This document shows, piece by piece, positions 1-64,000 of a stretch of 64,000 bases of DNA (positions within the stretch are counted from its first letter, which is position 1; each line of letters begins with the position of its first letter). The position numbers and the translations under genes are program-made. This stretch comes from an uncultured Gemmatimonadaceae bacterium. GTDB taxonomy: Bacteria > Gemmatimonadota > Gemmatimonadetes > Gemmatimonadales > Gemmatimonadaceae. The stretch covers positions 12,943 through 76,942 of the forward strand of contig CAWGJO010000039.1 of the NCBI GenBank assembly GCA_963822945.1, read 5' to 3'. The notes under the pieces are model-generated. The model did no database searches. It saw nothing but the letters and a program-made list of their open reading frames with translations, and had not been told where the DNA came from.

Positions 1-864
1 GATGCCCCAGCGCACGTTGCCGCCGACCTTCGGCGCCCGCGCGTCGTACCCCCACCGCCCCGGCGGCACGCCCGGCGCGCCCAGCGTCTGCTGCGTGAGC
101 TCGGGGTTCACGTCCACCACGAGCCCGCGCCGCAGATCGTGCAGCCCGTCCAGCGTGCCTTCCTGCGACAGGAACCCGGCCTGGGCCAGCCGCACCGGCG
201 TCCACGTGTCTTCGTAGCCGGAATGCCGCACGTCGCGGATCACGTTGATCCCCCAGCTCTGCACCGCTTCCGACTGGTAGCGGAGCGACTTGAACGGAAT
301 GCGGATCTCGACCACGTACCCCCACGACGTCACACGGCCCTTGGACTCGAACACGAAATCCTGGCTGAGGTCGGCCTGCGGGCGGGCCGTCACGCCGGTG
401 CCGAACCCGCCGCCCGACGAGGTGAGCTCGGCCATCGTCCCGTCCATCTGCACGCCCAGCGGGTTCACGCCGAACACCAGTGCCTGCCGGGCATCGTCGA
501 ACGTGCTGAGCACGATCTGCACGTTGTCGTCGGCGCTGATGTGGTCGCGGTCGGCCAGCGTGGCGTGCGCCGTCCCGTGTGACTCGAACGCCCGCACCCC
601 GAAGTAGATCGCCGTGGGCGAGTACCAGACCAGCACCTGCGTCGAATCGTCGGCCGGCACGCCGTCCACCGGCGTGAGCTGGGAGAAGCCCGTCAGCCGC
701 GCCGCCTGGCGCCACGCCGGCTCGTCGAGCACGCCGTCCACCTTCGCGTCGGCCTCGATGCGTGGCGGGCGGGCGTGAATCTCTCCCTTCCGCGCGTTGT
801 AGATCGCTGTGGTGTCGGCGGAGCCGAGTGCAGCCAGGAGCGGAAGCGCCAGCGTGAGCAGCAT
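1..864 (-). CDS. DUF5916 / CBM9-like domain exported protein (5' part; runs off the window start)
   Basis: Manual translation from ATG 864: MLLTLALPLLAALGSADTTAIYNARKGEIHARPPRIEADAKVDGVLDEPAWRQAARLTGFSQLTPVDG...YFGVRAFE. It has a signal peptide and the (I/V)DGxLDEPAW motif typical of CBM9-like/DUF5916 proteins. Absent from the ORF track because no stop lies in the window. Confidence 0.75.
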   Translation of the reverse strand, partial: MLLTLALPLLAALGSADTTAIYNARKGEIHARPPRIEADAKVDGVLDEPAWRQAARLTGFSQLTPVDGVPADDSTQVLVWYSPTAIYFGVRAFESHGTAHATLADRDHISADDNVQIVLSTFDDARQALVFGVNPLGVQMDGTMAELTSSGGGFGTGVTARPQADLSQDFVFESKGRVTSWGYVVEIRIPFKSLRYQSEAVQSWGINVIRDVRHSGYEDTWTPVRLAQAGFLSQEGTLDGLHDLRRGLVVDVNPELTQQTLGAPGVPPGRWGYDARAPKVGGNVRWGI

Positions 865-1007
865 GATCGGGGCGGGGGGACGTGGTTCGTGTCGCCTGCG
901 GGGTCGCGGAGGATGCCCAAACGCCGACCGTGAGGCAAGGGGCGCGACGTCAGCTTTCTGTTAGTCCATCGGCTTCCTATGTTCAGGCGACTCGTCCGGA
1001 GACGCTC

Positions 1008-1415
1008 GTGGTTCGATCCGTGGTCGGCATCGCATTCGGAGTGCTCGTCGTCGCGCTGCTCGGCACGATGGCGAGCGCCGTCGTGTTCCACGGGCCCACG
1101 GCCGGGCCGATGCCGGCGCCGCTGGAGGTGATGATCCTGCTCATGCACGCGCTGGCGGCGCTCGCCGGGGGCTATCTCGGCGCCGCGATCGCGCGCCGCC
1201 GGCCCGCCACGCACGGTCTCGCCGTGGGCGTGCTCTACCTGCTGGCCGTCCAGTTCGCCCCGAGCCTCCCGGTGCGGCTGATCCCCGCGCCGGCGGCGCG
1301 CCCGCTCTGGCTCACGGCCGCCGGCATCCTCGTGGGGCTGGCCGGTGCCGTGCTCGGCGGCCTGGCCCGCGGCCAGGCGGAACGGGGGATGCAGAACGGG
1401 CGGCACGCATCCTGA
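1008..1415 (+). CDS. small integral membrane protein (about 4 TM)
   Basis: 3' part of ORF 882..1415. GTG at 1008 follows GGAG. Four hydrophobic segments, including AALAGGYLGAAIAR. Confidence 0.65.
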   Translation: MVRSVVGIAFGVLVVALLGTMASAVVFHGPTAGPMPAPLEVMILLMHALAALAGGYLGAAIARRRPATHGLAVGVLYLLAVQFAPSLPVRLIPAPAARPLWLTAAGILVGLAGAVLGGLARGQAERGMQNGRHAS

Positions 1416-1448
1416 CGTGCCGCCCGCCGGCCACCACCGCGTGCCCGC

Positions 1449-2135
1449 CTACTTGCGCGTCAACTTCACGCCGCTGATCTGCACGTCGCTGTTGTGGTTG
1501 ACGCGGAAACCGTACACGCCCGACATGTCCCCCATTGCGCTGCGGGGGAGCGCCGTCACCGGCGTGCCGTTGGCCAGAAAGCGGACCGAATCGGCGCCGA
1601 CCTGGATGGTCAGCTCGTTGGTCGCCTTTCCGGTCGCGTCCTTTGCCTTGATGGCCGAATTGGAGGTCCAGTTCACGAGCTTGTGCACGTCGGCGCCGGC
1701 GCGGTGGTTGATGAGATAGTCATCCGATCCGCGCACCTCGAAGTACAGGTAGCTCTGCTTGTCGGCACTGCCCATGTCGCGACCCGCCACCATCAACCCG
1801 TACGCCTCGTTGTGTCGGGGGGCCTTGAGCTGCGTGAACGTCGCCGTATAGGTGTAGGCCGTGTTCGGCACCATGTCCTTGCCGGTCCAGTAGACACCGG
1901 CCGGACCGGTGGTGATGTGGAACGTGCCGCTGGATTCCGTGAAGTTCAGATCCTTCACCGTCATCTTGTCGAAGCGGTTCGGGTCGAGATACACCTGCCA
2001 CCCGTCGGGCAGTTGGCCGCTCCCCGCCACCTTCGTCGTGGGATCGGCGTTCATGCCGCCGCGCTGCGCCGCGGCCGGGGTGGCAAACGGAATCGCGATG
2101 GCGATCAGACCGGCAATGAGGACACTTCTCCGCAT
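1449..2135 (-). CDS. secreted beta-sandwich protein (concanavalin/DUF1080-like fold, uncharacterised)
   Basis: Signal peptide MRRSVLIAGLIAIAIPFATPAAAQ. Beta-rich sequence with NELTIQV...VRFLANG and G.YGFRVNH at the end. GGAG RBS. Confidence 0.7.
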   Translation of the reverse strand: MRRSVLIAGLIAIAIPFATPAAAQRGGMNADPTTKVAGSGQLPDGWQVYLDPNRFDKMTVKDLNFTESSGTFHITTGPAGVYWTGKDMVPNTAYTYTATFTQLKAPRHNEAYGLMVAGRDMGSADKQSYLYFEVRGSDDYLINHRAGADVHKLVNWTSNSAIKAKDATGKATNELTIQVGADSVRFLANGTPVTALPRSAMGDMSGVYGFRVNHNSDVQISGVKLTRK

Positions 2136-2257
2136 GGCAGACTCCGGGATGTTGGGGGAGAGGAAACGCTTGTCGCCGCACTGGGCCGCCGATCGGCCGG
2201 CCGCCCTCCAATGCCAATTATACCCGGCCCCGAGGAAATGGGACCAGATTGGTCCCG

Positions 2258-2836
2258 TCAGGAATCGGTCAGGATTTCGAGGTCCGCCGGCGTATCCACG
2301 TCGGGGGGCATCGGGAAATCGAAATCCACGTACGCCACCCGCGACGGATCGCGCTCCACGACTCCCCGCGCCCCATGATCGCCCGAAAGCCGCTCCAGTT
2401 CCGGGAACACCGCGCGCGCGAACAGCACCGGCAGTCCCTGGACGCCCTGATAGCGGGGCGCCACGATCGGAACGTCGTCCCCGCCGAACCGTGCCACGAG
2501 CGAGGGGAACACCTCGTCGCGATCGATCGGCTGATCGCCCAGCGCCACGAGCACGGCCACGGCGTTGCTCGACACCATGGCGAGGCCGGCCCGCAACGAT
2601 GAGCTGAGTCCCTGCTCGGGGTGTGGGTTCTCGACGATCGTCACCGGCAGACCGGCGAGCGCGTGTCGCACGGCGTCGGCGTCGTGGCCCACCACGACGA
2701 TCGTCTGCTCGGGTCCCGCGGCCACCACGCGGTCCACGCTCGCCCGCACCAGCGGTTCGCCGCGCACCGGATGCAGCAGCTTCTGCGAGCCGAAGCGGCG
2801 CGCCGCGCCCGCCGCGAGTACGAGCGCCGTGATCAT
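2258..2836 (-). CDS. mocA: MocA-like nucleotidyltransferase (molybdenum cofactor cytidylyltransferase family)
   Basis: LAAGAARRFGSQKLL, LGDQP, GDHGAR and DVDTPADL motifs. Adjacent to xdhC. Confidence 0.85.
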   Translation of the reverse strand: MITALVLAAGAARRFGSQKLLHPVRGEPLVRASVDRVVAAGPEQTIVVVGHDADAVRHALAGLPVTIVENPHPEQGLSSSLRAGLAMVSSNAVAVLVALGDQPIDRDEVFPSLVARFGGDDVPIVAPRYQGVQGLPVLFARAVFPELERLSGDHGARGVVERDPSRVAYVDFDFPMPPDVDTPADLEILTDS

Positions 2837-2840
2837 CGGC

Positions 2841-3899
2841 TCACGCCGGCGCCGTCTGCGCCGCCCGGACCGACACCAGTTCGGCGGCGATGCTCACCGC
2901 CACCTGTGCCGGCGTGCGTGCGCCGATCTTCACGCCGATCGGCGTGCGGATCCGCGCCATCTCCTGCTCCGTGTACCCTTCGCCGGCCAGGAACTCGCGG
3001 AGCTTCGCCCCGCGCGTGCGGCTCGACATCAATCCGATGTACCCCACGGGCGCGCGCAGCACCCGGCGGAGCACCGGAAGCTCGTACTTGTAGTCGTGCG
3101 AGACGATGACCACGAAGGTGTCGCCGGTGGCCGGCAGTTCGCCGGCGATGATGCCGGGGTCGCCCACGCGGAGTTCGTCGGCCTCGGGAAACCGGGCCGC
3201 GGTGGCGTAGCGGGCGCGCGCGTCCACGACCACCACGCGCATGCCCAGATCGTGCGCGATGCGGGTGAGCACCACGGCCACCTCCCCGGCGCCGAAGATC
3301 GCGACGGTGAGCGGCGGGGCGAACGGCTCCACGAAGTAGAGGGTGCCGTCGGTCTCGTCGCGCAGCACGCCCGGTGCCGTGCCGGCATGGGCGCCGACGA
3401 GCGCCGCCACGCGGGCGTCGCGCTCGGCGCTGCCCAGCGTGCCGATACCGGCCTCCCCAGCGTCGAGCACCAGCCGCGCGCCGTCGCCTTCCAGCGCCCG
3501 CACCACCAGCGCTCGGCGTCCGGCGTCCACCGCCCGCTGCGCCGCCGCGTAGGCTTCCGATGCCGGGTGGCGCTCCGTGCCGCCCGTCACCGGCTCCACC
3601 AGCAGCCGCACCGTGCCGCCGCAGCCAAGCCCCAGGTCCCACGCGTCCTCGTCGGCGAGCGCAATGTCGAGCACTTCGGCACGGTCCGTGGCCAGCACGC
3701 GATCCGCCGCCTCCACTGCCCGGGCGTCCAGGCACCCGCCGATCGTGACCGAGCCCAGGATGCCCCCCGTCTCCCCGACGAACGTCTTGGCGCCGACGAT
3801 GCTCGACGACGTCCCCTCCGCCGCGATCAGCGTGGCCATCGCCAGGCGCCGCTCGCGCGCGCGCAGCGCGTTGAACCGGGCGAGCACCTCGGGACTCAT
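2841..3899 (-). CDS. xdhC: XdhC/CoxI family molybdoenzyme maturation factor
   Basis: Starts at MSPEVLARF. Motifs GSVTIGGCLD, LGLGCGGTV, FGAGEVA, YIGLMSSR and PIGVKIGARTPAQVAVSIAAE. Confidence 0.9.
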   Translation of the reverse strand: MSPEVLARFNALRARERRLAMATLIAAEGTSSSIVGAKTFVGETGGILGSVTIGGCLDARAVEAADRVLATDRAEVLDIALADEDAWDLGLGCGGTVRLLVEPVTGGTERHPASEAYAAAQRAVDAGRRALVVRALEGDGARLVLDAGEAGIGTLGSAERDARVAALVGAHAGTAPGVLRDETDGTLYFVEPFAPPLTVAIFGAGEVAVVLTRIAHDLGMRVVVVDARARYATAARFPEADELRVGDPGIIAGELPATGDTFVVIVSHDYKYELPVLRRVLRAPVGYIGLMSSRTRGAKLREFLAGEGYTEQEMARIRTPIGVKIGARTPAQVAVSIAAELVSVRAAQTAPA

Positions 3900-4657
3900 T
3901 CGTCGTCCGGCTCGAGGGCGTCGAGCCACACGCGCCGCACCTCGCTGGCACCCATGGCATTCGGTTCGAGCGGCGACCGCCGCCAGTACCAGCGGTTCTT
4001 CTGTTCCGCCGCCACCCCGTGTCCCAGAAAGTGCGCGTGCAGATCGGCCAGTCGAACGCCGGGCGTGCCCGAGGCGAGTTCGCGGATCCGGTCGTTCACC
4101 ACCGCCAGCCCCTCCAGACGCACCGGCTTCTTCTCGGCATCCACGCCGGGCATCAGCGCCGAGCCGTCGGAGGGATCGCACAGCGTGGCCAGCAGCAGGG
4201 TGGCATTGGGACGCAGGCGGCGAATCGCGTCGACGAGAAATTCGTAGGCATCGGCGATGTCGCCCGCCGCCTGGCGCACGATCTCCGCCGTCGGCCGTCG
4301 CACGAGCAGGCTCATCACTTCGGTGGCGCCGGCGGTGAGCGTCACCAGTGCCCGGACGTCGCTCTCCTCCACGGTGGCCAGCTGCTCGCCGAACAGGTCG
4401 CCGATCGACGCCCCGTCCTCCACGAGCCGGCGGAAGACGATGTCGGGGCGGACCGTCGTCAGATCGCGGCCAGCGAACTCGGGCCACCGCTCGTCGTCGT
4501 TGGCGTGTAGCAGCGAGGCCGCGCCGAGCGGCGCGATGTCGCCGGCCGCCGTCTCGCGCTCCAGCGCCACCGCCACACTCGTGGCGCCGGCATCGAGCGC
4601 CGGATACAGGTCGCCGGAAAAGGAATCGCCGAAGGCGAGGTACTCTTCAAAGTCCAC
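3896..4657 (-). CDS. SGNH/GDSL hydrolase-like protein with atypical catalytic motifs
   Basis: N-terminal YLAFGDSF block I and SGNH-like layout. C-terminal EPNAMGA replaces DxxHPN. TGA/ATG overlap with xdhC. Confidence 0.7.
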   Translation of the reverse strand: MDFEEYLAFGDSFSGDLYPALDAGATSVAVALERETAAGDIAPLGAASLLHANDDERWPEFAGRDLTTVRPDIVFRRLVEDGASIGDLFGEQLATVEESDVRALVTLTAGATEVMSLLVRRPTAEIVRQAAGDIADAYEFLVDAIRRLRPNATLLLATLCDPSDGSALMPGVDAEKKPVRLEGLAVVNDRIRELASGTPGVRLADLHAHFLGHGVAAEQKNRWYWRRSPLEPNAMGASEVRRVWLDALEPDDE

Positions 4658-4695
4658 GGTCAGCCCTGCAGGCGCCGAACCGGCGCCGATGGGAG

Positions 4696-5907
4696 TTAGA
4701 CGTCGGCGACGACGCCGCGCGTGGCGAGAATGCGGGCCACCGTCTCGCCGATCTTGTTGTTCGGCGTGCTGGCGCCGGCCGTGATGCCCACGCGCAGCGG
4801 GCCGTCCGGCAGCCAATCCACGCGATCGGCTTCCACGTGATCGATGCCGACGGCACGGTAGTGCACCGACCGCAGTTCGGGGTCGATGCCGGTGGCGGAA
4901 TCGATGTGGTACGTGGGCACCCGCTCGCCGCACAGCGCCGCCAGCGAGATCGTGTTGCTCGAGTTGAATCCGCCGATCACGACCATCACGTCCAGCGGTT
5001 CCTTGAGCAACTCGATCACGGCGTCCTGCCGTTCCTGCGTGGCGCTGCAGATCGTGTCGAACGTCCGGAAGTCGCTCGCCCGGGCCGCGTCGCCGCGCTC
5101 GCGCGCGATCGTCGCGCCCACGGCTTCGGCAATCGCCAGCGACTCGCGCGCCAGCATCGTCGTCTGGTTGGCCACGCCGATCCGCTGCAGGTGGCGGGCC
5201 GGGTCGAACCCCGGGGACACCGCCTCGCGGAAGTGCTCGGTGATCGTGGTCGCGGCCACCGTGCCCGCGATGTACCCGCACACGAGCTGCGCCTCCTCCA
5301 TGTTCCGCACCACGAGATACTGCCCGCCCGGATACTTGCGCACCTGCGACGCGGTGGCCCGCGTCTCCTCGTGGTAGTACTTGCCGTGAATGAGCGCCGT
5401 GAAGCCGTCGCGCGCGTAGCTCTCCACGCGCTTCCACACGTTGAGCACCGAGCCGCACGTGGTGTCCACGAGCACGCATCCGATGGCGCGCAGCGCTTCG
5501 AAGTCGCCGATCGTCACGCCGAACGCCGGCATGATCACGACGTCCTCCGCCCGCACGCCGCTGAAATCGAACCCTTCCGGCCCCGGCATCAGGATCTGGA
5601 TCCCCATCTGGCCGAGCCGCGCGTTCACGTGCGGGTTGTGGATGATCTCGCCCACCAGGTAGATGCGCTTGTCCGGGAACTTGCGGCGCGTCTGGTAGGC
5701 GTACTCCACGGCGCGTTCCACGCCGTAGCAGAATCCGAACTCGCGCGCCAGCTTGATCGTGACGTTACCCGCCACCAATTCGTATTCGTTGGCACGCAGG
5801 TAGTCCACCAGGCGTCCGTCGTAATCGGACGCCAGGTCTCCCTGGACCTCGGTTTTGAGACCGAATCCCTTCCGGAAGTACGTGGGGACCTCGGAGCGCG
5901 CTGCCAT
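4696..5907 (-). CDS. ispH: 4-hydroxy-3-methylbut-2-enyl diphosphate reductase
   Basis: FGFCYGVERA, EIIHNP, DTTCGSV, DTICSATQERQ, GGFNSSNT and GITAGASTP. All three Fe-S cysteines are present. Confidence 0.96.
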   Translation of the reverse strand: MAARSEVPTYFRKGFGLKTEVQGDLASDYDGRLVDYLRANEYELVAGNVTIKLAREFGFCYGVERAVEYAYQTRRKFPDKRIYLVGEIIHNPHVNARLGQMGIQILMPGPEGFDFSGVRAEDVVIMPAFGVTIGDFEALRAIGCVLVDTTCGSVLNVWKRVESYARDGFTALIHGKYYHEETRATASQVRKYPGGQYLVVRNMEEAQLVCGYIAGTVAATTITEHFREAVSPGFDPARHLQRIGVANQTTMLARESLAIAEAVGATIARERGDAARASDFRTFDTICSATQERQDAVIELLKEPLDVMVVIGGFNSSNTISLAALCGERVPTYHIDSATGIDPELRSVHYRAVGIDHVEADRVDWLPDGPLRVGITAGASTPNNKIGETVARILATRGVVADV

Positions 5908-6001
5908 GCGCTAAATCTAGCGTACCTCGAATGGGGAGGTCTATCTTCAGCCGTCGCCGCCGGCGCCTGCCCTCCCTGGCCGTCCCCCGCACCACCGTGG
6001 A

Positions 6002-7456
6002 ATGAGCGAACACTTCGATCTCGTCGTGATCGGCGCCGGCCCCGCCGGCGAGAAGGGCGCCGCGCAGGCGGCGTACTTCGGCAAGCGCGTCTGCGTGATC
6101 GAACGCGCCCCGAAACCCGGCGGCGCAGCCGTGAACACCGGAACCATTCCCTCCAAGACCCTCCGCGAAACCGCCCTCTACTTCAGCGGCTTCCGCCAGC
6201 GCGGCCTGTACGGCGTGGATCTCCGGGTGAAGCACGACATCACCATCGGCGACTTCATGCGGCGCGAACGCTCGGTAGTGCAGAGCGAGTGGGAACAGAT
6301 CGACGAGAACCTCAAACGGCACGATATCCACGCGGTCCAGGGAACGGCCCGGTTCGTGGGGCCGCGGACGATCGACGTGGAACGCTACGGCCAGCCCACG
6401 CGCCGCATTACCGGCGACGTCGTCCTCATCGCCACCGGCTCCCATCCGCAACGCCCCGAGGGATTCGCCATCGACGGCACCGTGGTCGTCGACAGCGACT
6501 CGCTGCTCGCAGTGCAGCGCATCCCCGGGCGGATGATCGTGATCGGCGGCGGCATGATCGGCTGCGAATACGCCTCCACCTTTGCCGCCCTCGGGGTGAA
6601 CGTCACCATCATCAACGCCCGCGCGCGCCTCATGTCACACCTGGACACCGAGGTGAGCGAGGCGCTGCGCCAGCAGATGACCGCCCGGCTCGGCATTTCG
6701 GTGCACGTGGACAGCGAGGTCGCCCGGGTCGACACCCACGACGACTACGCCGACGTCACGCTCTCCGACGGCACCACCCTGTCCGCCGAATGCGTGCTGT
6801 TCTGCGCCGCGCGCAACGGCAACACCGACGGCCTGGGCCTCGCCCAGATCGGCGTCGCCACCAACGACCGCGGCTTCATCCGCGTGGATCAGCACTTTGC
6901 CACCGGTGTCGATGGCGTGTACGCAGCCGGCGACGTCATCGGATTCCCCGGACTCGCGTCGACCTCCATGGAGCAGGCCCGCGTCGCCGTCTGTCACGCC
7001 TTCGACCTGAAGTACAAGCAGCAGGTCGCGTCGCTGCTTCCGTACGGCGTCTGGACCATCCCCGAGATCGCGACCGTGGGCGAGACCGAGGAAGCGCTGA
7101 AAGCCGCGGGCACCCCCTACGAGATCGGCCGCGCGTCGTACCGGCTCAACGCGCGCGGGCTCATCCTCGGCGACGTGGACGGCTTCGTGAAGCTGCTCTT
7201 CCGCCCGGACGACCAGCGACTGCTGGGCGTCTCGATCGTCGGCGACTCGGCCTGCGAACTCATTCACATCGGCTCGGCGTGCATGAGCTTCGGCGGGACG
7301 CTCGACTACTTCATCCAGAGCGTGTTCACCTACCCCTCGCTCGCCGAGGCGTACAAGTACGCCGCGTACGACGGGCTGCGAGCGCTCGCCCGACGTTACG
7401 CGCGCGCCAAGGGGCTGCCGACCAGCGGACCGTACCCGGCGATCTCCGAGAGTTGA
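6002..7456 (+). CDS. sthA: soluble pyridine nucleotide transhydrogenase
   Basis: GAGPAGEKGA, GTIPSKTLRE, GGGMIGCEYAS, YAAGDVIGFPGLASTSMEQAR and YPSLAEAYKYAA. Confidence 0.9.
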   Translation: MSEHFDLVVIGAGPAGEKGAAQAAYFGKRVCVIERAPKPGGAAVNTGTIPSKTLRETALYFSGFRQRGLYGVDLRVKHDITIGDFMRRERSVVQSEWEQIDENLKRHDIHAVQGTARFVGPRTIDVERYGQPTRRITGDVVLIATGSHPQRPEGFAIDGTVVVDSDSLLAVQRIPGRMIVIGGGMIGCEYASTFAALGVNVTIINARARLMSHLDTEVSEALRQQMTARLGISVHVDSEVARVDTHDDYADVTLSDGTTLSAECVLFCAARNGNTDGLGLAQIGVATNDRGFIRVDQHFATGVDGVYAAGDVIGFPGLASTSMEQARVAVCHAFDLKYKQQVASLLPYGVWTIPEIATVGETEEALKAAGTPYEIGRASYRLNARGLILGDVDGFVKLLFRPDDQRLLGVSIVGDSACELIHIGSACMSFGGTLDYFIQSVFTYPSLAEAYKYAAYDGLRALARRYARAKGLPTSGPYPAISES

Positions 7457-7478
7457 GGCGCCGCGGCCCGCCGGCCCG

Positions 7479-8024
7479 CTACCAGTGCTCCGGTGTCAGG
7501 AAGGGGGCGAGCGCGTACGACACCAGCACCTCGTAGGCCTGCTGCCGATCCACGAGGCCCGAGGTGAGGATCCCCACGGCGCCGGCGCCGCGCTTGGTGT
7601 CGTGGGACCCGGTCAACCGGTCCATCGCGTGCCCCAGTTCCAGTCCACCCCGCACCGCATCGGCCACCACGCCGGGCAGCGGCATGGCCAACGACCCGCC
7701 CACCCCCTGCCGCCCGTCGGTCGACACGATGGCCGCCCAAGCGCAGGTCCGCATCGCGCCCGTCGCGTCGTTCACCACGCCCCCCTCGATGCCGACGCCC
7801 AGATCGGCGCCGTCCGACGCCAGCGCGCCGCGCGCGCGCGCCACCGCCCCGCGAATGGTCTCCTCGTCGCCCACCGGTTGGTCGCTCACCGACGACGGCA
7901 CGGCGCGCCCCTCGACCACCGCCTCCAACCCGGCACGCGCGAGCACGGCCCGCACGGCATTGATCTTCACGGGGTTGGTGGAGCCGACGACGACGTGGCG
8001 AACCGAGGAGAGGGGCGTGGGCAT
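7479..8024 (-). CDS. yjjX: inosine/xanthosine triphosphatase
   Basis: VGSTNPVKINAV, SVSDQP...ETIRGA, GVGIEGG, ELGHAMD and GAVGILT. Confidence 0.9.
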   Translation of the reverse strand: MPTPLSSVRHVVVGSTNPVKINAVRAVLARAGLEAVVEGRAVPSSVSDQPVGDEETIRGAVARARGALASDGADLGVGIEGGVVNDATGAMRTCAWAAIVSTDGRQGVGGSLAMPLPGVVADAVRGGLELGHAMDRLTGSHDTKRGAGAVGILTSGLVDRQQAYEVLVSYALAPFLTPEHW

Positions 8025-8181
8025 CAGGACGCGGGCTGAGTGGACGGTGGCTACGAGAAACTGACGGGCAACACCGGCCGGATTCAAGCACCGCTGGCGG
8101 CCGCGCAGCTGTTCGCTTGCCCCGGCCGGCCGCGCCACCCATGTTTGTCCGCCCAATCGGCCTTCGCCTGCGTTCTCGAAC

Positions 8182-8817
8182 GTGACCCTTCCCACTTCCC
8201 GCGCCGCCGCGCCGGCCGCCCAAGCCGGCCCCTTCGTGTTCCTGGGTGAACGCCTCTGGCTCGACTTCGTGAACTCCGAGGTGCCGGCAACCGACGCCGA
8301 CGCGCTTCACGACTTCGACTCCCTCGTCGCGTGGCTCGAGGTGGCCCGCGTGATCGACGCCGACCGCGCGATGGGCATGCGCCGGCGCGCCCAGCAGCAG
8401 CCGGCCGGCGCGTCCGCCGCCGTGGTCGACGCGCGCCGCGTGCGCCTGGCGCTCCGCGCGCTGGCCGAGCGCGGCGCGGCCGATGGGCGGGCTCGCGAAG
8501 ACGCCGTGGCCGAGATCAATCGCGTGCTCGGCCGGAGTGCCGGCATCCGACGACTCGAGGCGCACAGTGACGGCTCGTTCACGCGGGCGTTCGTGCCCGA
8601 GGGCGACGCCTTCGCCGGGCTGATGATCCCCCTGGTCGAGTCGGCGGCCGACGCGCTGATCCGGAACGAATTGGCCCGCGTACGCCGCTGCGCCGATCCG
8701 CGCTGCCACCGTGTGTTCTATGACGTCACGCGAAACGGCGGGCGGCGCTGGTGCGACATGGCGACCTGCGGCAACCGCGCCAAGGCGGCGCGGCATCGGG
8801 CGCGCACGCGCCGCTGA
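8182..8817 (+). CDS. ABATE / CGNR zinc-finger domain protein
   Basis: LWLDFVNS at the N-terminus. C-terminal RRCADPRC...FYDVTRNGGRRWCDMATCGNRAK. Confidence 0.92.
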   Translation: MTLPTSRAAAPAAQAGPFVFLGERLWLDFVNSEVPATDADALHDFDSLVAWLEVARVIDADRAMGMRRRAQQQPAGASAAVVDARRVRLALRALAERGAADGRAREDAVAEINRVLGRSAGIRRLEAHSDGSFTRAFVPEGDAFAGLMIPLVESAADALIRNELARVRRCADPRCHRVFYDVTRNGGRRWCDMATCGNRAKAARHRARTRR

Positions 8818-8826
8818 CCAGCGGCG

Positions 8827-11508
8827 CTAGCGGCGGCGCCCCGGGCCTCCACGCCGCCCACCTCCGCCGCCACCGCCCCCGCGCCGCTTCCCGCCGCCCT
8901 TCGGCCGCGGGCTGTCCCGGCGCGTCTGCCGCCGTCGCCCGCCCTCCCGCCCCGCACTTCGCGGCAAGTCGCGCGCTTCGTCCGGGGTGTAGGGGCGGTC
9001 GAGCAGTTCCTGCAGTTCGGCGAGCGTCGCCGCGCGCACCGCCCCCCGCTTGCCGCGGGTAACCACGAACCGGAGCGGCCGATCGAGCGCCGGCAACTCC
9101 TCCTCGACGAGCGTCCGCGCCACCTTCTCGGGAATCCGGAGCCGCGCCACCCCGCGCGGCCCCTCCGGCGTCTCCTCCACGTCATAGTGGATCTCCACCG
9201 ACTGCCCGCGCACCTCGGTCCGCGACGGCAGACGCCCCAGGCGCGCGCGCTCCTCCGCGGGCACGAACGCGTCGGGATCGAAGCGCAGGTCGGCGTGGCG
9301 GAAATCCTGCATCGACTGCACGCCGCGCAGCGCCCGCTCGTAGAAGGCCGTCAACTCGGCGAGCCCCAACCGCGCCGTCCGGCCGCCCGAGCGGCGCCAG
9401 GCCTCGCGCACGTTCTCGATCGCCGGCTGGTTGCGCCGCACCGCGGGGTGGCGCGACTCGCCGCGCGCCAGCGCTTCGGCTAAGAGGGCACACGCACGGG
9501 GCGCGAGTTCCGCCGGAAAGCGCTCCACCGGTTCGCTGTCGCGTTGCAGTTCGAACCCGAAGTAGTCCACGCGGCGCACCAGCACCAGCGACCCCTGCTG
9601 GCGGCGCGCGTCGTATGCCAGCTCGGGCTCACTCCGCGTGGCGAACTCGCGGATCAGGTCGGTGGGAATCTGCGTGCCCTCGATGGCCGCTCGGGGCACA
9701 CCGAACTTGTCGGCGAAGTAGCGCAGCTCCCCGGCCACCGCGCCCCAACTCCCGCACACGCTCGTCTTCGACACACGCGCCTCGTCCCCCCATGCCGTGC
9801 GCTCGTCGACCACGAGGGTGAACGGCATGAAGCGGGCCAGCAGTTCCTGAAACCGGTGCAGCGTGGCGTCGCCGGCGCGGGGCATGCGGGTGGGCAGCGG
9901 CACCCCCACGGCGCGGTACACGCTGGCCATGCCCAGCGCCGCGTCCTCCACCGCCTTCACCAGCACGCCCCGCCGGTCGGCCCACCGTTCGATACTCTCC
10001 TCGTCGAACAGGTGGCGCGGCAGTCCGTACACCTCTCCCATGCGTCCGGCGCGGGCGAAGGCCTCGGCGTAGAGGTTGTAGGCCGTGAGGTGGTCGCTCC
10101 CCGGCAGTATCAGCCCGCTCAGGTCACGTTCGTCGCGCGTCATGCGGTGCAGCGACTCCACCGAACTCATGACGGCGAGGTACGGCAGCAGGTCGTCCTC
10201 GGCATTGGCGATCAGCTCCGCCCACGCCCGTTCCACGGGCATCGCCTCCACCGTCCGGCCGTACACCGTGAGACGCCCCTGGGCCACGATGCCGCGCCGT
10301 TCGAGGAGCGCCACCGCGTCGCGATACGCGGTGCGGTCCAGCGGAACCGGCAGCTCCAGTTCATCGGCCCGCACGCCGAGCGCCGCGCAGGTCATCGCCA
10401 CCCGTTCGGAGTCGCCGGCGAGCTGGAACTCGGGTTCCGTGGGCCGCAGCGACGCGAAGTCGATGTCGCGGTCCGACAGGATGTACACCCGGCCCCCGGC
10501 TACACGGCCGTGGACCCGCCCCGCCATCTGCAGGATCTGGTTCGCCCCCAGATGCACCTGCGTCAGCACGTTCCGCCCGCGGTCGATCAGATTGGCGTAG
10601 CGCACGTCGTCGATGATCACCGTGTCGAGGCCGTGGATGTTGAGCGCGCTCTGTCCGGCCGCGGTCATCGCCAGGAAGAACGGCTTGCGCTCACCGCCGT
10701 CGAGAAAGGGCCGGATCACGCGGATCGGCTCGCCGCCATGGTAGAACGCCACGTTCATGCGCGGCGCGCGTTCCTGCGCCTGCGCCGCCGCCTCCTCCAC
10801 GCCGCGGCGCGTGGGCACGAACAGCGCCACACCGCGCCGCTGGCGTTGGAACTGCTGGAGCAGCCGGTAGTCCAGAAAGTCGCGCGACCGCCGGTGCACC
10901 ACCCGCACGTCGGCCGCCTTCTCGGGGTCGAACGCGTGGACCTGCAGCACGTCGGCGCTGTTCAGGTAGCGGCTATAGAACGTGGGGTCCACGGTAGCCG
11001 AGAGCCACACGAAGCGGCACCCAGCGCGCTTGCCGAGCGCGAGGCAGAGCTCGAGTTCCGCCGACGTCTGGTGAATCTCGTCCACGACCAGCGTATCGGT
11101 GGCCAGAATGTCGCCGTCCTCGAACCAGCGCCGGGCGATCCCGGTGGTCACGATGACCACGTTCCAGGTCGGGGTCTCCGGGGTCGCTTCGCGCTCGCGG
11201 TTCACCACGCCCACACGCAGTTCGGTGGTGCCGAGCACTTCTTCGGCGATGGGCCGGATGGCGAGCGTTTTGCCCGTCCCGGTGCCCGCCACGATCCCGA
11301 ACCCCTTGCCGTTGCGCGCCAGGTCGCGCACCCGCGCGCCGTAGTGCTGCTCCAGAAACGTCTCGAGGTGGAGGCCGAGCGCGATTTCGATCGTCTCACA
11401 CGCGGCGCGCGTGGGCGCGATGACGATCACACGCCCCGTCGGCGGCTCAGCGCGGACGAAGGCGTCGTGGTCGGGGGGAAGGGATCGATCGTGGACCGCG
11501 CGTGTCAC
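8827..11508 (-). CDS. DEAH/HrpB-like SF2 helicase
   Basis: GTGTGKT, DEIH, SAT, TVIIDD and QMAGR motifs, a GRLTVYGR HA2-like region, and a basic Gly/Arg-rich tail. Confidence 0.85.
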   Translation of the reverse strand: MTRAVHDRSLPPDHDAFVRAEPPTGRVIVIAPTRAACETIEIALGLHLETFLEQHYGARVRDLARNGKGFGIVAGTGTGKTLAIRPIAEEVLGTTELRVGVVNREREATPETPTWNVVIVTTGIARRWFEDGDILATDTLVVDEIHQTSAELELCLALGKRAGCRFVWLSATVDPTFYSRYLNSADVLQVHAFDPEKAADVRVVHRRSRDFLDYRLLQQFQRQRRGVALFVPTRRGVEEAAAQAQERAPRMNVAFYHGGEPIRVIRPFLDGGERKPFFLAMTAAGQSALNIHGLDTVIIDDVRYANLIDRGRNVLTQVHLGANQILQMAGRVHGRVAGGRVYILSDRDIDFASLRPTEPEFQLAGDSERVAMTCAALGVRADELELPVPLDRTAYRDAVALLERRGIVAQGRLTVYGRTVEAMPVERAWAELIANAEDDLLPYLAVMSSVESLHRMTRDERDLSGLILPGSDHLTAYNLYAEAFARAGRMGEVYGLPRHLFDEESIERWADRRGVLVKAVEDAALGMASVYRAVGVPLPTRMPRAGDATLHRFQELLARFMPFTLVVDERTAWGDEARVSKTSVCGSWGAVAGELRYFADKFGVPRAAIEGTQIPTDLIREFATRSEPELAYDARRQQGSLVLVRRVDYFGFELQRDSEPVERFPAELAPRACALLAEALARGESRHPAVRRNQPAIENVREAWRRSGGRTARLGLAELTAFYERALRGVQSMQDFRHADLRFDPDAFVPAEERARLGRLPSRTEVRGQSVEIHYDVEETPEGPRGVARLRIPEKVARTLVEEELPALDRPLRFVVTRGKRGAVRAATLAELQELLDRPYTPDEARDLPRSAGREGGRRRQTRRDSPRPKGGGKRRGGGGGGGGRRGGPGRRR

Positions 11509-11556
11509 AGTGGCGGAAGGTGCACGCGGGCACGCTCCGCCGGAACCCCGGCGGCG

Positions 11557-12108
11557 TCAGCCAGTCGGGGGCAGCAGTCGCGGCGAGCCGCCGGCGCTCG
11601 TGGAGTCGGGCCTGTGCGCCCCCGTCTTCCGGCCGCCGCCGCCCTTCTTCTTGCGGGTGGTGTCGTCGGCCTTCCTGCCGGTCGTGTCGTCGGTCTTCTT
11701 GCTGGTGGTGTCGTCGGCCTTCTTGGTGGTGGTGTCGCCCGCCTTCTTCCCGCCAGCCGTCGTATCCGTGGACGGCCTGGACTCCAGCGACTTGGGCAGC
11801 GGCGCCACACCCTTGAGCGCTTGATCCCCACCGCGCGCGTCGTCGGCGTCGTGATCCGAATCCGCGTGGGCGTAGTCGTCGCCGAAGATCACCTGTCCCT
11901 TGGCCGGCCGGTTCCGGAGCGCCGAGGCGCAATCGGTGGGCGCCGGCTGGCGTCCCGGCGGCACCCCATCAAGCCAGATGCGGCACATGCCGGCCGGCGG
12001 ACGGAGATTGGGGGGCACGACCTTGCTGGCCGACTTCGGCCGCTGGGCCTGGACGGTGGCAGCCACGAGCAGGCCGCACGCGATGACGAGAATTCGGGGT
12101 GACTTCAT
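11557..12108 (-). CDS. secreted hypothetical protein (PPAGMCRIWLDGVPPGRQP motif, one Cys pair) with a repeat tail
   Basis: Signal peptide MKSPRILVIACGLLVAATVQAQ, a compact Cys-containing domain, and KKADDTT repeats. Confidence 0.75.
   Translation of the reverse strand: MKSPRILVIACGLLVAATVQAQRPKSASKVVPPNLRPPAGMCRIWLDGVPPGRQPAPTDCASALRNRPAKGQVIFGDDYAHADSDHDADDARGGDQALKGVAPLPKSLESRPSTDTTAGGKKAGDTTTKKADDTTSKKTDDTTGRKADDTTRKKKGGGGRKTGAHRPDSTSAGGSPRLLPPTG
11648..11749 (-). repeat. 24-nt coding tandem repeat, about 4 copies (KKAGDTTT/KKADDTTS/KKTDDTTG/RKADDTTR)
   Basis: A GTGTCGTCGGCCTTC-like unit recurs every 24 nt on the + strand. Confidence 0.85.
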
Positions 12109-12252
12109 GGCTGAGCGGGACCGCGATGCGAAGGGGCGTCACGCAGTCGACGACCGATTGCGCTGGACGTCATACACGGAGCGCCCGCCGAGGTTCACAG
12201 CCGGACATGGGCCGGGCATTCCCGATGCCCAACCCGTCTCATCGTCGGTTAA

Positions 12253-13332
12253 TCAGTCGCCGAAGCTGATGCCCGTCGCCCGCCCCGTCTGGACCACATC
12301 GTGATCGAGTTCCACCCGCTTGGGCTGACGCAGCGCGTCGGCAATCGGGATCGCCACGATATGGGGAGACTGAAGGGCCACCATGTGCCCCCACCTGGCG
12401 TTCGCCACCGCGACCACCGCGGCGCCGCCGAACCGGGTCGCCAACAGCCGATCGTAGCCGGTGGGCTGGCCGCCACGCTGCAGGTGGCCCAGCACCAGCG
12501 ACCGCGTCTCCTTTCCGGTCCGCTGCTCGATGGCCCGGGCCACGGCATCGCCCACGCCGCCCAGCCGCGCCTCCGAACTCGCACCGGCGCGCTGCACCGT
12601 GTACGGCGTTCCGCCGCGCGGGAACGCGCCCTCGGCCGCCACCACGATGGAGAAGTGGCGCCCCGCCCGGTCGCGCGAGCGGATCTTCTCGCACACGCTC
12701 TCGATATCGTATGGAATCTCCGGAATGAGGATCGCGTCGGCCGTACCGGCCACACCGGCGTGCAGCGCGATGAACCCGGCGTGCCGCCCCATCACTTCAA
12801 TGACCATCACGCGATCGTGGCTCTCCGCCGTGGTGTGCAGCTTGTCGATCGCCTCGAGAGCGGTGTTCACGGCGGTGTCGAATCCGAACGTGCTGATGGT
12901 GCCGCTCACGTCGTTGTCGATCGTCTTCGGCACGCCCACCACGTGCAGCCCCTTCTCGTACAGCCGCTGCGCCAGGTGCAGCGACCCGTCACCGCCGATG
13001 GAGATCAGGGCGTCGATGCCCAGTTGCCGCGCATTCTCCAGCAACTCGTCCGACCGGTCGACCTCGAGCACCGATCCATCGGGCTGCGGCACCGGCCACC
13101 GGAACGGGTTGCCGCGGTTCGTGGTGCGGAGAATGGTGCCGCCCAGGTGGGCAATGCCGCGCACCGAATCGGCGTTGAGGGCCACCACATCGTCCTCACC
13201 CAGAAGACCGAAGTAGCCGCGCTTGATGCCTACGACCTCCCAACCGCGGTGGATCGCGGCGAGGACGGCGGCCCGGATGACCGCGTTGAGCCCCGGGGCG
13301 TCGCCGCCTCCGGTGGAAATGGCGATGCGCAT
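12253..13332 (-). CDS. pfkA: 6-phosphofructokinase
   Basis: TGGGDAPGLNAVIR, IGGDGS, PKTIDND, FGFDTA, EVMGRHAG and LGHLQRGG. Confidence 0.95.
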   Translation of the reverse strand: MRIAISTGGGDAPGLNAVIRAAVLAAIHRGWEVVGIKRGYFGLLGEDDVVALNADSVRGIAHLGGTILRTTNRGNPFRWPVPQPDGSVLEVDRSDELLENARQLGIDALISIGGDGSLHLAQRLYEKGLHVVGVPKTIDNDVSGTISTFGFDTAVNTALEAIDKLHTTAESHDRVMVIEVMGRHAGFIALHAGVAGTADAILIPEIPYDIESVCEKIRSRDRAGRHFSIVVAAEGAFPRGGTPYTVQRAGASSEARLGGVGDAVARAIEQRTGKETRSLVLGHLQRGGQPTGYDRLLATRFGGAAVVAVANARWGHMVALQSPHIVAIPIADALRQPKRVELDHDVVQTGRATGISFGD

Positions 13333-13376
13333 CGTTCAGCTCCGCCCCAAGGACGACGGCGCGCGTTCGGCGCCGG

Positions 13377-13601
13377 CTATTCCGACGTGAGAAGTTCCTC
13401 GATCTCTCCCGGCTTCGCGTGGCGGCCCAGCTTCGATTTCTCGAACACCGGCACCCCGTCTCGCGCGACCTCGAACCGCCCCCCGCGCGAGGGAATCAGC
13501 GTGACCGTTGCCGCCGGGAATCTGGCCCGGAGCTCGGCCGCCAGACCGGCGGCCCTCGGCTCGTAGTTTCAGACCGTACAGTATTCGATCGAGATATTCA
13601 T
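13377..13601 (-). CDS. SelW/SelT/SelH (Rdx family) selenoprotein, CxxU, 74 aa
   Basis: MNISIEYCTV-(TGA 13571..13569)-NYEPRAAGLAAELRARFPAATVTLIPSRGGRFEVARDGVPVFEKSKLGRHAKPGEIEELLTSE*. The Rdx-family pattern continues in frame past the TGA, and a SECIS-like hairpin follows it. Confidence 0.9.
13532..13563 (-). promoter_or_regulatory. bacterial SECIS-like stem-loop
   Basis: mRNA sequence GAGC-CGAG-GGCCGCC-GGUCU-GGCGGCC-GA-GCUC. The apical GGUCU starts 21 nt after the UGA and matches the apical sequence of the E. coli fdhF SECIS as I recall it. Confidence 0.8.
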
Positions 13602-13639
13602 CGTAGGCGAATTGTAACCCGATTGGCGGGCGGGGGCAG

Positions 13640-13891
13640 CTACTGCCGCGGCGGCGGCCACGGCACGTGCGTGAGCGTGGCCAGGCGATCGATCAGCGTG
13701 TCCTGGTGCGCTACCACCGCGCGCAGCGAATCGATCTGGTCGGTCGCGTCCTGAAGATCCTGCTGCATGTTCTGAACGGCGGTTCCCATGTCGATCACGG
13801 CCTGGGCCATATTGGCCTGGGCGCGGGGGTTCACACAGCTTCCGAGCACGAGCAGAGCCGCGGCGGGGACGACGAAGCGGAGGGGGCGCAT
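13640..13891 (-). CDS. small coiled-coil lipoprotein
   Basis: MRPLRFVVPAAALLVLGS-C lipobox followed by a heptad-like helix. Confidence 0.75.
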   Translation of the reverse strand: MRPLRFVVPAAALLVLGSCVNPRAQANMAQAVIDMGTAVQNMQQDLQDATDQIDSLRAVVAHQDTLIDRLATLTHVPWPPPRQ

Positions 13892-14033
13892 GGGGGAGTC
13901 GGGCTGAGGGTTCCCCGAGAAGATGCGGGGCGGCGCGCCGGGCGTCCACGACCGGGGCCGTCGGTGCCGCGAGTCGATGGGCGGCGCGGGGGGATGGTAC
14001 CGTTTTCCGCGGGCGCCTGCGCCATCGTGGATC

Positions 14034-14459
14034 ATGCTCCACCGCCGCGCCGCGACGCTCGTCGAACTCCTTCTCATGCTCGCCGTGCTGGGGACCATGC
14101 TGGCCCTCGCGCTCCCGCCGGCGGCCGCCGCCCTCGACGGTGCGGCGGTGCGCGCCGCGACCCGGGACGTCGAGACACTGTTCGCGTCGGCGCGCGAGCA
14201 GGCGCTGGCGCGCGATGCGGTGGTCTGGGTGGTGTTCGACAGCGCGAGGGCGACGGCGCGCGTCCGGATTCCGGGTTGGGGAACCCGGACCCGTGCCGTG
14301 GGGTCCATGTATGGAGTTGCGCTACGTTCGACGCGCGATTCCATGAGCTACGACGGTCGCGGTCTCGGGCGAGGAGCCGCCAATCTCACGGTGGTACTCA
14401 CCCGGGGACGCGCCCGCGCCACCCTCGTGGTGTCGCGGCTCGGGCGGGTGCGGAGGTAA
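14034..14459 (+). CDS. GspH/FimT-like minor (pseudo)pilin
   Basis: RRAATLVELLLMLAVLGTMLALALP type IV N-terminal helix, AREQAL, and C-terminal LVVSRLGRVR. Confidence 0.8.
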   Translation: MLHRRAATLVELLLMLAVLGTMLALALPPAAAALDGAAVRAATRDVETLFASAREQALARDAVVWVVFDSARATARVRIPGWGTRTRAVGSMYGVALRSTRDSMSYDGRGLGRGAANLTVVLTRGRARATLVVSRLGRVRR

Positions 14460-14633
14460 CCCCCGGCACGGGCCGGTGCGGCACTTGTTTCGACGAGACG
14501 CCGGCACCGCCGGACGGCCAGCGGCGCTAGATTGGGCCCATTGGCGCTCCGGGTCACGAAATGGTCTCGGGCGTGATCCCCATCACGTAGGAATGTGACG
14601 CCGTACCGCCGGGGGTGAGTTATTCCTCATGAG

Positions 14634-15179
14634 ATGACCGACGACGCTGCCGACGTCCGACGTGTGCTCAGCGGTGACGTTGACGCATATGCGGCGCTGG
14701 TAGATCGGTACTACGAACAGTGCGCCCGGTATGCGGTCCGGATGCTGGGCAACCGTGACGATGCGGAGGATGCGCTGCAGGCGACGTTCCTGCGGGCGTA
14801 CCGTGCGCTGGCCAAGTACCAGGAGCGGGACAAGTTCAGTGCGTGGTTGTACCGCATCCTGGTGAACCAGTGCCGGAGCCTGGCAGCGCGCCGCAGTCAG
14901 CGCGAGCGGGTGTTCGTGCGCGAAGAAGCGCTGTTGCTGAATGCCGCGGACGACCGGGCGCCGGTCGGCTGGTCGGGCGAGGACGAAGAGTTCGTCCAAC
15001 GTGTATTGAGTGAGCTGGATCCGTTGCTGCGGGAAGCCTTCCTGCTGAAGTACATCGAAGAACTGAGCTACGAGGAGATGTCCGCCCTGACGGGCGTTGG
15101 CGTTTCCGCGTTGAAGATGAGAGTGAAACGCGCATCCGATCGGCTGCGCGAGAGATGGGAGCGCATCAAGCATGACTGA
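14634..15179 (+). CDS. ECF-family RNA polymerase sigma factor
   Basis: DAEDALQATFLRAY, FSAWLYRILVN and LSYEEMS...SALKMRVKRA. Confidence 0.93.
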   Translation: MTDDAADVRRVLSGDVDAYAALVDRYYEQCARYAVRMLGNRDDAEDALQATFLRAYRALAKYQERDKFSAWLYRILVNQCRSLAARRSQRERVFVREEALLLNAADDRAPVGWSGEDEEFVQRVLSELDPLLREAFLLKYIEELSYEEMSALTGVGVSALKMRVKRASDRLRERWERIKHD

Positions 15180-15780
15180 GTCCGATCTGGACCCCCAGGA
15201 TCCGAACATCGAGTGGATCGTCCGTGAAGCACGACGGCCGGTCGCACTGTCCGCGGGGTTGCGCACGCAAATCATGGACGCCGTCCGGGCCACGCCACTG
15301 CCGGCGCGCCCGCGCCGCGGCCTGGGATGGCTCGTGGCGCCCCGCCCCGTGGCCCTCTCCCCGCTCGCCAGCTCGCTGCTGGCCGCCGGCCTCGTCGGGA
15401 TCGGAGTACTGGCCGGACTCGCCGTGACCCACGGCGACGACACCCCCGCGGCACCGGCGACTGTTGCCGCGACGCCACAGCAGGCCGCGTCGAGCGCGAC
15501 GTTGGTTCACGAGTTCGTGCTCCAGGCCCCCAAGGCCGCGCACGTCTCGCTCGTGGGTGACTTCAACGGATGGAACGCCGAGGCCACGCCCATGACGCGT
15601 ACGGCCGACGGGAAGTGGATGGTGAAGGTGCGCCTCCCGGCCGGCCGCCACGTCTACGCATTCGAGGTGGACGCCGCCGGCGGCACGAAGTTCATGCCCG
15701 ATCCGCGCGCGCTGCGCGCTCCGGACGACGGCTTCGGACCGAGTTCCGTGGTGCTCGTCGGACAGGGCTCGTCCACATGA
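15172..15780 (+). CDS. putative anti-sigma factor with one TM helix and a C-terminal CBM48/AMPK-beta-like glycogen-binding domain
   Basis: Overlaps the sigma stop codon. TM LLAAGLVGIGVLAGLAV, then VSLVGDFNGW...GKWMVKVRLPAGRHVYAFEVD...PDP. Confidence 0.85.
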   Translation: MTESDLDPQDPNIEWIVREARRPVALSAGLRTQIMDAVRATPLPARPRRGLGWLVAPRPVALSPLASSLLAAGLVGIGVLAGLAVTHGDDTPAAPATVAATPQQAASSATLVHEFVLQAPKAAHVSLVGDFNGWNAEATPMTRTADGKWMVKVRLPAGRHVYAFEVDAAGGTKFMPDPRALRAPDDGFGPSSVVLVGQGSST

Positions 15781-16400
15781 GCAGCCAACGAATCCGGCGC
15801 GGCATCGCGACCCTCCTGGCCCTGTCGGTGATCGCGCCGACGCTCTCGGCCCAGGGCACCGACCCGCTGACCAAGCTGGACACCGCCAGCCGGCGGGTCG
15901 TGCAGTCGCTCATCGACTCGGCGACGGCCGAAGGCCTTCCCGCACAACCACTTGTTTCCAAGGCGCAGGAAGGCGTCAGCAAGCACGCCGCCGGCCCGCT
16001 CATCGCCCGCGTGGTGCGGACCGTGTTCCTCTCGCTTCGTGAAGCCCGGGCCGTCCTCGGCGAACAGGCGAATCGCGACGAACTCACCGCCGGAGCCGCC
16101 GCGCTCCAGGCCGGAATCCCGGCCACGGCGATCATCGACCTCCGCCAGGCCGGGCACGGCAAGTCCATCACGGTGCCGCTGGTCGTGATGGCCGACCTCG
16201 TTTCCCGGGGCGTGCCGCGCGATACCGCCTCGCGCGCCATCCTCCAGCTCTGGATGCAGGGCGCCGGGGAGGCCGACCTTATGGGCTTGTCCCAATCGGT
16301 TGGACAAGACATACTATCTGGAGCCGCACCGGCCGACGCGCTCCTCAGCCGAGCTCGCAAGGTCCCGATCCGGCTGCCGCCCGCGAAGGTCCCCGAATAG
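15777..16400 (+). CDS. secreted helical hypothetical protein
   Basis: ATGA overlap with the upstream gene. Signal peptide MSSQRIRRGIATLLALSVIAPTLSAQ, then GLPAQPLVSKAQEGVSK. Confidence 0.8.
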   Translation: MSSQRIRRGIATLLALSVIAPTLSAQGTDPLTKLDTASRRVVQSLIDSATAEGLPAQPLVSKAQEGVSKHAAGPLIARVVRTVFLSLREARAVLGEQANRDELTAGAAALQAGIPATAIIDLRQAGHGKSITVPLVVMADLVSRGVPRDTASRAILQLWMQGAGEADLMGLSQSVGQDILSGAAPADALLSRARKVPIRLPPAKVPE

Positions 16401-16436
16401 CGGCTCGCGCTTTCCCGAAGACCGAGCTCGTAGCAA

Positions 16437-17645
16437 ATGGTCGAGCCGAAGAAGCGAAACTCCGCCTTACTGATTCTCCTCCTTGCCCTGCTCGTTCCGC
16501 AGGGCGAGTTGTTGGCGCAGTTCACTTCACGGTTGCAGGCGGGCGCAGTGACGAGCACGACTCCCGGACTCGTGCCGGCCAACGCGCTCAGCCTCACGCC
16601 CGACGTACGATACGACAGCCGGCTGTTCAAGCTGGCCGCCCATGGGTCGGCGTGGATCAACGGCAATTCGTGGCAGTTCGCCGACGGTGACGCCACGGCG
16701 ACCATGTCCACGCCCACCCGGCATCACCTGGCGGCGCAGCTCATCGCAACCGCCAGCCGCGCCTACTACGATCGCGTGAATCAGAACGACCAGATCGACG
16801 CCGAGGCCCGCGTCCATCTGGTCTTCTCGCAGAAGGGCGGCATGTGGCTGCAGAGCGGCGTCGCCCGTCCCTGGCGCGTGGCCGTGGTGTCATCGGTGGA
16901 TGTGGCAGGCGCCGGCGCGTGGACCCAGGTGGGCGGTGCGACCATCACCGGCACGTACACCAACTTCTCGTTCACCAAGATCGCCAGCGCCAACGATTCC
17001 AGTGGCACGTTGCAGAGTTGCACCAGTCAGACGAGCAACAGCAACTGCCTCCGCCAATCGCACTTCAGCGACGTACAGGGCACGGTTCACTGGGAGAAGG
17101 CCGCCGTCGAGCTCAACGCACAGACGGGCTATCGCTTCGGGAACGCCAACGACGTGACCCCCGACTCGCGCCGCTGGGCCGCGGCGAGTGCCATCGTCTG
17201 GCTGTCGCCCGACATGGCCATGGTCGTCGGGGGCGGCCGCCAGCCGGCCAATCCCGCGCGTGGACTCCCGGCCCGCAACTACGCCAACCTCGGCGTCATG
17301 TTCGCGGCCTGGCCTTCGATGAGCGAGGGTGCCGTGCCCATCGAAGCGCGCGCCAGCGCCATCAGCCGGTTCGACATCGCCGCCGCCGGCGTCTCGCTCC
17401 AGCGCCTGCAGGTGCACATCGCGGGCGTGGAGAGCGTGGATCTGATGGGCGACTTCACGGACTGGCAGCCGGTGAGCATGGTTCAGCGCGGCCGCGACCT
17501 GTGGGAGGTGCTCCTCCCGATCGCATCCGGCGTGCACCAGTTGGACGTGCGCGTGGATGGCGGCAAGTGGCAGCCGCCGCCGAACACGCCCACCATGCGC
17601 GACGGATTCAACGGCGAGGTTGGCGTGCTGGTGATCCATCCGTAG
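16437..17645 (+). CDS. exported (likely outer-membrane beta-barrel) protein with a C-terminal CBM48 glycogen-binding domain
   Basis: Signal peptide, alternating amphipathic strands, then VDLMGDFTDW...LWEVLLPIASGVHQLDVRVDGGKW...DGFNG. Confidence 0.8.
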   Translation: MVEPKKRNSALLILLLALLVPQGELLAQFTSRLQAGAVTSTTPGLVPANALSLTPDVRYDSRLFKLAAHGSAWINGNSWQFADGDATATMSTPTRHHLAAQLIATASRAYYDRVNQNDQIDAEARVHLVFSQKGGMWLQSGVARPWRVAVVSSVDVAGAGAWTQVGGATITGTYTNFSFTKIASANDSSGTLQSCTSQTSNSNCLRQSHFSDVQGTVHWEKAAVELNAQTGYRFGNANDVTPDSRRWAAASAIVWLSPDMAMVVGGGRQPANPARGLPARNYANLGVMFAAWPSMSEGAVPIEARASAISRFDIAAAGVSLQRLQVHIAGVESVDLMGDFTDWQPVSMVQRGRDLWEVLLPIASGVHQLDVRVDGGKWQPPPNTPTMRDGFNGEVGVLVIHP

Positions 17646-17667
17646 TCATTGGTAGCGACAACGAACG

Positions 17668-17697
17668 ACGGGCCGGCAACGCAGGTTGCCGGCCCGT
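17668..17697. terminator. hairpin terminator between convergent genes
   Basis: Perfect 13-bp stem ACGGGCCGGCAAC-GCAG-GTTGCCGGCCCGT followed by TTCCGTTGTT. Confidence 0.8.
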
Positions 17698-17735
17698 TTC
17701 CGTTGTTCACCCGCCGCACGCCGCGGCGGTCAGGT

Positions 17736-18917
17736 TCATCCGGCCGCGACGGTGCCGAAATCGTATCCTGGAACCGAAATCCGCGGAATCGGCTCGCCGA
17801 GGATGCGTTCGATCGTCCGGACCATCGCGATCTCGTCGGGCGCCATGAACGTGAACGCGTCGCCGGTGGCGTCGGCTCGGCCCGTGCGGCCGATGCGGTG
17901 CACGTAGTCCTCGGGCTGCTGGGGCACGTCGTAGTTGATCACGTGCGAGATGCCGTTGATATCGAGCCCTCGCTGCGCGATGTCGGTGGCCACGAGCACC
18001 CGGATCTTGCCGTGCTTGAAATCGGCCAGGGCCTTGGTGCGCTGCGCCTGCGTCTTGTCGGCGTGCATCGCCGTGGCGGAGACACCCTCGTGCTCCAGCT
18101 GCCGCACGACGCGGTCGGATCCGTGCTTCGTGCGGCAGAACACGAGCACCGAGTCCATGCCCTCGGCCTTGAGTAGTTCGGCAAGCAGAGCCGTCTTCCG
18201 GTCGGCCGGCACGGGATACACGGCGTGCGAGACGGTACTCGCCGCCGACGACCGGATGCCGATCTGCACGACTTCGGGCTTGCGCAGGTACTTCCGCGCC
18301 AGCGCCTCCACCTCGGGCGGCATGGTGGCGCTGAACAGCAGCGTTTGTCGGTAGGACGGAATCTGCGCGACGATGCGGTTGATCTGCGGCGCGAAGCCCA
18401 TGTCGAGCATCCGGTCGGCCTCGTCGAGCACCAGCACTTCGAGGTCGTCGAAGACCACGTTCTGGCGCTCCAGGTGATCGATCATCCGTCCCGGCGTCGC
18501 GACCACGATGTCCACACCGGCCCGCAGCGCCTTCTGCTGCGGGTCGAGTGGCACACCGCCGTACACGGGGGCCACGTCGATCTCGGAGAACTTGGCGTAC
18601 TTCTGCACGCTCTCTTCCACCTGCACGCAGAGTTCGCGGGTGGGCGTGAGGATCAGGGCCCGGGTGCGCCGCGGTCCGTCACTCAATCGGTCGACAATGG
18701 GGAGCGTGAACGCGGCCGTCTTGCCGGTCCCGGTCTGTGCAAGGCCGATGATGTCGCGCCCCTTGAGGACCAGGGGGATCGCCTCGGCCTGGATCGGGGT
18801 CGGGGTCTGATAGCCGGCGGCCTCCACGGCTCGCAGCACCGGCTCGGAGAGGCCCAGCTCCGCAAACGTGAGTTCCGGCCGGGCGGGCTCCGCTTTCGTC
18901 TTCTTCCGTCTTGGCAT
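17736..18917 (-). CDS. rhlE: DEAD-box RNA helicase (RhlE-like)
   Basis: Q-motif PTPIQ, AQTGTGKT, PTREL, DEADRMLDMGF, SAT and HRIGRTGRA. Confidence 0.9.
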   Translation of the reverse strand: MPRRKKTKAEPARPELTFAELGLSEPVLRAVEAAGYQTPTPIQAEAIPLVLKGRDIIGLAQTGTGKTAAFTLPIVDRLSDGPRRTRALILTPTRELCVQVEESVQKYAKFSEIDVAPVYGGVPLDPQQKALRAGVDIVVATPGRMIDHLERQNVVFDDLEVLVLDEADRMLDMGFAPQINRIVAQIPSYRQTLLFSATMPPEVEALARKYLRKPEVVQIGIRSSAASTVSHAVYPVPADRKTALLAELLKAEGMDSVLVFCRTKHGSDRVVRQLEHEGVSATAMHADKTQAQRTKALADFKHGKIRVLVATDIAQRGLDINGISHVINYDVPQQPEDYVHRIGRTGRADATGDAFTFMAPDEIAMVRTIERILGEPIPRISVPGYDFGTVAAG

Positions 18918-18953
18918 TGTGCGGTGAACGCTAACGTCCGCGGCGCGCGGTCG

Positions 18954-19793
18954 CTACTCGTGCATGAAGGCCAGCAGCGCCGCGTTCACCTCGTCGGGCC
19001 GCTCTTCGTTGACGGCGTGCCCGCCCTCGACGCGCACCACGCGCAGCCCGTCGATCGCCTGCGCGCCTGCTTCGCTGCCCGCGATCAGATGGTCGTGCGT
19101 GCCGAGCAGGAGGAGCATCGGCACCTGGATCCGCGCCAACTCCGCGGGCGGGAACGGATCCCACGAGAACTCGTGGAGGCACGCTACCAGCGCTGCCGCG
19201 ACGCCGGGCTGGCTGGCCGAAGACCAGTACTCGTCGACGTCGTGCTCGGTGACCCGCGACTGATCCCAGTACGCGAGGTGCAGGAACCAGCTCACCAGCG
19301 GACGGGCCACGAGGTAGGACGCATAGTCGCGCACGGCGAGCGGGGTCACCATCTGGGCGATGGTGGTGAAGCGCACGGGCGCTAACCCCACGGGGTTCAC
19401 GAGCGCCACGCGCGCCAGCCGGGGATGGCGTTCCACCGCGAGCCCGGTGGCGATCCCGCCACCCATGCTCACCCCGACCACGGTCGCTTCCCGGACGTCG
19501 AGCGCGTCGAGCAGCGCTCCCGCCGTTTCGGTCATCCCGGCCCGGGAATACCACCCCAGCGCGGCCGGCTTGTCGCTGAGCCCGTGCCCGGGCAGGTCGA
19601 CGGCGATCGTGCGCCGCCCGGCATGCGCCAGGGCGGGAATCGCGCCGCGATACGAGTATGCCGACGCCCCCCAGCCGTGGAGCAACACCACTGGCGGGCC
19701 ATCCGCCGGCCCCGATTCGAGCAAGCGCATCCGCAGACCGTCGCGCACCTCGACGAACCGCGTCGTGATGTCCGCGACGTGCGCCGGGTACAT
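18954..19793 (-). CDS. alpha/beta hydrolase
   Basis: LLHGWG, DLPGHGLSD, GVSMGG nucleophile elbow and GGHAVNEERP. Start codon uncertain. Confidence 0.88.
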   Translation of the reverse strand: MYPAHVADITTRFVEVRDGLRMRLLESGPADGPPVVLLHGWGASAYSYRGAIPALAHAGRRTIAVDLPGHGLSDKPAALGWYSRAGMTETAGALLDALDVREATVVGVSMGGGIATGLAVERHPRLARVALVNPVGLAPVRFTTIAQMVTPLAVRDYASYLVARPLVSWFLHLAYWDQSRVTEHDVDEYWSSASQPGVAAALVACLHEFSWDPFPPAELARIQVPMLLLLGTHDHLIAGSEAGAQAIDGLRVVRVEGGHAVNEERPDEVNAALLAFMHE

Positions 19794-19870
19794 CTCGCCG
19801 ACGGCAAGAGGTTCCGTCGCGGGCCTCGCGCCCACGCTCCCCCCGTCCCGGCGCGTCCAGCCCACCGGGG

Positions 19871-21049
19871 TCAGATCGCGTCGATGGTGCGCCCCGCCAG
19901 ACGTGCGATGAGCCCGAGGCGGAAGGTCACGTCGGTCCACCGTTCCTCGCCGGCCAGCTCCTCCTCGAGCGGATACATGGGCCACACGAAGGGGTTGTTG
20001 GTCTTCACCGCCTGCAACCCCTTGTGGGGGTGCCACACGCCGTCGGCGTCACGGTCGTCCAGGAAGCGATCGAACAACTTGGACCAGTTGTCGTTCAACT
20101 TCAGGAAGCCGAGCCGGGCCATCAGTTCGAGCCAGGCCAGAGCGCTCGCCACGTCCGCATCGGCGGCGTTCCGATGCGGCAACTGGTCGCCCATGACCAG
20201 GTGCGCCTGGGCCGCGATTCGCCGCCCGAGCAGTTGCACGACCTCCTGGCGGGGCAGCGGCTGCGTGATCCACGCGTAGATGCGATCCATCACTTCCGCA
20301 TGCTCGGTGCAGAAGAGCGGCATGTGCGCCAGCATGTTGAGCGCGTAGATGGACGGCGGAGCCGCCTCCGGCGCCAGCACGTGCTGGTTGCCCACCCGCA
20401 TCCATGGCTTTTCGGCCAGCGGTGAGCGCAGGAAGTCGTTGATCCGATCGAGAATGCGCCGCGCTGCGCCCCGCAGTCTCGGATCGCCCTGATACCCGGC
20501 CTGCGCAAGGGCCGCCGCGGCGGCTTCGCGGAGGATCCCGCGGCCCCGGTGTACCATGTCGTCGTCCGGCGCCGCCTTGCCGCCGAACTCATACAGGAAC
20601 TCCGGGTCGTCGTCCTCGGCGAGCAAGCGGAACAGGATCCGGCGCGCCTGCATCAGAGGCGGGGAGCCACGGTCCCAGCCGTACTCGAGCAGACGGACCA
20701 CCGCATTGATCGTCCCCACGCCCTCAAAGTGCGTGGCACGCGGCGAGGGGAGGGTGAGCATCGTATGGGACCAGGTCCCATCGGCCGCCTGCGAAACGGC
20801 CAACAGGAGAGCAGACCGGTACGTATATGGCAGTGTCGCGGTACGGGCCTCGGGGGACATTTCGAGCTGCGCGACTTCGGTGATCGCGCGGTACCTGATG
20901 GCCGTGGAGGCGTGCTCGAGGAGCCACCCGAGCGGAAACCGCACCGGTGGTGGCGGCGGCGGGGGCGGGGGCGGCAGTACAGGCTCGGGCTGCTCGGGAA
21001 CGTCAGCCACGAGATCGGGTTCAACGTTCGTGGTAGGCGGTAGGGTCAC
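19871..21049 (-). CDS. conserved hypothetical protein, possible alpha/alpha-toroid (terpene cyclase/prenyltransferase-like) fold
   Basis: QAADGTW and RDADGVW (QW-like repeats), a helical pattern, and a poly-Pro N-terminus. Confidence 0.65.
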   Translation of the reverse strand: MTLPPTTNVEPDLVADVPEQPEPVLPPPPPPPPPPVRFPLGWLLEHASTAIRYRAITEVAQLEMSPEARTATLPYTYRSALLLAVSQAADGTWSHTMLTLPSPRATHFEGVGTINAVVRLLEYGWDRGSPPLMQARRILFRLLAEDDDPEFLYEFGGKAAPDDDMVHRGRGILREAAAAALAQAGYQGDPRLRGAARRILDRINDFLRSPLAEKPWMRVGNQHVLAPEAAPPSIYALNMLAHMPLFCTEHAEVMDRIYAWITQPLPRQEVVQLLGRRIAAQAHLVMGDQLPHRNAADADVASALAWLELMARLGFLKLNDNWSKLFDRFLDDRDADGVWHPHKGLQAVKTNNPFVWPMYPLEEELAGEERWTDVTFRLGLIARLAGRTIDAI

Positions 21050-21206
21050 GGCGTCGCAGGAATCGGGTGGAAGGGCGATGTCGTACCATCCTCGACTACG
21101 GGCGCGTAAGCATAGCGGTTTTCGGGTGATGCGCTAGAGGGCAAAGTATAAGTGCCTTGACCGCAATCACTTGAGTGCAGGGTTCCCATTCTTTCAGGAG
21201 CGTTTC

Positions 21207-21596
21207 ATGCGTAAGTTGGCGATGGTGGCACTGGCAGTGCTGTGCATGGGGGGCACCGCTTCCGTAGCGGCCGCCCAGGGTGGCATGGGCGGCGGACGCG
21301 GTCCGCGCATGTCGCCGATCGATCGGGTGCTGACGCAGCCGACGGCGATCACGCTGACGGCGGATCAGCAGAAGACGGTCGACAGCCTCAAGACCGCGAT
21401 GACCGAAGAGCAGCGTTCGGCGCGCGAGGCGGGTGGCGGCGACCGGCAGGCGATGATGGGCAAGTTCCAGGAAATCAACAAGAAGTACATGGATGCCGTG
21501 CGGGCCCTGCTCACCCCCGAGCAGCAGAAGACGTTCGATGAGAACGTCGCGGCGATGCCGCAGCGCGGGCGGCGAGGCGGGGGCGGAGGGCGCTGA
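21207..21596 (+). CDS. Spy/CpxP-like (LTXXQ) periplasmic protein
   Basis: AGGAG RBS, signal peptide, and LTADQQ and LTPEQQK motifs. Confidence 0.8.
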   Translation: MRKLAMVALAVLCMGGTASVAAAQGGMGGGRGPRMSPIDRVLTQPTAITLTADQQKTVDSLKTAMTEEQRSAREAGGGDRQAMMGKFQEINKKYMDAVRALLTPEQQKTFDENVAAMPQRGRRGGGGGR

Positions 21597-21622
21597 GTCC
21601 GCCACCCACTACGCATGACACA

Positions 21623-21650
21623 GCGGGCCGCTCCGAATGGGGCGGCCCGT
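21623..21650 (+). terminator. stem-loop after the Spy-like gene
   Basis: GCGGGCCGCTCC-GAAT-GGGGCGGCCCGT, flanked by ATGAC/GTCAT. Confidence 0.6.
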
Positions 21651-21747
21651 CGTCATTCGGGACCTGCTGGACCCGGATGCGTGCTGCGGCGATCTTGTCA
21701 CGCGATGCCCGTCACGCCTCCGCTCACCGAACCCCGCCCCCCGCACC

Positions 21748-22569
21748 GTGCGCGGTGAATTCGTCGACGTCGGCGGCGTCCGACTCTATTATTACGCCGC
21801 CGGTACGCGCGGCGCCGGCGAACCGCTGGTGCTCGTGCACGGCTTCCCCACGTCGGGCCACCTGTGGAGCGAGGTGGTCCCACTGCTCCCATCGGGGCAT
21901 CGCGTCGTGGTCCTCGACCTACTCGGCTACGGCCGCAGTGACCGCCCCGGGACCCAGCGGCTGGACGTGGATGCGCACGCCGATCGCGTGCTTGCGATGC
22001 TCGACGTGCTGCGCATCCGCGAGGCCGCCGTCGTGGGACACGGGCTCGGGGGCGGCGTCGCGCAGTCGCTCGCCGTGCGCTTTCCGGCCCGCGTCTCGCG
22101 GCTCTGCCTGGTGGACAGCGCGGCCTTCGACGCCTGGCCGGCCCGCGGGTTCCGGCTCTGGCGCCGTCTGCACGCACTGGTCGCCGTGACGCCGCCGTCG
22201 TGGATCCAGTCGATGCTGCGCACCTCGCTGCAGCGGGGCTACGCCAACGCGGATCAGGGGCTGCACTCCCTCGAGCGCTACGCGCGCGTATTCGCGTCCG
22301 TCGACGGACGCGCCGCGTTCGTCCGTCATCTCCGTGCGCTCGATCCGGCGCAGACGGCAGCCATCGCCCCGCAGTTGTCGCGCATCGCCGTACCGACGGC
22401 GGTCGTGTGGGGACAGGGGGATCCGTTCATCCCGCTCGCCGTGGGGGAACGGCTCCGCGACGCGATTCCCGGCGCAACGCTCGACGTGGTGCCGAGCGCG
22501 CGCCACTACCTGCCCGAGGACACGCCGGCGGCCCTCAGTGCCGTGATCGCCCACCTGCTCGCGCGTTAG
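21748..22569 (+). CDS. alpha/beta hydrolase
   Basis: LVHGFPTSGHLW, DLLGYGRSD and ARHYLPED. The elbow reads GHGLGGG. Confidence 0.85.
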   Translation: MRGEFVDVGGVRLYYYAAGTRGAGEPLVLVHGFPTSGHLWSEVVPLLPSGHRVVVLDLLGYGRSDRPGTQRLDVDAHADRVLAMLDVLRIREAAVVGHGLGGGVAQSLAVRFPARVSRLCLVDSAAFDAWPARGFRLWRRLHALVAVTPPSWIQSMLRTSLQRGYANADQGLHSLERYARVFASVDGRAAFVRHLRALDPAQTAAIAPQLSRIAVPTAVVWGQGDPFIPLAVGERLRDAIPGATLDVVPSARHYLPEDTPAALSAVIAHLLAR

Positions 22570-23836
22570 CGCGCTTCGCCCGCACGCTGTCGGGGCGGAC
22601 CGGCGCGCGCAACGCCGCCTCCGTGTACTCGCTGGCGGGATTCCAGAGCATCCAACTCCGGATCCCGGCATCCTCGCCGGCCCGGATCTGCGCGCGCACC
22701 TGCGCCTCGCCGTAGGCCGGCACGCCACGCGTGAAGTCCTGATACCAGGGTACGAGGCGGGCCGCGCCGGGCATGGCCGCGTTGCGGCGCTTCGCATCGG
22801 CGAGCGCGCGGCGCACGGTCTCGTACGGCTGAGCGTTCGGGTTGGCCAGGCCGAAGGTTCCCGCCGGGAAGAGCGAGGGGTACTCCCTCGGCATGAGTAC
22901 GTCGGTGCGATCGGCGATCGCCTCCCACCGCTGTCCGACGCCCAGGTCGGAGGAGTCGACCGCCGCCAGGCCGCTCACCGCGATTGCCATCGGCACGTTG
23001 AGGACCGACATCCGCGAGCGCAGAAACCCGAGCTGCGCGCGAATCACCTCGCCCAGCGTCCGTCCGTCGGGCGAGGTGAGTTCCACGCGCTCGCTCTCCC
23101 CGGTCGAGGTCGGAAAGCGCACGTCGTCGAACTGCACTTCGCTGAATCCGCGCGCCACCGCCTCCGAGGCGAGGTCGGCCGCGTACGCCCATACCTCGCG
23201 GTGGCGCGGGTCGAGCCAGGCGCTCCGCTCGGGATCGTCGGCCCGGCGCATGACGGCCCACTGCGGGCGATGCGCCGCCAGCACGGGATCCCGCCCCACC
23301 ACGATGCGGGCCACGGCGTAGATGCGGTACTTCCGCAGGGAATCCATGAGCGTGTGCAGACGCCGTACCGGCATCGCCCGCACGGTGTCGGCGCCGATGA
23401 CGTGGGCCAGTCCGACGGTCGACGGATAGAGCAGGAGACCGTTCTCGTCCTTGACGTCGAACACCAGCGCGTTGACCTGCGTGTGCCGGGCCAGTTCGAT
23501 GAGTCGCCAGACGCCCGGCCCCTGCGCTACCAAACGATTCACGTACAGTCCGCGCACGGGATTGGGTGTCGCCAGGTGCCGCACTCGTGCCGGCCGGGCC
23601 GGCGTGCGCGGGCCCGCGTCGCTGGCCGATCCGGTGTCGGTCGTTGACGCCGTATCCCGCATCGCCGCCGCCACGCTGTCCGCCCGGAGGCGGTCGGCAT
23701 GGGGCATGGCCGGGGAACGCGCCGCGGCGGTGGTGGTTCCGGTGGCAGCCGGCGCGCGGCGGGCTCCCGACTGGTCGCCTCCACAGGCCGCCACCACCGC
23801 GGCGAGGAGGACCGTGGCAAGGGGTTCAAATCGCAT
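22535..23836 (-). CDS. putative glycoside hydrolase lipoprotein (DUF4015 family)
   Basis: Lipobox VAA-C, then VRGLY, NALVFDVKDENG, GFSEVQFDDVRFP, GQRWE, PWYQDF and WMLWNP. Confidence 0.85.
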   Translation of the reverse strand: MRFEPLATVLLAAVVAACGGDQSGARRAPAATGTTTAAARSPAMPHADRLRADSVAAAMRDTASTTDTGSASDAGPRTPARPARVRHLATPNPVRGLYVNRLVAQGPGVWRLIELARHTQVNALVFDVKDENGLLLYPSTVGLAHVIGADTVRAMPVRRLHTLMDSLRKYRIYAVARIVVGRDPVLAAHRPQWAVMRRADDPERSAWLDPRHREVWAYAADLASEAVARGFSEVQFDDVRFPTSTGESERVELTSPDGRTLGEVIRAQLGFLRSRMSVLNVPMAIAVSGLAAVDSSDLGVGQRWEAIADRTDVLMPREYPSLFPAGTFGLANPNAQPYETVRRALADAKRRNAAMPGAARLVPWYQDFTRGVPAYGEAQVRAQIRAGEDAGIRSWMLWNPASEYTEAALRAPVRPDSVRAKRANARAGGRSRH

Positions 23837-23852
23837 GACGCAACCTAATGAC

Positions 23853-25865
23853 TCAGAGCCGGCGGACCTCGTCCGCGGCATCGAGCACGTGGCCGATGTC
23901 GCGCGACAGCGCGCGCGCTTCCTGTGTGGCGCTCGTCACGTCGCCCAGCGCCGAGTCGATGCCCGCGGAGCGGAGCTTCACGAGATCGAGCTTGAGATTC
24001 TGCAGAGCCACACAGGCGCTCTCGAAGCGGGCCACCAGACGGGCCCGCCGCTCCAGCAGATCGTGCACCGTGCTCCGTTGCCGCTCGAGCAGGGACAGGC
24101 GGCGCTCCCGCTCCGGGGTATCCGGTTCCTGCTTCAGTTCGGCGATCCGTTTGTCGAGCACGCCGAGGTTGGCGCCGGAGACATCGGCGTCCAGCGTGTG
24201 CAGCGTGGTGGCCAGCGATCCGATGCGATCGCCGAGCGCGGTGACCGTGGGCTCGATCTCGGGCAGCATCTGCCGCTCCGTGGGGGTGAGCTTGGCCAGC
24301 ACCTCGCGAATGACGATGCGGTCGCCGGCGGCCCGCCGCACCGCGGCCCCGTGCGGGCCGGCGAGCACCGCGTCGCCGGCCAGCGGGGCCTCGGCCGGCG
24401 GGAGGGCGCTGCGGGCCGGCGCAGGCGCGGGCATCGACTGCCCCGGAGTTCCCGGCGCGCCCCGCTCACCCGGGCGCCCTCGGCGGAAGAGTTGTTTGAG
24501 CGTCGCGCCGTCGGCCCACAGCGTGCTCCACCGGCGGATGAGGCCGATGCCGATGCCGAGCGCCGGGAACAGCCACCACCAGAACTCCGGCGAGGTGAGC
24601 ATGTTGATGCCGAACAGGAAGAGCAACGTGGACAGATTGCCCACGAGCCGCCGGCGAAAAGCCGCGACGCGTTCGTCGAGCGGCCGTTGCGGGTCGTCGC
24701 GGATGTCGTGGACCACCGCGCGGATCTCACGCCGCTGGTCCCGAATGGCATGCCGATGATCGCGCCCCTGATCGCGCAACTGCGCCCGCTGGCTTCTGAA
24801 TTCGGCGGCCCGCTCGCGCAGCTCGGCGGTCCAGTCGCGCCAGTCTTCGCGGTCGTAGCTCGCCGGCGGCGGCGGGACGACGAACGAGGGCCCTCCGATC
24901 ATGTGCACGCCGATGCCCGACGACCGCGGCGGCGCGCCCGGCGATCCACCGTTCACCGGTGACGGGACGTAGCCGGTGGCGGAAAGCTGTTCGAGGCGAG
25001 GTGGCGCGGCCGGCGCATCGGCGGACGTCGTTGCGCGGATCGCGTCGCGAAACGCCGCGCCGTCGGGCCAGCGTGCCGCCGGTTCCTTGGCCAACGCGGT
25101 CTCGACGGCCTGCACGATCGGCGCCGGCGCGTCGGGCCGCTTCTCGCGAATCGGGCGGGGCGTTTCCGACACGTGCTTGACCAGCATCGCCGGCGTGTTG
25201 ACGGCGGTGAACGGTTGCTCGCCGGTGAGCATCTGGTAGGCCACGACGCCCAGCGAGTAGATGTCGCTGCGTCCGTCCACGTCGCGCTCGCCGAGGGCCT
25301 GCTCGGGCGACATGTACGCGGGCGTCCCCACCGCGACACCGGTCACCGTGAGCCGCGAGTCGCCGGCCGCGGCGCGCGCGATGCCGAAATCCGTCACCAT
25401 GGTCCGGCCGCTCGCGCGATCGAGCATGATGTTGTCCGGCTTGATGTCGCGGTGCACGACGCCCTTCTTGTGCGCATAGTCGAGCGCGTCGGCCACGTCG
25501 CCGATCACGCGGCGCACCTCGTCGAACGACGACCGGCCGATGTCGTGCAGGTGCTCGGCGAGCGTCTTCCCCTCGACCAGCGCCATGACGAAGTACACCA
25601 CCCCGTCGCGCTCGTCCACCGAGTAGATGGGCACGATGTTCGGGTGGTTCAGCTGCGCCGCCATCTGGGCTTCGCGCAGGAAACGCGTCTTCACGTCGGC
25701 GTTGAAGGCGAGGTCTGGCGGGAGCAGCTTGATGGCCACGTGTCGGTTGAGCCGCAGGTCGAGCGCGCGGTACACCGCCGCCATGCCGCCGCGCCCGATC
25801 TCCGCTTCGACCAGGTAGTGATCCCCGACCGCCGCGACCAGTCGATCCTGCAGGTAGTCGCTCAC
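23853..25865 (-). CDS. Hanks-type Ser/Thr kinase with a 2TM domain and a C-terminal helical domain
   Basis: GRGGMAAVY, VAIK, HRDIKPDN, DFG and GTPAYMSPEQ, then LFLFGINMLTSPEFWWWLFPALGIG (2TM-like). Confidence 0.93.
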   Translation of the reverse strand: MSDYLQDRLVAAVGDHYLVEAEIGRGGMAAVYRALDLRLNRHVAIKLLPPDLAFNADVKTRFLREAQMAAQLNHPNIVPIYSVDERDGVVYFVMALVEGKTLAEHLHDIGRSSFDEVRRVIGDVADALDYAHKKGVVHRDIKPDNIMLDRASGRTMVTDFGIARAAAGDSRLTVTGVAVGTPAYMSPEQALGERDVDGRSDIYSLGVVAYQMLTGEQPFTAVNTPAMLVKHVSETPRPIREKRPDAPAPIVQAVETALAKEPAARWPDGAAFRDAIRATTSADAPAAPPRLEQLSATGYVPSPVNGGSPGAPPRSSGIGVHMIGGPSFVVPPPPASYDREDWRDWTAELRERAAEFRSQRAQLRDQGRDHRHAIRDQRREIRAVVHDIRDDPQRPLDERVAAFRRRLVGNLSTLLFLFGINMLTSPEFWWWLFPALGIGIGLIRRWSTLWADGATLKQLFRRGRPGERGAPGTPGQSMPAPAPARSALPPAEAPLAGDAVLAGPHGAAVRRAAGDRIVIREVLAKLTPTERQMLPEIEPTVTALGDRIGSLATTLHTLDADVSGANLGVLDKRIAELKQEPDTPERERRLSLLERQRSTVHDLLERRARLVARFESACVALQNLKLDLVKLRSAGIDSALGDVTSATQEARALSRDIGHVLDAADEVRRL

Positions 25866-27799
25866 CGCCGTTCAGCCGCCGACCCGGCCTCTCCCCCGGC
25901 TCCGCCTCCGCGACTCATGGCATCGGCGACGTACACGGCGCTGTCCACGCTGTCGGCCAGGTTGAGCGCGTTCACGGCGAGCGAAGTGATGTGCTGGTGC
26001 GTCTGCATGCCGGCGCGCAGCCGCAGCACGTCGAGCTTCATGTTGCGGAGGGCCAGCGCGCACGTTTCCAGCCGCGCCGACGTCGCGGCGCGCTTCTGCT
26101 CGAGGTCCACGATCGCCCGTCGTTGCCGCTTGAGATAGGCCAACCGGTGTACCCGTTCCTCGCTGGCGCGGTAGTCGAGCGGGTTGGCGGCGCCCTCCAG
26201 GCGTTCGATCTCGGCCTCGTAGGCGGCCATGCCGCCGGGCACGGTGTTGTGGTCCAGATCGGCGAGGGCGATTGCCAGCCCCTGCACCTTCTCGTGCAGC
26301 GCCGCCGCCGACCGGATCACGTCGGGCACGCGGTCGCGGTCGGCCGCGGGCATCGACTCGATGAGCCGGACGATCTCGTCGCGGTCGGCGTTCGCCTGCC
26401 GCACCGTGTCGGCATAGGGCCCCGCGGCCTGGGCGAGGGTGCCGTCGTCCAGGCGGGGGCCGGGCAGCGCGCCGGCCACGCCGACTCCCGACGAACGGCG
26501 CTGCAACCGCCGCTGCCGCCGCTTGTCGAGCAGGGTGCGCCGCTTCTTGGAGTCGAACACCGCGCGCACGTGCTCCATGAGGTCGTCGAACACCTCCATG
26601 AGCGACCGGTCGCGCGGTTGCTGGAACACGTCGCGCCAGTCGTAGCCGTCGCTCCACAGCTTCGCATACCGGAACGCCATCCAGATGCTCCACAGCACCG
26701 TGATGCCGGTGAGTCCGGTGCCGAACAGCACCGACATCAGGATGATGACGCCATTCACGTACAGATACGGCCACACCTTCCGCCGGAACGCGCGGACCTG
26801 CGGCGCGTCCCAACGGCGAATGTCGTCGGACGTGGGCACGTACGGCCCCATATCGAACGCGGCCGCGGCAAGGGGCGCTCCACCGCCGATGCCCGGATTC
26901 CGGGACGAATCGGGGGCCGGCGACCGCCCCACGGCTCCCGGCATGGGACTCGTGGGAGGAGCCGGCATCAGCCCGCCGTCGAGCGCCTTCACCAGGTCGC
27001 CCGCCGACGGGAACCGGTTGGCCGGATCCTTCTCGAGCATCAGCATCACGGCGCGCGCCAGATCCGGCGGCACGTCGGCCCGCCGCTGGGTGATCGGCAC
27101 GGGCGCTTCCGAGATGTGCTTGACCAGCATCGCGGGGGTGCTGCCGGCCGAGAATGGCGGCTCCCCGGCGAGCATCTGGTAGGCCACGATCCCGAGCGCG
27201 TACAGGTCGCTGCGGCCATCGATCACCCGCTCGCCTGCCGCCTGTTCGGGCGACATGTAGGCCGGCGTGCCGATCGCCATGCCGGTGGCCGTGAGCCGCG
27301 AGTCCCCGTCGCTCACGGCGCGTGCGATCCCGAAGTCGGTGACCATCGGCCGCCCGTTCTCGGCGTCGAGCAGGATGTTGTCTGGTTTGATGTCGCGGTG
27401 CACGACGCCGCGCTCATGGGCGTAGGCCAGCGCGTCGGCCACGTCGCGCACGATGCGGCGCACCTCGTCCACCGGCAGCACCCCGCGGTCGTGCAGGCGC
27501 TTGGCGAGGTTGTCGCCGCTGATGTACGCCATCTCGAAGAACACCAGCCCCTCCGACTCATCCACCGTGTAGATCGGCACGATGTTCGGATGGCTCAGCT
27601 GCGCCGCCGTTTCGGCTTCGCGCAGGAATCGGGTCTTGATCTCTCGGCGGAACGCGAGTTCGGGCGGGAGCACTTTGATCGCCACGGTTCGCTTGAGACG
27701 ACGATCACGCGCGCGATAGACGACGCCCATGCCCCCACGCCCGATTTCGGCATCCAGCTCGTAGTGCGCACTGAGCGCGCGCTCCACGAGCGCGCGCAT
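25862..27799 (-). CDS. Hanks-type Ser/Thr kinase, paralogue with the same architecture
   Basis: GRGGMGVVY, VAIK, HRDIKPDN and DFG, then the hydrophobic hairpin YLYVNGVIILMSVLFGTGLTGITVLWSIW. The start may lie up to about 35 nt upstream. Confidence 0.92.
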   Translation of the reverse strand: MRALVERALSAHYELDAEIGRGGMGVVYRARDRRLKRTVAIKVLPPELAFRREIKTRFLREAETAAQLSHPNIVPIYTVDESEGLVFFEMAYISGDNLAKRLHDRGVLPVDEVRRIVRDVADALAYAHERGVVHRDIKPDNILLDAENGRPMVTDFGIARAVSDGDSRLTATGMAIGTPAYMSPEQAAGERVIDGRSDLYALGIVAYQMLAGEPPFSAGSTPAMLVKHISEAPVPITQRRADVPPDLARAVMLMLEKDPANRFPSAGDLVKALDGGLMPAPPTSPMPGAVGRSPAPDSSRNPGIGGGAPLAAAAFDMGPYVPTSDDIRRWDAPQVRAFRRKVWPYLYVNGVIILMSVLFGTGLTGITVLWSIWMAFRYAKLWSDGYDWRDVFQQPRDRSLMEVFDDLMEHVRAVFDSKKRRTLLDKRRQRRLQRRSSGVGVAGALPGPRLDDGTLAQAAGPYADTVRQANADRDEIVRLIESMPAADRDRVPDVIRSAAALHEKVQGLAIALADLDHNTVPGGMAAYEAEIERLEGAANPLDYRASEERVHRLAYLKRQRRAIVDLEQKRAATSARLETCALALRNMKLDVLRLRAGMQTHQHITSLAVNALNLADSVDSAVYVADAMSRGGGAGGEAGSAAERR

Positions 27800-28064
27800 C
27801 TCGGAGTCCGCAGACGGGACGACGGGGTCAGACACTCGGCGAGCTCGTTTTAGGGCTGAATACGGCATTCTAGCACTGCGGGATACATCTGGAAAGGACG
27901 CGCCGGTTCGGCAGAATCCCTACGTCAGACTAGCGGGTAGAAGTTGCAAATCCCGCCAGCGTGTCGTAACTCCTAGACAGCCTCAAGGGGCGACGCGGCA
28001 ACGCGTTGGCTCGACGAGGGGACTAAGTGTATGCGGGCTCTCACTTACCCTCATCGGCCAGATG

Positions 28065-28080
28065 TGGAACGGAGTCTGCA
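28065..28080 (+). promoter_or_regulatory. candidate sigma-54 (-24/-12) promoter of lon
   Basis: TGGAACGGAGTCTGCA has GG and GC at the canonical spacing, 55 nt upstream of the lon ATG. Confidence 0.55.
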
Positions 28081-28134
28081 TCGTGCGGTACTGCCGATTG
28101 TCGGCATTACCTCTTTCTGGAGTATCTGTTTCGC

Positions 28135-30730
<2,596 letters not shown>

Positions 30731-30757
30731 GCGACTGCTCCGGAGACGCGGCGGCTC

Positions 30758-30787
30758 ACGCGGTCCCGGTTCCAGCCGGGACCGCGT
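30758..30787. terminator. bidirectional terminator hairpin between lon and the GNAT gene
   Basis: Perfect 12-bp stem ACGCGGTCCCGG-TTCCAG-CCGGGACCGCGT. Confidence 0.75.
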
Positions 30788-30794
30788 CGTGCGT

Positions 30795-31814
30795 TCATAC
30801 CCTGGCGCGCGCGTCCCAGGCCGTCACCGGTTCGCCGCCGAACCCCCGCTTGAACCGGTACAGCCCGTGGTCGGGATGGGCGTCGTCGGCCGCGCCCGCC
30901 GGCACGCCGCCCAGGTGGAGCTCCGTGACCCCTGCGGCACACAGCTCGCGGATCACGTGCGCGAACGCGCCGAACGGGGCGCGAACCCGGTAGCCTTCGG
31001 CGGCGGTACCACCCACCAGGTAGTAGGCGCGCGACCCGTAGACCAGGATGCCGAGCGCCGAGAGCGGCCGGCCGTCGCGCTCCACGAACCAGAAGCGGAT
31101 GCCCCCGGCGCGCAGCCAGGCCTCGATGGTCTGTTGATAGTGCTCATCGGACATGGGGCGAGCATGCGTCTGCCCCATCTCCCAGCGGCGGGCGTAGGTC
31201 GTGTCCTGCAACCGACGCAGCGTCATGGCGCCGTTCATGGAGGAGTCTTCGCGGAGATCGAAGCCTTCAGCCACCGCCTTTCGCACGTTGCGCCGGTGGC
31301 CCGACGACATGCCGGACAGGGTCGCATCGAGACTCTCGCCGAGCGGCACCGGGAATTCGAGGCGCGGGCTCACGGTGAAGCCGAGTTCCCCGAGCGTCTC
31401 CGTGGCCGATGGACGCAGCGAGGCGTACGCTGAACACTGCAGCCAACCGAAGCGCTGTTGCCTGGCGAACGCGCGAAGCGCCCGCACGGCTTCGTGCAGA
31501 TCGGCGTCGGCCCGCAGGAGCGGGGTGGTGTTCAGTTCCAGTTGGCTGCGGCGTGCCCCGAGGATCGGCAGCCTGGACCGAGCCCCTCCGGCGACCGCGA
31601 ATCCGACCGGTTCCTCGCCGTCGACGAACTCGAGGAACCACCGCTCCTGCCCGAGCGACTCGAGCACGCCGCCCCATCCGGCGCCATGAAAGGCGTTGCC
31701 GCCCATGTTCCGCACCTGCGCGTCCCAATCCGGCGGCGGCACGTCGCGTGTGGCGCGGATGGAGAGCGGGGCGCGCCCCGGTCCGGACGGGGTTCCCGAC
31801 AGAGGATGTGTCAT
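30795..31814 (-). CDS. FemABX-like / GNAT acyltransferase
   Basis: MSSGHRRNVRKA, RAYYLVGGT, LHLGG and GLYRFKRGFGG. Confidence 0.82.
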   Translation of the reverse strand: MTHPLSGTPSGPGRAPLSIRATRDVPPPDWDAQVRNMGGNAFHGAGWGGVLESLGQERWFLEFVDGEEPVGFAVAGGARSRLPILGARRSQLELNTTPLLRADADLHEAVRALRAFARQQRFGWLQCSAYASLRPSATETLGELGFTVSPRLEFPVPLGESLDATLSGMSSGHRRNVRKAVAEGFDLREDSSMNGAMTLRRLQDTTYARRWEMGQTHARPMSDEHYQQTIEAWLRAGGIRFWFVERDGRPLSALGILVYGSRAYYLVGGTAAEGYRVRAPFGAFAHVIRELCAAGVTELHLGGVPAGAADDAHPDHGLYRFKRGFGGEPVTAWDARARV

Positions 31815-31893
31815 TCAGGCCCGCGGGCAGTCTCGGTGCATGTCCGTCGGTCGAATCGAGTGTTGGTGATGGTCGCCGGCCGGTGGGGCGGCG

Positions 31894-33966
31894 TCAGTGA
31901 ATCAGCAGCGCGCCCCACTGCGGAACCTTCCACGGATTGCCGCGCGTTGCCAGTGGCCCCGTGCCCGGAAGGAAGAATTCCGTGTAGATGCTGTCCAGCG
32001 GCGTCATGAACGTGGCGGGCTGCCCGGTGGCCCGATCGTATTCGCCGGAGACCAGATCGGACGCCGGCGGGAAGTTGCCGGCACTGCGACCGGAATAGTA
32101 GTCGCTGATCATCTCGCCCCACACCGGAGCGGCCAGGGATCCGCCGGCCACGCCCAGCGCGATCGGTTGCGGGTGGTCGAACCCCAGCCAGACGCCGGCC
32201 ACGAGGTGGGGCGTCATGCCCACGAACCAGACGTCGACGTTGTCGTTGGTCGTCCCGGTCTTGCCGGCGATCGGGATGCCGTCGGGCACCATGCGCCGGG
32301 CCACGCGTCCCGTCCCGCGGTCGGTCACGTCCTTCATCATGTCGCGCACGATGTATGCGACCGCCGGGTCGAGCACCCGTTTCGGCGTGCTGTCGGGCGC
32401 CGTGTACACGGTGCGTCCGTAGCGATCGTCGATGCGCGTGATGAGTCTCGGCGTGACCGCCAGCCCGTTGTTGGCGAAGGCCGCGTAGGCGGTGACGAAA
32501 TCCAGCGGTTTCACCACCGACGCCCCGATCGCGCTCGACGGCACGAGGTCGATGGGTGTCTCGATGCCCATGCGATGCGCGAGCGCCGCCACCGAGTCCA
32601 TGCCGACCATCTGGCCGAGCTGGATGGCCACGGCGTTCCGCGAGTGGATGAGCCCTTCGCGAATCGTCATCGGTCCCAGGAACCGCCCGTCGTCGTCGCG
32701 CGGCTCGTACACATCTCCGTTCGGCAAGACGATCGACAGCGCGGTGTCGGGAACGATCGTGTTGGCGGCGATGCTGTCCTGCAGCGCCTTGGCGTACACG
32801 AACGGCTTGAACGCCGAGCCGGGCTGGCGAGCGGCGTTCACGGCGCGGTCGAAGGGGGACGCGTCGTAATCGCGGCCGCCCACCAGCGCCCGCACGTCGC
32901 CGGTGTATGGATCGATGGCAACGACCATCCCCTGCAGGTAGTCGGTGCGCGTCGGGTGTGCCGGATCGAACTTCGGATGGCGGTAGCCGGGGCGCGCCTC
33001 GACCTTGGCGATCCCGTCCACCAGCGCCTGCTCGGCGTCGTGCTGCAGCAGCGGATCGTCGGTGGTGTAGATCCGGAATCCCCCGCTCTTCAGCGGCACG
33101 CCGGCCGCGTCGGCGGCCTGCGTCACCGCGTCCACGAAATACGGCGCATGCACGGCGAAGCCCGCGTTGGGCGCGGTGATCAGCGGCTGGGCGCGGGCCT
33201 GGTCGGCCTGGCGCCGGGTGATGTAGCCCTGGTCGGCCATGAGGCCGAGGATCAGGTCGCGCCGCTCCTTGTTGCGGTCGGGGTGGCGCACCGGATCGTA
33301 GCCGGCCGGCGACTTGGGCAGCGCGGCGAGCGACGCCGCTTCGGTGACCGTGAGCTGGGAGGCGTGCTTCCCGAAGTAGTGGCGGGCGGCCTCCTCGATG
33401 CCGCACCACCGGTGCCCGAAGTTGATCGTATTGAGGAAGGCCTCGAGGATCTGGGCCTTGTTGTAGTGCTTCTCCATCTCCCGCGCCGCCGCCTGCTCGT
33501 GCAGTTTGCGCGAGATGCTGCGGTCGCGGCGATTGATCAGATCGGGATGGAGGTTGCCGACCACGAGCTGGGTAATGGTGCTCGCGCCACGCACGTCGCC
33601 GGTGACGGCATCCTTGAGCGCGCCGGCAATGCCGACGAGATCCACACCGTCGTGCTCGTAGAAGCGCTTGTCCTCGACCGCGATGAATGCCTCGGGGACG
33701 TACTTGGGGAGCGTGGCGAGCGAGATGCTCGTCCGCCAATCGAGGCCGATCTCGCCGATGAGGGAGCCGTCGCTCGCGTACACCTGCGACGACTGCGGCA
33801 GCGGCACGATCTGCCACGCCTCGGTGGGCGTGGAGCCCAGATGGGGCGCGCACGCGATCTCCTGCGGCTGCTGCGCCGCGAGGCTCGAGGCCGCCATCCA
33901 CATTCCGCCGGCCAGAGCCAGCACCAGACCGGCCCGTTTCCCGGTACGAATTCCCGAATTCACCAT
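31894..33966 (-). CDS. penicillin-binding protein 1A family (transglycosylase/transpeptidase)
   Basis: EDKRFYEHDGVD, GASTITQ, RKLHE, QPGSAFKP (SxxK), SRN and GKTGTTND. Confidence 0.95.
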   Translation of the reverse strand: MVNSGIRTGKRAGLVLALAGGMWMAASSLAAQQPQEIACAPHLGSTPTEAWQIVPLPQSSQVYASDGSLIGEIGLDWRTSISLATLPKYVPEAFIAVEDKRFYEHDGVDLVGIAGALKDAVTGDVRGASTITQLVVGNLHPDLINRRDRSISRKLHEQAAAREMEKHYNKAQILEAFLNTINFGHRWCGIEEAARHYFGKHASQLTVTEAASLAALPKSPAGYDPVRHPDRNKERRDLILGLMADQGYITRRQADQARAQPLITAPNAGFAVHAPYFVDAVTQAADAAGVPLKSGGFRIYTTDDPLLQHDAEQALVDGIAKVEARPGYRHPKFDPAHPTRTDYLQGMVVAIDPYTGDVRALVGGRDYDASPFDRAVNAARQPGSAFKPFVYAKALQDSIAANTIVPDTALSIVLPNGDVYEPRDDDGRFLGPMTIREGLIHSRNAVAIQLGQMVGMDSVAALAHRMGIETPIDLVPSSAIGASVVKPLDFVTAYAAFANNGLAVTPRLITRIDDRYGRTVYTAPDSTPKRVLDPAVAYIVRDMMKDVTDRGTGRVARRMVPDGIPIAGKTGTTNDNVDVWFVGMTPHLVAGVWLGFDHPQPIALGVAGGSLAAPVWGEMISDYYSGRSAGNFPPASDLVSGEYDRATGQPATFMTPLDSIYTEFFLPGTGPLATRGNPWKVPQWGALLIH

Positions 33967-34041
33967 GCTCTCCACATAAAGTACCCAATCGGGGGCCCAC
34001 GGTTGCCCGGCGACCGGCGCCCCGCGATGCTTATACCCGAT

Positions 34042-35880
34042 ATGACGGCATCCGTGCATCTGGCCATCGCCCAGTTCCACCCCCGCAAGGGGGACTACGC
34101 CGGAAACCTCGCCCGGCTCGGCCCACTGCTCGCCCAGGTCGACGCGCAGCAGCCGCGCCCGCACGTGCTCGCCTTCCCCGAGTCGGCCCTCACCGGCTAC
34201 TTCCTGGAGGGAGGCGTTCGCGAGCACGCCGTGACGGCCGGCACGCTGGCCGCCGACCTGCAGGCGGTGTACCGCGAGGCCGTGCCCGGCGACAGCACGC
34301 TGGACGTGGTGATCGGCTTCTACGAGTCGTGGAACGGGAAGTTGTACAACAGCGGCCTGTACGTCACGCTCGGCGGGGCCGAGCCGGTGATCCGGCACGT
34401 GCATCGGAAGATGTTTCTGCCCACGTACGGGCTGTTCGACGAGGAGCGGTTCGTGGAGCGCGGCCGAGAGATTCGCGCCTTCGACACCGCGTGGGGGCGC
34501 GCGGCGATTCTCATCTGCGAAGACGCCTGGCACAGCATGACGGCAACGGTCGCCGCGCTCGATGGCGCGCAGGTGCTGTTCATTCCCACCGCGCCGCCGG
34601 CCCGCGGTCCGTGGCGGGACGCCGATTCTCCGGGCATGCCGTCGAGCGTGAGCCGGTGGGAACGGCTGGCCCGCGATATGGCCGACGAACACGGCGTGTT
34701 CGTCGTCCTCGCCAACCTGGCCGGGAGCGAGGGCGGCCGCACCTTCCCGGGCGCCGCCATGGTGGCCGGCCCCAAGGGCGAAGTGCGCACCCGCGGCCCG
34801 CTGTGGACGGAGGCGCTCATCGTCCATACGCTCGACTTCGAGGACGTCGCGCGGGCCCGGGCCGACCAGCCGCTACTGGCCGACCTCGAGGTGATGGCGC
34901 CGCATCTGCGGGCAGCCATGGAACGCGTGGAGCGCCATCAGCCGCCGGTATTGACCTTCGATCCGCCGACGCGCCGCGCCACTCCCATGACCGCCGGCGC
35001 CGGTGCGCCGGGACTCGCCGGAGCGGGCGCGCTGCCGGTGGTCAACGGCGATCGCACCGACAAGCCGCCGGTGCCGCTCGAGATCGACCCGGCGCTCACC
35101 GAACAGTGGCTCGTGGAGTTCCTGCGCGACGAGATTCGCCAGCGGGGATACGGCAAGGCGATCGTCGGCGTCTCGGGCGGCGTGGACTCGGCCGTCACGG
35201 CGTTCCTGGCCGCGCGCGCGCTGGGCCCCGAGAACGTGATCGGCGTGCGCATGCCGTATCGGACGTCGAGCGCCGAGAGCAGCGCCCACGGCCAACTCGT
35301 GATCGACGCACTCGGCATCGAGGGCCGCACGGTGGACATCAGCGCCGGCGTGGACGGCTACCTCCAGACCGCCCCCGATGCCGACGCCACCCGCCGCGGC
35401 AACGTCATGGCCCGGATGCGCATGATCGTGCTGTTCGATCTCTCGGCAAAGCACGGCGCCATCCCGCTCGGCACGGGGAACAAGACGGAGCGGATGTTCG
35501 GCTACTTCACCTGGCATGCCGACGATGCGCCGCCGGTGAACCCGCTGGGCGACCTGTTCAAGACGCAGGTGTGGGCGCTGGCCCGGCACCTCGGCGTGCC
35601 CGAGGCCATCGTCAGCAAGCCGCCCACGGCGGATCTCGTCGTGGGGCAGACCGACGAGGGCGACTTCGGGATCAGCTATGCCAAGGCCGACCAGATCCTG
35701 AACTGGCTGCTCTCCGGCTACACGGAGTCGGACCTCGTGCAGCGGGGCCTGGACCCCGCCGAGATCGCGCTCGTGCAGAAGCGCGTGGCGCGGACGCACT
35801 GGAAGCGCAAGCTGCCCACGGTCGCGATGGTGAGCCCGACCGCGATCGGGGAGAGCTATCTGCGACCGGTGGACTACTGA
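34042..35880 (+). CDS. nadE: glutamine-dependent NAD+ synthetase (nitrilase and synthetase domains)
   Basis: FPES, HRKMFLPTYGLFDEERF, ICEDAWH, GVSGGVDSAV, GNVMARMRM and GTGNKTE. Confidence 0.95.
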   Translation: MTASVHLAIAQFHPRKGDYAGNLARLGPLLAQVDAQQPRPHVLAFPESALTGYFLEGGVREHAVTAGTLAADLQAVYREAVPGDSTLDVVIGFYESWNGKLYNSGLYVTLGGAEPVIRHVHRKMFLPTYGLFDEERFVERGREIRAFDTAWGRAAILICEDAWHSMTATVAALDGAQVLFIPTAPPARGPWRDADSPGMPSSVSRWERLARDMADEHGVFVVLANLAGSEGGRTFPGAAMVAGPKGEVRTRGPLWTEALIVHTLDFEDVARARADQPLLADLEVMAPHLRAAMERVERHQPPVLTFDPPTRRATPMTAGAGAPGLAGAGALPVVNGDRTDKPPVPLEIDPALTEQWLVEFLRDEIRQRGYGKAIVGVSGGVDSAVTAFLAARALGPENVIGVRMPYRTSSAESSAHGQLVIDALGIEGRTVDISAGVDGYLQTAPDADATRRGNVMARMRMIVLFDLSAKHGAIPLGTGNKTERMFGYFTWHADDAPPVNPLGDLFKTQVWALARHLGVPEAIVSKPPTADLVVGQTDEGDFGISYAKADQILNWLLSGYTESDLVQRGLDPAEIALVQKRVARTHWKRKLPTVAMVSPTAIGESYLRPVDY

Positions 35881-35903
35881 AGCCGCGGAACGACGAGTTC
35901 AGG

Positions 35904-35930
35904 GTCGGCGGTCCACGGTGGACCGTCGAC
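35904..35930. terminator. hairpin between the convergent nadE and HNH genes
   Basis: GTCGGCGGTCCA-CGG-TGGACCGTCGAC. Confidence 0.6.
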
Positions 35931-35961
35931 TGTGCACGCTCGACTTCAGGTCACGCTGGTC

Positions 35962-36366
35962 TCACGCCGCTTCCGCATACGCCAGACTCACCGCCCGCCG
36001 CGCACAACGCTTGAGCGCCCGATGGACGGCGCGCGCGTAGTGAATGAAGTTCAGGCCCGCCCAGGGAAAGCGGGCGAAGAACTCACTCGGCAGCAGATCG
36101 GCCTTCAGACGATTGCAGCGGCAACAGGCCAGGACGAGGTTGCCGGGATTGTGGGTGCCACCTTTGGCGAGCGGAAAGACGTGGTCCAGCGTGGCGGTCT
36201 CGAAGTCGAGACACGCCCCGCAGTACACGCAGCGGCGGCCGCAGTCGCGCATGGCCGCGCGCTTGAGCGCACGCTTCTGGTTGGCGGGGTGGGTCCGGCG
36301 GGCACGGCGCGGTGCCCGTGGGACGCGAGGGAGGGTGACGTGGTGATAGTGCCGACGGCCGGACAT
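35962..36366 (-). CDS. small HNH endonuclease (134 aa) with an Arg-rich N-terminus
   Basis: GAGGTG RBS before the ATG at 36366. CVYCG...TLDHVFPLAKGGTHNPGNLVLACCRCNRLK. Confidence 0.9.
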   Translation of the reverse strand: MSGRRHYHHVTLPRVPRAPRRARRTHPANQKRALKRAAMRDCGRRCVYCGACLDFETATLDHVFPLAKGGTHNPGNLVLACCRCNRLKADLLPSEFFARFPWAGLNFIHYARAVHRALKRCARRAVSLAYAEAA

Positions 36367-36378
36367 TTCACCTCGCGG

Positions 36379-36570
36379 AAAAAGGAGACACCCCGCGACG
36401 GGACAGGAGTCCCATTGCGGGGTGTCGCACCGGCTCTCGGTAGCCGGGTTCGGAAGACGAAGCACGTGCGCCGCTCGCGCGGGCGCATCGGACAGGCAAT
36501 TCGTCGCTGTCGGAGCGGTGCGTGCATTCGCCTCCGGTTGGCGAGAGACGGGCGCCGTGCCCGCCTGGCC
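36379..36570 (-). ncRNA. candidate structured RNA / attenuator leader upstream of the HNH gene (unassigned family)
   Basis: Five consecutive stem elements, a 6-bp loop-to-downstream complementarity (GACGAA/UUCGUC), and a final long hairpin followed by UCCUUUUU. Confidence 0.55.
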
Positions 36571-36664
36571 CATAAATGTGAGGTCGCGCCCGATCGCGCA
36601 AGACTTTTCTGCGTCGATCTCGCCACCGGACGGGTCACGGGCCGGTCACGGCGGCGGCCGGTGC

Positions 36665-36901
36665 TCAGCCGGCGCCTCCTGGCAACCGGCCGTCGGTGAT
36701 CCGCAGCACGGCGCCGTGCGCATCTACCACGTCGGCTGCGGCGGGCGCGCGCTTCCGGAGTTCGGCGCTCGATCCGACCGCCACCACGCAATCGTCAGCC
36801 AGCGCGACCGCGTCGGCCCACGGACGCCGCGGGTCGCCCGTCTGGACGCGGGCGTTGACGATGACGCGGGTGATCTCGGTGCGGTGGGGAGTATCGGGCA
36901 T
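36665..36901 (-). CDS. stand-alone amidohydrolase-3 N-terminal beta-domain-like protein
   Basis: IVNARVQTGDPRRPWADAVALADDCVVAVGSSAEL...VVDAHGA resembles the YtcJ-type N-terminus, but the ORF stops before the PGFxDxHxH motif. Confidence 0.6.
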   Translation of the reverse strand: MPDTPHRTEITRVIVNARVQTGDPRRPWADAVALADDCVVAVGSSAELRKRAPAAADVVDAHGAVLRITDGRLPGGAG

Positions 36902-36977
36902 CGGCGGCGGAACACGCAAAGCGCTTCAATAGGCGCACGTTAGCTTACAGGAATTCCGAACACCAGCCACCGTCCCC

Positions 36978-37925
36978 ATGCACTCCATCGCGACCAACAT
37001 CTGGTTCTGGGTAGGGTTCATCGCGTTCGTGCTCGCGATGTTGGCGCTCGACCTGGGCGTCTTCCATCGCGAAGCACACGAAGTGCGTCCGCGCGAAGCG
37101 GCGATGTGGACGCTGGCCTGGGTGTCGTTGGCCATGGTGTTCGCCGGCGTGCTCCACGTGTTCGAGCCGCGGGGGACGGCCATCACCTTCCTCACCGGCT
37201 ATCTGCTCGAGGAGTCGCTGAGCGCCGACAACATCTTCGTCATCGCGCTCATCTTCGCGTACTTCGGGGTGCCCAAGCGGTCGCACCACCGCGTGCTGTT
37301 CTACGGCATCCTGGGGGCGTTGGTGCTTCGCGGCGCGTTCATCGGCCTTGGCGCCCTGCTGCTCGCGCGCTTCCACTGGGTGCTCTACGTGTTCGGCGTG
37401 CTCCTGGTGGTCACCGGCACGCGCATGGCGTTCCACGACGAGATGGCCGAGTTCGACGGCGAGAAGCACCGCGTGGTACGGTTGGTCCGGCGCTTCGTCC
37501 CGATGAGCCCGCACTACGACGGCACGCGCTTCTTCACCTGGGACGGGGCGCGCCGGTTGGCCACGCCGCTCCTGCTGGTGCTGGTGCTCGTCGAGGTCAC
37601 CGACCTCGCGTTCGCCATCGATTCCATTCCGGCGATCTTCGGCGTGACCCGCGATCCGTTCCTGGTGTTCACGTCGAACATCTTCGCCGTGCTCGGACTA
37701 CGCTCGCTGTTCTTCCTGCTGGTGAGCGTGATCGACCGGTTCTACCTGCTGAAGTACGGGCTCTCGGTGATCCTGACCTTCATCGGGGTCAAGATGCTCG
37801 TCGATCACTGGATCCAACTGCCGATCTCGGTGTCGTTGACGGTGATCGTGGCCGTCCTGGCCGCCGCGGTGGGCGCGTCGCTGCTCTTTCCGAAGCGGGC
37901 CCACGCGACCGGGGAGCATCAGTAG
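36978..37925 (+). CDS. TerC/Alx family membrane protein
   Basis: LALDLGVFHR, GYLLEESLSADNIFV, DLAFAIDSIPAIFGVT and TSNIFAVLGLRSL. Confidence 0.93.
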   Translation: MHSIATNIWFWVGFIAFVLAMLALDLGVFHREAHEVRPREAAMWTLAWVSLAMVFAGVLHVFEPRGTAITFLTGYLLEESLSADNIFVIALIFAYFGVPKRSHHRVLFYGILGALVLRGAFIGLGALLLARFHWVLYVFGVLLVVTGTRMAFHDEMAEFDGEKHRVVRLVRRFVPMSPHYDGTRFFTWDGARRLATPLLLVLVLVEVTDLAFAIDSIPAIFGVTRDPFLVFTSNIFAVLGLRSLFFLLVSVIDRFYLLKYGLSVILTFIGVKMLVDHWIQLPISVSLTVIVAVLAAAVGASLLFPKRAHATGEHQ

Positions 37926-37986
37926 GGCGCCGGCCGTCGGGGGCCGGCAGTGCGCCGCCGCCCTCGCGCCGCCGGCCGCCGTGCCG

Positions 37987-38166
37987 CTACCGCCGCTCCA
38001 TCGCGTCGCGAATGTCGAGCAGGATCTCCAGATAGAGCTGCTCGCGGCGGTACGCGAAGTCGAGGGTCGTCATCTGCGTCGGGTCGTCGGACGCTTTGGC
38101 GCGCTCGAACGCCTCACGGTACATGTCGTCCAGGTTGTTCAGAATGCGGTCGCGGGAGCGGGACAT
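37987..38166 (-). CDS. small helical hypothetical protein
   Basis: MSRSRDRILNNLDDMYREAFERAK...LYLEILLDIRD with coding-like composition. The start could instead be 38307. Confidence 0.65.
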   Translation of the reverse strand: MSRSRDRILNNLDDMYREAFERAKASDDPTQMTTLDFAYRREQLYLEILLDIRDAMERR

Positions 38167-38392
38167 ACGGATCTTCTCGAGGGCGCTGAGGGTCAGTCGG
38201 GGAAAGTCGTTGACGGGGTCGGCCCGGTGGGCATCACCGCGCGTGGCGAGCAGCCGCTTGGCGGCGCTTACCATCATGCGGCGGGATTGCAGCGGTTCGT
38301 CGGACATCGGTACCGGGCCGGATACGGGCTGGGGCGCAACTTAGCCGTCCGCCGACGGGGGAGCAATCGCCGGGCGAGCCGGCGTCACCCGT

Positions 38393-38662
38393 TCACCGTA
38401 GCTGTTTTTCCCGCATCAACTGCGCGATCAGGCGGTCGTCGCGCGCCGTCGGTTCCAGAACGGAGAGCACTTCGGCCTCGGAGGCTCCCTCGCAGTGCAC
38501 CAATGCCGGCGAGGTACCCCCCTCCCGTTCGCGGGGAGTGCCGGCCCGGCGATCCACCTCGAGCACGGCGGTGACGGGCGCCGTGCCGGCGTCGCTGGTA
38601 CGCCGGATGCGCACGGCGGGTCCGTGGGAGAGAAAACGCTGATACAGGATCTCGTCGGCCAT
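38393..38662 (-). CDS. hypothetical protein
   Basis: MADEILYQRFLSHGPAVRIRR...VLEVDRRAG, the 3' part of ORF 38393..39016. Confidence 0.65.
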   Translation of the reverse strand: MADEILYQRFLSHGPAVRIRRTSDAGTAPVTAVLEVDRRAGTPREREGGTSPALVHCEGASEAEVLSVLEPTARDDRLIAQLMREKQLR

Positions 38663-38730
38663 CGCAAAGAAAAAGATAAGGTGGGCGAAAGAAGGTGCGC
38701 CGGACGACTGTCCGCCGCAAGCGTTGCCGC

Positions 38731-39078
38731 TCAGCCCGGTGCCAGGCGATGGAAGACCGCCTCGTCCACCACGCGACCGTCGCGCAGATGTTCGACGACG
38801 ATCCGTTCGAGCAGCGCCGGCGTCACCGCGGCGTACCAGATACCCTCCGGATACACCACCACGATCGGCCCCGTGGTGCAGACGCCGAGACAGGGCGTCT
38901 CGCCGCGCTTCACGCGCCGCGGACCGTAGAGCAGCCCCTCGCGCTCGAGCAGCGCGGGCAGCCGCCGGTAGAGGTCTCGCCCCGCATGGTCGGGAGAACA
39001 GAACCCTCCCGTGCACACCAGAATGTGCCGGGCGTACGGTTCCATCAGTTCGGACAGCCGGGCCATGGGAAGGGTCAT
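38731..39078 (-). CDS. thioredoxin-like [2Fe-2S] ferredoxin
   Basis: HILVCTGGFC...CLGVCTTGPIVVVYPEGIWY...IVVEHL. GAGG RBS. Confidence 0.9.
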   Translation of the reverse strand: MTLPMARLSELMEPYARHILVCTGGFCSPDHAGRDLYRRLPALLEREGLLYGPRRVKRGETPCLGVCTTGPIVVVYPEGIWYAAVTPALLERIVVEHLRDGRVVDEAVFHRLAPG

Positions 39079-39150
39079 CGGAGTCCTCAAGATAGCGGGC
39101 CCGGTGAACGGGGCGGTGGCCGCGTCCTCCGGGTGGGCTAAGTTACCGGC

Positions 39151-39483
39151 ATGGCCACCCCTGAGCAGTTCGCCGCGCTCGACATGCGGGTGGGAACGGT
39201 ACTGCAGGCCGAGCCGTTCCCCGAAGCCCGGAAGCCGGCCATCAAGCTGACGATCGATTTCGGCCCCGAACTGGGTGTGCGCCGGTCGAGCGCACAGCTC
39301 ACCGTGCACTACACGCCGGAGTCGCTGGTCGGCCGCCAGGTGGTGGCCGCCGTCAACCTCGGAACGCGCCGCATCGCCGGGTTCGAGAGCCAGGTCCTGG
39401 TGCTCGGCGCGATGCCCGGCCCCACCGAGGTCGTGCTGCTCTCCCTCGACCACCCGGTGCCCGACGGCACCCGCATCGCCTAG
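39151..39483 (+). CDS. csaA: CsaA / tRNA-binding protein
   Basis: DMRVGTV, FPEARKPAIKLTIDFG, SSAQLT and RRIAGFESQVLVLG. Confidence 0.92.
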   Translation: MATPEQFAALDMRVGTVLQAEPFPEARKPAIKLTIDFGPELGVRRSSAQLTVHYTPESLVGRQVVAAVNLGTRRIAGFESQVLVLGAMPGPTEVVLLSLDHPVPDGTRIA

Positions 39484-39491
39484 GACGGCCC

Positions 39492-39956
39492 ATGACCGAT
39501 TCCCCTCCCGCCAAGCCCGTCAGCATGATTCGCGCCATCTGGCAGGGCGAGCACCGCTTCGACACCGGCCGAGTGGGCCAGCCGACGGCGCGCTTAGACG
39601 GCAGCGCGGCCACCGGGCAGAGCCCGACCGATGCCCTGCTGAGCGCCCTCGCGACGTGCAGCGCGATCGACGTCGTGGACATCCTCGCCAAGCGGCGAAC
39701 GCCGGTCTCGGCGCTGGAAGTCGAGGTGGTCGGGGAGCGGAACGCCACGCCGCCGCGGCGCTTTCTGGCCATCGACCTGACCTTCCACGTCACCGGGGCC
39801 GACATCGAGCGGGCACACGCGGAGCGCGCGGTCTCGCTGTCGCTGGAGCGCTACTGCTCGGTGGCGTCGTCGCTGGCGCCGGACATCGTGATTCAGACGG
39901 TGGTCGCGCTCAACGGCGAGCGGGGCGAGCGCGTGCAGCAGATCGTGGGTCGCTGA
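39492..39956 (+). CDS. OsmC family (YhfA-like) protein
   Basis: SPTDALLSALATCSAIDVVDILAK and SLERYCSV. Confidence 0.9.
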   Translation: MTDSPPAKPVSMIRAIWQGEHRFDTGRVGQPTARLDGSAATGQSPTDALLSALATCSAIDVVDILAKRRTPVSALEVEVVGERNATPPRRFLAIDLTFHVTGADIERAHAERAVSLSLERYCSVASSLAPDIVIQTVVALNGERGERVQQIVGR

Positions 39957-39969
39957 CCCGGCGCGCCAG

Positions 39970-40236
39970 CTAGCGCGCGAACCCTTCCTGGCGCAGGGAG
40001 CCAAGCACCTTGTCGCGCAGTTCGGGCGAGGCGCCCGGGCGCATCCGCAGGGTTCCCACCGCTTCGAGGAAATTCTGCTGGAAGGTCGTGTACTGGAAGC
40101 ACCCCTGGCACTCTTCCAGGTGCGCCCGGAGGCGCTCCGTGGTCTCGTCGGTGAGCTGCTCGTCGAGATAGTCCCAAACGTGTTTGAGGACTTCGAGACA
40201 TTCCGGCGGCAGCGGTGGGATTCTGGAGCCGCTCAT
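39970..40236 (-). CDS. zf-HC2 anti-sigma factor (RshA/RsrA-like)
   Basis: C...VWDYLD...HLEECQGC (HxxxCxxC). Coupled to the ECF gene. Confidence 0.9.
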   Translation of the reverse strand: MSGSRIPPLPPECLEVLKHVWDYLDEQLTDETTERLRAHLEECQGCFQYTTFQQNFLEAVGTLRMRPGASPELRDKVLGSLRQEGFAR

Positions 40237-40835
40237 GGGGTCTCCTTGGCGTCCGGACGCGCGCCGCCGGCGACCCCGAGGTCGCGCGCGTGCGCCAGCA
40301 GCCGTTCCTGCACCAGCCGTCGCCCGCGGAACAGCCGGGAGCGGATGGTGCCGATGGGCACGCCGAGCACCTCGGCGGCGGATTCGTACGACTGGTCCTG
40401 CACGTCGACCAGCACCAGCGTCGTCCGGAAGGGTTCGGGGAGTTCCTGCACGGCCCGGTCAATGGCCGGCCCGATGTCGGTGCGGGCGAACAGGTCGGTG
40501 TACCCCTCCTCCAGCGCCGCCACGTAGACCTCGCCCGCGCCGATCACGTCGCGCTCGACGTCGTCGAGATCCACGGTAGGCCGTTCACGCTCCAGCGACC
40601 GCAGAAACGCATTGCGACAGATCGTGAACAGCCAGCGCCGGCAGTCGCTGCCTGGCGCATAGGTGTGCCAGGAACGATACGCCCGCAGGTAGGTTTCCTG
40701 CACGACGTCGTCGGCGTCGCTCGGATCGCGCGTGAGCGAGAGCGCGAACCGGTAGACGTCGTCCATCCACGGCAACGCTTCGCGTTCGAACGCGGAATCG
40801 TCGGCGGAAGGCCCATTGGCAGAAGATGGCGGCAT
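40233..40835 (-). CDS. ECF sigma factor (SigH/SigR-like)
   Basis: FEREALPWMDDVYRFA, DADDVVQETYLRAY and VPIGTIRSRLFRGR. Confidence 0.92.
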   Translation of the reverse strand: MPPSSANGPSADDSAFEREALPWMDDVYRFALSLTRDPSDADDVVQETYLRAYRSWHTYAPGSDCRRWLFTICRNAFLRSLERERPTVDLDDVERDVIGAGEVYVAALEEGYTDLFARTDIGPAIDRAVQELPEPFRTTLVLVDVQDQSYESAAEVLGVPIGTIRSRLFRGRRLVQERLLAHARDLGVAGGARPDAKETP

Positions 40836-40990
40836 AGAGGTTTGACGTGCCAAAGTAACATCGCGAAGTTCGCCGCGACCAGCGCGGGGCGAATTCGGCG
40901 ACGACCGGACCGCCTTTCCAGGATCCACCCGTACACACCCAGAACACGTCATACGCTGTGTTTCCCTCCGTTGTGAGACCAAGCCGTGGA

Positions 40991-43091
40991 GTGCTGCTCC
41001 GGTTCCTGTGCGTCTGGGCCGTGTTCGGGCCCGCCGCCGCCGAGGCGCAGCGGGCACGTCCCGATACCACGGCCCGCGACTCGACCGCGGCGGCGCGCCT
41101 GGCGCCGATCACCGTGTCCGGCGTCGCGCTCCGACGTGGCGCGAGACCGCGTGCCCAACGCCACCACGGTGCTCGACCGGACGGCGATCACGCGTGGGCG
41201 CGCGACGATCGGACTCGACGAATCGCTGGCCCTCGTGCCGGGCGTGTACGTGGCCAACCGCTACAACTTCTCGCTCGACGAGCGGATTTCGATTCGCGGG
41301 TTCGGCGCCCGTTCGGCGTTCGCGGTCCGGGGCATCACCGTGCTGCTGGACGGCATTCCTCAGACCCTGCCCGATGGGCAGGGACAGCTCACGAACCTCG
41401 AACTCGGCGAGACCGACCGCATCGAGGTGCTGCGGGGATCGGCGTCGGCGCTGTTCGGCAACGCCGCCGGTGGGGTGATCAGCATCTGGAGCGACCCCGT
41501 GCCACCGCGCCGCACCACGGAAGAACTCCGGCTCACGGGCGGAACCAGCGGCGACGGGCTGCAGCACACATGGAACAAGTGGCTCAGCACCACGCGGTGG
41601 CGGGTAGGCCGGGGGGTCGGGCAGATCACCGTGTCGCGGCTGGTATACGACGGCGAGCGGCAGCACAGCACGGCCGACCGGCGGACACTGAACGCCCGGC
41701 TGATACTGCCCACCGCCGGCGGCTGGACGACGAGCGGGGTGTTCGAGTTGGGCGACGATCCGCGCGCCGACAATCCCGGCTCGCTCACCGCCGCCGAACT
41801 CGCCGCCAACCCCGACTCCGCCAGCGCCATCTATCAGACCACGCAGGCGGGCAAGTGGGTGCGCCAGGTCCAGGGCGGGCTCACGCTGCGCCGCGACTTC
41901 GCTGGAGGCGGCCAGGCATCGCTGACGGCATTCGCACTCGGGCGCGACCTGAAGAACCCGCTGACGTACGCGTACATCGATCTTGCCCGGCGAGCGTACG
42001 GCATTCGCGGGTCGATGAGCCGGCCGGCGGTGCTCGCGGGCGTGCCGCAGACGGTCACGGCGGGACTCGATGCCCAGTGGCAACGGGACGACCGCGCCAA
42101 CTTCGCCAACAACGGCGGAACCCCCGGCGCCGTGCCGTCGCTCGACCAACTGGAGCACGTCTCGTCGGTGGGGCCGTTCGTGCAGACCGCGCTCGCCCTC
42201 ACGCCCCGCCTCACCGCCACCCTGGGCGCGCGATACGATCGCATCCGGTTCCAGGTCCACGACCGTCTGGTGACGCCAACGAACCCCGACGATTCCGGGA
42301 ACCGCCTGATGCATGCGCTGAGCGGCTCCGCCGGGCTCGCGTGGCAGGCGGATCACGCGACGACGCTGTACGCGAATGTCGGCAGCTCGTTCGAGACGCC
42401 GACCACCACCGAACTGGCCAACCGGCCGGACACGGCGGGGGGCTTCAATCCGTCGCTCGCCCCGCAGACCGCCACGACGTACGAACTCGGCGTGCGCGGC
42501 CGCGCGGCCGGCCGTCTGACGTATTCGGTGGCCGTGTACGAGGCGGCGGTGCGCGGCGAGTTGATCGCTTTCGAGGAGCCGTCGTCGCCCGGGCGCAGCT
42601 TCTATCGCAACGCCGGCCGCTCGCGCCACCGGGGTGTGGAGGTGGGCGCAACCGCGGCACTGGCCCCCGGCTATACGCTGTCCGCCAACTGGACGGTCTC
42701 CGATTTTCGCTACGCCAGCTATGCCGTGAGTGGCCGCTCGCTGAACGGGCGGCGCCTGCCCGGCGTTCCGCCGCAGTGGGTGGACCTCGTGCTTCACACG
42801 CGGCCCGGCGCCGGGGGCGCCTGGGCGGACGTCGAGCTGCAGCACGCATCGGGCTACCTGGTGGACGACACGCTCGCCACGCGCACCTCGCCCTGGACGA
42901 CGCTCGGGGTGCGCATCGGGTGGCGGGGGGTGGCCGCCGGAACGCCACTGTCACCCTTCGTGGCCGTGAACAACCTGTTCGACCGCCGGTACGTGAGTTC
43001 CGTGGTCATCAACGCCACGCGTGGCCGGTACTACGAGCCGGCACCGGGACGGAACGTCTACGTTGGGCTGTCGCTCGCGGTGGGCTCCTGA
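40991..43091 (+). CDS. TonB-dependent receptor (YncD-like); 1-nt frameshift at about 41120
   Basis: The signal peptide and ITVS are in one frame, and the plug and barrel (ISIRGFGARS, IEVLRGSASALFGNAAGGVI, YYEPAPGRN) are in the next. Removing one G restores ITVSASRSDV. Confidence 0.88.
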
Positions 43092-43207
43092 CCACTTCCG
43101 GCGGTCACTAGATTCCGCCCGTTCCGAGAGCCGCGTTCATAAGGATGGCGGCCTCCCGTTCCGGAACGGAGTTCGTCCGCCGTACCGTCGCACCCTGAAG
43201 ACCCTCG

Positions 43208-44161
43208 ATGATCGCTCACCTGGCCGGGGACCATCCGCAGGCGCAACGCGGGCGACTCATCGTCGCCTTCGCCGCCGTCTATCTGCTGTGGGGGTCCACC
43301 TTCCTGGCCATGCGGTTCGGGATCCAGACCATCCCGCCGCTGTTCATGGCCTCGATGCGACATCTGGTGGCGGGGACGGTGCTCATGGCGTGGTCGTGGC
43401 GCCGCATGAAGCGCCGGCCCACGGCAGCCGAGTGGCGCGACGCCGCGATCGTGGGCGTGCTGCTGCTCGGCGCCAACGGCACCGTCGCCTGGTCGGAGCA
43501 GTACGTCCCGTCGGGCACGGCGGCGTTGCTCGTGGCCACCGTGCCGTTGTGGATGGTGCTCATCGACTGGTGGCGGCCGCGCGGCATCCATCCCGGCCAC
43601 GGCGTGTTGCTGGGCCTGGCGCTCGGATTCGCGGGGCTGGTAACGCTGGTCGGGCCCGGCGCGCTGATGGGCCACGGCGCGGTGAACCCGATCGGCGCCG
43701 CGGCGCTGCTGCTCGGGTCGCTGAGCTGGGCGGCGGGATCGATCGTCGCACAGCGCCAGCCCAAGTCGCCCGTGCCGTTGTTCGCCGTCGGCATGCAGAT
43801 GGTGTGCGGCGGCTCGGCGCTGTTCGTGACGGCCACGCTCACCGGACAGACGGCCCGGTTCTCGCTGGCCCACGTGTCGCTCGCGTCGGCGCTCGGGTGG
43901 GGGTACCTGATCGTGTTCGGCTCGCTGCTCGGGTTCACGGCTTACGCGTATCTGCTGCGCACCACGACCGCGGCCAAGGTGGCGACGTACGCGTACGTGA
44001 ACCCCGTGATCGCCGTGTTGCTGGGATGGGCGTTCGCGGGCGAGGCGGTCACGACGCGCACGATGGCGGCCGCGGCCGTGATCGTCGCCGGGGTGGCCAT
44101 CATCACCATCACGCGCGCGGACGTGATTCCGACGGTGCCGGAGGAGGGCATCGGCGACTGA
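43208..44161 (+). CDS. EamA/DMT transporter (YedA-like)
   Basis: VYLLWGSTFLAM, YLIVFGSLLGFTAY and YAYVNPVIAVLLG. Confidence 0.92.
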   Translation: MIAHLAGDHPQAQRGRLIVAFAAVYLLWGSTFLAMRFGIQTIPPLFMASMRHLVAGTVLMAWSWRRMKRRPTAAEWRDAAIVGVLLLGANGTVAWSEQYVPSGTAALLVATVPLWMVLIDWWRPRGIHPGHGVLLGLALGFAGLVTLVGPGALMGHGAVNPIGAAALLLGSLSWAAGSIVAQRQPKSPVPLFAVGMQMVCGGSALFVTATLTGQTARFSLAHVSLASALGWGYLIVFGSLLGFTAYAYLLRTTTAAKVATYAYVNPVIAVLLGWAFAGEAVTTRTMAAAAVIVAGVAIITITRADVIPTVPEEGIGD

Positions 44162-44258
44162 TCGGGCGGCCTCGCACCGCCGGGGCGTCCACGGATTACC
44201 GGGCGACGGTGCGCGGTGCATATTGCGCGGGTAGGCTCCCACCCATCAGGAGTGCCGA

Positions 44259-45053
44259 TTGCACCGCTGCCCCACCTTCCCGCCCCCCCCAATCGCTCGT
44301 CTCGCGGCCGTCGCGGCCGCCCTGTTGCTCGTTGCGCCGCACGCCGGCGCGCAGGTCGATACCCGCTGGCCGCAGCATTCCATGGATCGTCCGCAGCCGC
44401 CGGTGGTGGATCCCGGCCCGTACGTGCGCGACGACTCGCGGCCCTCCGACGCCATCTCGCTGTTCGACGGACACGACCTCTCGCAGTGGCGGAGCGAGAA
44501 GGACGGCCCGGCTCCATGGATCGTGAAGGACGGCTACTTCGAGGTGAAGCCCGGGTCCGGGATGATCCACACGGCGCAGGGTTTCGGCGACGTGCAGTTG
44601 CACATCGAGTGGAGCGCGCCGACCCCGCCCACCGGCGAAGGCCAGGAACGCGGCAACAGCGGCGTATTCCTGCAGGGACTGTACGAGGTGCAGGTCCTCG
44701 ACTCCTATCACAACGTCACCTACGCCGACGGCCACGCGGGCGCCGTATTCGGGCAGTATCCGCCGCGCGTGAATCCCACGCGTCCACCCGGACAGTGGAA
44801 CGTGTACGACATCGTGTTCCGCCGGCCGCGGTTCGACGCCCACGGCACCGTGACGTCGCCGGCCCGCATCACCGTGTTCTTCAACGGCGTGCTGGTGCAG
44901 GACGACGTCCCCCTGACGGGCCCCACCGCATATCAGCACCGCCCCCCGTACACCGTGACGCCGGCCGAGCTGCCGCTCGGCCTGCAGGACCACAGCTATC
45001 CCGTTCGATTCCGCAACGTCTGGATTCGTAAACTCTCAGCGCAGGAGCGTTGA
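44259..45053 (+). CDS. DUF1080 (3-keto-disaccharide hydrolase family) protein
   Basis: PSDAISLFDG, FGDVQLHIEW, GNSGVFLQGLYEVQVLDS and LQDHSYPVRFRNVWIR. Start codon uncertain. Confidence 0.9.
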   Translation: MHRCPTFPPPPIARLAAVAAALLLVAPHAGAQVDTRWPQHSMDRPQPPVVDPGPYVRDDSRPSDAISLFDGHDLSQWRSEKDGPAPWIVKDGYFEVKPGSGMIHTAQGFGDVQLHIEWSAPTPPTGEGQERGNSGVFLQGLYEVQVLDSYHNVTYADGHAGAVFGQYPPRVNPTRPPGQWNVYDIVFRRPRFDAHGTVTSPARITVFFNGVLVQDDVPLTGPTAYQHRPPYTVTPAELPLGLQDHSYPVRFRNVWIRKLSAQER

Positions 45054-45055
45054 AG

Positions 45056-46751
45056 ATGCAGGTGAAGAAAGCGCGCACACAGTACGACGTCTGCGTCGTC
45101 GGCTCGGGTGCCGGCGGCGGAATGGCCGCGTACATGCTCACCAAGGCCGGCGCCAACGTCGTGCTGCTCGAAGCGGGACAGATGTGGGATCCCGTGAAGG
45201 ACGGCGCGATGTTGAAGTGGCCGTACGATTCGCCGCGCCGCGGCGCGTCCACCAAGGACCGTCCGTTCGGCGAATTCGACGGCTGCATCGGCGGGTGGGA
45301 GATCGACGGCGAGCCGTACACCCGGGCCAAAGGCACCGAGTTCTCGTGGTGGCGCGCCCGCATGCTCGGGGGGCGGACCAACCACTGGGGGCGCATCTCG
45401 CTGCGCTTCGGCCCCGACGACTTCCGCGGCAAGAGCATCGACGGGCTCGGCGACGACTGGCCCATCAGCTACGACGACGTCAAGCCGTACTACGACGAGG
45501 TGGACAAGCTGATCGGCGTGTTCGGAAGCAACGAGGGGCTGCGCAACGCCCCGGACGGCATCTTCATGCCGCCGCCGAAGATCCGGTGCAACGAGGTGCT
45601 GGTGAAGCAGGCCGCCGACAAACTCGACATCACCTGCATTCCGTCGCGGCTCTCGATCATCACCAAGCCCCTGAACAACCGGCCGCCCTGCCACTACTGC
45701 GGGCAGTGCAACCGCGGCTGCATGACGGCGTCGAACTTCTCGTCCACCAACGTGCTCTTCCCGCCGGCGCTGGCCACCGGCAAGCTGACCCTGATCGCGA
45801 ACGCCATGGCGCGCGAGGTCACGGTGGACGCCCAGGGGCGGGCGACGGGCGTCTCGTACATCGACAAGCACACCCGCACCGACAAGCACGTGCGCGCCCG
45901 GGTGGTGGTGCTCGCCGCCAGCGCGCTCGAGACGGCGCGGCTGCTGCTCAACTCCAAGTCGGCCCACTTTCCCAACGGCCTCGCCAACGGCAGCGGCACC
46001 GTGGGCAAGTACATCACCGACACCACGGGGACCGACGTGGGCGGCTTCATTCCGCGCATGACGGACCAGGTGCCGCACAACCACGACGGCGTGGGCGGCG
46101 CGCACATCTACATGCCGTGGTGGCTGGACAACAAGAAACTCGACTTCCCCCGCGGCTACCACATCGAGGTGTGGGGCGGGCTGCACATGCCGTCGTACGG
46201 CTTCATGGGCGGCATCCAGCAGTATCCGCCGGGCGGCGGCTACGGGAAGTCGTTGAAGGCCGACTACCGCCGCTACTACGGCGCCACCGTCGGATTCTCC
46301 GGCCGCGGCGAGATGATCCCCAACGACGACACCTACTGCGAGATCGATCCCGACCGTCGTGGACCAGTACGGCATCCCCGTCCTGCGCTTCCACTGGAAG
46401 TGGTCGGACCACGAGTACAACCAGTCGAAGCACATGCAGGAAACCTTCCGCGCCATCATCGAACAGATGGGCGGCACCGTCAGCTCGCCGATGCCCACCC
46501 GCGAGGAGGGCTACGGCCTCGCGACGGGCGGCACGATCATCCACGAACTCGGCGGCTCCCGCATGGGCAGCGACCCCAACACGTCCGTGGTGAACGCGCA
46601 CTGCCAGACCCACGAGGTGAAGAACCTGTTCGTCGCCGACGGCGGGCCCTTCGTCTCGCAGGCCGACAAGAATCCCACCTGGACCATTCTCGCGCTGGCC
46701 ATGCGGACCAGCGACTACATCGCGCAGCAGCGCAAGCAGGGGGCGCTATGA
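45056..46751 (+). CDS. GMC-family flavin oxidoreductase (glucoside 3-dehydrogenase-like large subunit); frameshift at about 46350
   Basis: GSGAGGG, LGGRTNHWG and CHYCGQCNRGC. The C-terminus (IHELGGSRMG...KNPTWTILAL) is in the next frame, as ORF 46359..46751. Confidence 0.9.
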
Positions 46752-47458
46752 GCACGCAGGACGAACGAGACGACCTCGCGGCGGTTCCCGGGGTCGACGA
46801 ATCGCAGCCCACGGACCGGCAGCCGGGCAGCGGCGTCACCCGGCGGGAGGCGCTCGGCTACCTGGCGGCCCTCCCATTGGCGGGCGCCATCGAGTTCACC
46901 CCACCCGCCTTCCAGCGCGCCTTGCAGGCCGCGGAGCGCGTGCAGGCGGGCGAGGCACCGGCGGCGCCCAAGTTCTTCACGGCGCACGAATGGCGCACCG
47001 TACGGATGCTCGTGGATTACGTCATTCCGCGCGACGCGAAGTCGGGGAGCGCCACCGACGCCGGCGTCCCCGAGTTCATGGACTTCATCATGCGCGACAA
47101 GCCGAACAACCAGCTCTGGATGCGCGGCGGACTCGCCTGGCTCGACCTCGAATGCGAGCGGCGGTTCGGCACCACGTTCCTCGGTGCCAGCGGCGCACAG
47201 CGCAAGCAGGTGCTCGACGACATCGCGTATCCGGAGAAGGCGGCCGATGCCATGCGCCCCGGCGTGGCGTTCTTCAATCGGTTCCGCGACCTCACCTCGT
47301 CGGGGTTCTGGACGACGAAGATCGGTATCGCCGACCTGCAATACATGGGCAACCGGGTGATGCCATGGTGGCACGGCTGCCCCGACGCGGCCCTCACCAA
47401 GCTCGGCGTGAATTACGGCGAGGTCTACGACGCGAAGGGCAACTTCCGCACCAAGTAG
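46748..47458 (+). CDS. gluconate 2-dehydrogenase subunit 3 family (Tat-exported partner)
   Basis: ATGA overlap. TRREAL twin-Arg, FFTAHE, IPRD...SATDAGVPEFMD and GFWTTKIG...LQYMGN. Confidence 0.88.
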   Translation: MSTQDERDDLAAVPGVDESQPTDRQPGSGVTRREALGYLAALPLAGAIEFTPPAFQRALQAAERVQAGEAPAAPKFFTAHEWRTVRMLVDYVIPRDAKSGSATDAGVPEFMDFIMRDKPNNQLWMRGGLAWLDLECERRFGTTFLGASGAQRKQVLDDIAYPEKAADAMRPGVAFFNRFRDLTSSGFWTTKIGIADLQYMGNRVMPWWHGCPDAALTKLGVNYGEVYDAKGNFRTK

Positions 47459-47496
47459 CCGCCGCACCCGCTCACCCTCTCACCCTCGCACTCGTC

Positions 47497-48744
47497 ATGG
47501 CTCAGCCAGCCCTTCGCATCGGATTCGTCGGAAGCGGGTTCAACGCCCGCTTCCACATGCAGGCCTTCACCGCGGTGCGCGACGCCGAAGTCCGGGGCGT
47601 ATGGAGCCCCGACGCCAAGCGCGCCGGGAGCGGCGGCCGCGTACGCGCGATCGCTCGACATCGGCGAGGCGAAGCCGTACCGCTCGATCGCGCGCGATGG
47701 TGGCCGATCCCGAAATCGACGCCCTCTGGCTGTGCGGCCCCAACCACGCCCGCATCGAGAACGTCGAGGAGATCGTCGAGCACGATCGAGCGCGGGCGCG
47801 CGGAACGCTGCGGGGGCTCGCCTGCGAGAAGCCGCTGGCCCGCAACGTGGCCGAAGCGAAGCAGGTGCACGCGCTCGTGAAGCGCGTGCGGCTCAACACC
47901 GGATATCTGGAGAACCAGTTGTTCGCGCCGCAGGTGGAGCACGGGCGGCATCTGATCTGGGCCCGCGGCGCCGCGCTCACCGGGCGCCCGTATCTGGCCC
48001 GCGCCGCCGAGGAGCACAGCGGGCCGCACATGCCCTGGTTCTGGCAGGGCAAGCTGCAGGGCGGCGGCGTGCTCAACGACATGATGTGCCATTCGGTGGA
48101 AGTCGTCCGCCACCTGCTCACCCGCCCGGGCGAGCCGCGCAACTCGCTCCGGCCCGACGCGCGTCACCGGGCACATCGCGAGCCTCAAGTGGTCGCGCCC
48201 GGAATACGCGCGCAAGCTCAAGAAGATGATGGGCAACGCCGTCGACTATGCCCGCCATCCCGCCGAGGATTTCGCCAGCGTCGTCGTCGAGTTCCGCACG
48301 CGGGAGGGGCTCACGGTGATCGGCGAAGCCACCACGTCGTGGAGCTACGTCGGCGCCGGACTCCGGCTCTCGGCCGAACTCCTCGGCCCCGAATACTCGA
48401 TGTCGTGGAACACGCTCGACAGCGGGCTCAAACTGTTCTTCAGCCGCGAGGTGAAGGGCAAGGTGGGCGAGGACCTCGTGGAGAAGCAGAACGCCGAGAT
48501 GGGGCTCATGCCCGTGGTGGCCAACGAGGCCAACGCGTACGGCTACGAGGCCGAAGACCGGCACATGGTCCGCTGCTTCCGGCAGGGGAAGAAGCCGTCG
48601 CTCACCTTCGCCGACGGCGTGGAGACGGTGAAGATGCTGATGACGGCGTATCAGAGCGCCGAGCAGGGACGGACGCTCCCCTTCCCGGCGCGCGGGCTCG
48701 ACAAGTTCGTGCCGAAGGTGGCGAAGGGGACGTGGAAGCCGTGA
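47497..48744 (+). CDS. Gfo/Idh/MocA family oxidoreductase; several frameshifts
   Basis: IGFVGSGFNARFH, LCGPNHARIE, CEKPLARN and GGGVLNDMMCHS are spread over three frames. Confidence 0.85.
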
Positions 48745-48819
48745 AACGGCGGAACTGAACACGGAAGGCGGTGAGCCGGCAGCTGACAGCTATGAGCCCA
48801 CCGCCACTCCCCGTCGACG

Positions 48820-48853
48820 GCCCCGTGCCCCGTGCCCCGTGCCCCGTGCCCCG
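48820..48853. repeat. heptamer tandem repeat (GCCCCGT), about 4.9 copies
   Basis: Read directly in the intergenic region between convergent genes. Confidence 0.9.
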
Positions 48854-48950
48854 ACGGCCGAACGGCGAGATCGTGGCATCTCATGGCGGCGCTTCGGCCG
48901 CGATCCGTCACGGCGTCGTTGCGGGAAGCTGACCGCTGGCTACTCGCCGC

Positions 48951-49622
48951 TCATGGCCTGCCGTTTGCCGTTCCCGCCGTTTCCCTGTGCCGATCCACCC
49001 AATACCCCCACGGCACGAACAACCAGAGTCCCAGCGCGCCGTAGGCGATGATCCGCGGATCGGGCGGCGGCGGGGCGGCGAGCCCGCTCAGTAGCATGGC
49101 CCCGAGCAGAACGAGCATCGCCCACAGCCCCCAGCTCCCGATGCGATCGCGTGCGCGCGTGGTGCGCACGTAGACCACGGCGCCGAGAACCAGCAATCCG
49201 AACTCGACGATCAGGGTGCCGGCGATCGAATTCCAGAGGCCCAGGCCGACCTTCACCGGTGATCCGGGCCAGAGCGGCAGATCCGGGCGGTGCACCACGA
49301 GGTCGAGCACCCAGTGACTCACCACGAGGGCACCGACCACCCACGCACCGCGCACGTACCGCCGGGCCGCGAAGTAGACCCCGCCGAGCACCAGCCCCCA
49401 CACCACCAGCATCAGCAGGCTGTGCGAGTACGGGTACGAGACGAAATCGAGCGAGTTGGCCGCCATCAGGCCCGGCGCCACGCGAACGCGCTCCACGCCG
49501 AGGAGCAGCAGCGCCGGCCACAGCAGGTCGGCCCACTGCGCGGCGAGGATGAGAGTGCCCAACGAGGTACGCGGTGCCACGCGCTTGGCCGCCAGCGCGA
49601 CCCCATAGTGTCCGAGTATCAT
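48951..49622 (-). CDS. membrane-bound metal-dependent hydrolase (YdjM-like)
   Basis: MILGHYGVA, DLLWP, YSHSL and SHWVLDLVVHRPDLP. Confidence 0.85.
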   Translation of the reverse strand: MILGHYGVALAAKRVAPRTSLGTLILAAQWADLLWPALLLLGVERVRVAPGLMAANSLDFVSYPYSHSLLMLVVWGLVLGGVYFAARRYVRGAWVVGALVVSHWVLDLVVHRPDLPLWPGSPVKVGLGLWNSIAGTLIVEFGLLVLGAVVYVRTTRARDRIGSWGLWAMLVLLGAMLLSGLAAPPPPDPRIIAYGALGLWLFVPWGYWVDRHRETAGTANGRP

Positions 49623-50602
49623 CAGCCGATCCCCAACAACGCCGCTGCATTCCCTCCCATGATGGCCGCGCGCTCGGCGTCGGTGACGGGCAGGGCGCGC
49701 AGGCTCTCGATCATCTTCGGGATGCTCCCGATCTGGTGCGGGTAGTCGCTGCCCGCGAGCAGGTGGTCGGGGCCCGCGAAGGCGAGGGCCAGCTTCATCG
49801 CGTCGACGTTGAAATTCACGGTGTCGTAGTAGAACCGCCGCAGATAGTCGCTGGGCGGACGGTCGATGTTGACCCTGCATTCTTGAAACGCGAAGTAGCC
49901 GCGGTCAAGCCGTTCGGCCAGATACGGGATGGCGCCGCCCATGTGCGTCAGCACCCACCGGATGTTCGGGAAGCGCGCCGCCACGCCGCTGAACACGAGC
50001 TTGGCGGCCGCCAGCGTGGTGTCGAAGGTGAAGCCGAGGAGCGGCATCAACCAGTACTCGGTCATCGATTCCACGCCCACGGGATCGGTGGGGTGGATGT
50101 AGAGCACGGCGTTCAGCCGGTTCGCTTCCTCGTACAGGGGCCAGTAGCGCGCGTCGGCGAGGGCCGTGCCGTTCACGTTGCTGAACAGCATCGCGCCGGG
50201 CAGGTGCAGCTCGGTCATCGCGCGGCGCAATTCCGCCACCGATGCCGCCGGGTCGTTGAGCGGCAGGGTCGCCAGCGCCGTGAAGTGGGAGCCGCGCTCG
50301 GCGATCACGCGCGCGAAGGCGTCGTTCACCAGCCGCGCGAACTTCACCGCCGTCGCCGGCTGCTCCACGTGCGTGCCCGGCGTGGTGAGCGTGATCACCT
50401 GTTTGCTCACCCCTTCGGCGTCGAGCACCTGCTGCCGGTACGCGATGTCGCGATGGCCGCGCACCGCCACGTTGTAGTCGCCCGGATAGTGGATGCAGGG
50501 ATTGCCGTCGGCGTCATCGGTCACCCGCACGGCGCTGTCGCCGCCGCGGAGGGCGTCGATGTACTCGGGCGGATAGAAGTGGTTGTGAAAGTCGATGATC
50601 AT
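49622..50602 (-). CDS. amidohydrolase_2 family (ACMSD/decarboxylase-like)
   Basis: IDFHNH, YIHP, THMGGAIPY, FYYDT and GSDYPH. Confidence 0.9.
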   Translation of the reverse strand: MIIDFHNHFYPPEYIDALRGGDSAVRVTDDADGNPCIHYPGDYNVAVRGHRDIAYRQQVLDAEGVSKQVITLTTPGTHVEQPATAVKFARLVNDAFARVIAERGSHFTALATLPLNDPAASVAELRRAMTELHLPGAMLFSNVNGTALADARYWPLYEEANRLNAVLYIHPTDPVGVESMTEYWLMPLLGFTFDTTLAAAKLVFSGVAARFPNIRWVLTHMGGAIPYLAERLDRGYFAFQECRVNIDRPPSDYLRRFYYDTVNFNVDAMKLALAFAGPDHLLAGSDYPHQIGSIPKMIESLRALPVTDAERAAIMGGNAAALLGIG

Positions 50603-50648
50603 GGGCGTGACCAGCGCCTCGAGGCGCGGAAACCGCGTGCCGCGGGGA

Positions 50649-51902
50649 TCAGGCGGCCGCTTCGGTTTGCGGAACCACACGCGGGCGGAAGATGATGGCG
50701 AAGATGATGCCGATGGCGAGCGCCCCCACGGAGGGGATGAGCCAGATGTTGTGCCAGTTGTGGACGGTGGGGGCGCACTGGCCTGCCGCGGCCGCGGCGG
50801 CGGTGCACGACAGGTTCACGGTGGCGTAGTGATTGGCCACGGTGCCCGACACGAACGCGCCGATGAAATAGCCGAGGCCGTTGGTGACGAAGTTGATGAA
50901 TCCCTGGGCGGCGGCCCGGATCTTGGGGCCTGCCTTCTCGTCGGTGTAGATCTGCCCGGCCACGAAGAAGAAGTCATAGCACACCCCGTGGATCACGATT
51001 CCCAGATAGATGAGCCACATCCCCGACCCGGCATTCCCGTTGGCGAAGGCGAAGTAGCGCACCGCCCAGGCCAGCATGCCGCCCACCATGATGACCTTGA
51101 TCCCGAATCGGCGGAGCAGGAAGGGCAGCATGAGCAGGAACACGACCTCGAACATCTGCCCGAAGGTCTGGATGAACGCGGGCTCCGGGGCGCCGATCTC
51201 GTTGAGGAATGGATTCGCGAACGTGTAATAGAATTGCAGCGGGATGCAGAGCAGGAACGACCCGAGCACGAACACCAGGAAGTCGGGATCCTTGAGCAGT
51301 TCGAGGGCATCGAGGCCCAGCGCATCGCGCACGCTGAACGGCGCCCCTGCCGCCTTGGGCGGGGTGTGCGGGAGCGTCACCGAGAAGGCGGCCATCACCA
51401 GCGACGCTCCGGCGGCCACCTGCATGGGCAGCGCCAGCGCGTCGGCGCGCAGTTCCCGGCCGATCAGCCAGCCGGCGGCGATCCACCCCACCGTTCCGAG
51501 TACGCGAATGAGAGGGAAGTCGTGCGCCGCGTCCTTCACGTGGTGAAAGGAGATGGAATTGGTCAGGGACAGCGTCGGCATGAAGCACAACGCGTACAGG
51601 ATGAGCAGCGGGTAGAACGTGGAGAAGGCGGTCTGCCGGGAGACGATCCACATGACGATGGCTCCCGCGAAATGCAGGAGCGCCAGCAGTTTCTCCGTAT
51701 CGAAGAAGCGATCCGCCACCATGCCGACGAAGAAGGGCGAGACGATGGCGGCGATGGCCGTGGCGCCGTAGGCCAGGCCAATTTGCGAATCGGTGAACTT
51801 GAGCGTCGTACCCAGGTAGGTGCCCATCGTGACGAACCAGGCCCCCCAGATGAAGTACTGGAGGAACATCATCACCGAGAGCTTCGTGCGGACGGTGTTC
51901 AC
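50649..51902 (-). CDS. nucleoside:H+ symporter family MFS permease (NupG/YegT-like)
   Basis: [31 protein letters not shown] and [15 protein letters not shown]. Confidence 0.92.
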
Positions 51903-52071
51903 GAGTTTTCGCCTCCGAATTGGCGGGAACCGGGACGGTGCGCGGAACGGGCGGGCGCGATTTACGCGACGATGGACGGCCGCGTAAATTACGGCCCGGG
52001 TGCATTTTCGCCACCAGAACCTTGCGCGAAACTGTTCAGGAGGGAAGTGTTAGGCCGTGTCCGCAACCCCA

Positions 52072-52875
52072 ATGTCGAACCCGACCATTTCCGACGACGT
52101 GCTGGTTGAGGCGTGCGTCGACACCGTGGAGTCCGCGCGCGCGGCGGAGGCCGGCGGCGCCGGCCGTATCGAGCTGTGCGACAACCTCTACGAGGGGGGC
52201 ACGACACCGAGCCCGGGGCTGATCGCGGTGGTCAGGGAGCGCGTGAACATCCCCATCCACGTACTCGTGCGCCCACGGGGCGGCGACTTCATGTATGACG
52301 AGGACGAGGTGCGGGTGATGCTCGGCGACATCGCCTTCGCCAAGGAAGTGGGGGTGAGCGGGGTCGTGCTCGGCGCGCTGTTCGCCAACGGCGCCGTGGA
52401 CGACCGCAGCACACGCCTGCTCGTGGAGGCGGCGCGGCCGCTCTCGGTCACGTTCCACCGCGCGTTCGACCTGGTGCGCGACCCGTTCGAGGCGCTGGAC
52501 ACGCTGATGGCGCTCGGCGTGGACCGCGTGCTGACCTCGGGCGGCGCCGCCACGGCCATAGAAGGACTGGAAACCCTGGCCGCCCTGGCCTGGCGCTCGG
52601 AAGGACGTGGGACGATCATCGCGGCCGGCGGGATCACCGAGCACACGGTGGGCCGCGTCATCAACGAGGCCGGCGTGAGCGAGGTCCACGTGCGCGCCAG
52701 CAAGCGCCGCGACAGCGAGATGACCTTCCGCCGCGAGAACGTCACCCTCGGCCGGGCCTACGTGCCCGACGAGTACGCGCGGGTGGTCACGACCGCCGAC
52801 CTGCTCAAGCGGATCGTGGACGCGTCGATCGAAGCGCACACCCCGGACGAGACGCTCGAGCCCAGCGTCGACTGA
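52072..52875 (+). CDS. cutC: CutC family protein
   Basis: EACVD, RIELCDNLYEGGTTPS, RPRGGDF, TFHRAFD and RVLTSGG. Confidence 0.95.
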   Translation: MSNPTISDDVLVEACVDTVESARAAEAGGAGRIELCDNLYEGGTTPSPGLIAVVRERVNIPIHVLVRPRGGDFMYDEDEVRVMLGDIAFAKEVGVSGVVLGALFANGAVDDRSTRLLVEAARPLSVTFHRAFDLVRDPFEALDTLMALGVDRVLTSGGAATAIEGLETLAALAWRSEGRGTIIAAGGITEHTVGRVINEAGVSEVHVRASKRRDSEMTFRRENVTLGRAYVPDEYARVVTTADLLKRIVDASIEAHTPDETLEPSVD

Positions 52876-52896
52876 GCCGGCCCCGGCCGCGACGCG

Positions 52897-53740
52897 TCAG
52901 AAGGTCAGCGCGTTCAGATACTTGAAACTCGCGCGGGCCGACGCGAAGGGGTCGGGCGGGTTGTCGTGCTCCACGAAGCAGTGCTGGAGTCCCGCCCGCT
53001 TGAACGCCGCCAGGATCTTCGGGAAGTCGATCGTGCCGGCCCCCACATCGGCCATCCGGCCGTCGGCCGTGCGATCCTTGGCGTGGACCATCGGGAAGCG
53101 CCCGGGATACTTCGCCAGATAGGCCAGCGGGTCGCGCCCGCCGGTCACCATCCAGTAGATGTCGATCTCGAACACCACGAGCGACGGATCGCATTCGGCG
53201 AGCAGCAGGTCGTAGGGCACCTGGCCGTCCACCGGCTTGAATTCCTCGGCGTGGTTGTGGAAGCCGAACTGCAGCCCCGCCTTCCTGGCCGCCGCGCCGG
53301 CGGCGTTGAAGCGCGCCGCAATCCGCTTCATGCCGTCGGGCGAGAGATCCCGGCTGGGGAACGACGGACAGATGATGTACGACTGCCCGAGCGTGAGGGC
53401 GTCGTCGAGCATCGCCGGCCAGGCGCTCATGTCGTCGGGCAGTCCGACGTGCGAGGACGGCGCCACGAGGCCGTGCCGGTCGAGCATCTTGCGTACGTCG
53501 GCCGCCGAGTGGTTGAACAACCCGGCGAATTCCACCTCGCGATAGCCGATGCCGGCGATGGTCGCGAGCGTGGAGTCGACGTCCTTCGCCATCTCGCGGC
53601 GTACCGTGTAGAGCTGGATGCCGATGGGCCCGAGGCTGCCTGCCGGCGCGGCCGCCCCACTCGCCGGCGGCGAGCCGCGGCAACAGCGCGCCGCCGGCGA
53701 CGGCGCCCAGCGTGGTGCGGAGAAAATCGCGTCGTTGCAT
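52897..53740 (-). CDS. Tat-exported sugar phosphate isomerase/epimerase TIM-barrel protein; frameshift at about 53656
   Basis: The MQRRDFL signal is in one frame. GIQLYTVR, FHNHAEEF, EIDIYW, HAKD and FVEHD are in the next. Confidence 0.88.
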
Positions 53741-53747
53741 GAGTCCC

Positions 53748-55349
53748 CTACCCCTTCTTTCCGGTGAGCCAGCCGTTGCGGATCTTCAGCTGTTCGGCCG
53801 TGGCGCCGGGCACCGGCGCGATGGTCCACTGCGCGCCCTGGCGGTCGAGACGCAGTCCGGCGCCGGCCAGCACCCGGTCGAAGTCCACGTCGTCGGTGCC
53901 GCCGACATGGCGCTCGAACCAGTCGTGCATGTTCATGCCGGCGGCCGCGCTCACCGCCTGCTCCACGTCGTTCTCGGTGTAGCCGCGGCCCTGGAGGTAG
54001 TACGAGGCGTTCGGCTGGTACCACGACCGTTTCCGCAGGTTGTCGAACGCGTCGCCGAGCGCCTTCGTGTTGTGCGAGCGCTCGCGGATGAGCAGATCGA
54101 GGTAGAGCGCGCGCCCGGCGCCGGCGTAGTAGTACGAGAAGAAGATGTCGTTGCGGTTCACCGGCTGGGCCGATGCGGCCTGATCCCAGAACGGCGCTTC
54201 GAACGACGCCATGCGCGGCGACACTTCCTTCCGGCCCGGCGCCGTGAGGTTCATCTGCACGATGCGCGCCGCGGCGGTGAGCATCTCCGCCTCATCGGTG
54301 ATGCCGGCGCGGTGCAGCGCCATCATGCCGTAGTACTGGGTCCACCCTTCGGCCACCCAGAGGCTCGGCTCGTAGCGCTCCTTCGTGTAGTCGAAGGGTC
54401 CGAGCAGCATCGGGCGCACGCGCTTCACGTTCCAGACGTGGAAGTACTCGTGCGCGGCGGTGCGGACGCCGGCGAGCACCGGGGCGTCGCTCTGCCAGGG
54501 GTTGCGGTCGGCGATCTGGGTGGAGAACAGGTGCTCCATGCCGTCGCCGCCCGGGAATCCGATGTGGAAGAGGAAGGTGTACATCTTGAGGGGTGGCGGT
54601 CCGAACACCGAATTCTCGTACGTGACGATCTTCCGGACGTCACCCACGAACCGCGCCCGCTCCTGGGGCGTGGTGGGCCCGTTGTGGTGGACCATGGTGC
54701 GGTAGAGCACGCCGTCCACTCTGAAACTGTCGACCATGAAGTGCGGCGCCACCTCGGTGGGCGTGTCCACCAGCCGGTCGTAGTTCTCGAACCGGTAGTC
54801 CACCTGGTCGTTGGTCGTCGCGTCGCCGTTGATGATGTGCCACCCCGGGGGCAGCACGACGTGCAGGGATACCGGATCGGGCTTGTGCCGCTCCACGTAC
54901 ATGAAGAGCGACGGGCCGTTCCAGGTGGCGTGGATCGTGTCGAGTACGCTGAACGTGCCCGACATCGGCGCGTCGGCGTACGCCAGATAGGTCACGCGAA
55001 CGGCCGTCCGGCCCCGCGTGTGGATCCGCCAGCGCGACCCATCGGTGCGGTCCCATGTCACGGGCTGCCCGCCGGGAGTGGTGACCGCGAACCGCTGGAC
55101 GTTCTTGGCGAAGAACATCGGCGCGTACCGGCCCGGTGACCACACCGGCATCTGGAGAATCAGCGAATCGCCGGTGAGCCGGCCGACGTCGATCTGCAGG
55201 TGATACAGATGCGACGCCGGATCGGGCATCGAGATCTGGTAGGCGATGGAATAGGCCGGCTGCTGGGCGGCCGCGGCTCGCGGAAGAACGGTTGCCGCCA
55301 GGAGGGCGGCCCCGGTGGCCGCCGTACGGGCGATGCGGGGTACGTGCAC
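53748..55349 (-). CDS. M61 glycyl aminopeptidase family metallopeptidase
   Basis: MPVWSPGRY, GMEH, HEYFHVWNVKRVRP and LWVAEGWTQYY. Confidence 0.92.
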   Translation of the reverse strand: MHVPRIARTAATGAALLAATVLPRAAAAQQPAYSIAYQISMPDPASHLYHLQIDVGRLTGDSLILQMPVWSPGRYAPMFFAKNVQRFAVTTPGGQPVTWDRTDGSRWRIHTRGRTAVRVTYLAYADAPMSGTFSVLDTIHATWNGPSLFMYVERHKPDPVSLHVVLPPGWHIINGDATTNDQVDYRFENYDRLVDTPTEVAPHFMVDSFRVDGVLYRTMVHHNGPTTPQERARFVGDVRKIVTYENSVFGPPPLKMYTFLFHIGFPGGDGMEHLFSTQIADRNPWQSDAPVLAGVRTAAHEYFHVWNVKRVRPMLLGPFDYTKERYEPSLWVAEGWTQYYGMMALHRAGITDEAEMLTAAARIVQMNLTAPGRKEVSPRMASFEAPFWDQAASAQPVNRNDIFFSYYYAGAGRALYLDLLIRERSHNTKALGDAFDNLRKRSWYQPNASYYLQGRGYTENDVEQAVSAAAGMNMHDWFERHVGGTDDVDFDRVLAGAGLRLDRQGAQWTIAPVPGATAEQLKIRNGWLTGKKG

Positions 55350-55412
55350 GATGGGTCCTCGTGATGGAATGCGCCAAGCATGCCGCTCCGCACGCCGGCG
55401 GTCAATCGGGGG

Positions 55413-56282
55413 TCAGATCGGCGGCGGGGGCCGGCCGCGCGGATCGGCCTTGCGTCGCACCACGCGCACGGCGAGCAGCCCGCGGTCGGCGCGGTCGATC
55501 ATCCGCATGAGCGGTTCGTTCGACTGTCGCGCCGCCCACCCCAGGGAGAACGGTACCGGCGCCGAATGCTCGCCCGACTCGCGCAGCCGGTCGGCGATCG
55601 CCTCCGCCTGCCCCACGTCGGCGTCCACGAGGATCACCACGAATTCGTCGCCGCCCACGCGCACCACGGCCTCCTCGGCGCGCACGTGCCGCATCAGGAA
55701 GCGCGCCATGCGCATGAGAATACGGTCGCCCGCCTGATGTCCGAACTCGTCGTTGTACTGCTTGAAGTGATCGATGTCGATGAACAGACACGCCCACTTG
55801 CCCGCCGGATCCTGCCGGAACTGCTCGTCGAGCCGGTCGAGATATCGCCGGTTGAGCGCACCGGTGAGCGCATCGTGCGTGGACAGCTCGACGAGTTCCG
55901 CTTCGAGCTGCTTACGCGGCGTGATGTCCACCAGGACGCCGTGGTAGAAGACCTCGTCCGATTCGGGATTGCGCACCACGTAGCTCGTGTCCAGCACCGT
56001 GCGCACCTGTCCGTCGGGCCGGCGCAACTCGAGTTCGAAGTTGCGGACCATGCCGTCGCGGGCCAGCAATTCGCGCTGCGCGTCGCGCTGCGTCGGGTCC
56101 ACCAGCAGGTCGCGTGCGCTGTACGGCTCCAGTTCGGCCACCGACTCGACGCCCAACATCGCGAGGAAGGCGGGGTTCGCGTCGAGAATCCGCCCGTCCA
56201 GCGACGTGATGTACAATCCCTCGTCGAGGTTGCGGACGAACTGCCGGAGCACTTCGGGATTGGAGAGCGAGCGATAGGGCAT
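55413..56282 (-). CDS. PAS-GGDEF diguanylate cyclase
   Basis: PAS domain (GRILDANPAF), HDALTGALNRR, DIDHFKQYNDEFGH and RVGGDEF. No RxxD I-site. Confidence 0.93.
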   Translation of the reverse strand: MPYRSLSNPEVLRQFVRNLDEGLYITSLDGRILDANPAFLAMLGVESVAELEPYSARDLLVDPTQRDAQRELLARDGMVRNFELELRRPDGQVRTVLDTSYVVRNPESDEVFYHGVLVDITPRKQLEAELVELSTHDALTGALNRRYLDRLDEQFRQDPAGKWACLFIDIDHFKQYNDEFGHQAGDRILMRMARFLMRHVRAEEAVVRVGGDEFVVILVDADVGQAEAIADRLRESGEHSAPVPFSLGWAARQSNEPLMRMIDRADRGLLAVRVVRRKADPRGRPPPPI

Positions 56283-56442
56283 GCGAGATAACATCCTCCA
56301 ACGGCGCTTGGCGCGCCATATCGGCGATTCTTCGGGCACCGTGACCGCTATCACATGTCACCGCAGTAGCTCTGGCGCGTCATTCAACCTGACGCGAGGT
56401 TACGTAGTTCCTGCATCCATACCGACACTGGAAATCATTGCC

Positions 56443-56883
56443 ATGTTCACCAAACGTCCGCCCGAGCCGCCCAATCCGCTTCCCACGGGATACTCGGTGT
56501 TCGACACCCAGATGATCGTCGAGGGCGATGTGGAAACCGACGGGACGCTCCGCGTGGATGGGAGTATGCGCGGCAACGTGCGCCGGGCAGATGTCGTCGT
56601 CGTCGCCACGGGGGCCTCGATCACGGGCAACGTGTCGGCGCGCGAAGTCATCATCGGCGGAACCATCAACGGCAACGTGACGGCCGTGGAGCGCATCGAA
56701 CTGCAGGAGTCCGGCACCGTCGCGGGTGACATCGAGGCGGCGGCGGTGAATATTCAGGAAGGGGGCAAGGTGGACGGACGGATGTCGATTCATCCCGTCT
56801 CGTCGAGCCAGCGAAGCGCCGAGAGCAACGCGCCCCGCGCCACTCCGCAGGTCAGCGCCGCCTTTGGCGGTGAGGTCGCCTGA
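56443..56883 (+). CDS. bactofilin (polymer-forming cytoskeletal protein)
   Basis: VEGDVETDGTLRVDG, ITGNV and VAGDI...IQEGGKVDG. Confidence 0.92.
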   Translation: MFTKRPPEPPNPLPTGYSVFDTQMIVEGDVETDGTLRVDGSMRGNVRRADVVVVATGASITGNVSAREVIIGGTINGNVTAVERIELQESGTVAGDIEAAAVNIQEGGKVDGRMSIHPVSSSQRSAESNAPRATPQVSAAFGGEVA

Positions 56884-56894
56884 GGCGATTCCCA

Positions 56895-57719
56895 ATGCCA
56901 AAATCAGGGAAGGACACGCACCGTCGCCGTTGGACGGTCCTGATCGTTCCACCACACCCTACCGCGAAGACCCGGATGTTCCGGATTCACGGCCACCAGG
57001 TGCGCGCGGTGGTAGGCGCGGCGCTGGTCGCGTTCGTGGCATACACCGGCTGGTCGCTGCTCGAAGCAATGCAGGTGAACGCCAGCGCGTCGCAGCTCGC
57101 GGAAGTGCACCGGCTGGTCCTGTCGCTCAACGACAGCCTCCTGGCGGCCCAGCAGCGCGCCGATTCGGCGCTGCAGCTGGCGGCCGTCACGGCCAACGTC
57201 GCGCGCGGGCCGACGCTGATCACGCGCAAGGCCCGGTTCGCGAACCCCGCCGGCGTGAGCACGGCGGCCGTCGGCGTGCTGCTGCCGGTAAAGGGCATCA
57301 TCACCAGCGCCTTCGCGCAATCGCGCTGGGAGCCGATCCTGCACCTGTTCCGCCCGCACGAGGGCGTGGACATCTCGGCACCCGAGGGCACGAAGATCCG
57401 CGCGCCGGCTGACGGCCGTGTGAGCTTCGTGGGACACAAGCTGGGCTACGGGTTGGTGGTGGAACTCAACCACGGCGGCGGCGTGAGCACGCTCTACGCG
57501 CACTGCCAGTCGATCCTCGTTCACGTGGGCGACTACGTGGCCGTGGGCGGCGCCATCGCGACGGTCGGCTCCACCGGCCTGTCCACCGCCCCGCACGTGC
57601 ACTTCGAGGTGATCGTGAACGGGCGGCACATGGATCCGCTCAAGTACCTGATCGAGCCCCCGGAACCCGTCACGGCGCCCGTGGCCACCTTCGCCGCCGG
57701 CGATCACGATCAGCAGTAG
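56895..57719 (+). CDS. M23 family peptidase with an N-terminal TM and coiled coil
   Basis: HEGVDI, APADG, TLYAHC and GSTGLSTAPHVHFEV. Confidence 0.93.
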   Translation: MPKSGKDTHRRRWTVLIVPPHPTAKTRMFRIHGHQVRAVVGAALVAFVAYTGWSLLEAMQVNASASQLAEVHRLVLSLNDSLLAAQQRADSALQLAAVTANVARGPTLITRKARFANPAGVSTAAVGVLLPVKGIITSAFAQSRWEPILHLFRPHEGVDISAPEGTKIRAPADGRVSFVGHKLGYGLVVELNHGGGVSTLYAHCQSILVHVGDYVAVGGAIATVGSTGLSTAPHVHFEVIVNGRHMDPLKYLIEPPEPVTAPVATFAAGDHDQQ

Positions 57720-57896
57720 CCGGCCCCACCGCCGGTTCACGGGCTAAGAATCCGCTAAGCCCGGGGCCGTCGCTCCCTCCCTGCCCCCGCTGCCGCCGAT
57801 ATTTCCGGCGTCGGCAGAACGCGCCGCACCCGAGATGCTCGGGCCGGCTGCGTTCGCCAAGCATGCGGGCGCGCGGCCGCGCGCCACGGAGGCAAG

Positions 57897-58169
57897 ATGG
57901 AAGGATTCGGCATCGAAAAGCTGGCGATGATTCTGCTCATCGTGATGGTGCTTTTCGGCGGTAAGCGCATTCCCGAGATCGGAGCGTCGTTGGGCAAGGG
58001 CATCCGCGAGTTCAAGCGCGGTATCAATGACATCGGGAGATCCGTCGATGACGACGATCTGCCGCGTACGCATCCCGCCGCGTCGCTCCCCGCGAGCACG
58101 ATGGCGGAGTCGGTGGTGTACGATCCCGATCCCGACCGCGGCGCGCCCAAGCGCCTGATCGAGAGCTGA
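57897..58169 (+). CDS. tatA: twin-arginine translocase TatA/E
   Basis: LFGGKRIPEIGASLGKGIREFK. GGAGG RBS. Confidence 0.93.
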   Translation: MEGFGIEKLAMILLIVMVLFGGKRIPEIGASLGKGIREFKRGINDIGRSVDDDDLPRTHPAASLPASTMAESVVYDPDPDRGAPKRLIES

Positions 58170-58192
58170 GGCTCCACCAGCGGCCGGCGACG

Positions 58193-59410
58193 CTACCGGC
58201 CGCCGGGCACGATCCCGTCGGGCCCGAACCTGGCGCGCACCTGATCCACGGCGCGCGCCACCGCGCGGTCACGGTCGGTTTCCACGATCGGGTCGCGCTC
58301 GCGCTCGAACAGCGCCAGCTGATCGGCCGCTTCGTCTTCGGCCAGCGAGGTCAGCGCCACACCCAGCAACCGCGCCGGCACCGAGCGCCCTGACCGCAGG
58401 CGCGTGAGGAGTTGGCGGGCGATCGCGAGAATCACCCGGTCGCTCATGACCCCCTCCTCCACCGTCCGGCTGGCCGACCGCGTGCGGAAGTCGTGATCGC
58501 GGATCCGCACCGTCACGGTGCGCGCGGCCAGCCCCTCGGCGCGGAGGTCCGACGCCGCCCGCGTGACCAGCGCCAACAGCTCGCGCCGCAGCGCGGCGTC
58601 GTCGGCGATGTCCTGCGGAAAGGTCTCGTCGCGGCTGATGCTCTTGGTCTCGAGCCGCGGCGCCACGGCGCGCGCGTCTACCCCGCGCACGCGATCGTAC
58701 AGCCAGGCGGCCTCGCGGGCGCCGATCCAGCGGGTGAGGGTGGCCACGTCGTACTGCAGCACATCGGGCACCGTCCGCATGCCGAGCTTGGCGAGTCGCT
58801 CCTGGAAGCGGGGCCCGATCATCGGGATGTCGGCCAGGGCAACGTCCCGGAGAAATTCGGCCTCGGCACCCGGCGGCACCACGTGCACGCCCGTGGCGTC
58901 GGTTCCGGGCTTCGGCTTGGCGCGCTCGACGGCCAGCTTGGCCACGAGCTTGGACGTGCCCCCGCCGAACGAGACGCCGAGCCCGGTCTCCCGGCCGATC
59001 ATGTCGCGGATGCGGTATGCCGTCTCGGCCAGCGGTTCGTACCGGTAGAGCGATTCGGTGCCGGCCAGATCGAGGTACCACTCATCGATGCTCGCCCCCT
59101 CGACCACCGGCGCGAACCGTTCGAGCACCTGACGGATCTCCCCACTCTTTTGCTGGCAGGCCTTCCGTGGCACGGGCACGCACGCGGCCTGGGGGCAGAG
59201 CCGCAGGGCGCGGGCGATCGGCATGGCCGAGCGCACGCCGTACGCCCGCGTCTCGTAGGAGGCGGAACACACCACGCCGCGGCTCTGCCGTGTGCCGCCG
59301 ACGATGAGCAGCGGTTCCCGTCCCGCGCCCTCCGGGTCCACGAGCCGCGCCACGGCCACGAAGAACGCATCGGCATCGGCCAGCAGAATGCGGCGCGGCG
59401 GCGCGCTCAC
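58193..59410 (-). CDS. dinB: DNA polymerase IV
   Basis: ILLADADAFFVAV, SASYETRAYGVRSAMP, SIDEWYLD, KLVAKLA and KSISRDETF. Confidence 0.92.
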   Translation of the reverse strand: MSAPPRRILLADADAFFVAVARLVDPEGAGREPLLIVGGTRQSRGVVCSASYETRAYGVRSAMPIARALRLCPQAACVPVPRKACQQKSGEIRQVLERFAPVVEGASIDEWYLDLAGTESLYRYEPLAETAYRIRDMIGRETGLGVSFGGGTSKLVAKLAVERAKPKPGTDATGVHVVPPGAEAEFLRDVALADIPMIGPRFQERLAKLGMRTVPDVLQYDVATLTRWIGAREAAWLYDRVRGVDARAVAPRLETKSISRDETFPQDIADDAALRRELLALVTRAASDLRAEGLAARTVTVRIRDHDFRTRSASRTVEEGVMSDRVILAIARQLLTRLRSGRSVPARLLGVALTSLAEDEAADQLALFERERDPIVETDRDRAVARAVDQVRARFGPDGIVPGGR

Positions 59411-60078
59411 CCCACGTACACGTAGCTGAGCCCGCGTTCCTGCGCCCGGTTCACGGCGATCACCCCCGCCACCACCTCCACGGCGCCGGGCACCAGGTGG
59501 GCGCGGAAGTCGGCCAGCACGGTCGCCGCCTCGGCGCCGGCGGCCTTGGCCGCCTGACCGGCGAAGAACGCCATCGCCATGCCGCACACCGTGAACACGG
59601 CACCACGCGAATGCAGCGCCGCCAGGCTGCCGCTCGACTTCCGGGTATCGTCCGCCGAGCCGGCGACGGTGTTGCGGGCGGCCGGCTTGCCGCCGTTCGG
59701 ATCGGCGTGGTCCAGCAGCGCTCCCAGCCCGTACTTGCTCCACATCGCGTCGTCGAGTCCCATGGCGAACGCTGCGTGGCGGAACGACACCACGACGTTC
59801 ACCTCGGAGTCGGCGAGCCCGTAGCCGTCGTTGTTGGCGTTCAGAAAGTTGCGGGCGAACGCCGTGCCGTCGGAGGCCTTCTCGGGCGACAGCACGTCAT
59901 AGATCTGGCGGTGCTTGCCGGTGAGCGCGTCGAGCCAGTGGTCGGGGTCTTCGGACGGCAGCCGGAAGGCACGTTCGGCACGCGCCGTGCTGGGCAGGCC
60001 GGCGGCGGCGAGCGCGGCGGCGCCGGCCGCGAGGCGGCCCAGGAATCCGCGGCGTGGGAGGGCGGAAGACGGGGTCAT
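59407..60078 (-). CDS. Tat-signal DsrE-like protein
   Basis: PRRGFLGRL twin-Arg signal, FTVCGMAM, and GVIAVNRAQERGLSY at the C-terminus. Confidence 0.75.
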   Translation of the reverse strand: MTPSSALPRRGFLGRLAAGAAALAAAGLPSTARAERAFRLPSEDPDHWLDALTGKHRQIYDVLSPEKASDGTAFARNFLNANNDGYGLADSEVNVVVSFRHAAFAMGLDDAMWSKYGLGALLDHADPNGGKPAARNTVAGSADDTRKSSGSLAALHSRGAVFTVCGMAMAFFAGQAAKAAGAEAATVLADFRAHLVPGAVEVVAGVIAVNRAQERGLSYVYVG

Positions 60079-60524
60079 GGCACAACCTCCGAAGCGGTGG
60101 GGGGATCGGCAGCGGGACTGGCCGTCACGTGCCGGGTGTTGCCGACGCGTGCCACGCGGACGGCGTGGGCGCGCACGGTGGCGTGCGCCGAATCGGCGCG
60201 GTCGAGCGGGGTCACGCTCAGAACCACGCCGGAGTCGGCGGCGGTCACCACCACCGACCCGAGCCCCTTGTTGACCACGAGATCGGCGGGCGTGGCCAGG
60301 AGCAACGAACTATCGGGTTCCATGGCCACGATGCGCGAACGGATCCCCAGTTGCAGCGTGCCCGCAACGTGGACGGTGAAGTGCGCCTGGGCCGTATCGT
60401 TCCGCGCGCTGGCCACGTGGACGCCGAATTCGCCAGGCGGCTTGGGCGGCGCGGGGCGGCATGCGGCCAGGAGCACGAGCACGAGCGCGAGCACGCCGTA
60501 GCGGGGATGGAGGTGGTATCGCAT
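60075..60524 (-). CDS. hypothetical lipoprotein
   Basis: LVLVLLAA-C lipobox. ATGA overlap with the downstream gene. Confidence 0.65.
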   Translation of the reverse strand: MRYHLHPRYGVLALVLVLLAACRPAPPKPPGEFGVHVASARNDTAQAHFTVHVAGTLQLGIRSRIVAMEPDSSLLLATPADLVVNKGLGSVVVTAADSGVVLSVTPLDRADSAHATVRAHAVRVARVGNTRHVTASPAADPPTASEVVP

Positions 60525-60698
60525 TGCCCCAAGATGGCGGGCCGGGCCGCCCGGGGCCACTGGCCGGCTGCGCCGTCCACCGGCGCTGCATACATCGCGG
60601 TTCACCTTCCCGCTTTCGAATTCGGCGGCAAGGGGGTCCGCAATCGGGCCGGTTCTCCGTATATCGGCCCATCCCCAAGCACCTCCAAGCGACCACCC

Positions 60699-61454
60699 AT
60701 GCCACCTCGCAAATCGTCGTCTCGATCCCGGCGGAACCCGGCCAAACGCGCCGGCGCCGCCCCCGTGGCCCACGGCTCGCGTCCGGAGCAGGTCTACACC
60801 CGCCTTCGGGATCTCATCGTCCAGGGCCTCGTGGCGCCGGGCAGCCGCATCGTCGAGACCGAGATCGCCAGCCGCCTCGGCGTGAGCCGAACCCCCGTGC
60901 GGGAGGCCCTCCAGCGGCTCCAGCAGGAAGGCTACGTCATGGGGGCTCCAGGGGCGCAGCAGTCGCGCCTCACCGTGGCCCCGCTGACCCGGGACGACGT
61001 GCACGAGCTCCTCGACATCGTGGGATCCCTGGAGGGCCTGGGCGCCCGCCGGGCGGCCGAACTCCAGCCGGAACTCCGGAAGCCGCTGGTCAAGGACCTC
61101 CGGGCGCTGAACGTGGAATTCTTCAAAGCCGGGAAGACCAGCCCGGTCGACCACAGCCGTTTATATGACGCCGATGAACGTTTTCACCGGCGCGTGGTAG
61201 AAGCAGGGGAAGGTCCGCGGTTGATAGCCCTCCACGATGCCGTGAAGCCGCAGGCAGAACGATACATCCGGATGTACATCAGCATGCTGACCGGCGACAT
61301 CCGGTCGTCGGTTGAGGAGCACGACGCGATCACCACCGCGATCGAGGAAGGACGATCCGACGCCGCGCAGCATGCGGTGGAGACCAACTGGCGGCATGCG
61401 GCCGACCGGCTGGCCAAGGTCATCGAAACCGTTGGAGAGCGTGGAAGCTGGTAA
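60699..61454 (+). CDS. GntR (FCD) transcriptional regulator
   Basis: LGVSRTPVREALQRL, DERFH and EEHDAI. Confidence 0.93.
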   Translation: MPPRKSSSRSRRNPAKRAGAAPVAHGSRPEQVYTRLRDLIVQGLVAPGSRIVETEIASRLGVSRTPVREALQRLQQEGYVMGAPGAQQSRLTVAPLTRDDVHELLDIVGSLEGLGARRAAELQPELRKPLVKDLRALNVEFFKAGKTSPVDHSRLYDADERFHRRVVEAGEGPRLIALHDAVKPQAERYIRMYISMLTGDIRSSVEEHDAITTAIEEGRSDAAQHAVETNWRHAADRLAKVIETVGERGSW

Positions 61455-61485
61455 CCCCAAATCACCCCATAGGGGGGCCGTACGC

Positions 61486-62396
61486 GTGAAAAAATTCGCC
61501 CTGTTGTTGTTGCTCGTTCCGGTGCTCTTCGCCTGTGACACCAAGGCCAAGCAGCAGCTGGTGGAGTTGGCCAAGGCCGACTCGCTTCGTCAGGACTCCC
61601 TGCTCAACGTGAAGAACCAGCTGCTGAACGACATGCTGGTCTCCACGCAGTTCATCAACGACATCAATGCCGAGATCGCCAAGGCGCGCAGCCTGCCCAA
61701 GGCCACCCGGCAGACGGCGCTCGCCACGCCGGCCGAGGCCGCCAAGATCAAGGAGGACCGGCAGGATGTCCTGAGCAAGATCCAGATGGTCGTCCAGCGG
61801 CTCGACGCAACGGACGCGCGTCTGGGCCGGCTCCGCCGCGAATCGGCGTCGCTCGCCAAGCACGATTCCACGCTGACCGGCAGATCGCGCAGTACGAGCA
61901 GACGATCGCCGACTTCCGCACCACCGTCGAGAACCAGAAGAAGCTGTTCCAGGCGATCGTCGATTCGCAGAACCTGCAGATCGCGTCGCTCAAGGGGCAG
62001 GTGGATACGCTCAACACCGCCAAGGCCGCGCTCGCCGACACCGTGGGCCAGCTCACCGTGCAGAACAACACGGCCTATTACATCGCCGGCACGCGCGACG
62101 ACCTGGTGAAGGACGGCGTCCTGGTCGAGGAGGGGCACCGGCAGTTCTGGCTCGTCGGCAGCCGCCGCGTCGAGCCCGCCCGTTCGCTCGACACCACGGC
62201 GTTCACGCGCATCGACATCACGAAGGACACGGCGATCGCGCTTCCGGACGGCGAGTACACGATCTTCTCCCGTCAGGATCCGCAGTACACGCAGCCGTTC
62301 ACCGTGAAGGACGGCAAGATCGTGGGCGGGCTGTACATCACCCAGCCCCGCGCGTTCTGGGAGCCCTCCAGGTTCCTGATCCTGATCAAGCACTAG
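61486..62396 (+). CDS. coiled-coil lipoprotein (Cbp1 adhesin-like); 1-nt deletion at about 61880
   Basis: VLFA-C lipobox and a long coiled coil. The sequence continues in the next frame as QIAQYEQTIADF...NTAYYIAGTRDDLVKDGV...FWEPSRFLILI. Confidence 0.75.
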
Positions 62397-62420
62397 TCCA
62401 CAGGACAGCTCGCGGAACGG

Positions 62421-62455
62421 AACGGCCCATCAGGCGATGCCTGGTGGGCCGTTTT
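62421..62455 (+). terminator. intrinsic terminator
   Basis: AACGGCCCATCAGGC-GAT-GCCTGGTGGGCCGTT followed by TT. Confidence 0.75.
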
Positions 62456-62488
62456 CCGTTGCCGGGGATCCCTTCGGATCTTCCCTCG

Positions 62489-63481
62489 CTACCAGACCGC
62501 CTTCTCCGAGCCCAACTCCTCCGACAGCTTGAGATAGCTCTCGTAGCGCGCCACGCTCACCTCGCCCCGTTCCACCGCCGCGCGGACCTCGCAGTCGGGC
62601 TCCGTGCCGTGCCGGCAGTCGGCAAACCGGCACTGTTCGCGGTGGGCACGAATCTCCGGAAAGCACAGGTCGAGCCGCGCCACCGGCAGTTCCCACATCC
62701 CCACCTCGCGCAGCCCCGGCGTATCGACCACGAAGCTGCCGGGCTCGCCGGGCAGCGCGTGGAGCGAGGCCCCCACGGTGGTATGGCGGCCCTTGTTCAC
62801 CGATTCGCTGATCTCTCCGACGCGCAGATCCAGCCCCGGGAACAGCGCGTTGATGATGGACGACTTGCCCGTGCCGCTGGGACCGGCGAGCACCGACGTG
62901 CGCCCCTCCAGGGCCCGGCGCAGTTCGTCGAGACCCTCGCCGTGTTTGGCGCTGGTGAAGTGCACCGGATACCCGGCCCGTTCGTAGTCGGCGAATTTGG
63001 CGTGCGCCGCCTCGGGCCCCGCCACGTCGATCTTGTTCACCACGATGCGCGCCGGCAGGTCGTTGGCCTCGGCGATCACGAGGAAGCGGTCGAGCATGTG
63101 GAGGTGCGGATCGGGACGCGCCGCGGCGAAGACGGCCACCACCTGATCCACGTTCGCGGCGAGCACCCGCTCGCCGTACGCGCCGCCGGGCGCGCGCCGG
63201 GCGAGCCGCGACCGCCGGGGCAATATCTCGGCGATGGCCAGGGCGTGTCCGCGTTCGTCTCGCTCCAGCCGCACCCGGTCGCCCACGGCGAGTTTGACGC
63301 GGTCGCGGGCCGCGGCGATGGTGTCGCGGCGGATGCCGCCGCCCGCCCGCCGGCCCGTGTCCGATTTCTTGAGGCGTCCGCGCAGCGAGGCCTCGTGCAC
63401 CGTGCCGTCGTCGGCCCGCACGTGCCAGACGCCGCCGGTTCCCTGCGTCACGACCCCGACGATCTCCCCGGCCCCGGTCAC
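62489..63481 (-). CDS. rsgA: ribosome small subunit-dependent GTPase A
   Basis: AVGDRV, NKID, GPSGTGKSS, GRHTT, DTPG and CRFADCRHGTEPDC. Confidence 0.95.
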   Translation of the reverse strand: MTGAGEIVGVVTQGTGGVWHVRADDGTVHEASLRGRLKKSDTGRRAGGGIRRDTIAAARDRVKLAVGDRVRLERDERGHALAIAEILPRRSRLARRAPGGAYGERVLAANVDQVVAVFAAARPDPHLHMLDRFLVIAEANDLPARIVVNKIDVAGPEAAHAKFADYERAGYPVHFTSAKHGEGLDELRRALEGRTSVLAGPSGTGKSSIINALFPGLDLRVGEISESVNKGRHTTVGASLHALPGEPGSFVVDTPGLREVGMWELPVARLDLCFPEIRAHREQCRFADCRHGTEPDCEVRAAVERGEVSVARYESYLKLSEELGSEKAVW

Positions 63482-63882
63482 GGGCCTCCGGCGTCGTCGG
63501 CGCGCATGGCGTCCCACCAGCGCCGCGACGGGCGGCCGCCCGCGCGCTCGGCGATCAGCGCGTCGAGCACGCGCCGGACCTCGGCCAGCGGCATTCCGCC
63601 CACGGCGGCCCGCGCCGCGGGCTCCGAGTGCGCACGCGCGAGAAAGTCCGACTCCAGGTGTCCCTGCGGGCTGGCCGCGCCCACGCGGGCCCACTGGACG
63701 AACAACAGGTAGGCGCCCACCGGCGCCTCGCGGTCGCCCGTCTCGTCGGTGAGGATCTCCACGCTGTACGAGAATCCGTCCGCCCCCTCGAACGCCGCGG
63801 GGCGGTCGTGCACCGCCATGTACCCGCCGAGGGTGTTGGCGTCACCCCTGGAATGATCGGCGGGGAGGAACTGCCCGGGCAT
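63478..63882 (-). CDS. conserved hypothetical protein
   Basis: MPGQFLP...TLGGYMAVHDRPAAFEGADGFSYSV. GTGA overlap with rsgA. Confidence 0.75.
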   Translation of the reverse strand: MPGQFLPADHSRGDANTLGGYMAVHDRPAAFEGADGFSYSVEILTDETGDREAPVGAYLLFVQWARVGAASPQGHLESDFLARAHSEPAARAAVGGMPLAEVRRVLDALIAERAGGRPSRRWWDAMRADDAGGP

Positions 63883-63884
63883 GA

Positions 63885-64000
63885 TCAGCGGCGGCCGCCC
63901 ACCATCTCGCGCAGCACGTTGCCGGTGATGAACGCCACGTTCGCCGGCCGCTCGGCCAGGCGCCGCATGAGATAGGGGTACCACTGCGTGCCGAACGGCA
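63885..64000 (-). CDS. proline dehydrogenase, 3' end
   Basis: PFGTQWYPYLMRRLAERPANVAF is the characteristic PRODH C-terminus. Confidence 0.88.
   Translation of the reverse strand, partial: PFGTQWYPYLMRRLAERPANVAFITGNVLREMVGGRR

Follow-up and report, generated by a model that had tools for sequence, protein, structure and literature searches.

What does a structured RNA ending in a terminator-like hairpin do directly upstream of a small HNH nuclease gene? The question is raised by a locus on the minus strand of the 64,000-nt stretch of Gemmatimonadaceae DNA analysed here (the window; Table 1). A first-pass annotation, made from the sequence, had offered two answers: a particle formed by the RNA and the nuclease, with the RNA as guide, scaffold or antitoxin, or an unknown attenuator or riboswitch gating the nuclease. 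All the motifs that it listed were found in place. Comparison with relatives bore out both the structured RNA and the terminator-like hairpin, which are conserved in front of an HNH gene that Gemmatimonadaceae carry in single copy. The annotation missed the main part of the leader, a ribosome-binding site (RBS) and an AUG (36527) that lie within the RNA.

Table 1. Features of the leader and the HNH gene, in window coordinates.
Feature	Position	Strand	Evidence or remark
Promoter -35 element CTTGCGC	36596..36602	-	consensus from 51 different promoters; no variation in alignments A1 and A2
Promoter -10 region CATTTAT	36572..36578	-	conserved CATTTnT 17 nt past TTGCGC
Transcription start	36565-36566	-	inferred from promoter spacing
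5' hairpin at transcript start	36546..36566	-	95% of cells paired, 16 relatives
Leader-frame RBS GGAGG	36531..36535	-	G-A-G core and ATG invariant, 28/28
Leader reading frame, 140 codons here	36105..36527	-	AUG at 36527
Leader codons 6-9, CGA-CAG-CGA-CGA, rare Arg codons	36501..36512	-	
Inner hairpin GACAG/CUGUC, clade-limited	36491..36511	-	
Anti-RBS strand, leader codons about 21-26, includes UUCGUC	36451..36465	-	
Short hairpin immediately 5' of terminator	36430..36447	-	possible pause hairpin
Intrinsic-terminator-like hairpin and U tract	36379..36426	-	hairpin 36387-36426, U tract 36379-36383 (U5); predicted
HNH gene RBS GAGGTG	36369..36374	-	invariant in alignments A1 and A2
Stand-alone HNH nuclease gene, 134 aa	35962..36366	-	Pfam HNH_5/HNH
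Palindromic hairpin between HNH and convergent nadE	35904..35930	.	probable shared terminator

The HNH protein is a predicted nuclease whose sequence indicates an intact zinc-finger nuclease active site. The CxxC, DH, N and CxxCN residues that had been called intact are so: C46, C49, D61, H62, N76, C84 and N85 are invariant in 60 homologues, with three of the four zinc cysteines invariant and the fourth kept at 90% or more. The N-terminal Arg-rich arm, also pointed out earlier, is present but is the least conserved part of the protein in the same 60 homologues, and the most conserved part is a basic C-terminal helix (residues 102–133). In the predicted structure (pLDDT 81.7), a basic helix of 32 residues comes after the HNH core. 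The nuclease core is flanked by two basic helices that resemble each other, KRALKRAAMRD (31–41) and HRALKRCARRA (115–125). A fold search with the model returned no match at E 0.001 or better, the best being Cas9 HNH domains and 4h9d.

A family profile (E 1e-25) detected the HNH gene, nearly always as a single copy, in 33 of the 53 genomes from the family and in none of 197 others from the phylum. It is present in all 16 other genomes of the genus, and its close relatives come from Gemmatimonadaceae. Among 68 loci, the largest downstream-neighbour cluster (54 ORFs) is a convergent NAD synthetase gene (nadE). Phage relatives were limited to generic HNH matches below 60% identity, and a search for defence families (PADLOC) gave only weak HNH-domain matches. 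The gene is inherited and chromosomal, not mobile. Just upstream of the leader promoter (36665–36919, minus strand) lies an 84-aa stand-alone piece of an amidohydrolase (PF22039 composite domain), which is equally short (77–85 aa) in six genus relatives, while locus L028 encodes a full-length version; it is either a kept miniature domain or a shared old fragment. A TerC/Alx gene (36978–37925, plus strand) begins 59 bp from this divergent short ORF, and no Rfam match precedes it. The TerC/Alx family is often under the control of a yybP-ykoY riboswitch.

The leader is preceded by a conserved promoter. The proposed -35 element TTGCGC is borne out, while the consensus of 51 distinct promoters places the -10 element at 36578–36572 and not at CACATT (36580–36575). 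This consensus, CTCTTGCGC-N17-CATTTnT, departs from sigma-70 and resembles the heat-shock sigma consensus; a strict sigma-70 scan found no site. The g39 clade (L087, L093, L121–L124) carries a near-canonical TTGACG-N18-TATAGT promoter instead. In the source genome (G000), a promoter matrix scan returned 17 sites, which make up no clear regulon. A putative RpoB-like ORF at G000:C20:91441 is preceded by a similar site.

Protein-level conservation of an in-frame extension of the HNH gene from an ATG at 36573, which would make the leader coding, had been named as one of three refuting outcomes. We rejected such an extension: the ATG sits inside the conserved -10 element, the frame is broken by indels in 7 of 16 genus relatives, and its pN/pS of 0.8–1.7 is not that of a conserved protein. 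In the 16 genus relatives, the HNH frame is nonetheless stop-free between the leader AUG and the terminator. RNA contigs of two runs (share 0.09; equal in size and possibly one data set) contained only the HNH coding sequence of relatives.

The region 36370–36600 folds with -122.4 kcal/mol (z = -4.84), and none of 200 shuffles was as good. The terminator-like hairpin and U5 described ahead of the HNH gene are present. The hairpin covaries: its cells are paired at 97% in the 16 relatives of the genus alignment and at 97.5% in the 28 of the family alignment, where 5 of 10 pairs show both-sided changes. The hairpin occurs in all 80 scored leaders, by definition of the set. A lack of conserved structure upstream of orthologues, against which the first-pass annotation had staked its reading, was not what we found: the structure is kept. 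The 5' hairpin, with both-sided changes in three of eight pairs, probably stabilises the RNA. Other elements vary more, with 93.8% of cells paired within the genus and 55.7% across 28 family relatives for the inner hairpin, and 85% and 72%, respectively, for the short hairpin before the terminator. The proposed UCGCC/GGCGA hairpin (81.6%) and CCGCUC/GAGCGG stem (64.6%) are poorly kept.

The pseudoknot proposed between GACGAA and UUCGUC did not hold up. It is paired in 64.6% of cells in 16 genus relatives and in 49.4% in 28 family relatives, a value reached by 119 of 500 shuffles and surpassed by a register slid by +3. We rejected it, as it does no better than shuffles across the family. Its 3' strand has a better partner: in the minimum-energy fold UUCGUCUUCCG, which holds this strand, pairs with CGGAGGCG upstream of the leader AUG, and this pairing is kept in 95.3% of cells in the genus. 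A 21-nt inverted repeat, 90% complementary, between the 5' end of the RNA (36552–36572) and the start of the HNH coding sequence (36290–36310, codons about 19–26) was likewise rejected, being not conserved, with z below -2 in 6 of 51 loci. The RNA had not been recognised as a member of a known family, and an Rfam scan of the window agreed, with nothing at gathering score; at E up to 10, it gave three chance matches far below that score, with RF02033 absent here too. No further copies were found in G000 by BLAST or covariance model. A search of 61 family genomes matched 22, second matches within a genome being the antisense terminator, and the four new matches that were inspected all precede an HNH gene. 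Two HNH paralogues have no leader.

The reading frame that begins at the leader AUG is selectively kept open. Among 166 strong hairpin and U-tract sites in the genome, this is the only one with a GGAGG-ATG 40–140 nt upstream. Between codon 3 and the terminator's 5' arm, 77 of 80 scored relatives have no stop in the leader frame; the 3 with stops compare with 30 and 36 in the other two frames. Counted over 39 clusters (65% identity), the figures are 2.0 versus 12.1 and 17.6. The binomial P would be about 2e-6 if the clusters were independent, a value that overstates the case because the clusters are kin. In the open-frame test, shuffles predicted 13.3 of 28. The first 62 leaders, six of whose starts were placed by eye, had a leader-frame stop in 3, whereas the two alternative frames had stops in 25 and 29. 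Held-out loci, collected once the rule had been fixed, repeated the pattern, with 0 stops in the 19 of 22 that the script called versus 5 and 7; one mis-called hairpin was left out of the pooled 80. One of the 80 leaders (L024) comes from an unpublished genome (G022), and the result does not depend on it. Each of the three exceptions carries an overlapping restart (RTGA, either ATGA or GTGA) whose frame continues through the terminator.

Eighteen of the 98 distinct orthologues fall outside this set. One leader is identical to that of the window, one is cut by a contig end, five are terminator-less in-frame fusions to HNH, and eight have the usual layout but escaped the script or were added later (L021, L116, L139, L127, L128, L107, L111 and L119, the open frames of L107, L111 and L119 being read by eye). 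The remaining three are real exceptions: L073 is without the RBS-AUG, L026 without the terminator, and L136 has lost the AUG despite keeping the promoter, RBS, CGA-CAG-CGA and terminator.

Beyond the 5' arm, the position of the leader stop is not constrained: of 57 loci, it lies over the HNH start in 38, just after the U tract in 9 and on the 3' strand of the hairpin in 3; four leaders are fused in frame and three stop early. This spread would be expected if the ribosome is required on the terminator's 5' arm alone. In the window, the leader frame crosses the terminator and extends over the HNH start, which is in a different frame. The leader AUG acts as the HNH start in loci with fused frames (L087, L093, L120, L122–L124 and L127); such fusion is common in the g39 clade, so that the hairpin there lies within the HNH coding frame. 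In L065–L067, L077 and L082, the terminator is lost and a leader-type AUG starts HNH in frame. In these five loci and in L061, L064 and L076, a putative HIT-like gene upstream runs straight into the leader region. AUG and terminator are 30 to 218 nt apart, the longest distance being in L078, where 30-nt tandem repeats have stretched the leader and the frame stays open. Two loci have the terminator just 30 nt past the AUG, too early for coupling by the E. coli rule (PMC4824070).

These observations bear on the idea of an antitoxin, scaffold or guide role for the released RNA, bound to the HNH protein in the manner of type III toxin-antitoxin or AbiF/RCd22 systems; we regard this idea as quite unlikely. 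The likeness is one of layout: ToxIN, CptIN, TenpIN and AbiF/RCd22 also join promoter, structured RNA, intrinsic terminator (here a predicted one) and nuclease gene in one unit, and type III systems share the order RNA, terminator, nuclease (PMC5086642). The strongly conserved basic C-terminal helix, and a terminator stem whose sequence is kept beyond the needs of pairing, also speak for it. Against this, the leader has neither the pseudoknot nor the tandem repeats of type III RNAs (PMC5086642; no repeats were found in 35900–36700), its central part breaks up into 39 clusters that share less than 65% identity and is anywhere from 30 to 218 nt long, and in several lineages the RNA has been lost or fused into the coding frame, including five losses of the terminator with HNH kept. 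The gene is a single chromosomal copy beside nadE, and the RNA holds a selected open frame that an antitoxin RNA does not need. Unlike type III and AbiF toxins, the protein is an HNH with no toxin-family match among the Pfam or PADLOC matches listed. HEARO/omegaRNA-IscB likewise has a structured RNA directly upstream of an HNH-containing gene (PMC10055086), but there is no RF02033 match here at gathering score or at E up to 10, the 134-aa protein reaches 32.7 bits with the IscB model (cut-off 175) in a match confined to the HNH part, and the gene is fixed beside nadE, unlike the IscB transposon. The particle proposed in the first-pass annotation is thus not supported.

A metabolite-binding riboswitch, which the multi-stem 5' leader and its terminator might bring to mind, is scarcely credible given the same variability in sequence and length, which leaves no conserved aptamer core, together with the lack of an antiterminator and of an Rfam match. 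Of the second answer offered at the outset, the attenuator part stands, in the form of a leader read by ribosomes, and the riboswitch part falls.

Judged from substitution patterns, it is leader translation that appears to matter and not the sequence of the leader peptide. Peptide pN/pS is 0.5–1.3 in three clades versus 0.05–0.32 for the HNH core, and a conserved peptide was rejected on this ratio near 1 and the lack of a Pfam match; a weak signal (0.54) at leader codons 3–8 in the g39 clade comes from 9 sequences. This makes most improbable a non-stop design like that of arfA/brfA, in which the peptide is the product, made from a stop-less RNA and destroyed through tmRNA. The terminator does lie within an open frame as in brfA (PMC6881298), and tmRNA scored above cut-off in 15 of 17 genus genomes; in arfA/brfA, though, the truncated peptide is described there as a conserved active product, whereas the HNH leader peptide ranges from 10 to 70 codons with no sign of conservation, and 3 of 57 leaders stop inside the hairpin, so that their RNA is not stop-less. 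In G000 itself, tmRNA was not found (ARAGORN; below that cut-off), probably owing to a gap in an assembly that is 88% complete.

Folding predictions indicate that the leader RBS is sequestered by the leader itself. Its predicted partner lies near codon 25 in 47 of 57 loci and in 13 of 19 held-out leaders, and its GGAG core is paired in 26–28 of 28 family relatives; the pairing is missing in the g39 clade (0.0–0.42) and in 10 of the 57 other loci. No antiterminator, in contrast, was predicted in a test of 58 loci: the 5' arm of the terminator gains 2.3–3.0 kcal/mol by pairing upstream versus 2.7–4.1 for shuffled arms and 36.5 in the terminator. With a ribosome modelled at six positions, the arm still finds no upstream partner that beats shuffled arms.

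This last result weighs against a stall-induced attenuator of the trp, his or whiB7 type, in which a stall at Arg codons 6–9 would free an antiterminator and a shortage of arginine or translation inhibitors would switch HNH on. Codons 6 and 8 show Arg/CGA enrichment in roughly half the clusters, and Arg makes up 22% of the leader, which would be in keeping with such a stall; the mechanism has been described for whiB7 (10.1101/2023.06.02.543512). In leaders of that type, however, the frame ends before the terminator, which it does not do here, and we consider a stall-induced switch very unlikely. What the HNH leader shares with the upstream-frame attenuators of wblC/whiB7, vmlR and Sinorhizobium duf1127_1 is a short frame that reports the state of translation to a gene downstream; duf1127_1 depends on the timely loading of a pioneer ribosome (10.1101/2025.01.31.635925). 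These attenuators turn on under impaired translation through an antiterminator or Rho, unlike the HNH leader, in which no antiterminator was found and whose predicted sign is the opposite.

As far as sequence and predicted structure go, the comparison supports the promoter, the RBS, the start codon, the open frame, the anti-RBS pairing, covariation in the terminator, the lack of an antiterminator and an intact HNH site. We think it probable that these parts make up a ribosome-coupled attenuator of the pyrBI kind with a self-closing RBS, in which a closely trailing first ribosome blocks the terminator and the HNH gene is transcribed. Transcription would begin at about 36565. The leader RBS would be open only until RNA polymerase has added about 75 more bases, when the anti-RBS strand would close it, and in effect only the first, co-transcriptional ribosome could load. 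By analogy, a first ribosome that keeps pace would cover the 5' arm of the terminator, blocking the hairpin and allowing transcription of HNH. If the ribosome is late or lags, for example on the slow CGA codons 6–9, the hairpin would form and an RNA of roughly 185 nt would be released. The closed RBS would then keep ribosomes off this stop-less RNA, and on the read-through mRNA it would stop later leader ribosomes from overrunning the HNH start. A slow polymerase, the supply of Arg-tRNA and the availability of ribosomes all fit as signals, and any of them may be the one sensed.

The closest precedent is pyrBI (pyrL) of E. coli, where the terminator also lies in a short leader frame, without an antiterminator, and the ribosome blocks the hairpin (PMC5021804, PMC4824070). 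Tight coupling across that leader is needed against terminator formation, and an upstream stall raises termination (PMC5021804); the terminator lies inside a leader gene of 135 bp, and protection is lost when translation stops more than about 27 nt before it (PMC4824070). The HNH leader differs in lacking a U-rich tract before the hairpin and in being GC- and Arg/CGA-rich. Unlike pyrBI, it has a predicted anti-RBS strand downstream that closes over the RBS, it precedes a nuclease gene that it would control, and it can overlap or fuse to that gene. It would work like pyrBI and is not a pyr attenuator. The pyrBI attenuator lies upstream of pyrimidine genes and senses UTP through a U-rich polymerase pause. 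To our knowledge, tight transcription–translation coupling is not known for Gemmatimonadota.

The long hairpin could instead be a site of processing or translational control, such as a site for a double-strand RNase, with leader translation controlling HNH translation or mRNA stability. Its stem of 17–20 bp, its well-kept primary sequence, conserved beyond pairing needs, and the weak U tracts, short and often interrupted, are all compatible with this, as is the overlap of the leader with the HNH start in 38 of 57 loci. Nevertheless, nearly all loci have a U-rich tail after the stem, G000 contains similar hairpins at other sites, and most predicted folds leave the HNH RBS outside the stem; we hold such a site to be unlikely.

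For an attenuator timed by the ribosome, the codons of the leader are of interest. CGA is the commonest codon in the leader frame (69 per 1000 versus 28 and 36 off frame), compared with 4 per 1000 codons genome-wide. It makes up 31% of Arg codons in frame versus 20–25% off frame. Codon 6 is CGA in 38 of 57 loci and 14.3 of 39 clusters, and an in-frame CGA occurs within codons 5–10 in 20.9 of 39 clusters versus 6.0 and 5.9 off frame; Arg, whatever its codon, occupies position 6 in 19.4 of the 39 clusters and position 8 in 14.1. ARAGORN lists a tRNA-Arg(ACG) and no tRNA-Arg(TCG) in G000 (88% complete). In Salmonella leader assays, CGA is read slowly (PMC4046918). Since the GACAG/CUGUC hairpin is kept in just 55.7% of cells across the family, pairing alone does not explain the CGA codons, and part of the conservation at codon 6 may reflect RNA structure or shared ancestry. 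CGA at codon 6 is missing in more than half of the clusters and is therefore a lead, not a rule. It is conceivable, though rather unlikely, that the leader is a single-use sensor that weighs the speed of CGA decoding (wobble, tRNA-Arg(ACG)) against RNA polymerase and releases a DNA nuclease when the balance shifts. Transcription slowed by nucleotide loss or damage, or a tRNA pool altered by phage, may then be the trigger. If true, this would be a family-wide nuclease switched by codon-reading speed, without a protein regulator or an antitoxin.

We found no description of this leader in the literature searched, whose coverage did not extend to subscription journals and bioRxiv supplements. Few attenuators of the pyrBI type, with the terminator blocked directly by the ribosome, are known, most of them from nucleotide biosynthesis in enteric bacteria. 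Here such an attenuator appears to be kept across a large soil family, and the new elements relative to pyrBI would be an RBS that closes behind the first ribosome and a conserved nuclease as the controlled gene. The locus is also a reminder that a layout of RNA, terminator and nuclease need not mean an RNA-protein system. The five terminator-less loci (L065–L067, L077 and L082) offer a natural deregulated variant. The leader could serve as a compact part for translation-gated expression and as a handle on the function of the core HNH gene, and it would be a natural reporter of transcription–translation coupling in Gemmatimonadota.
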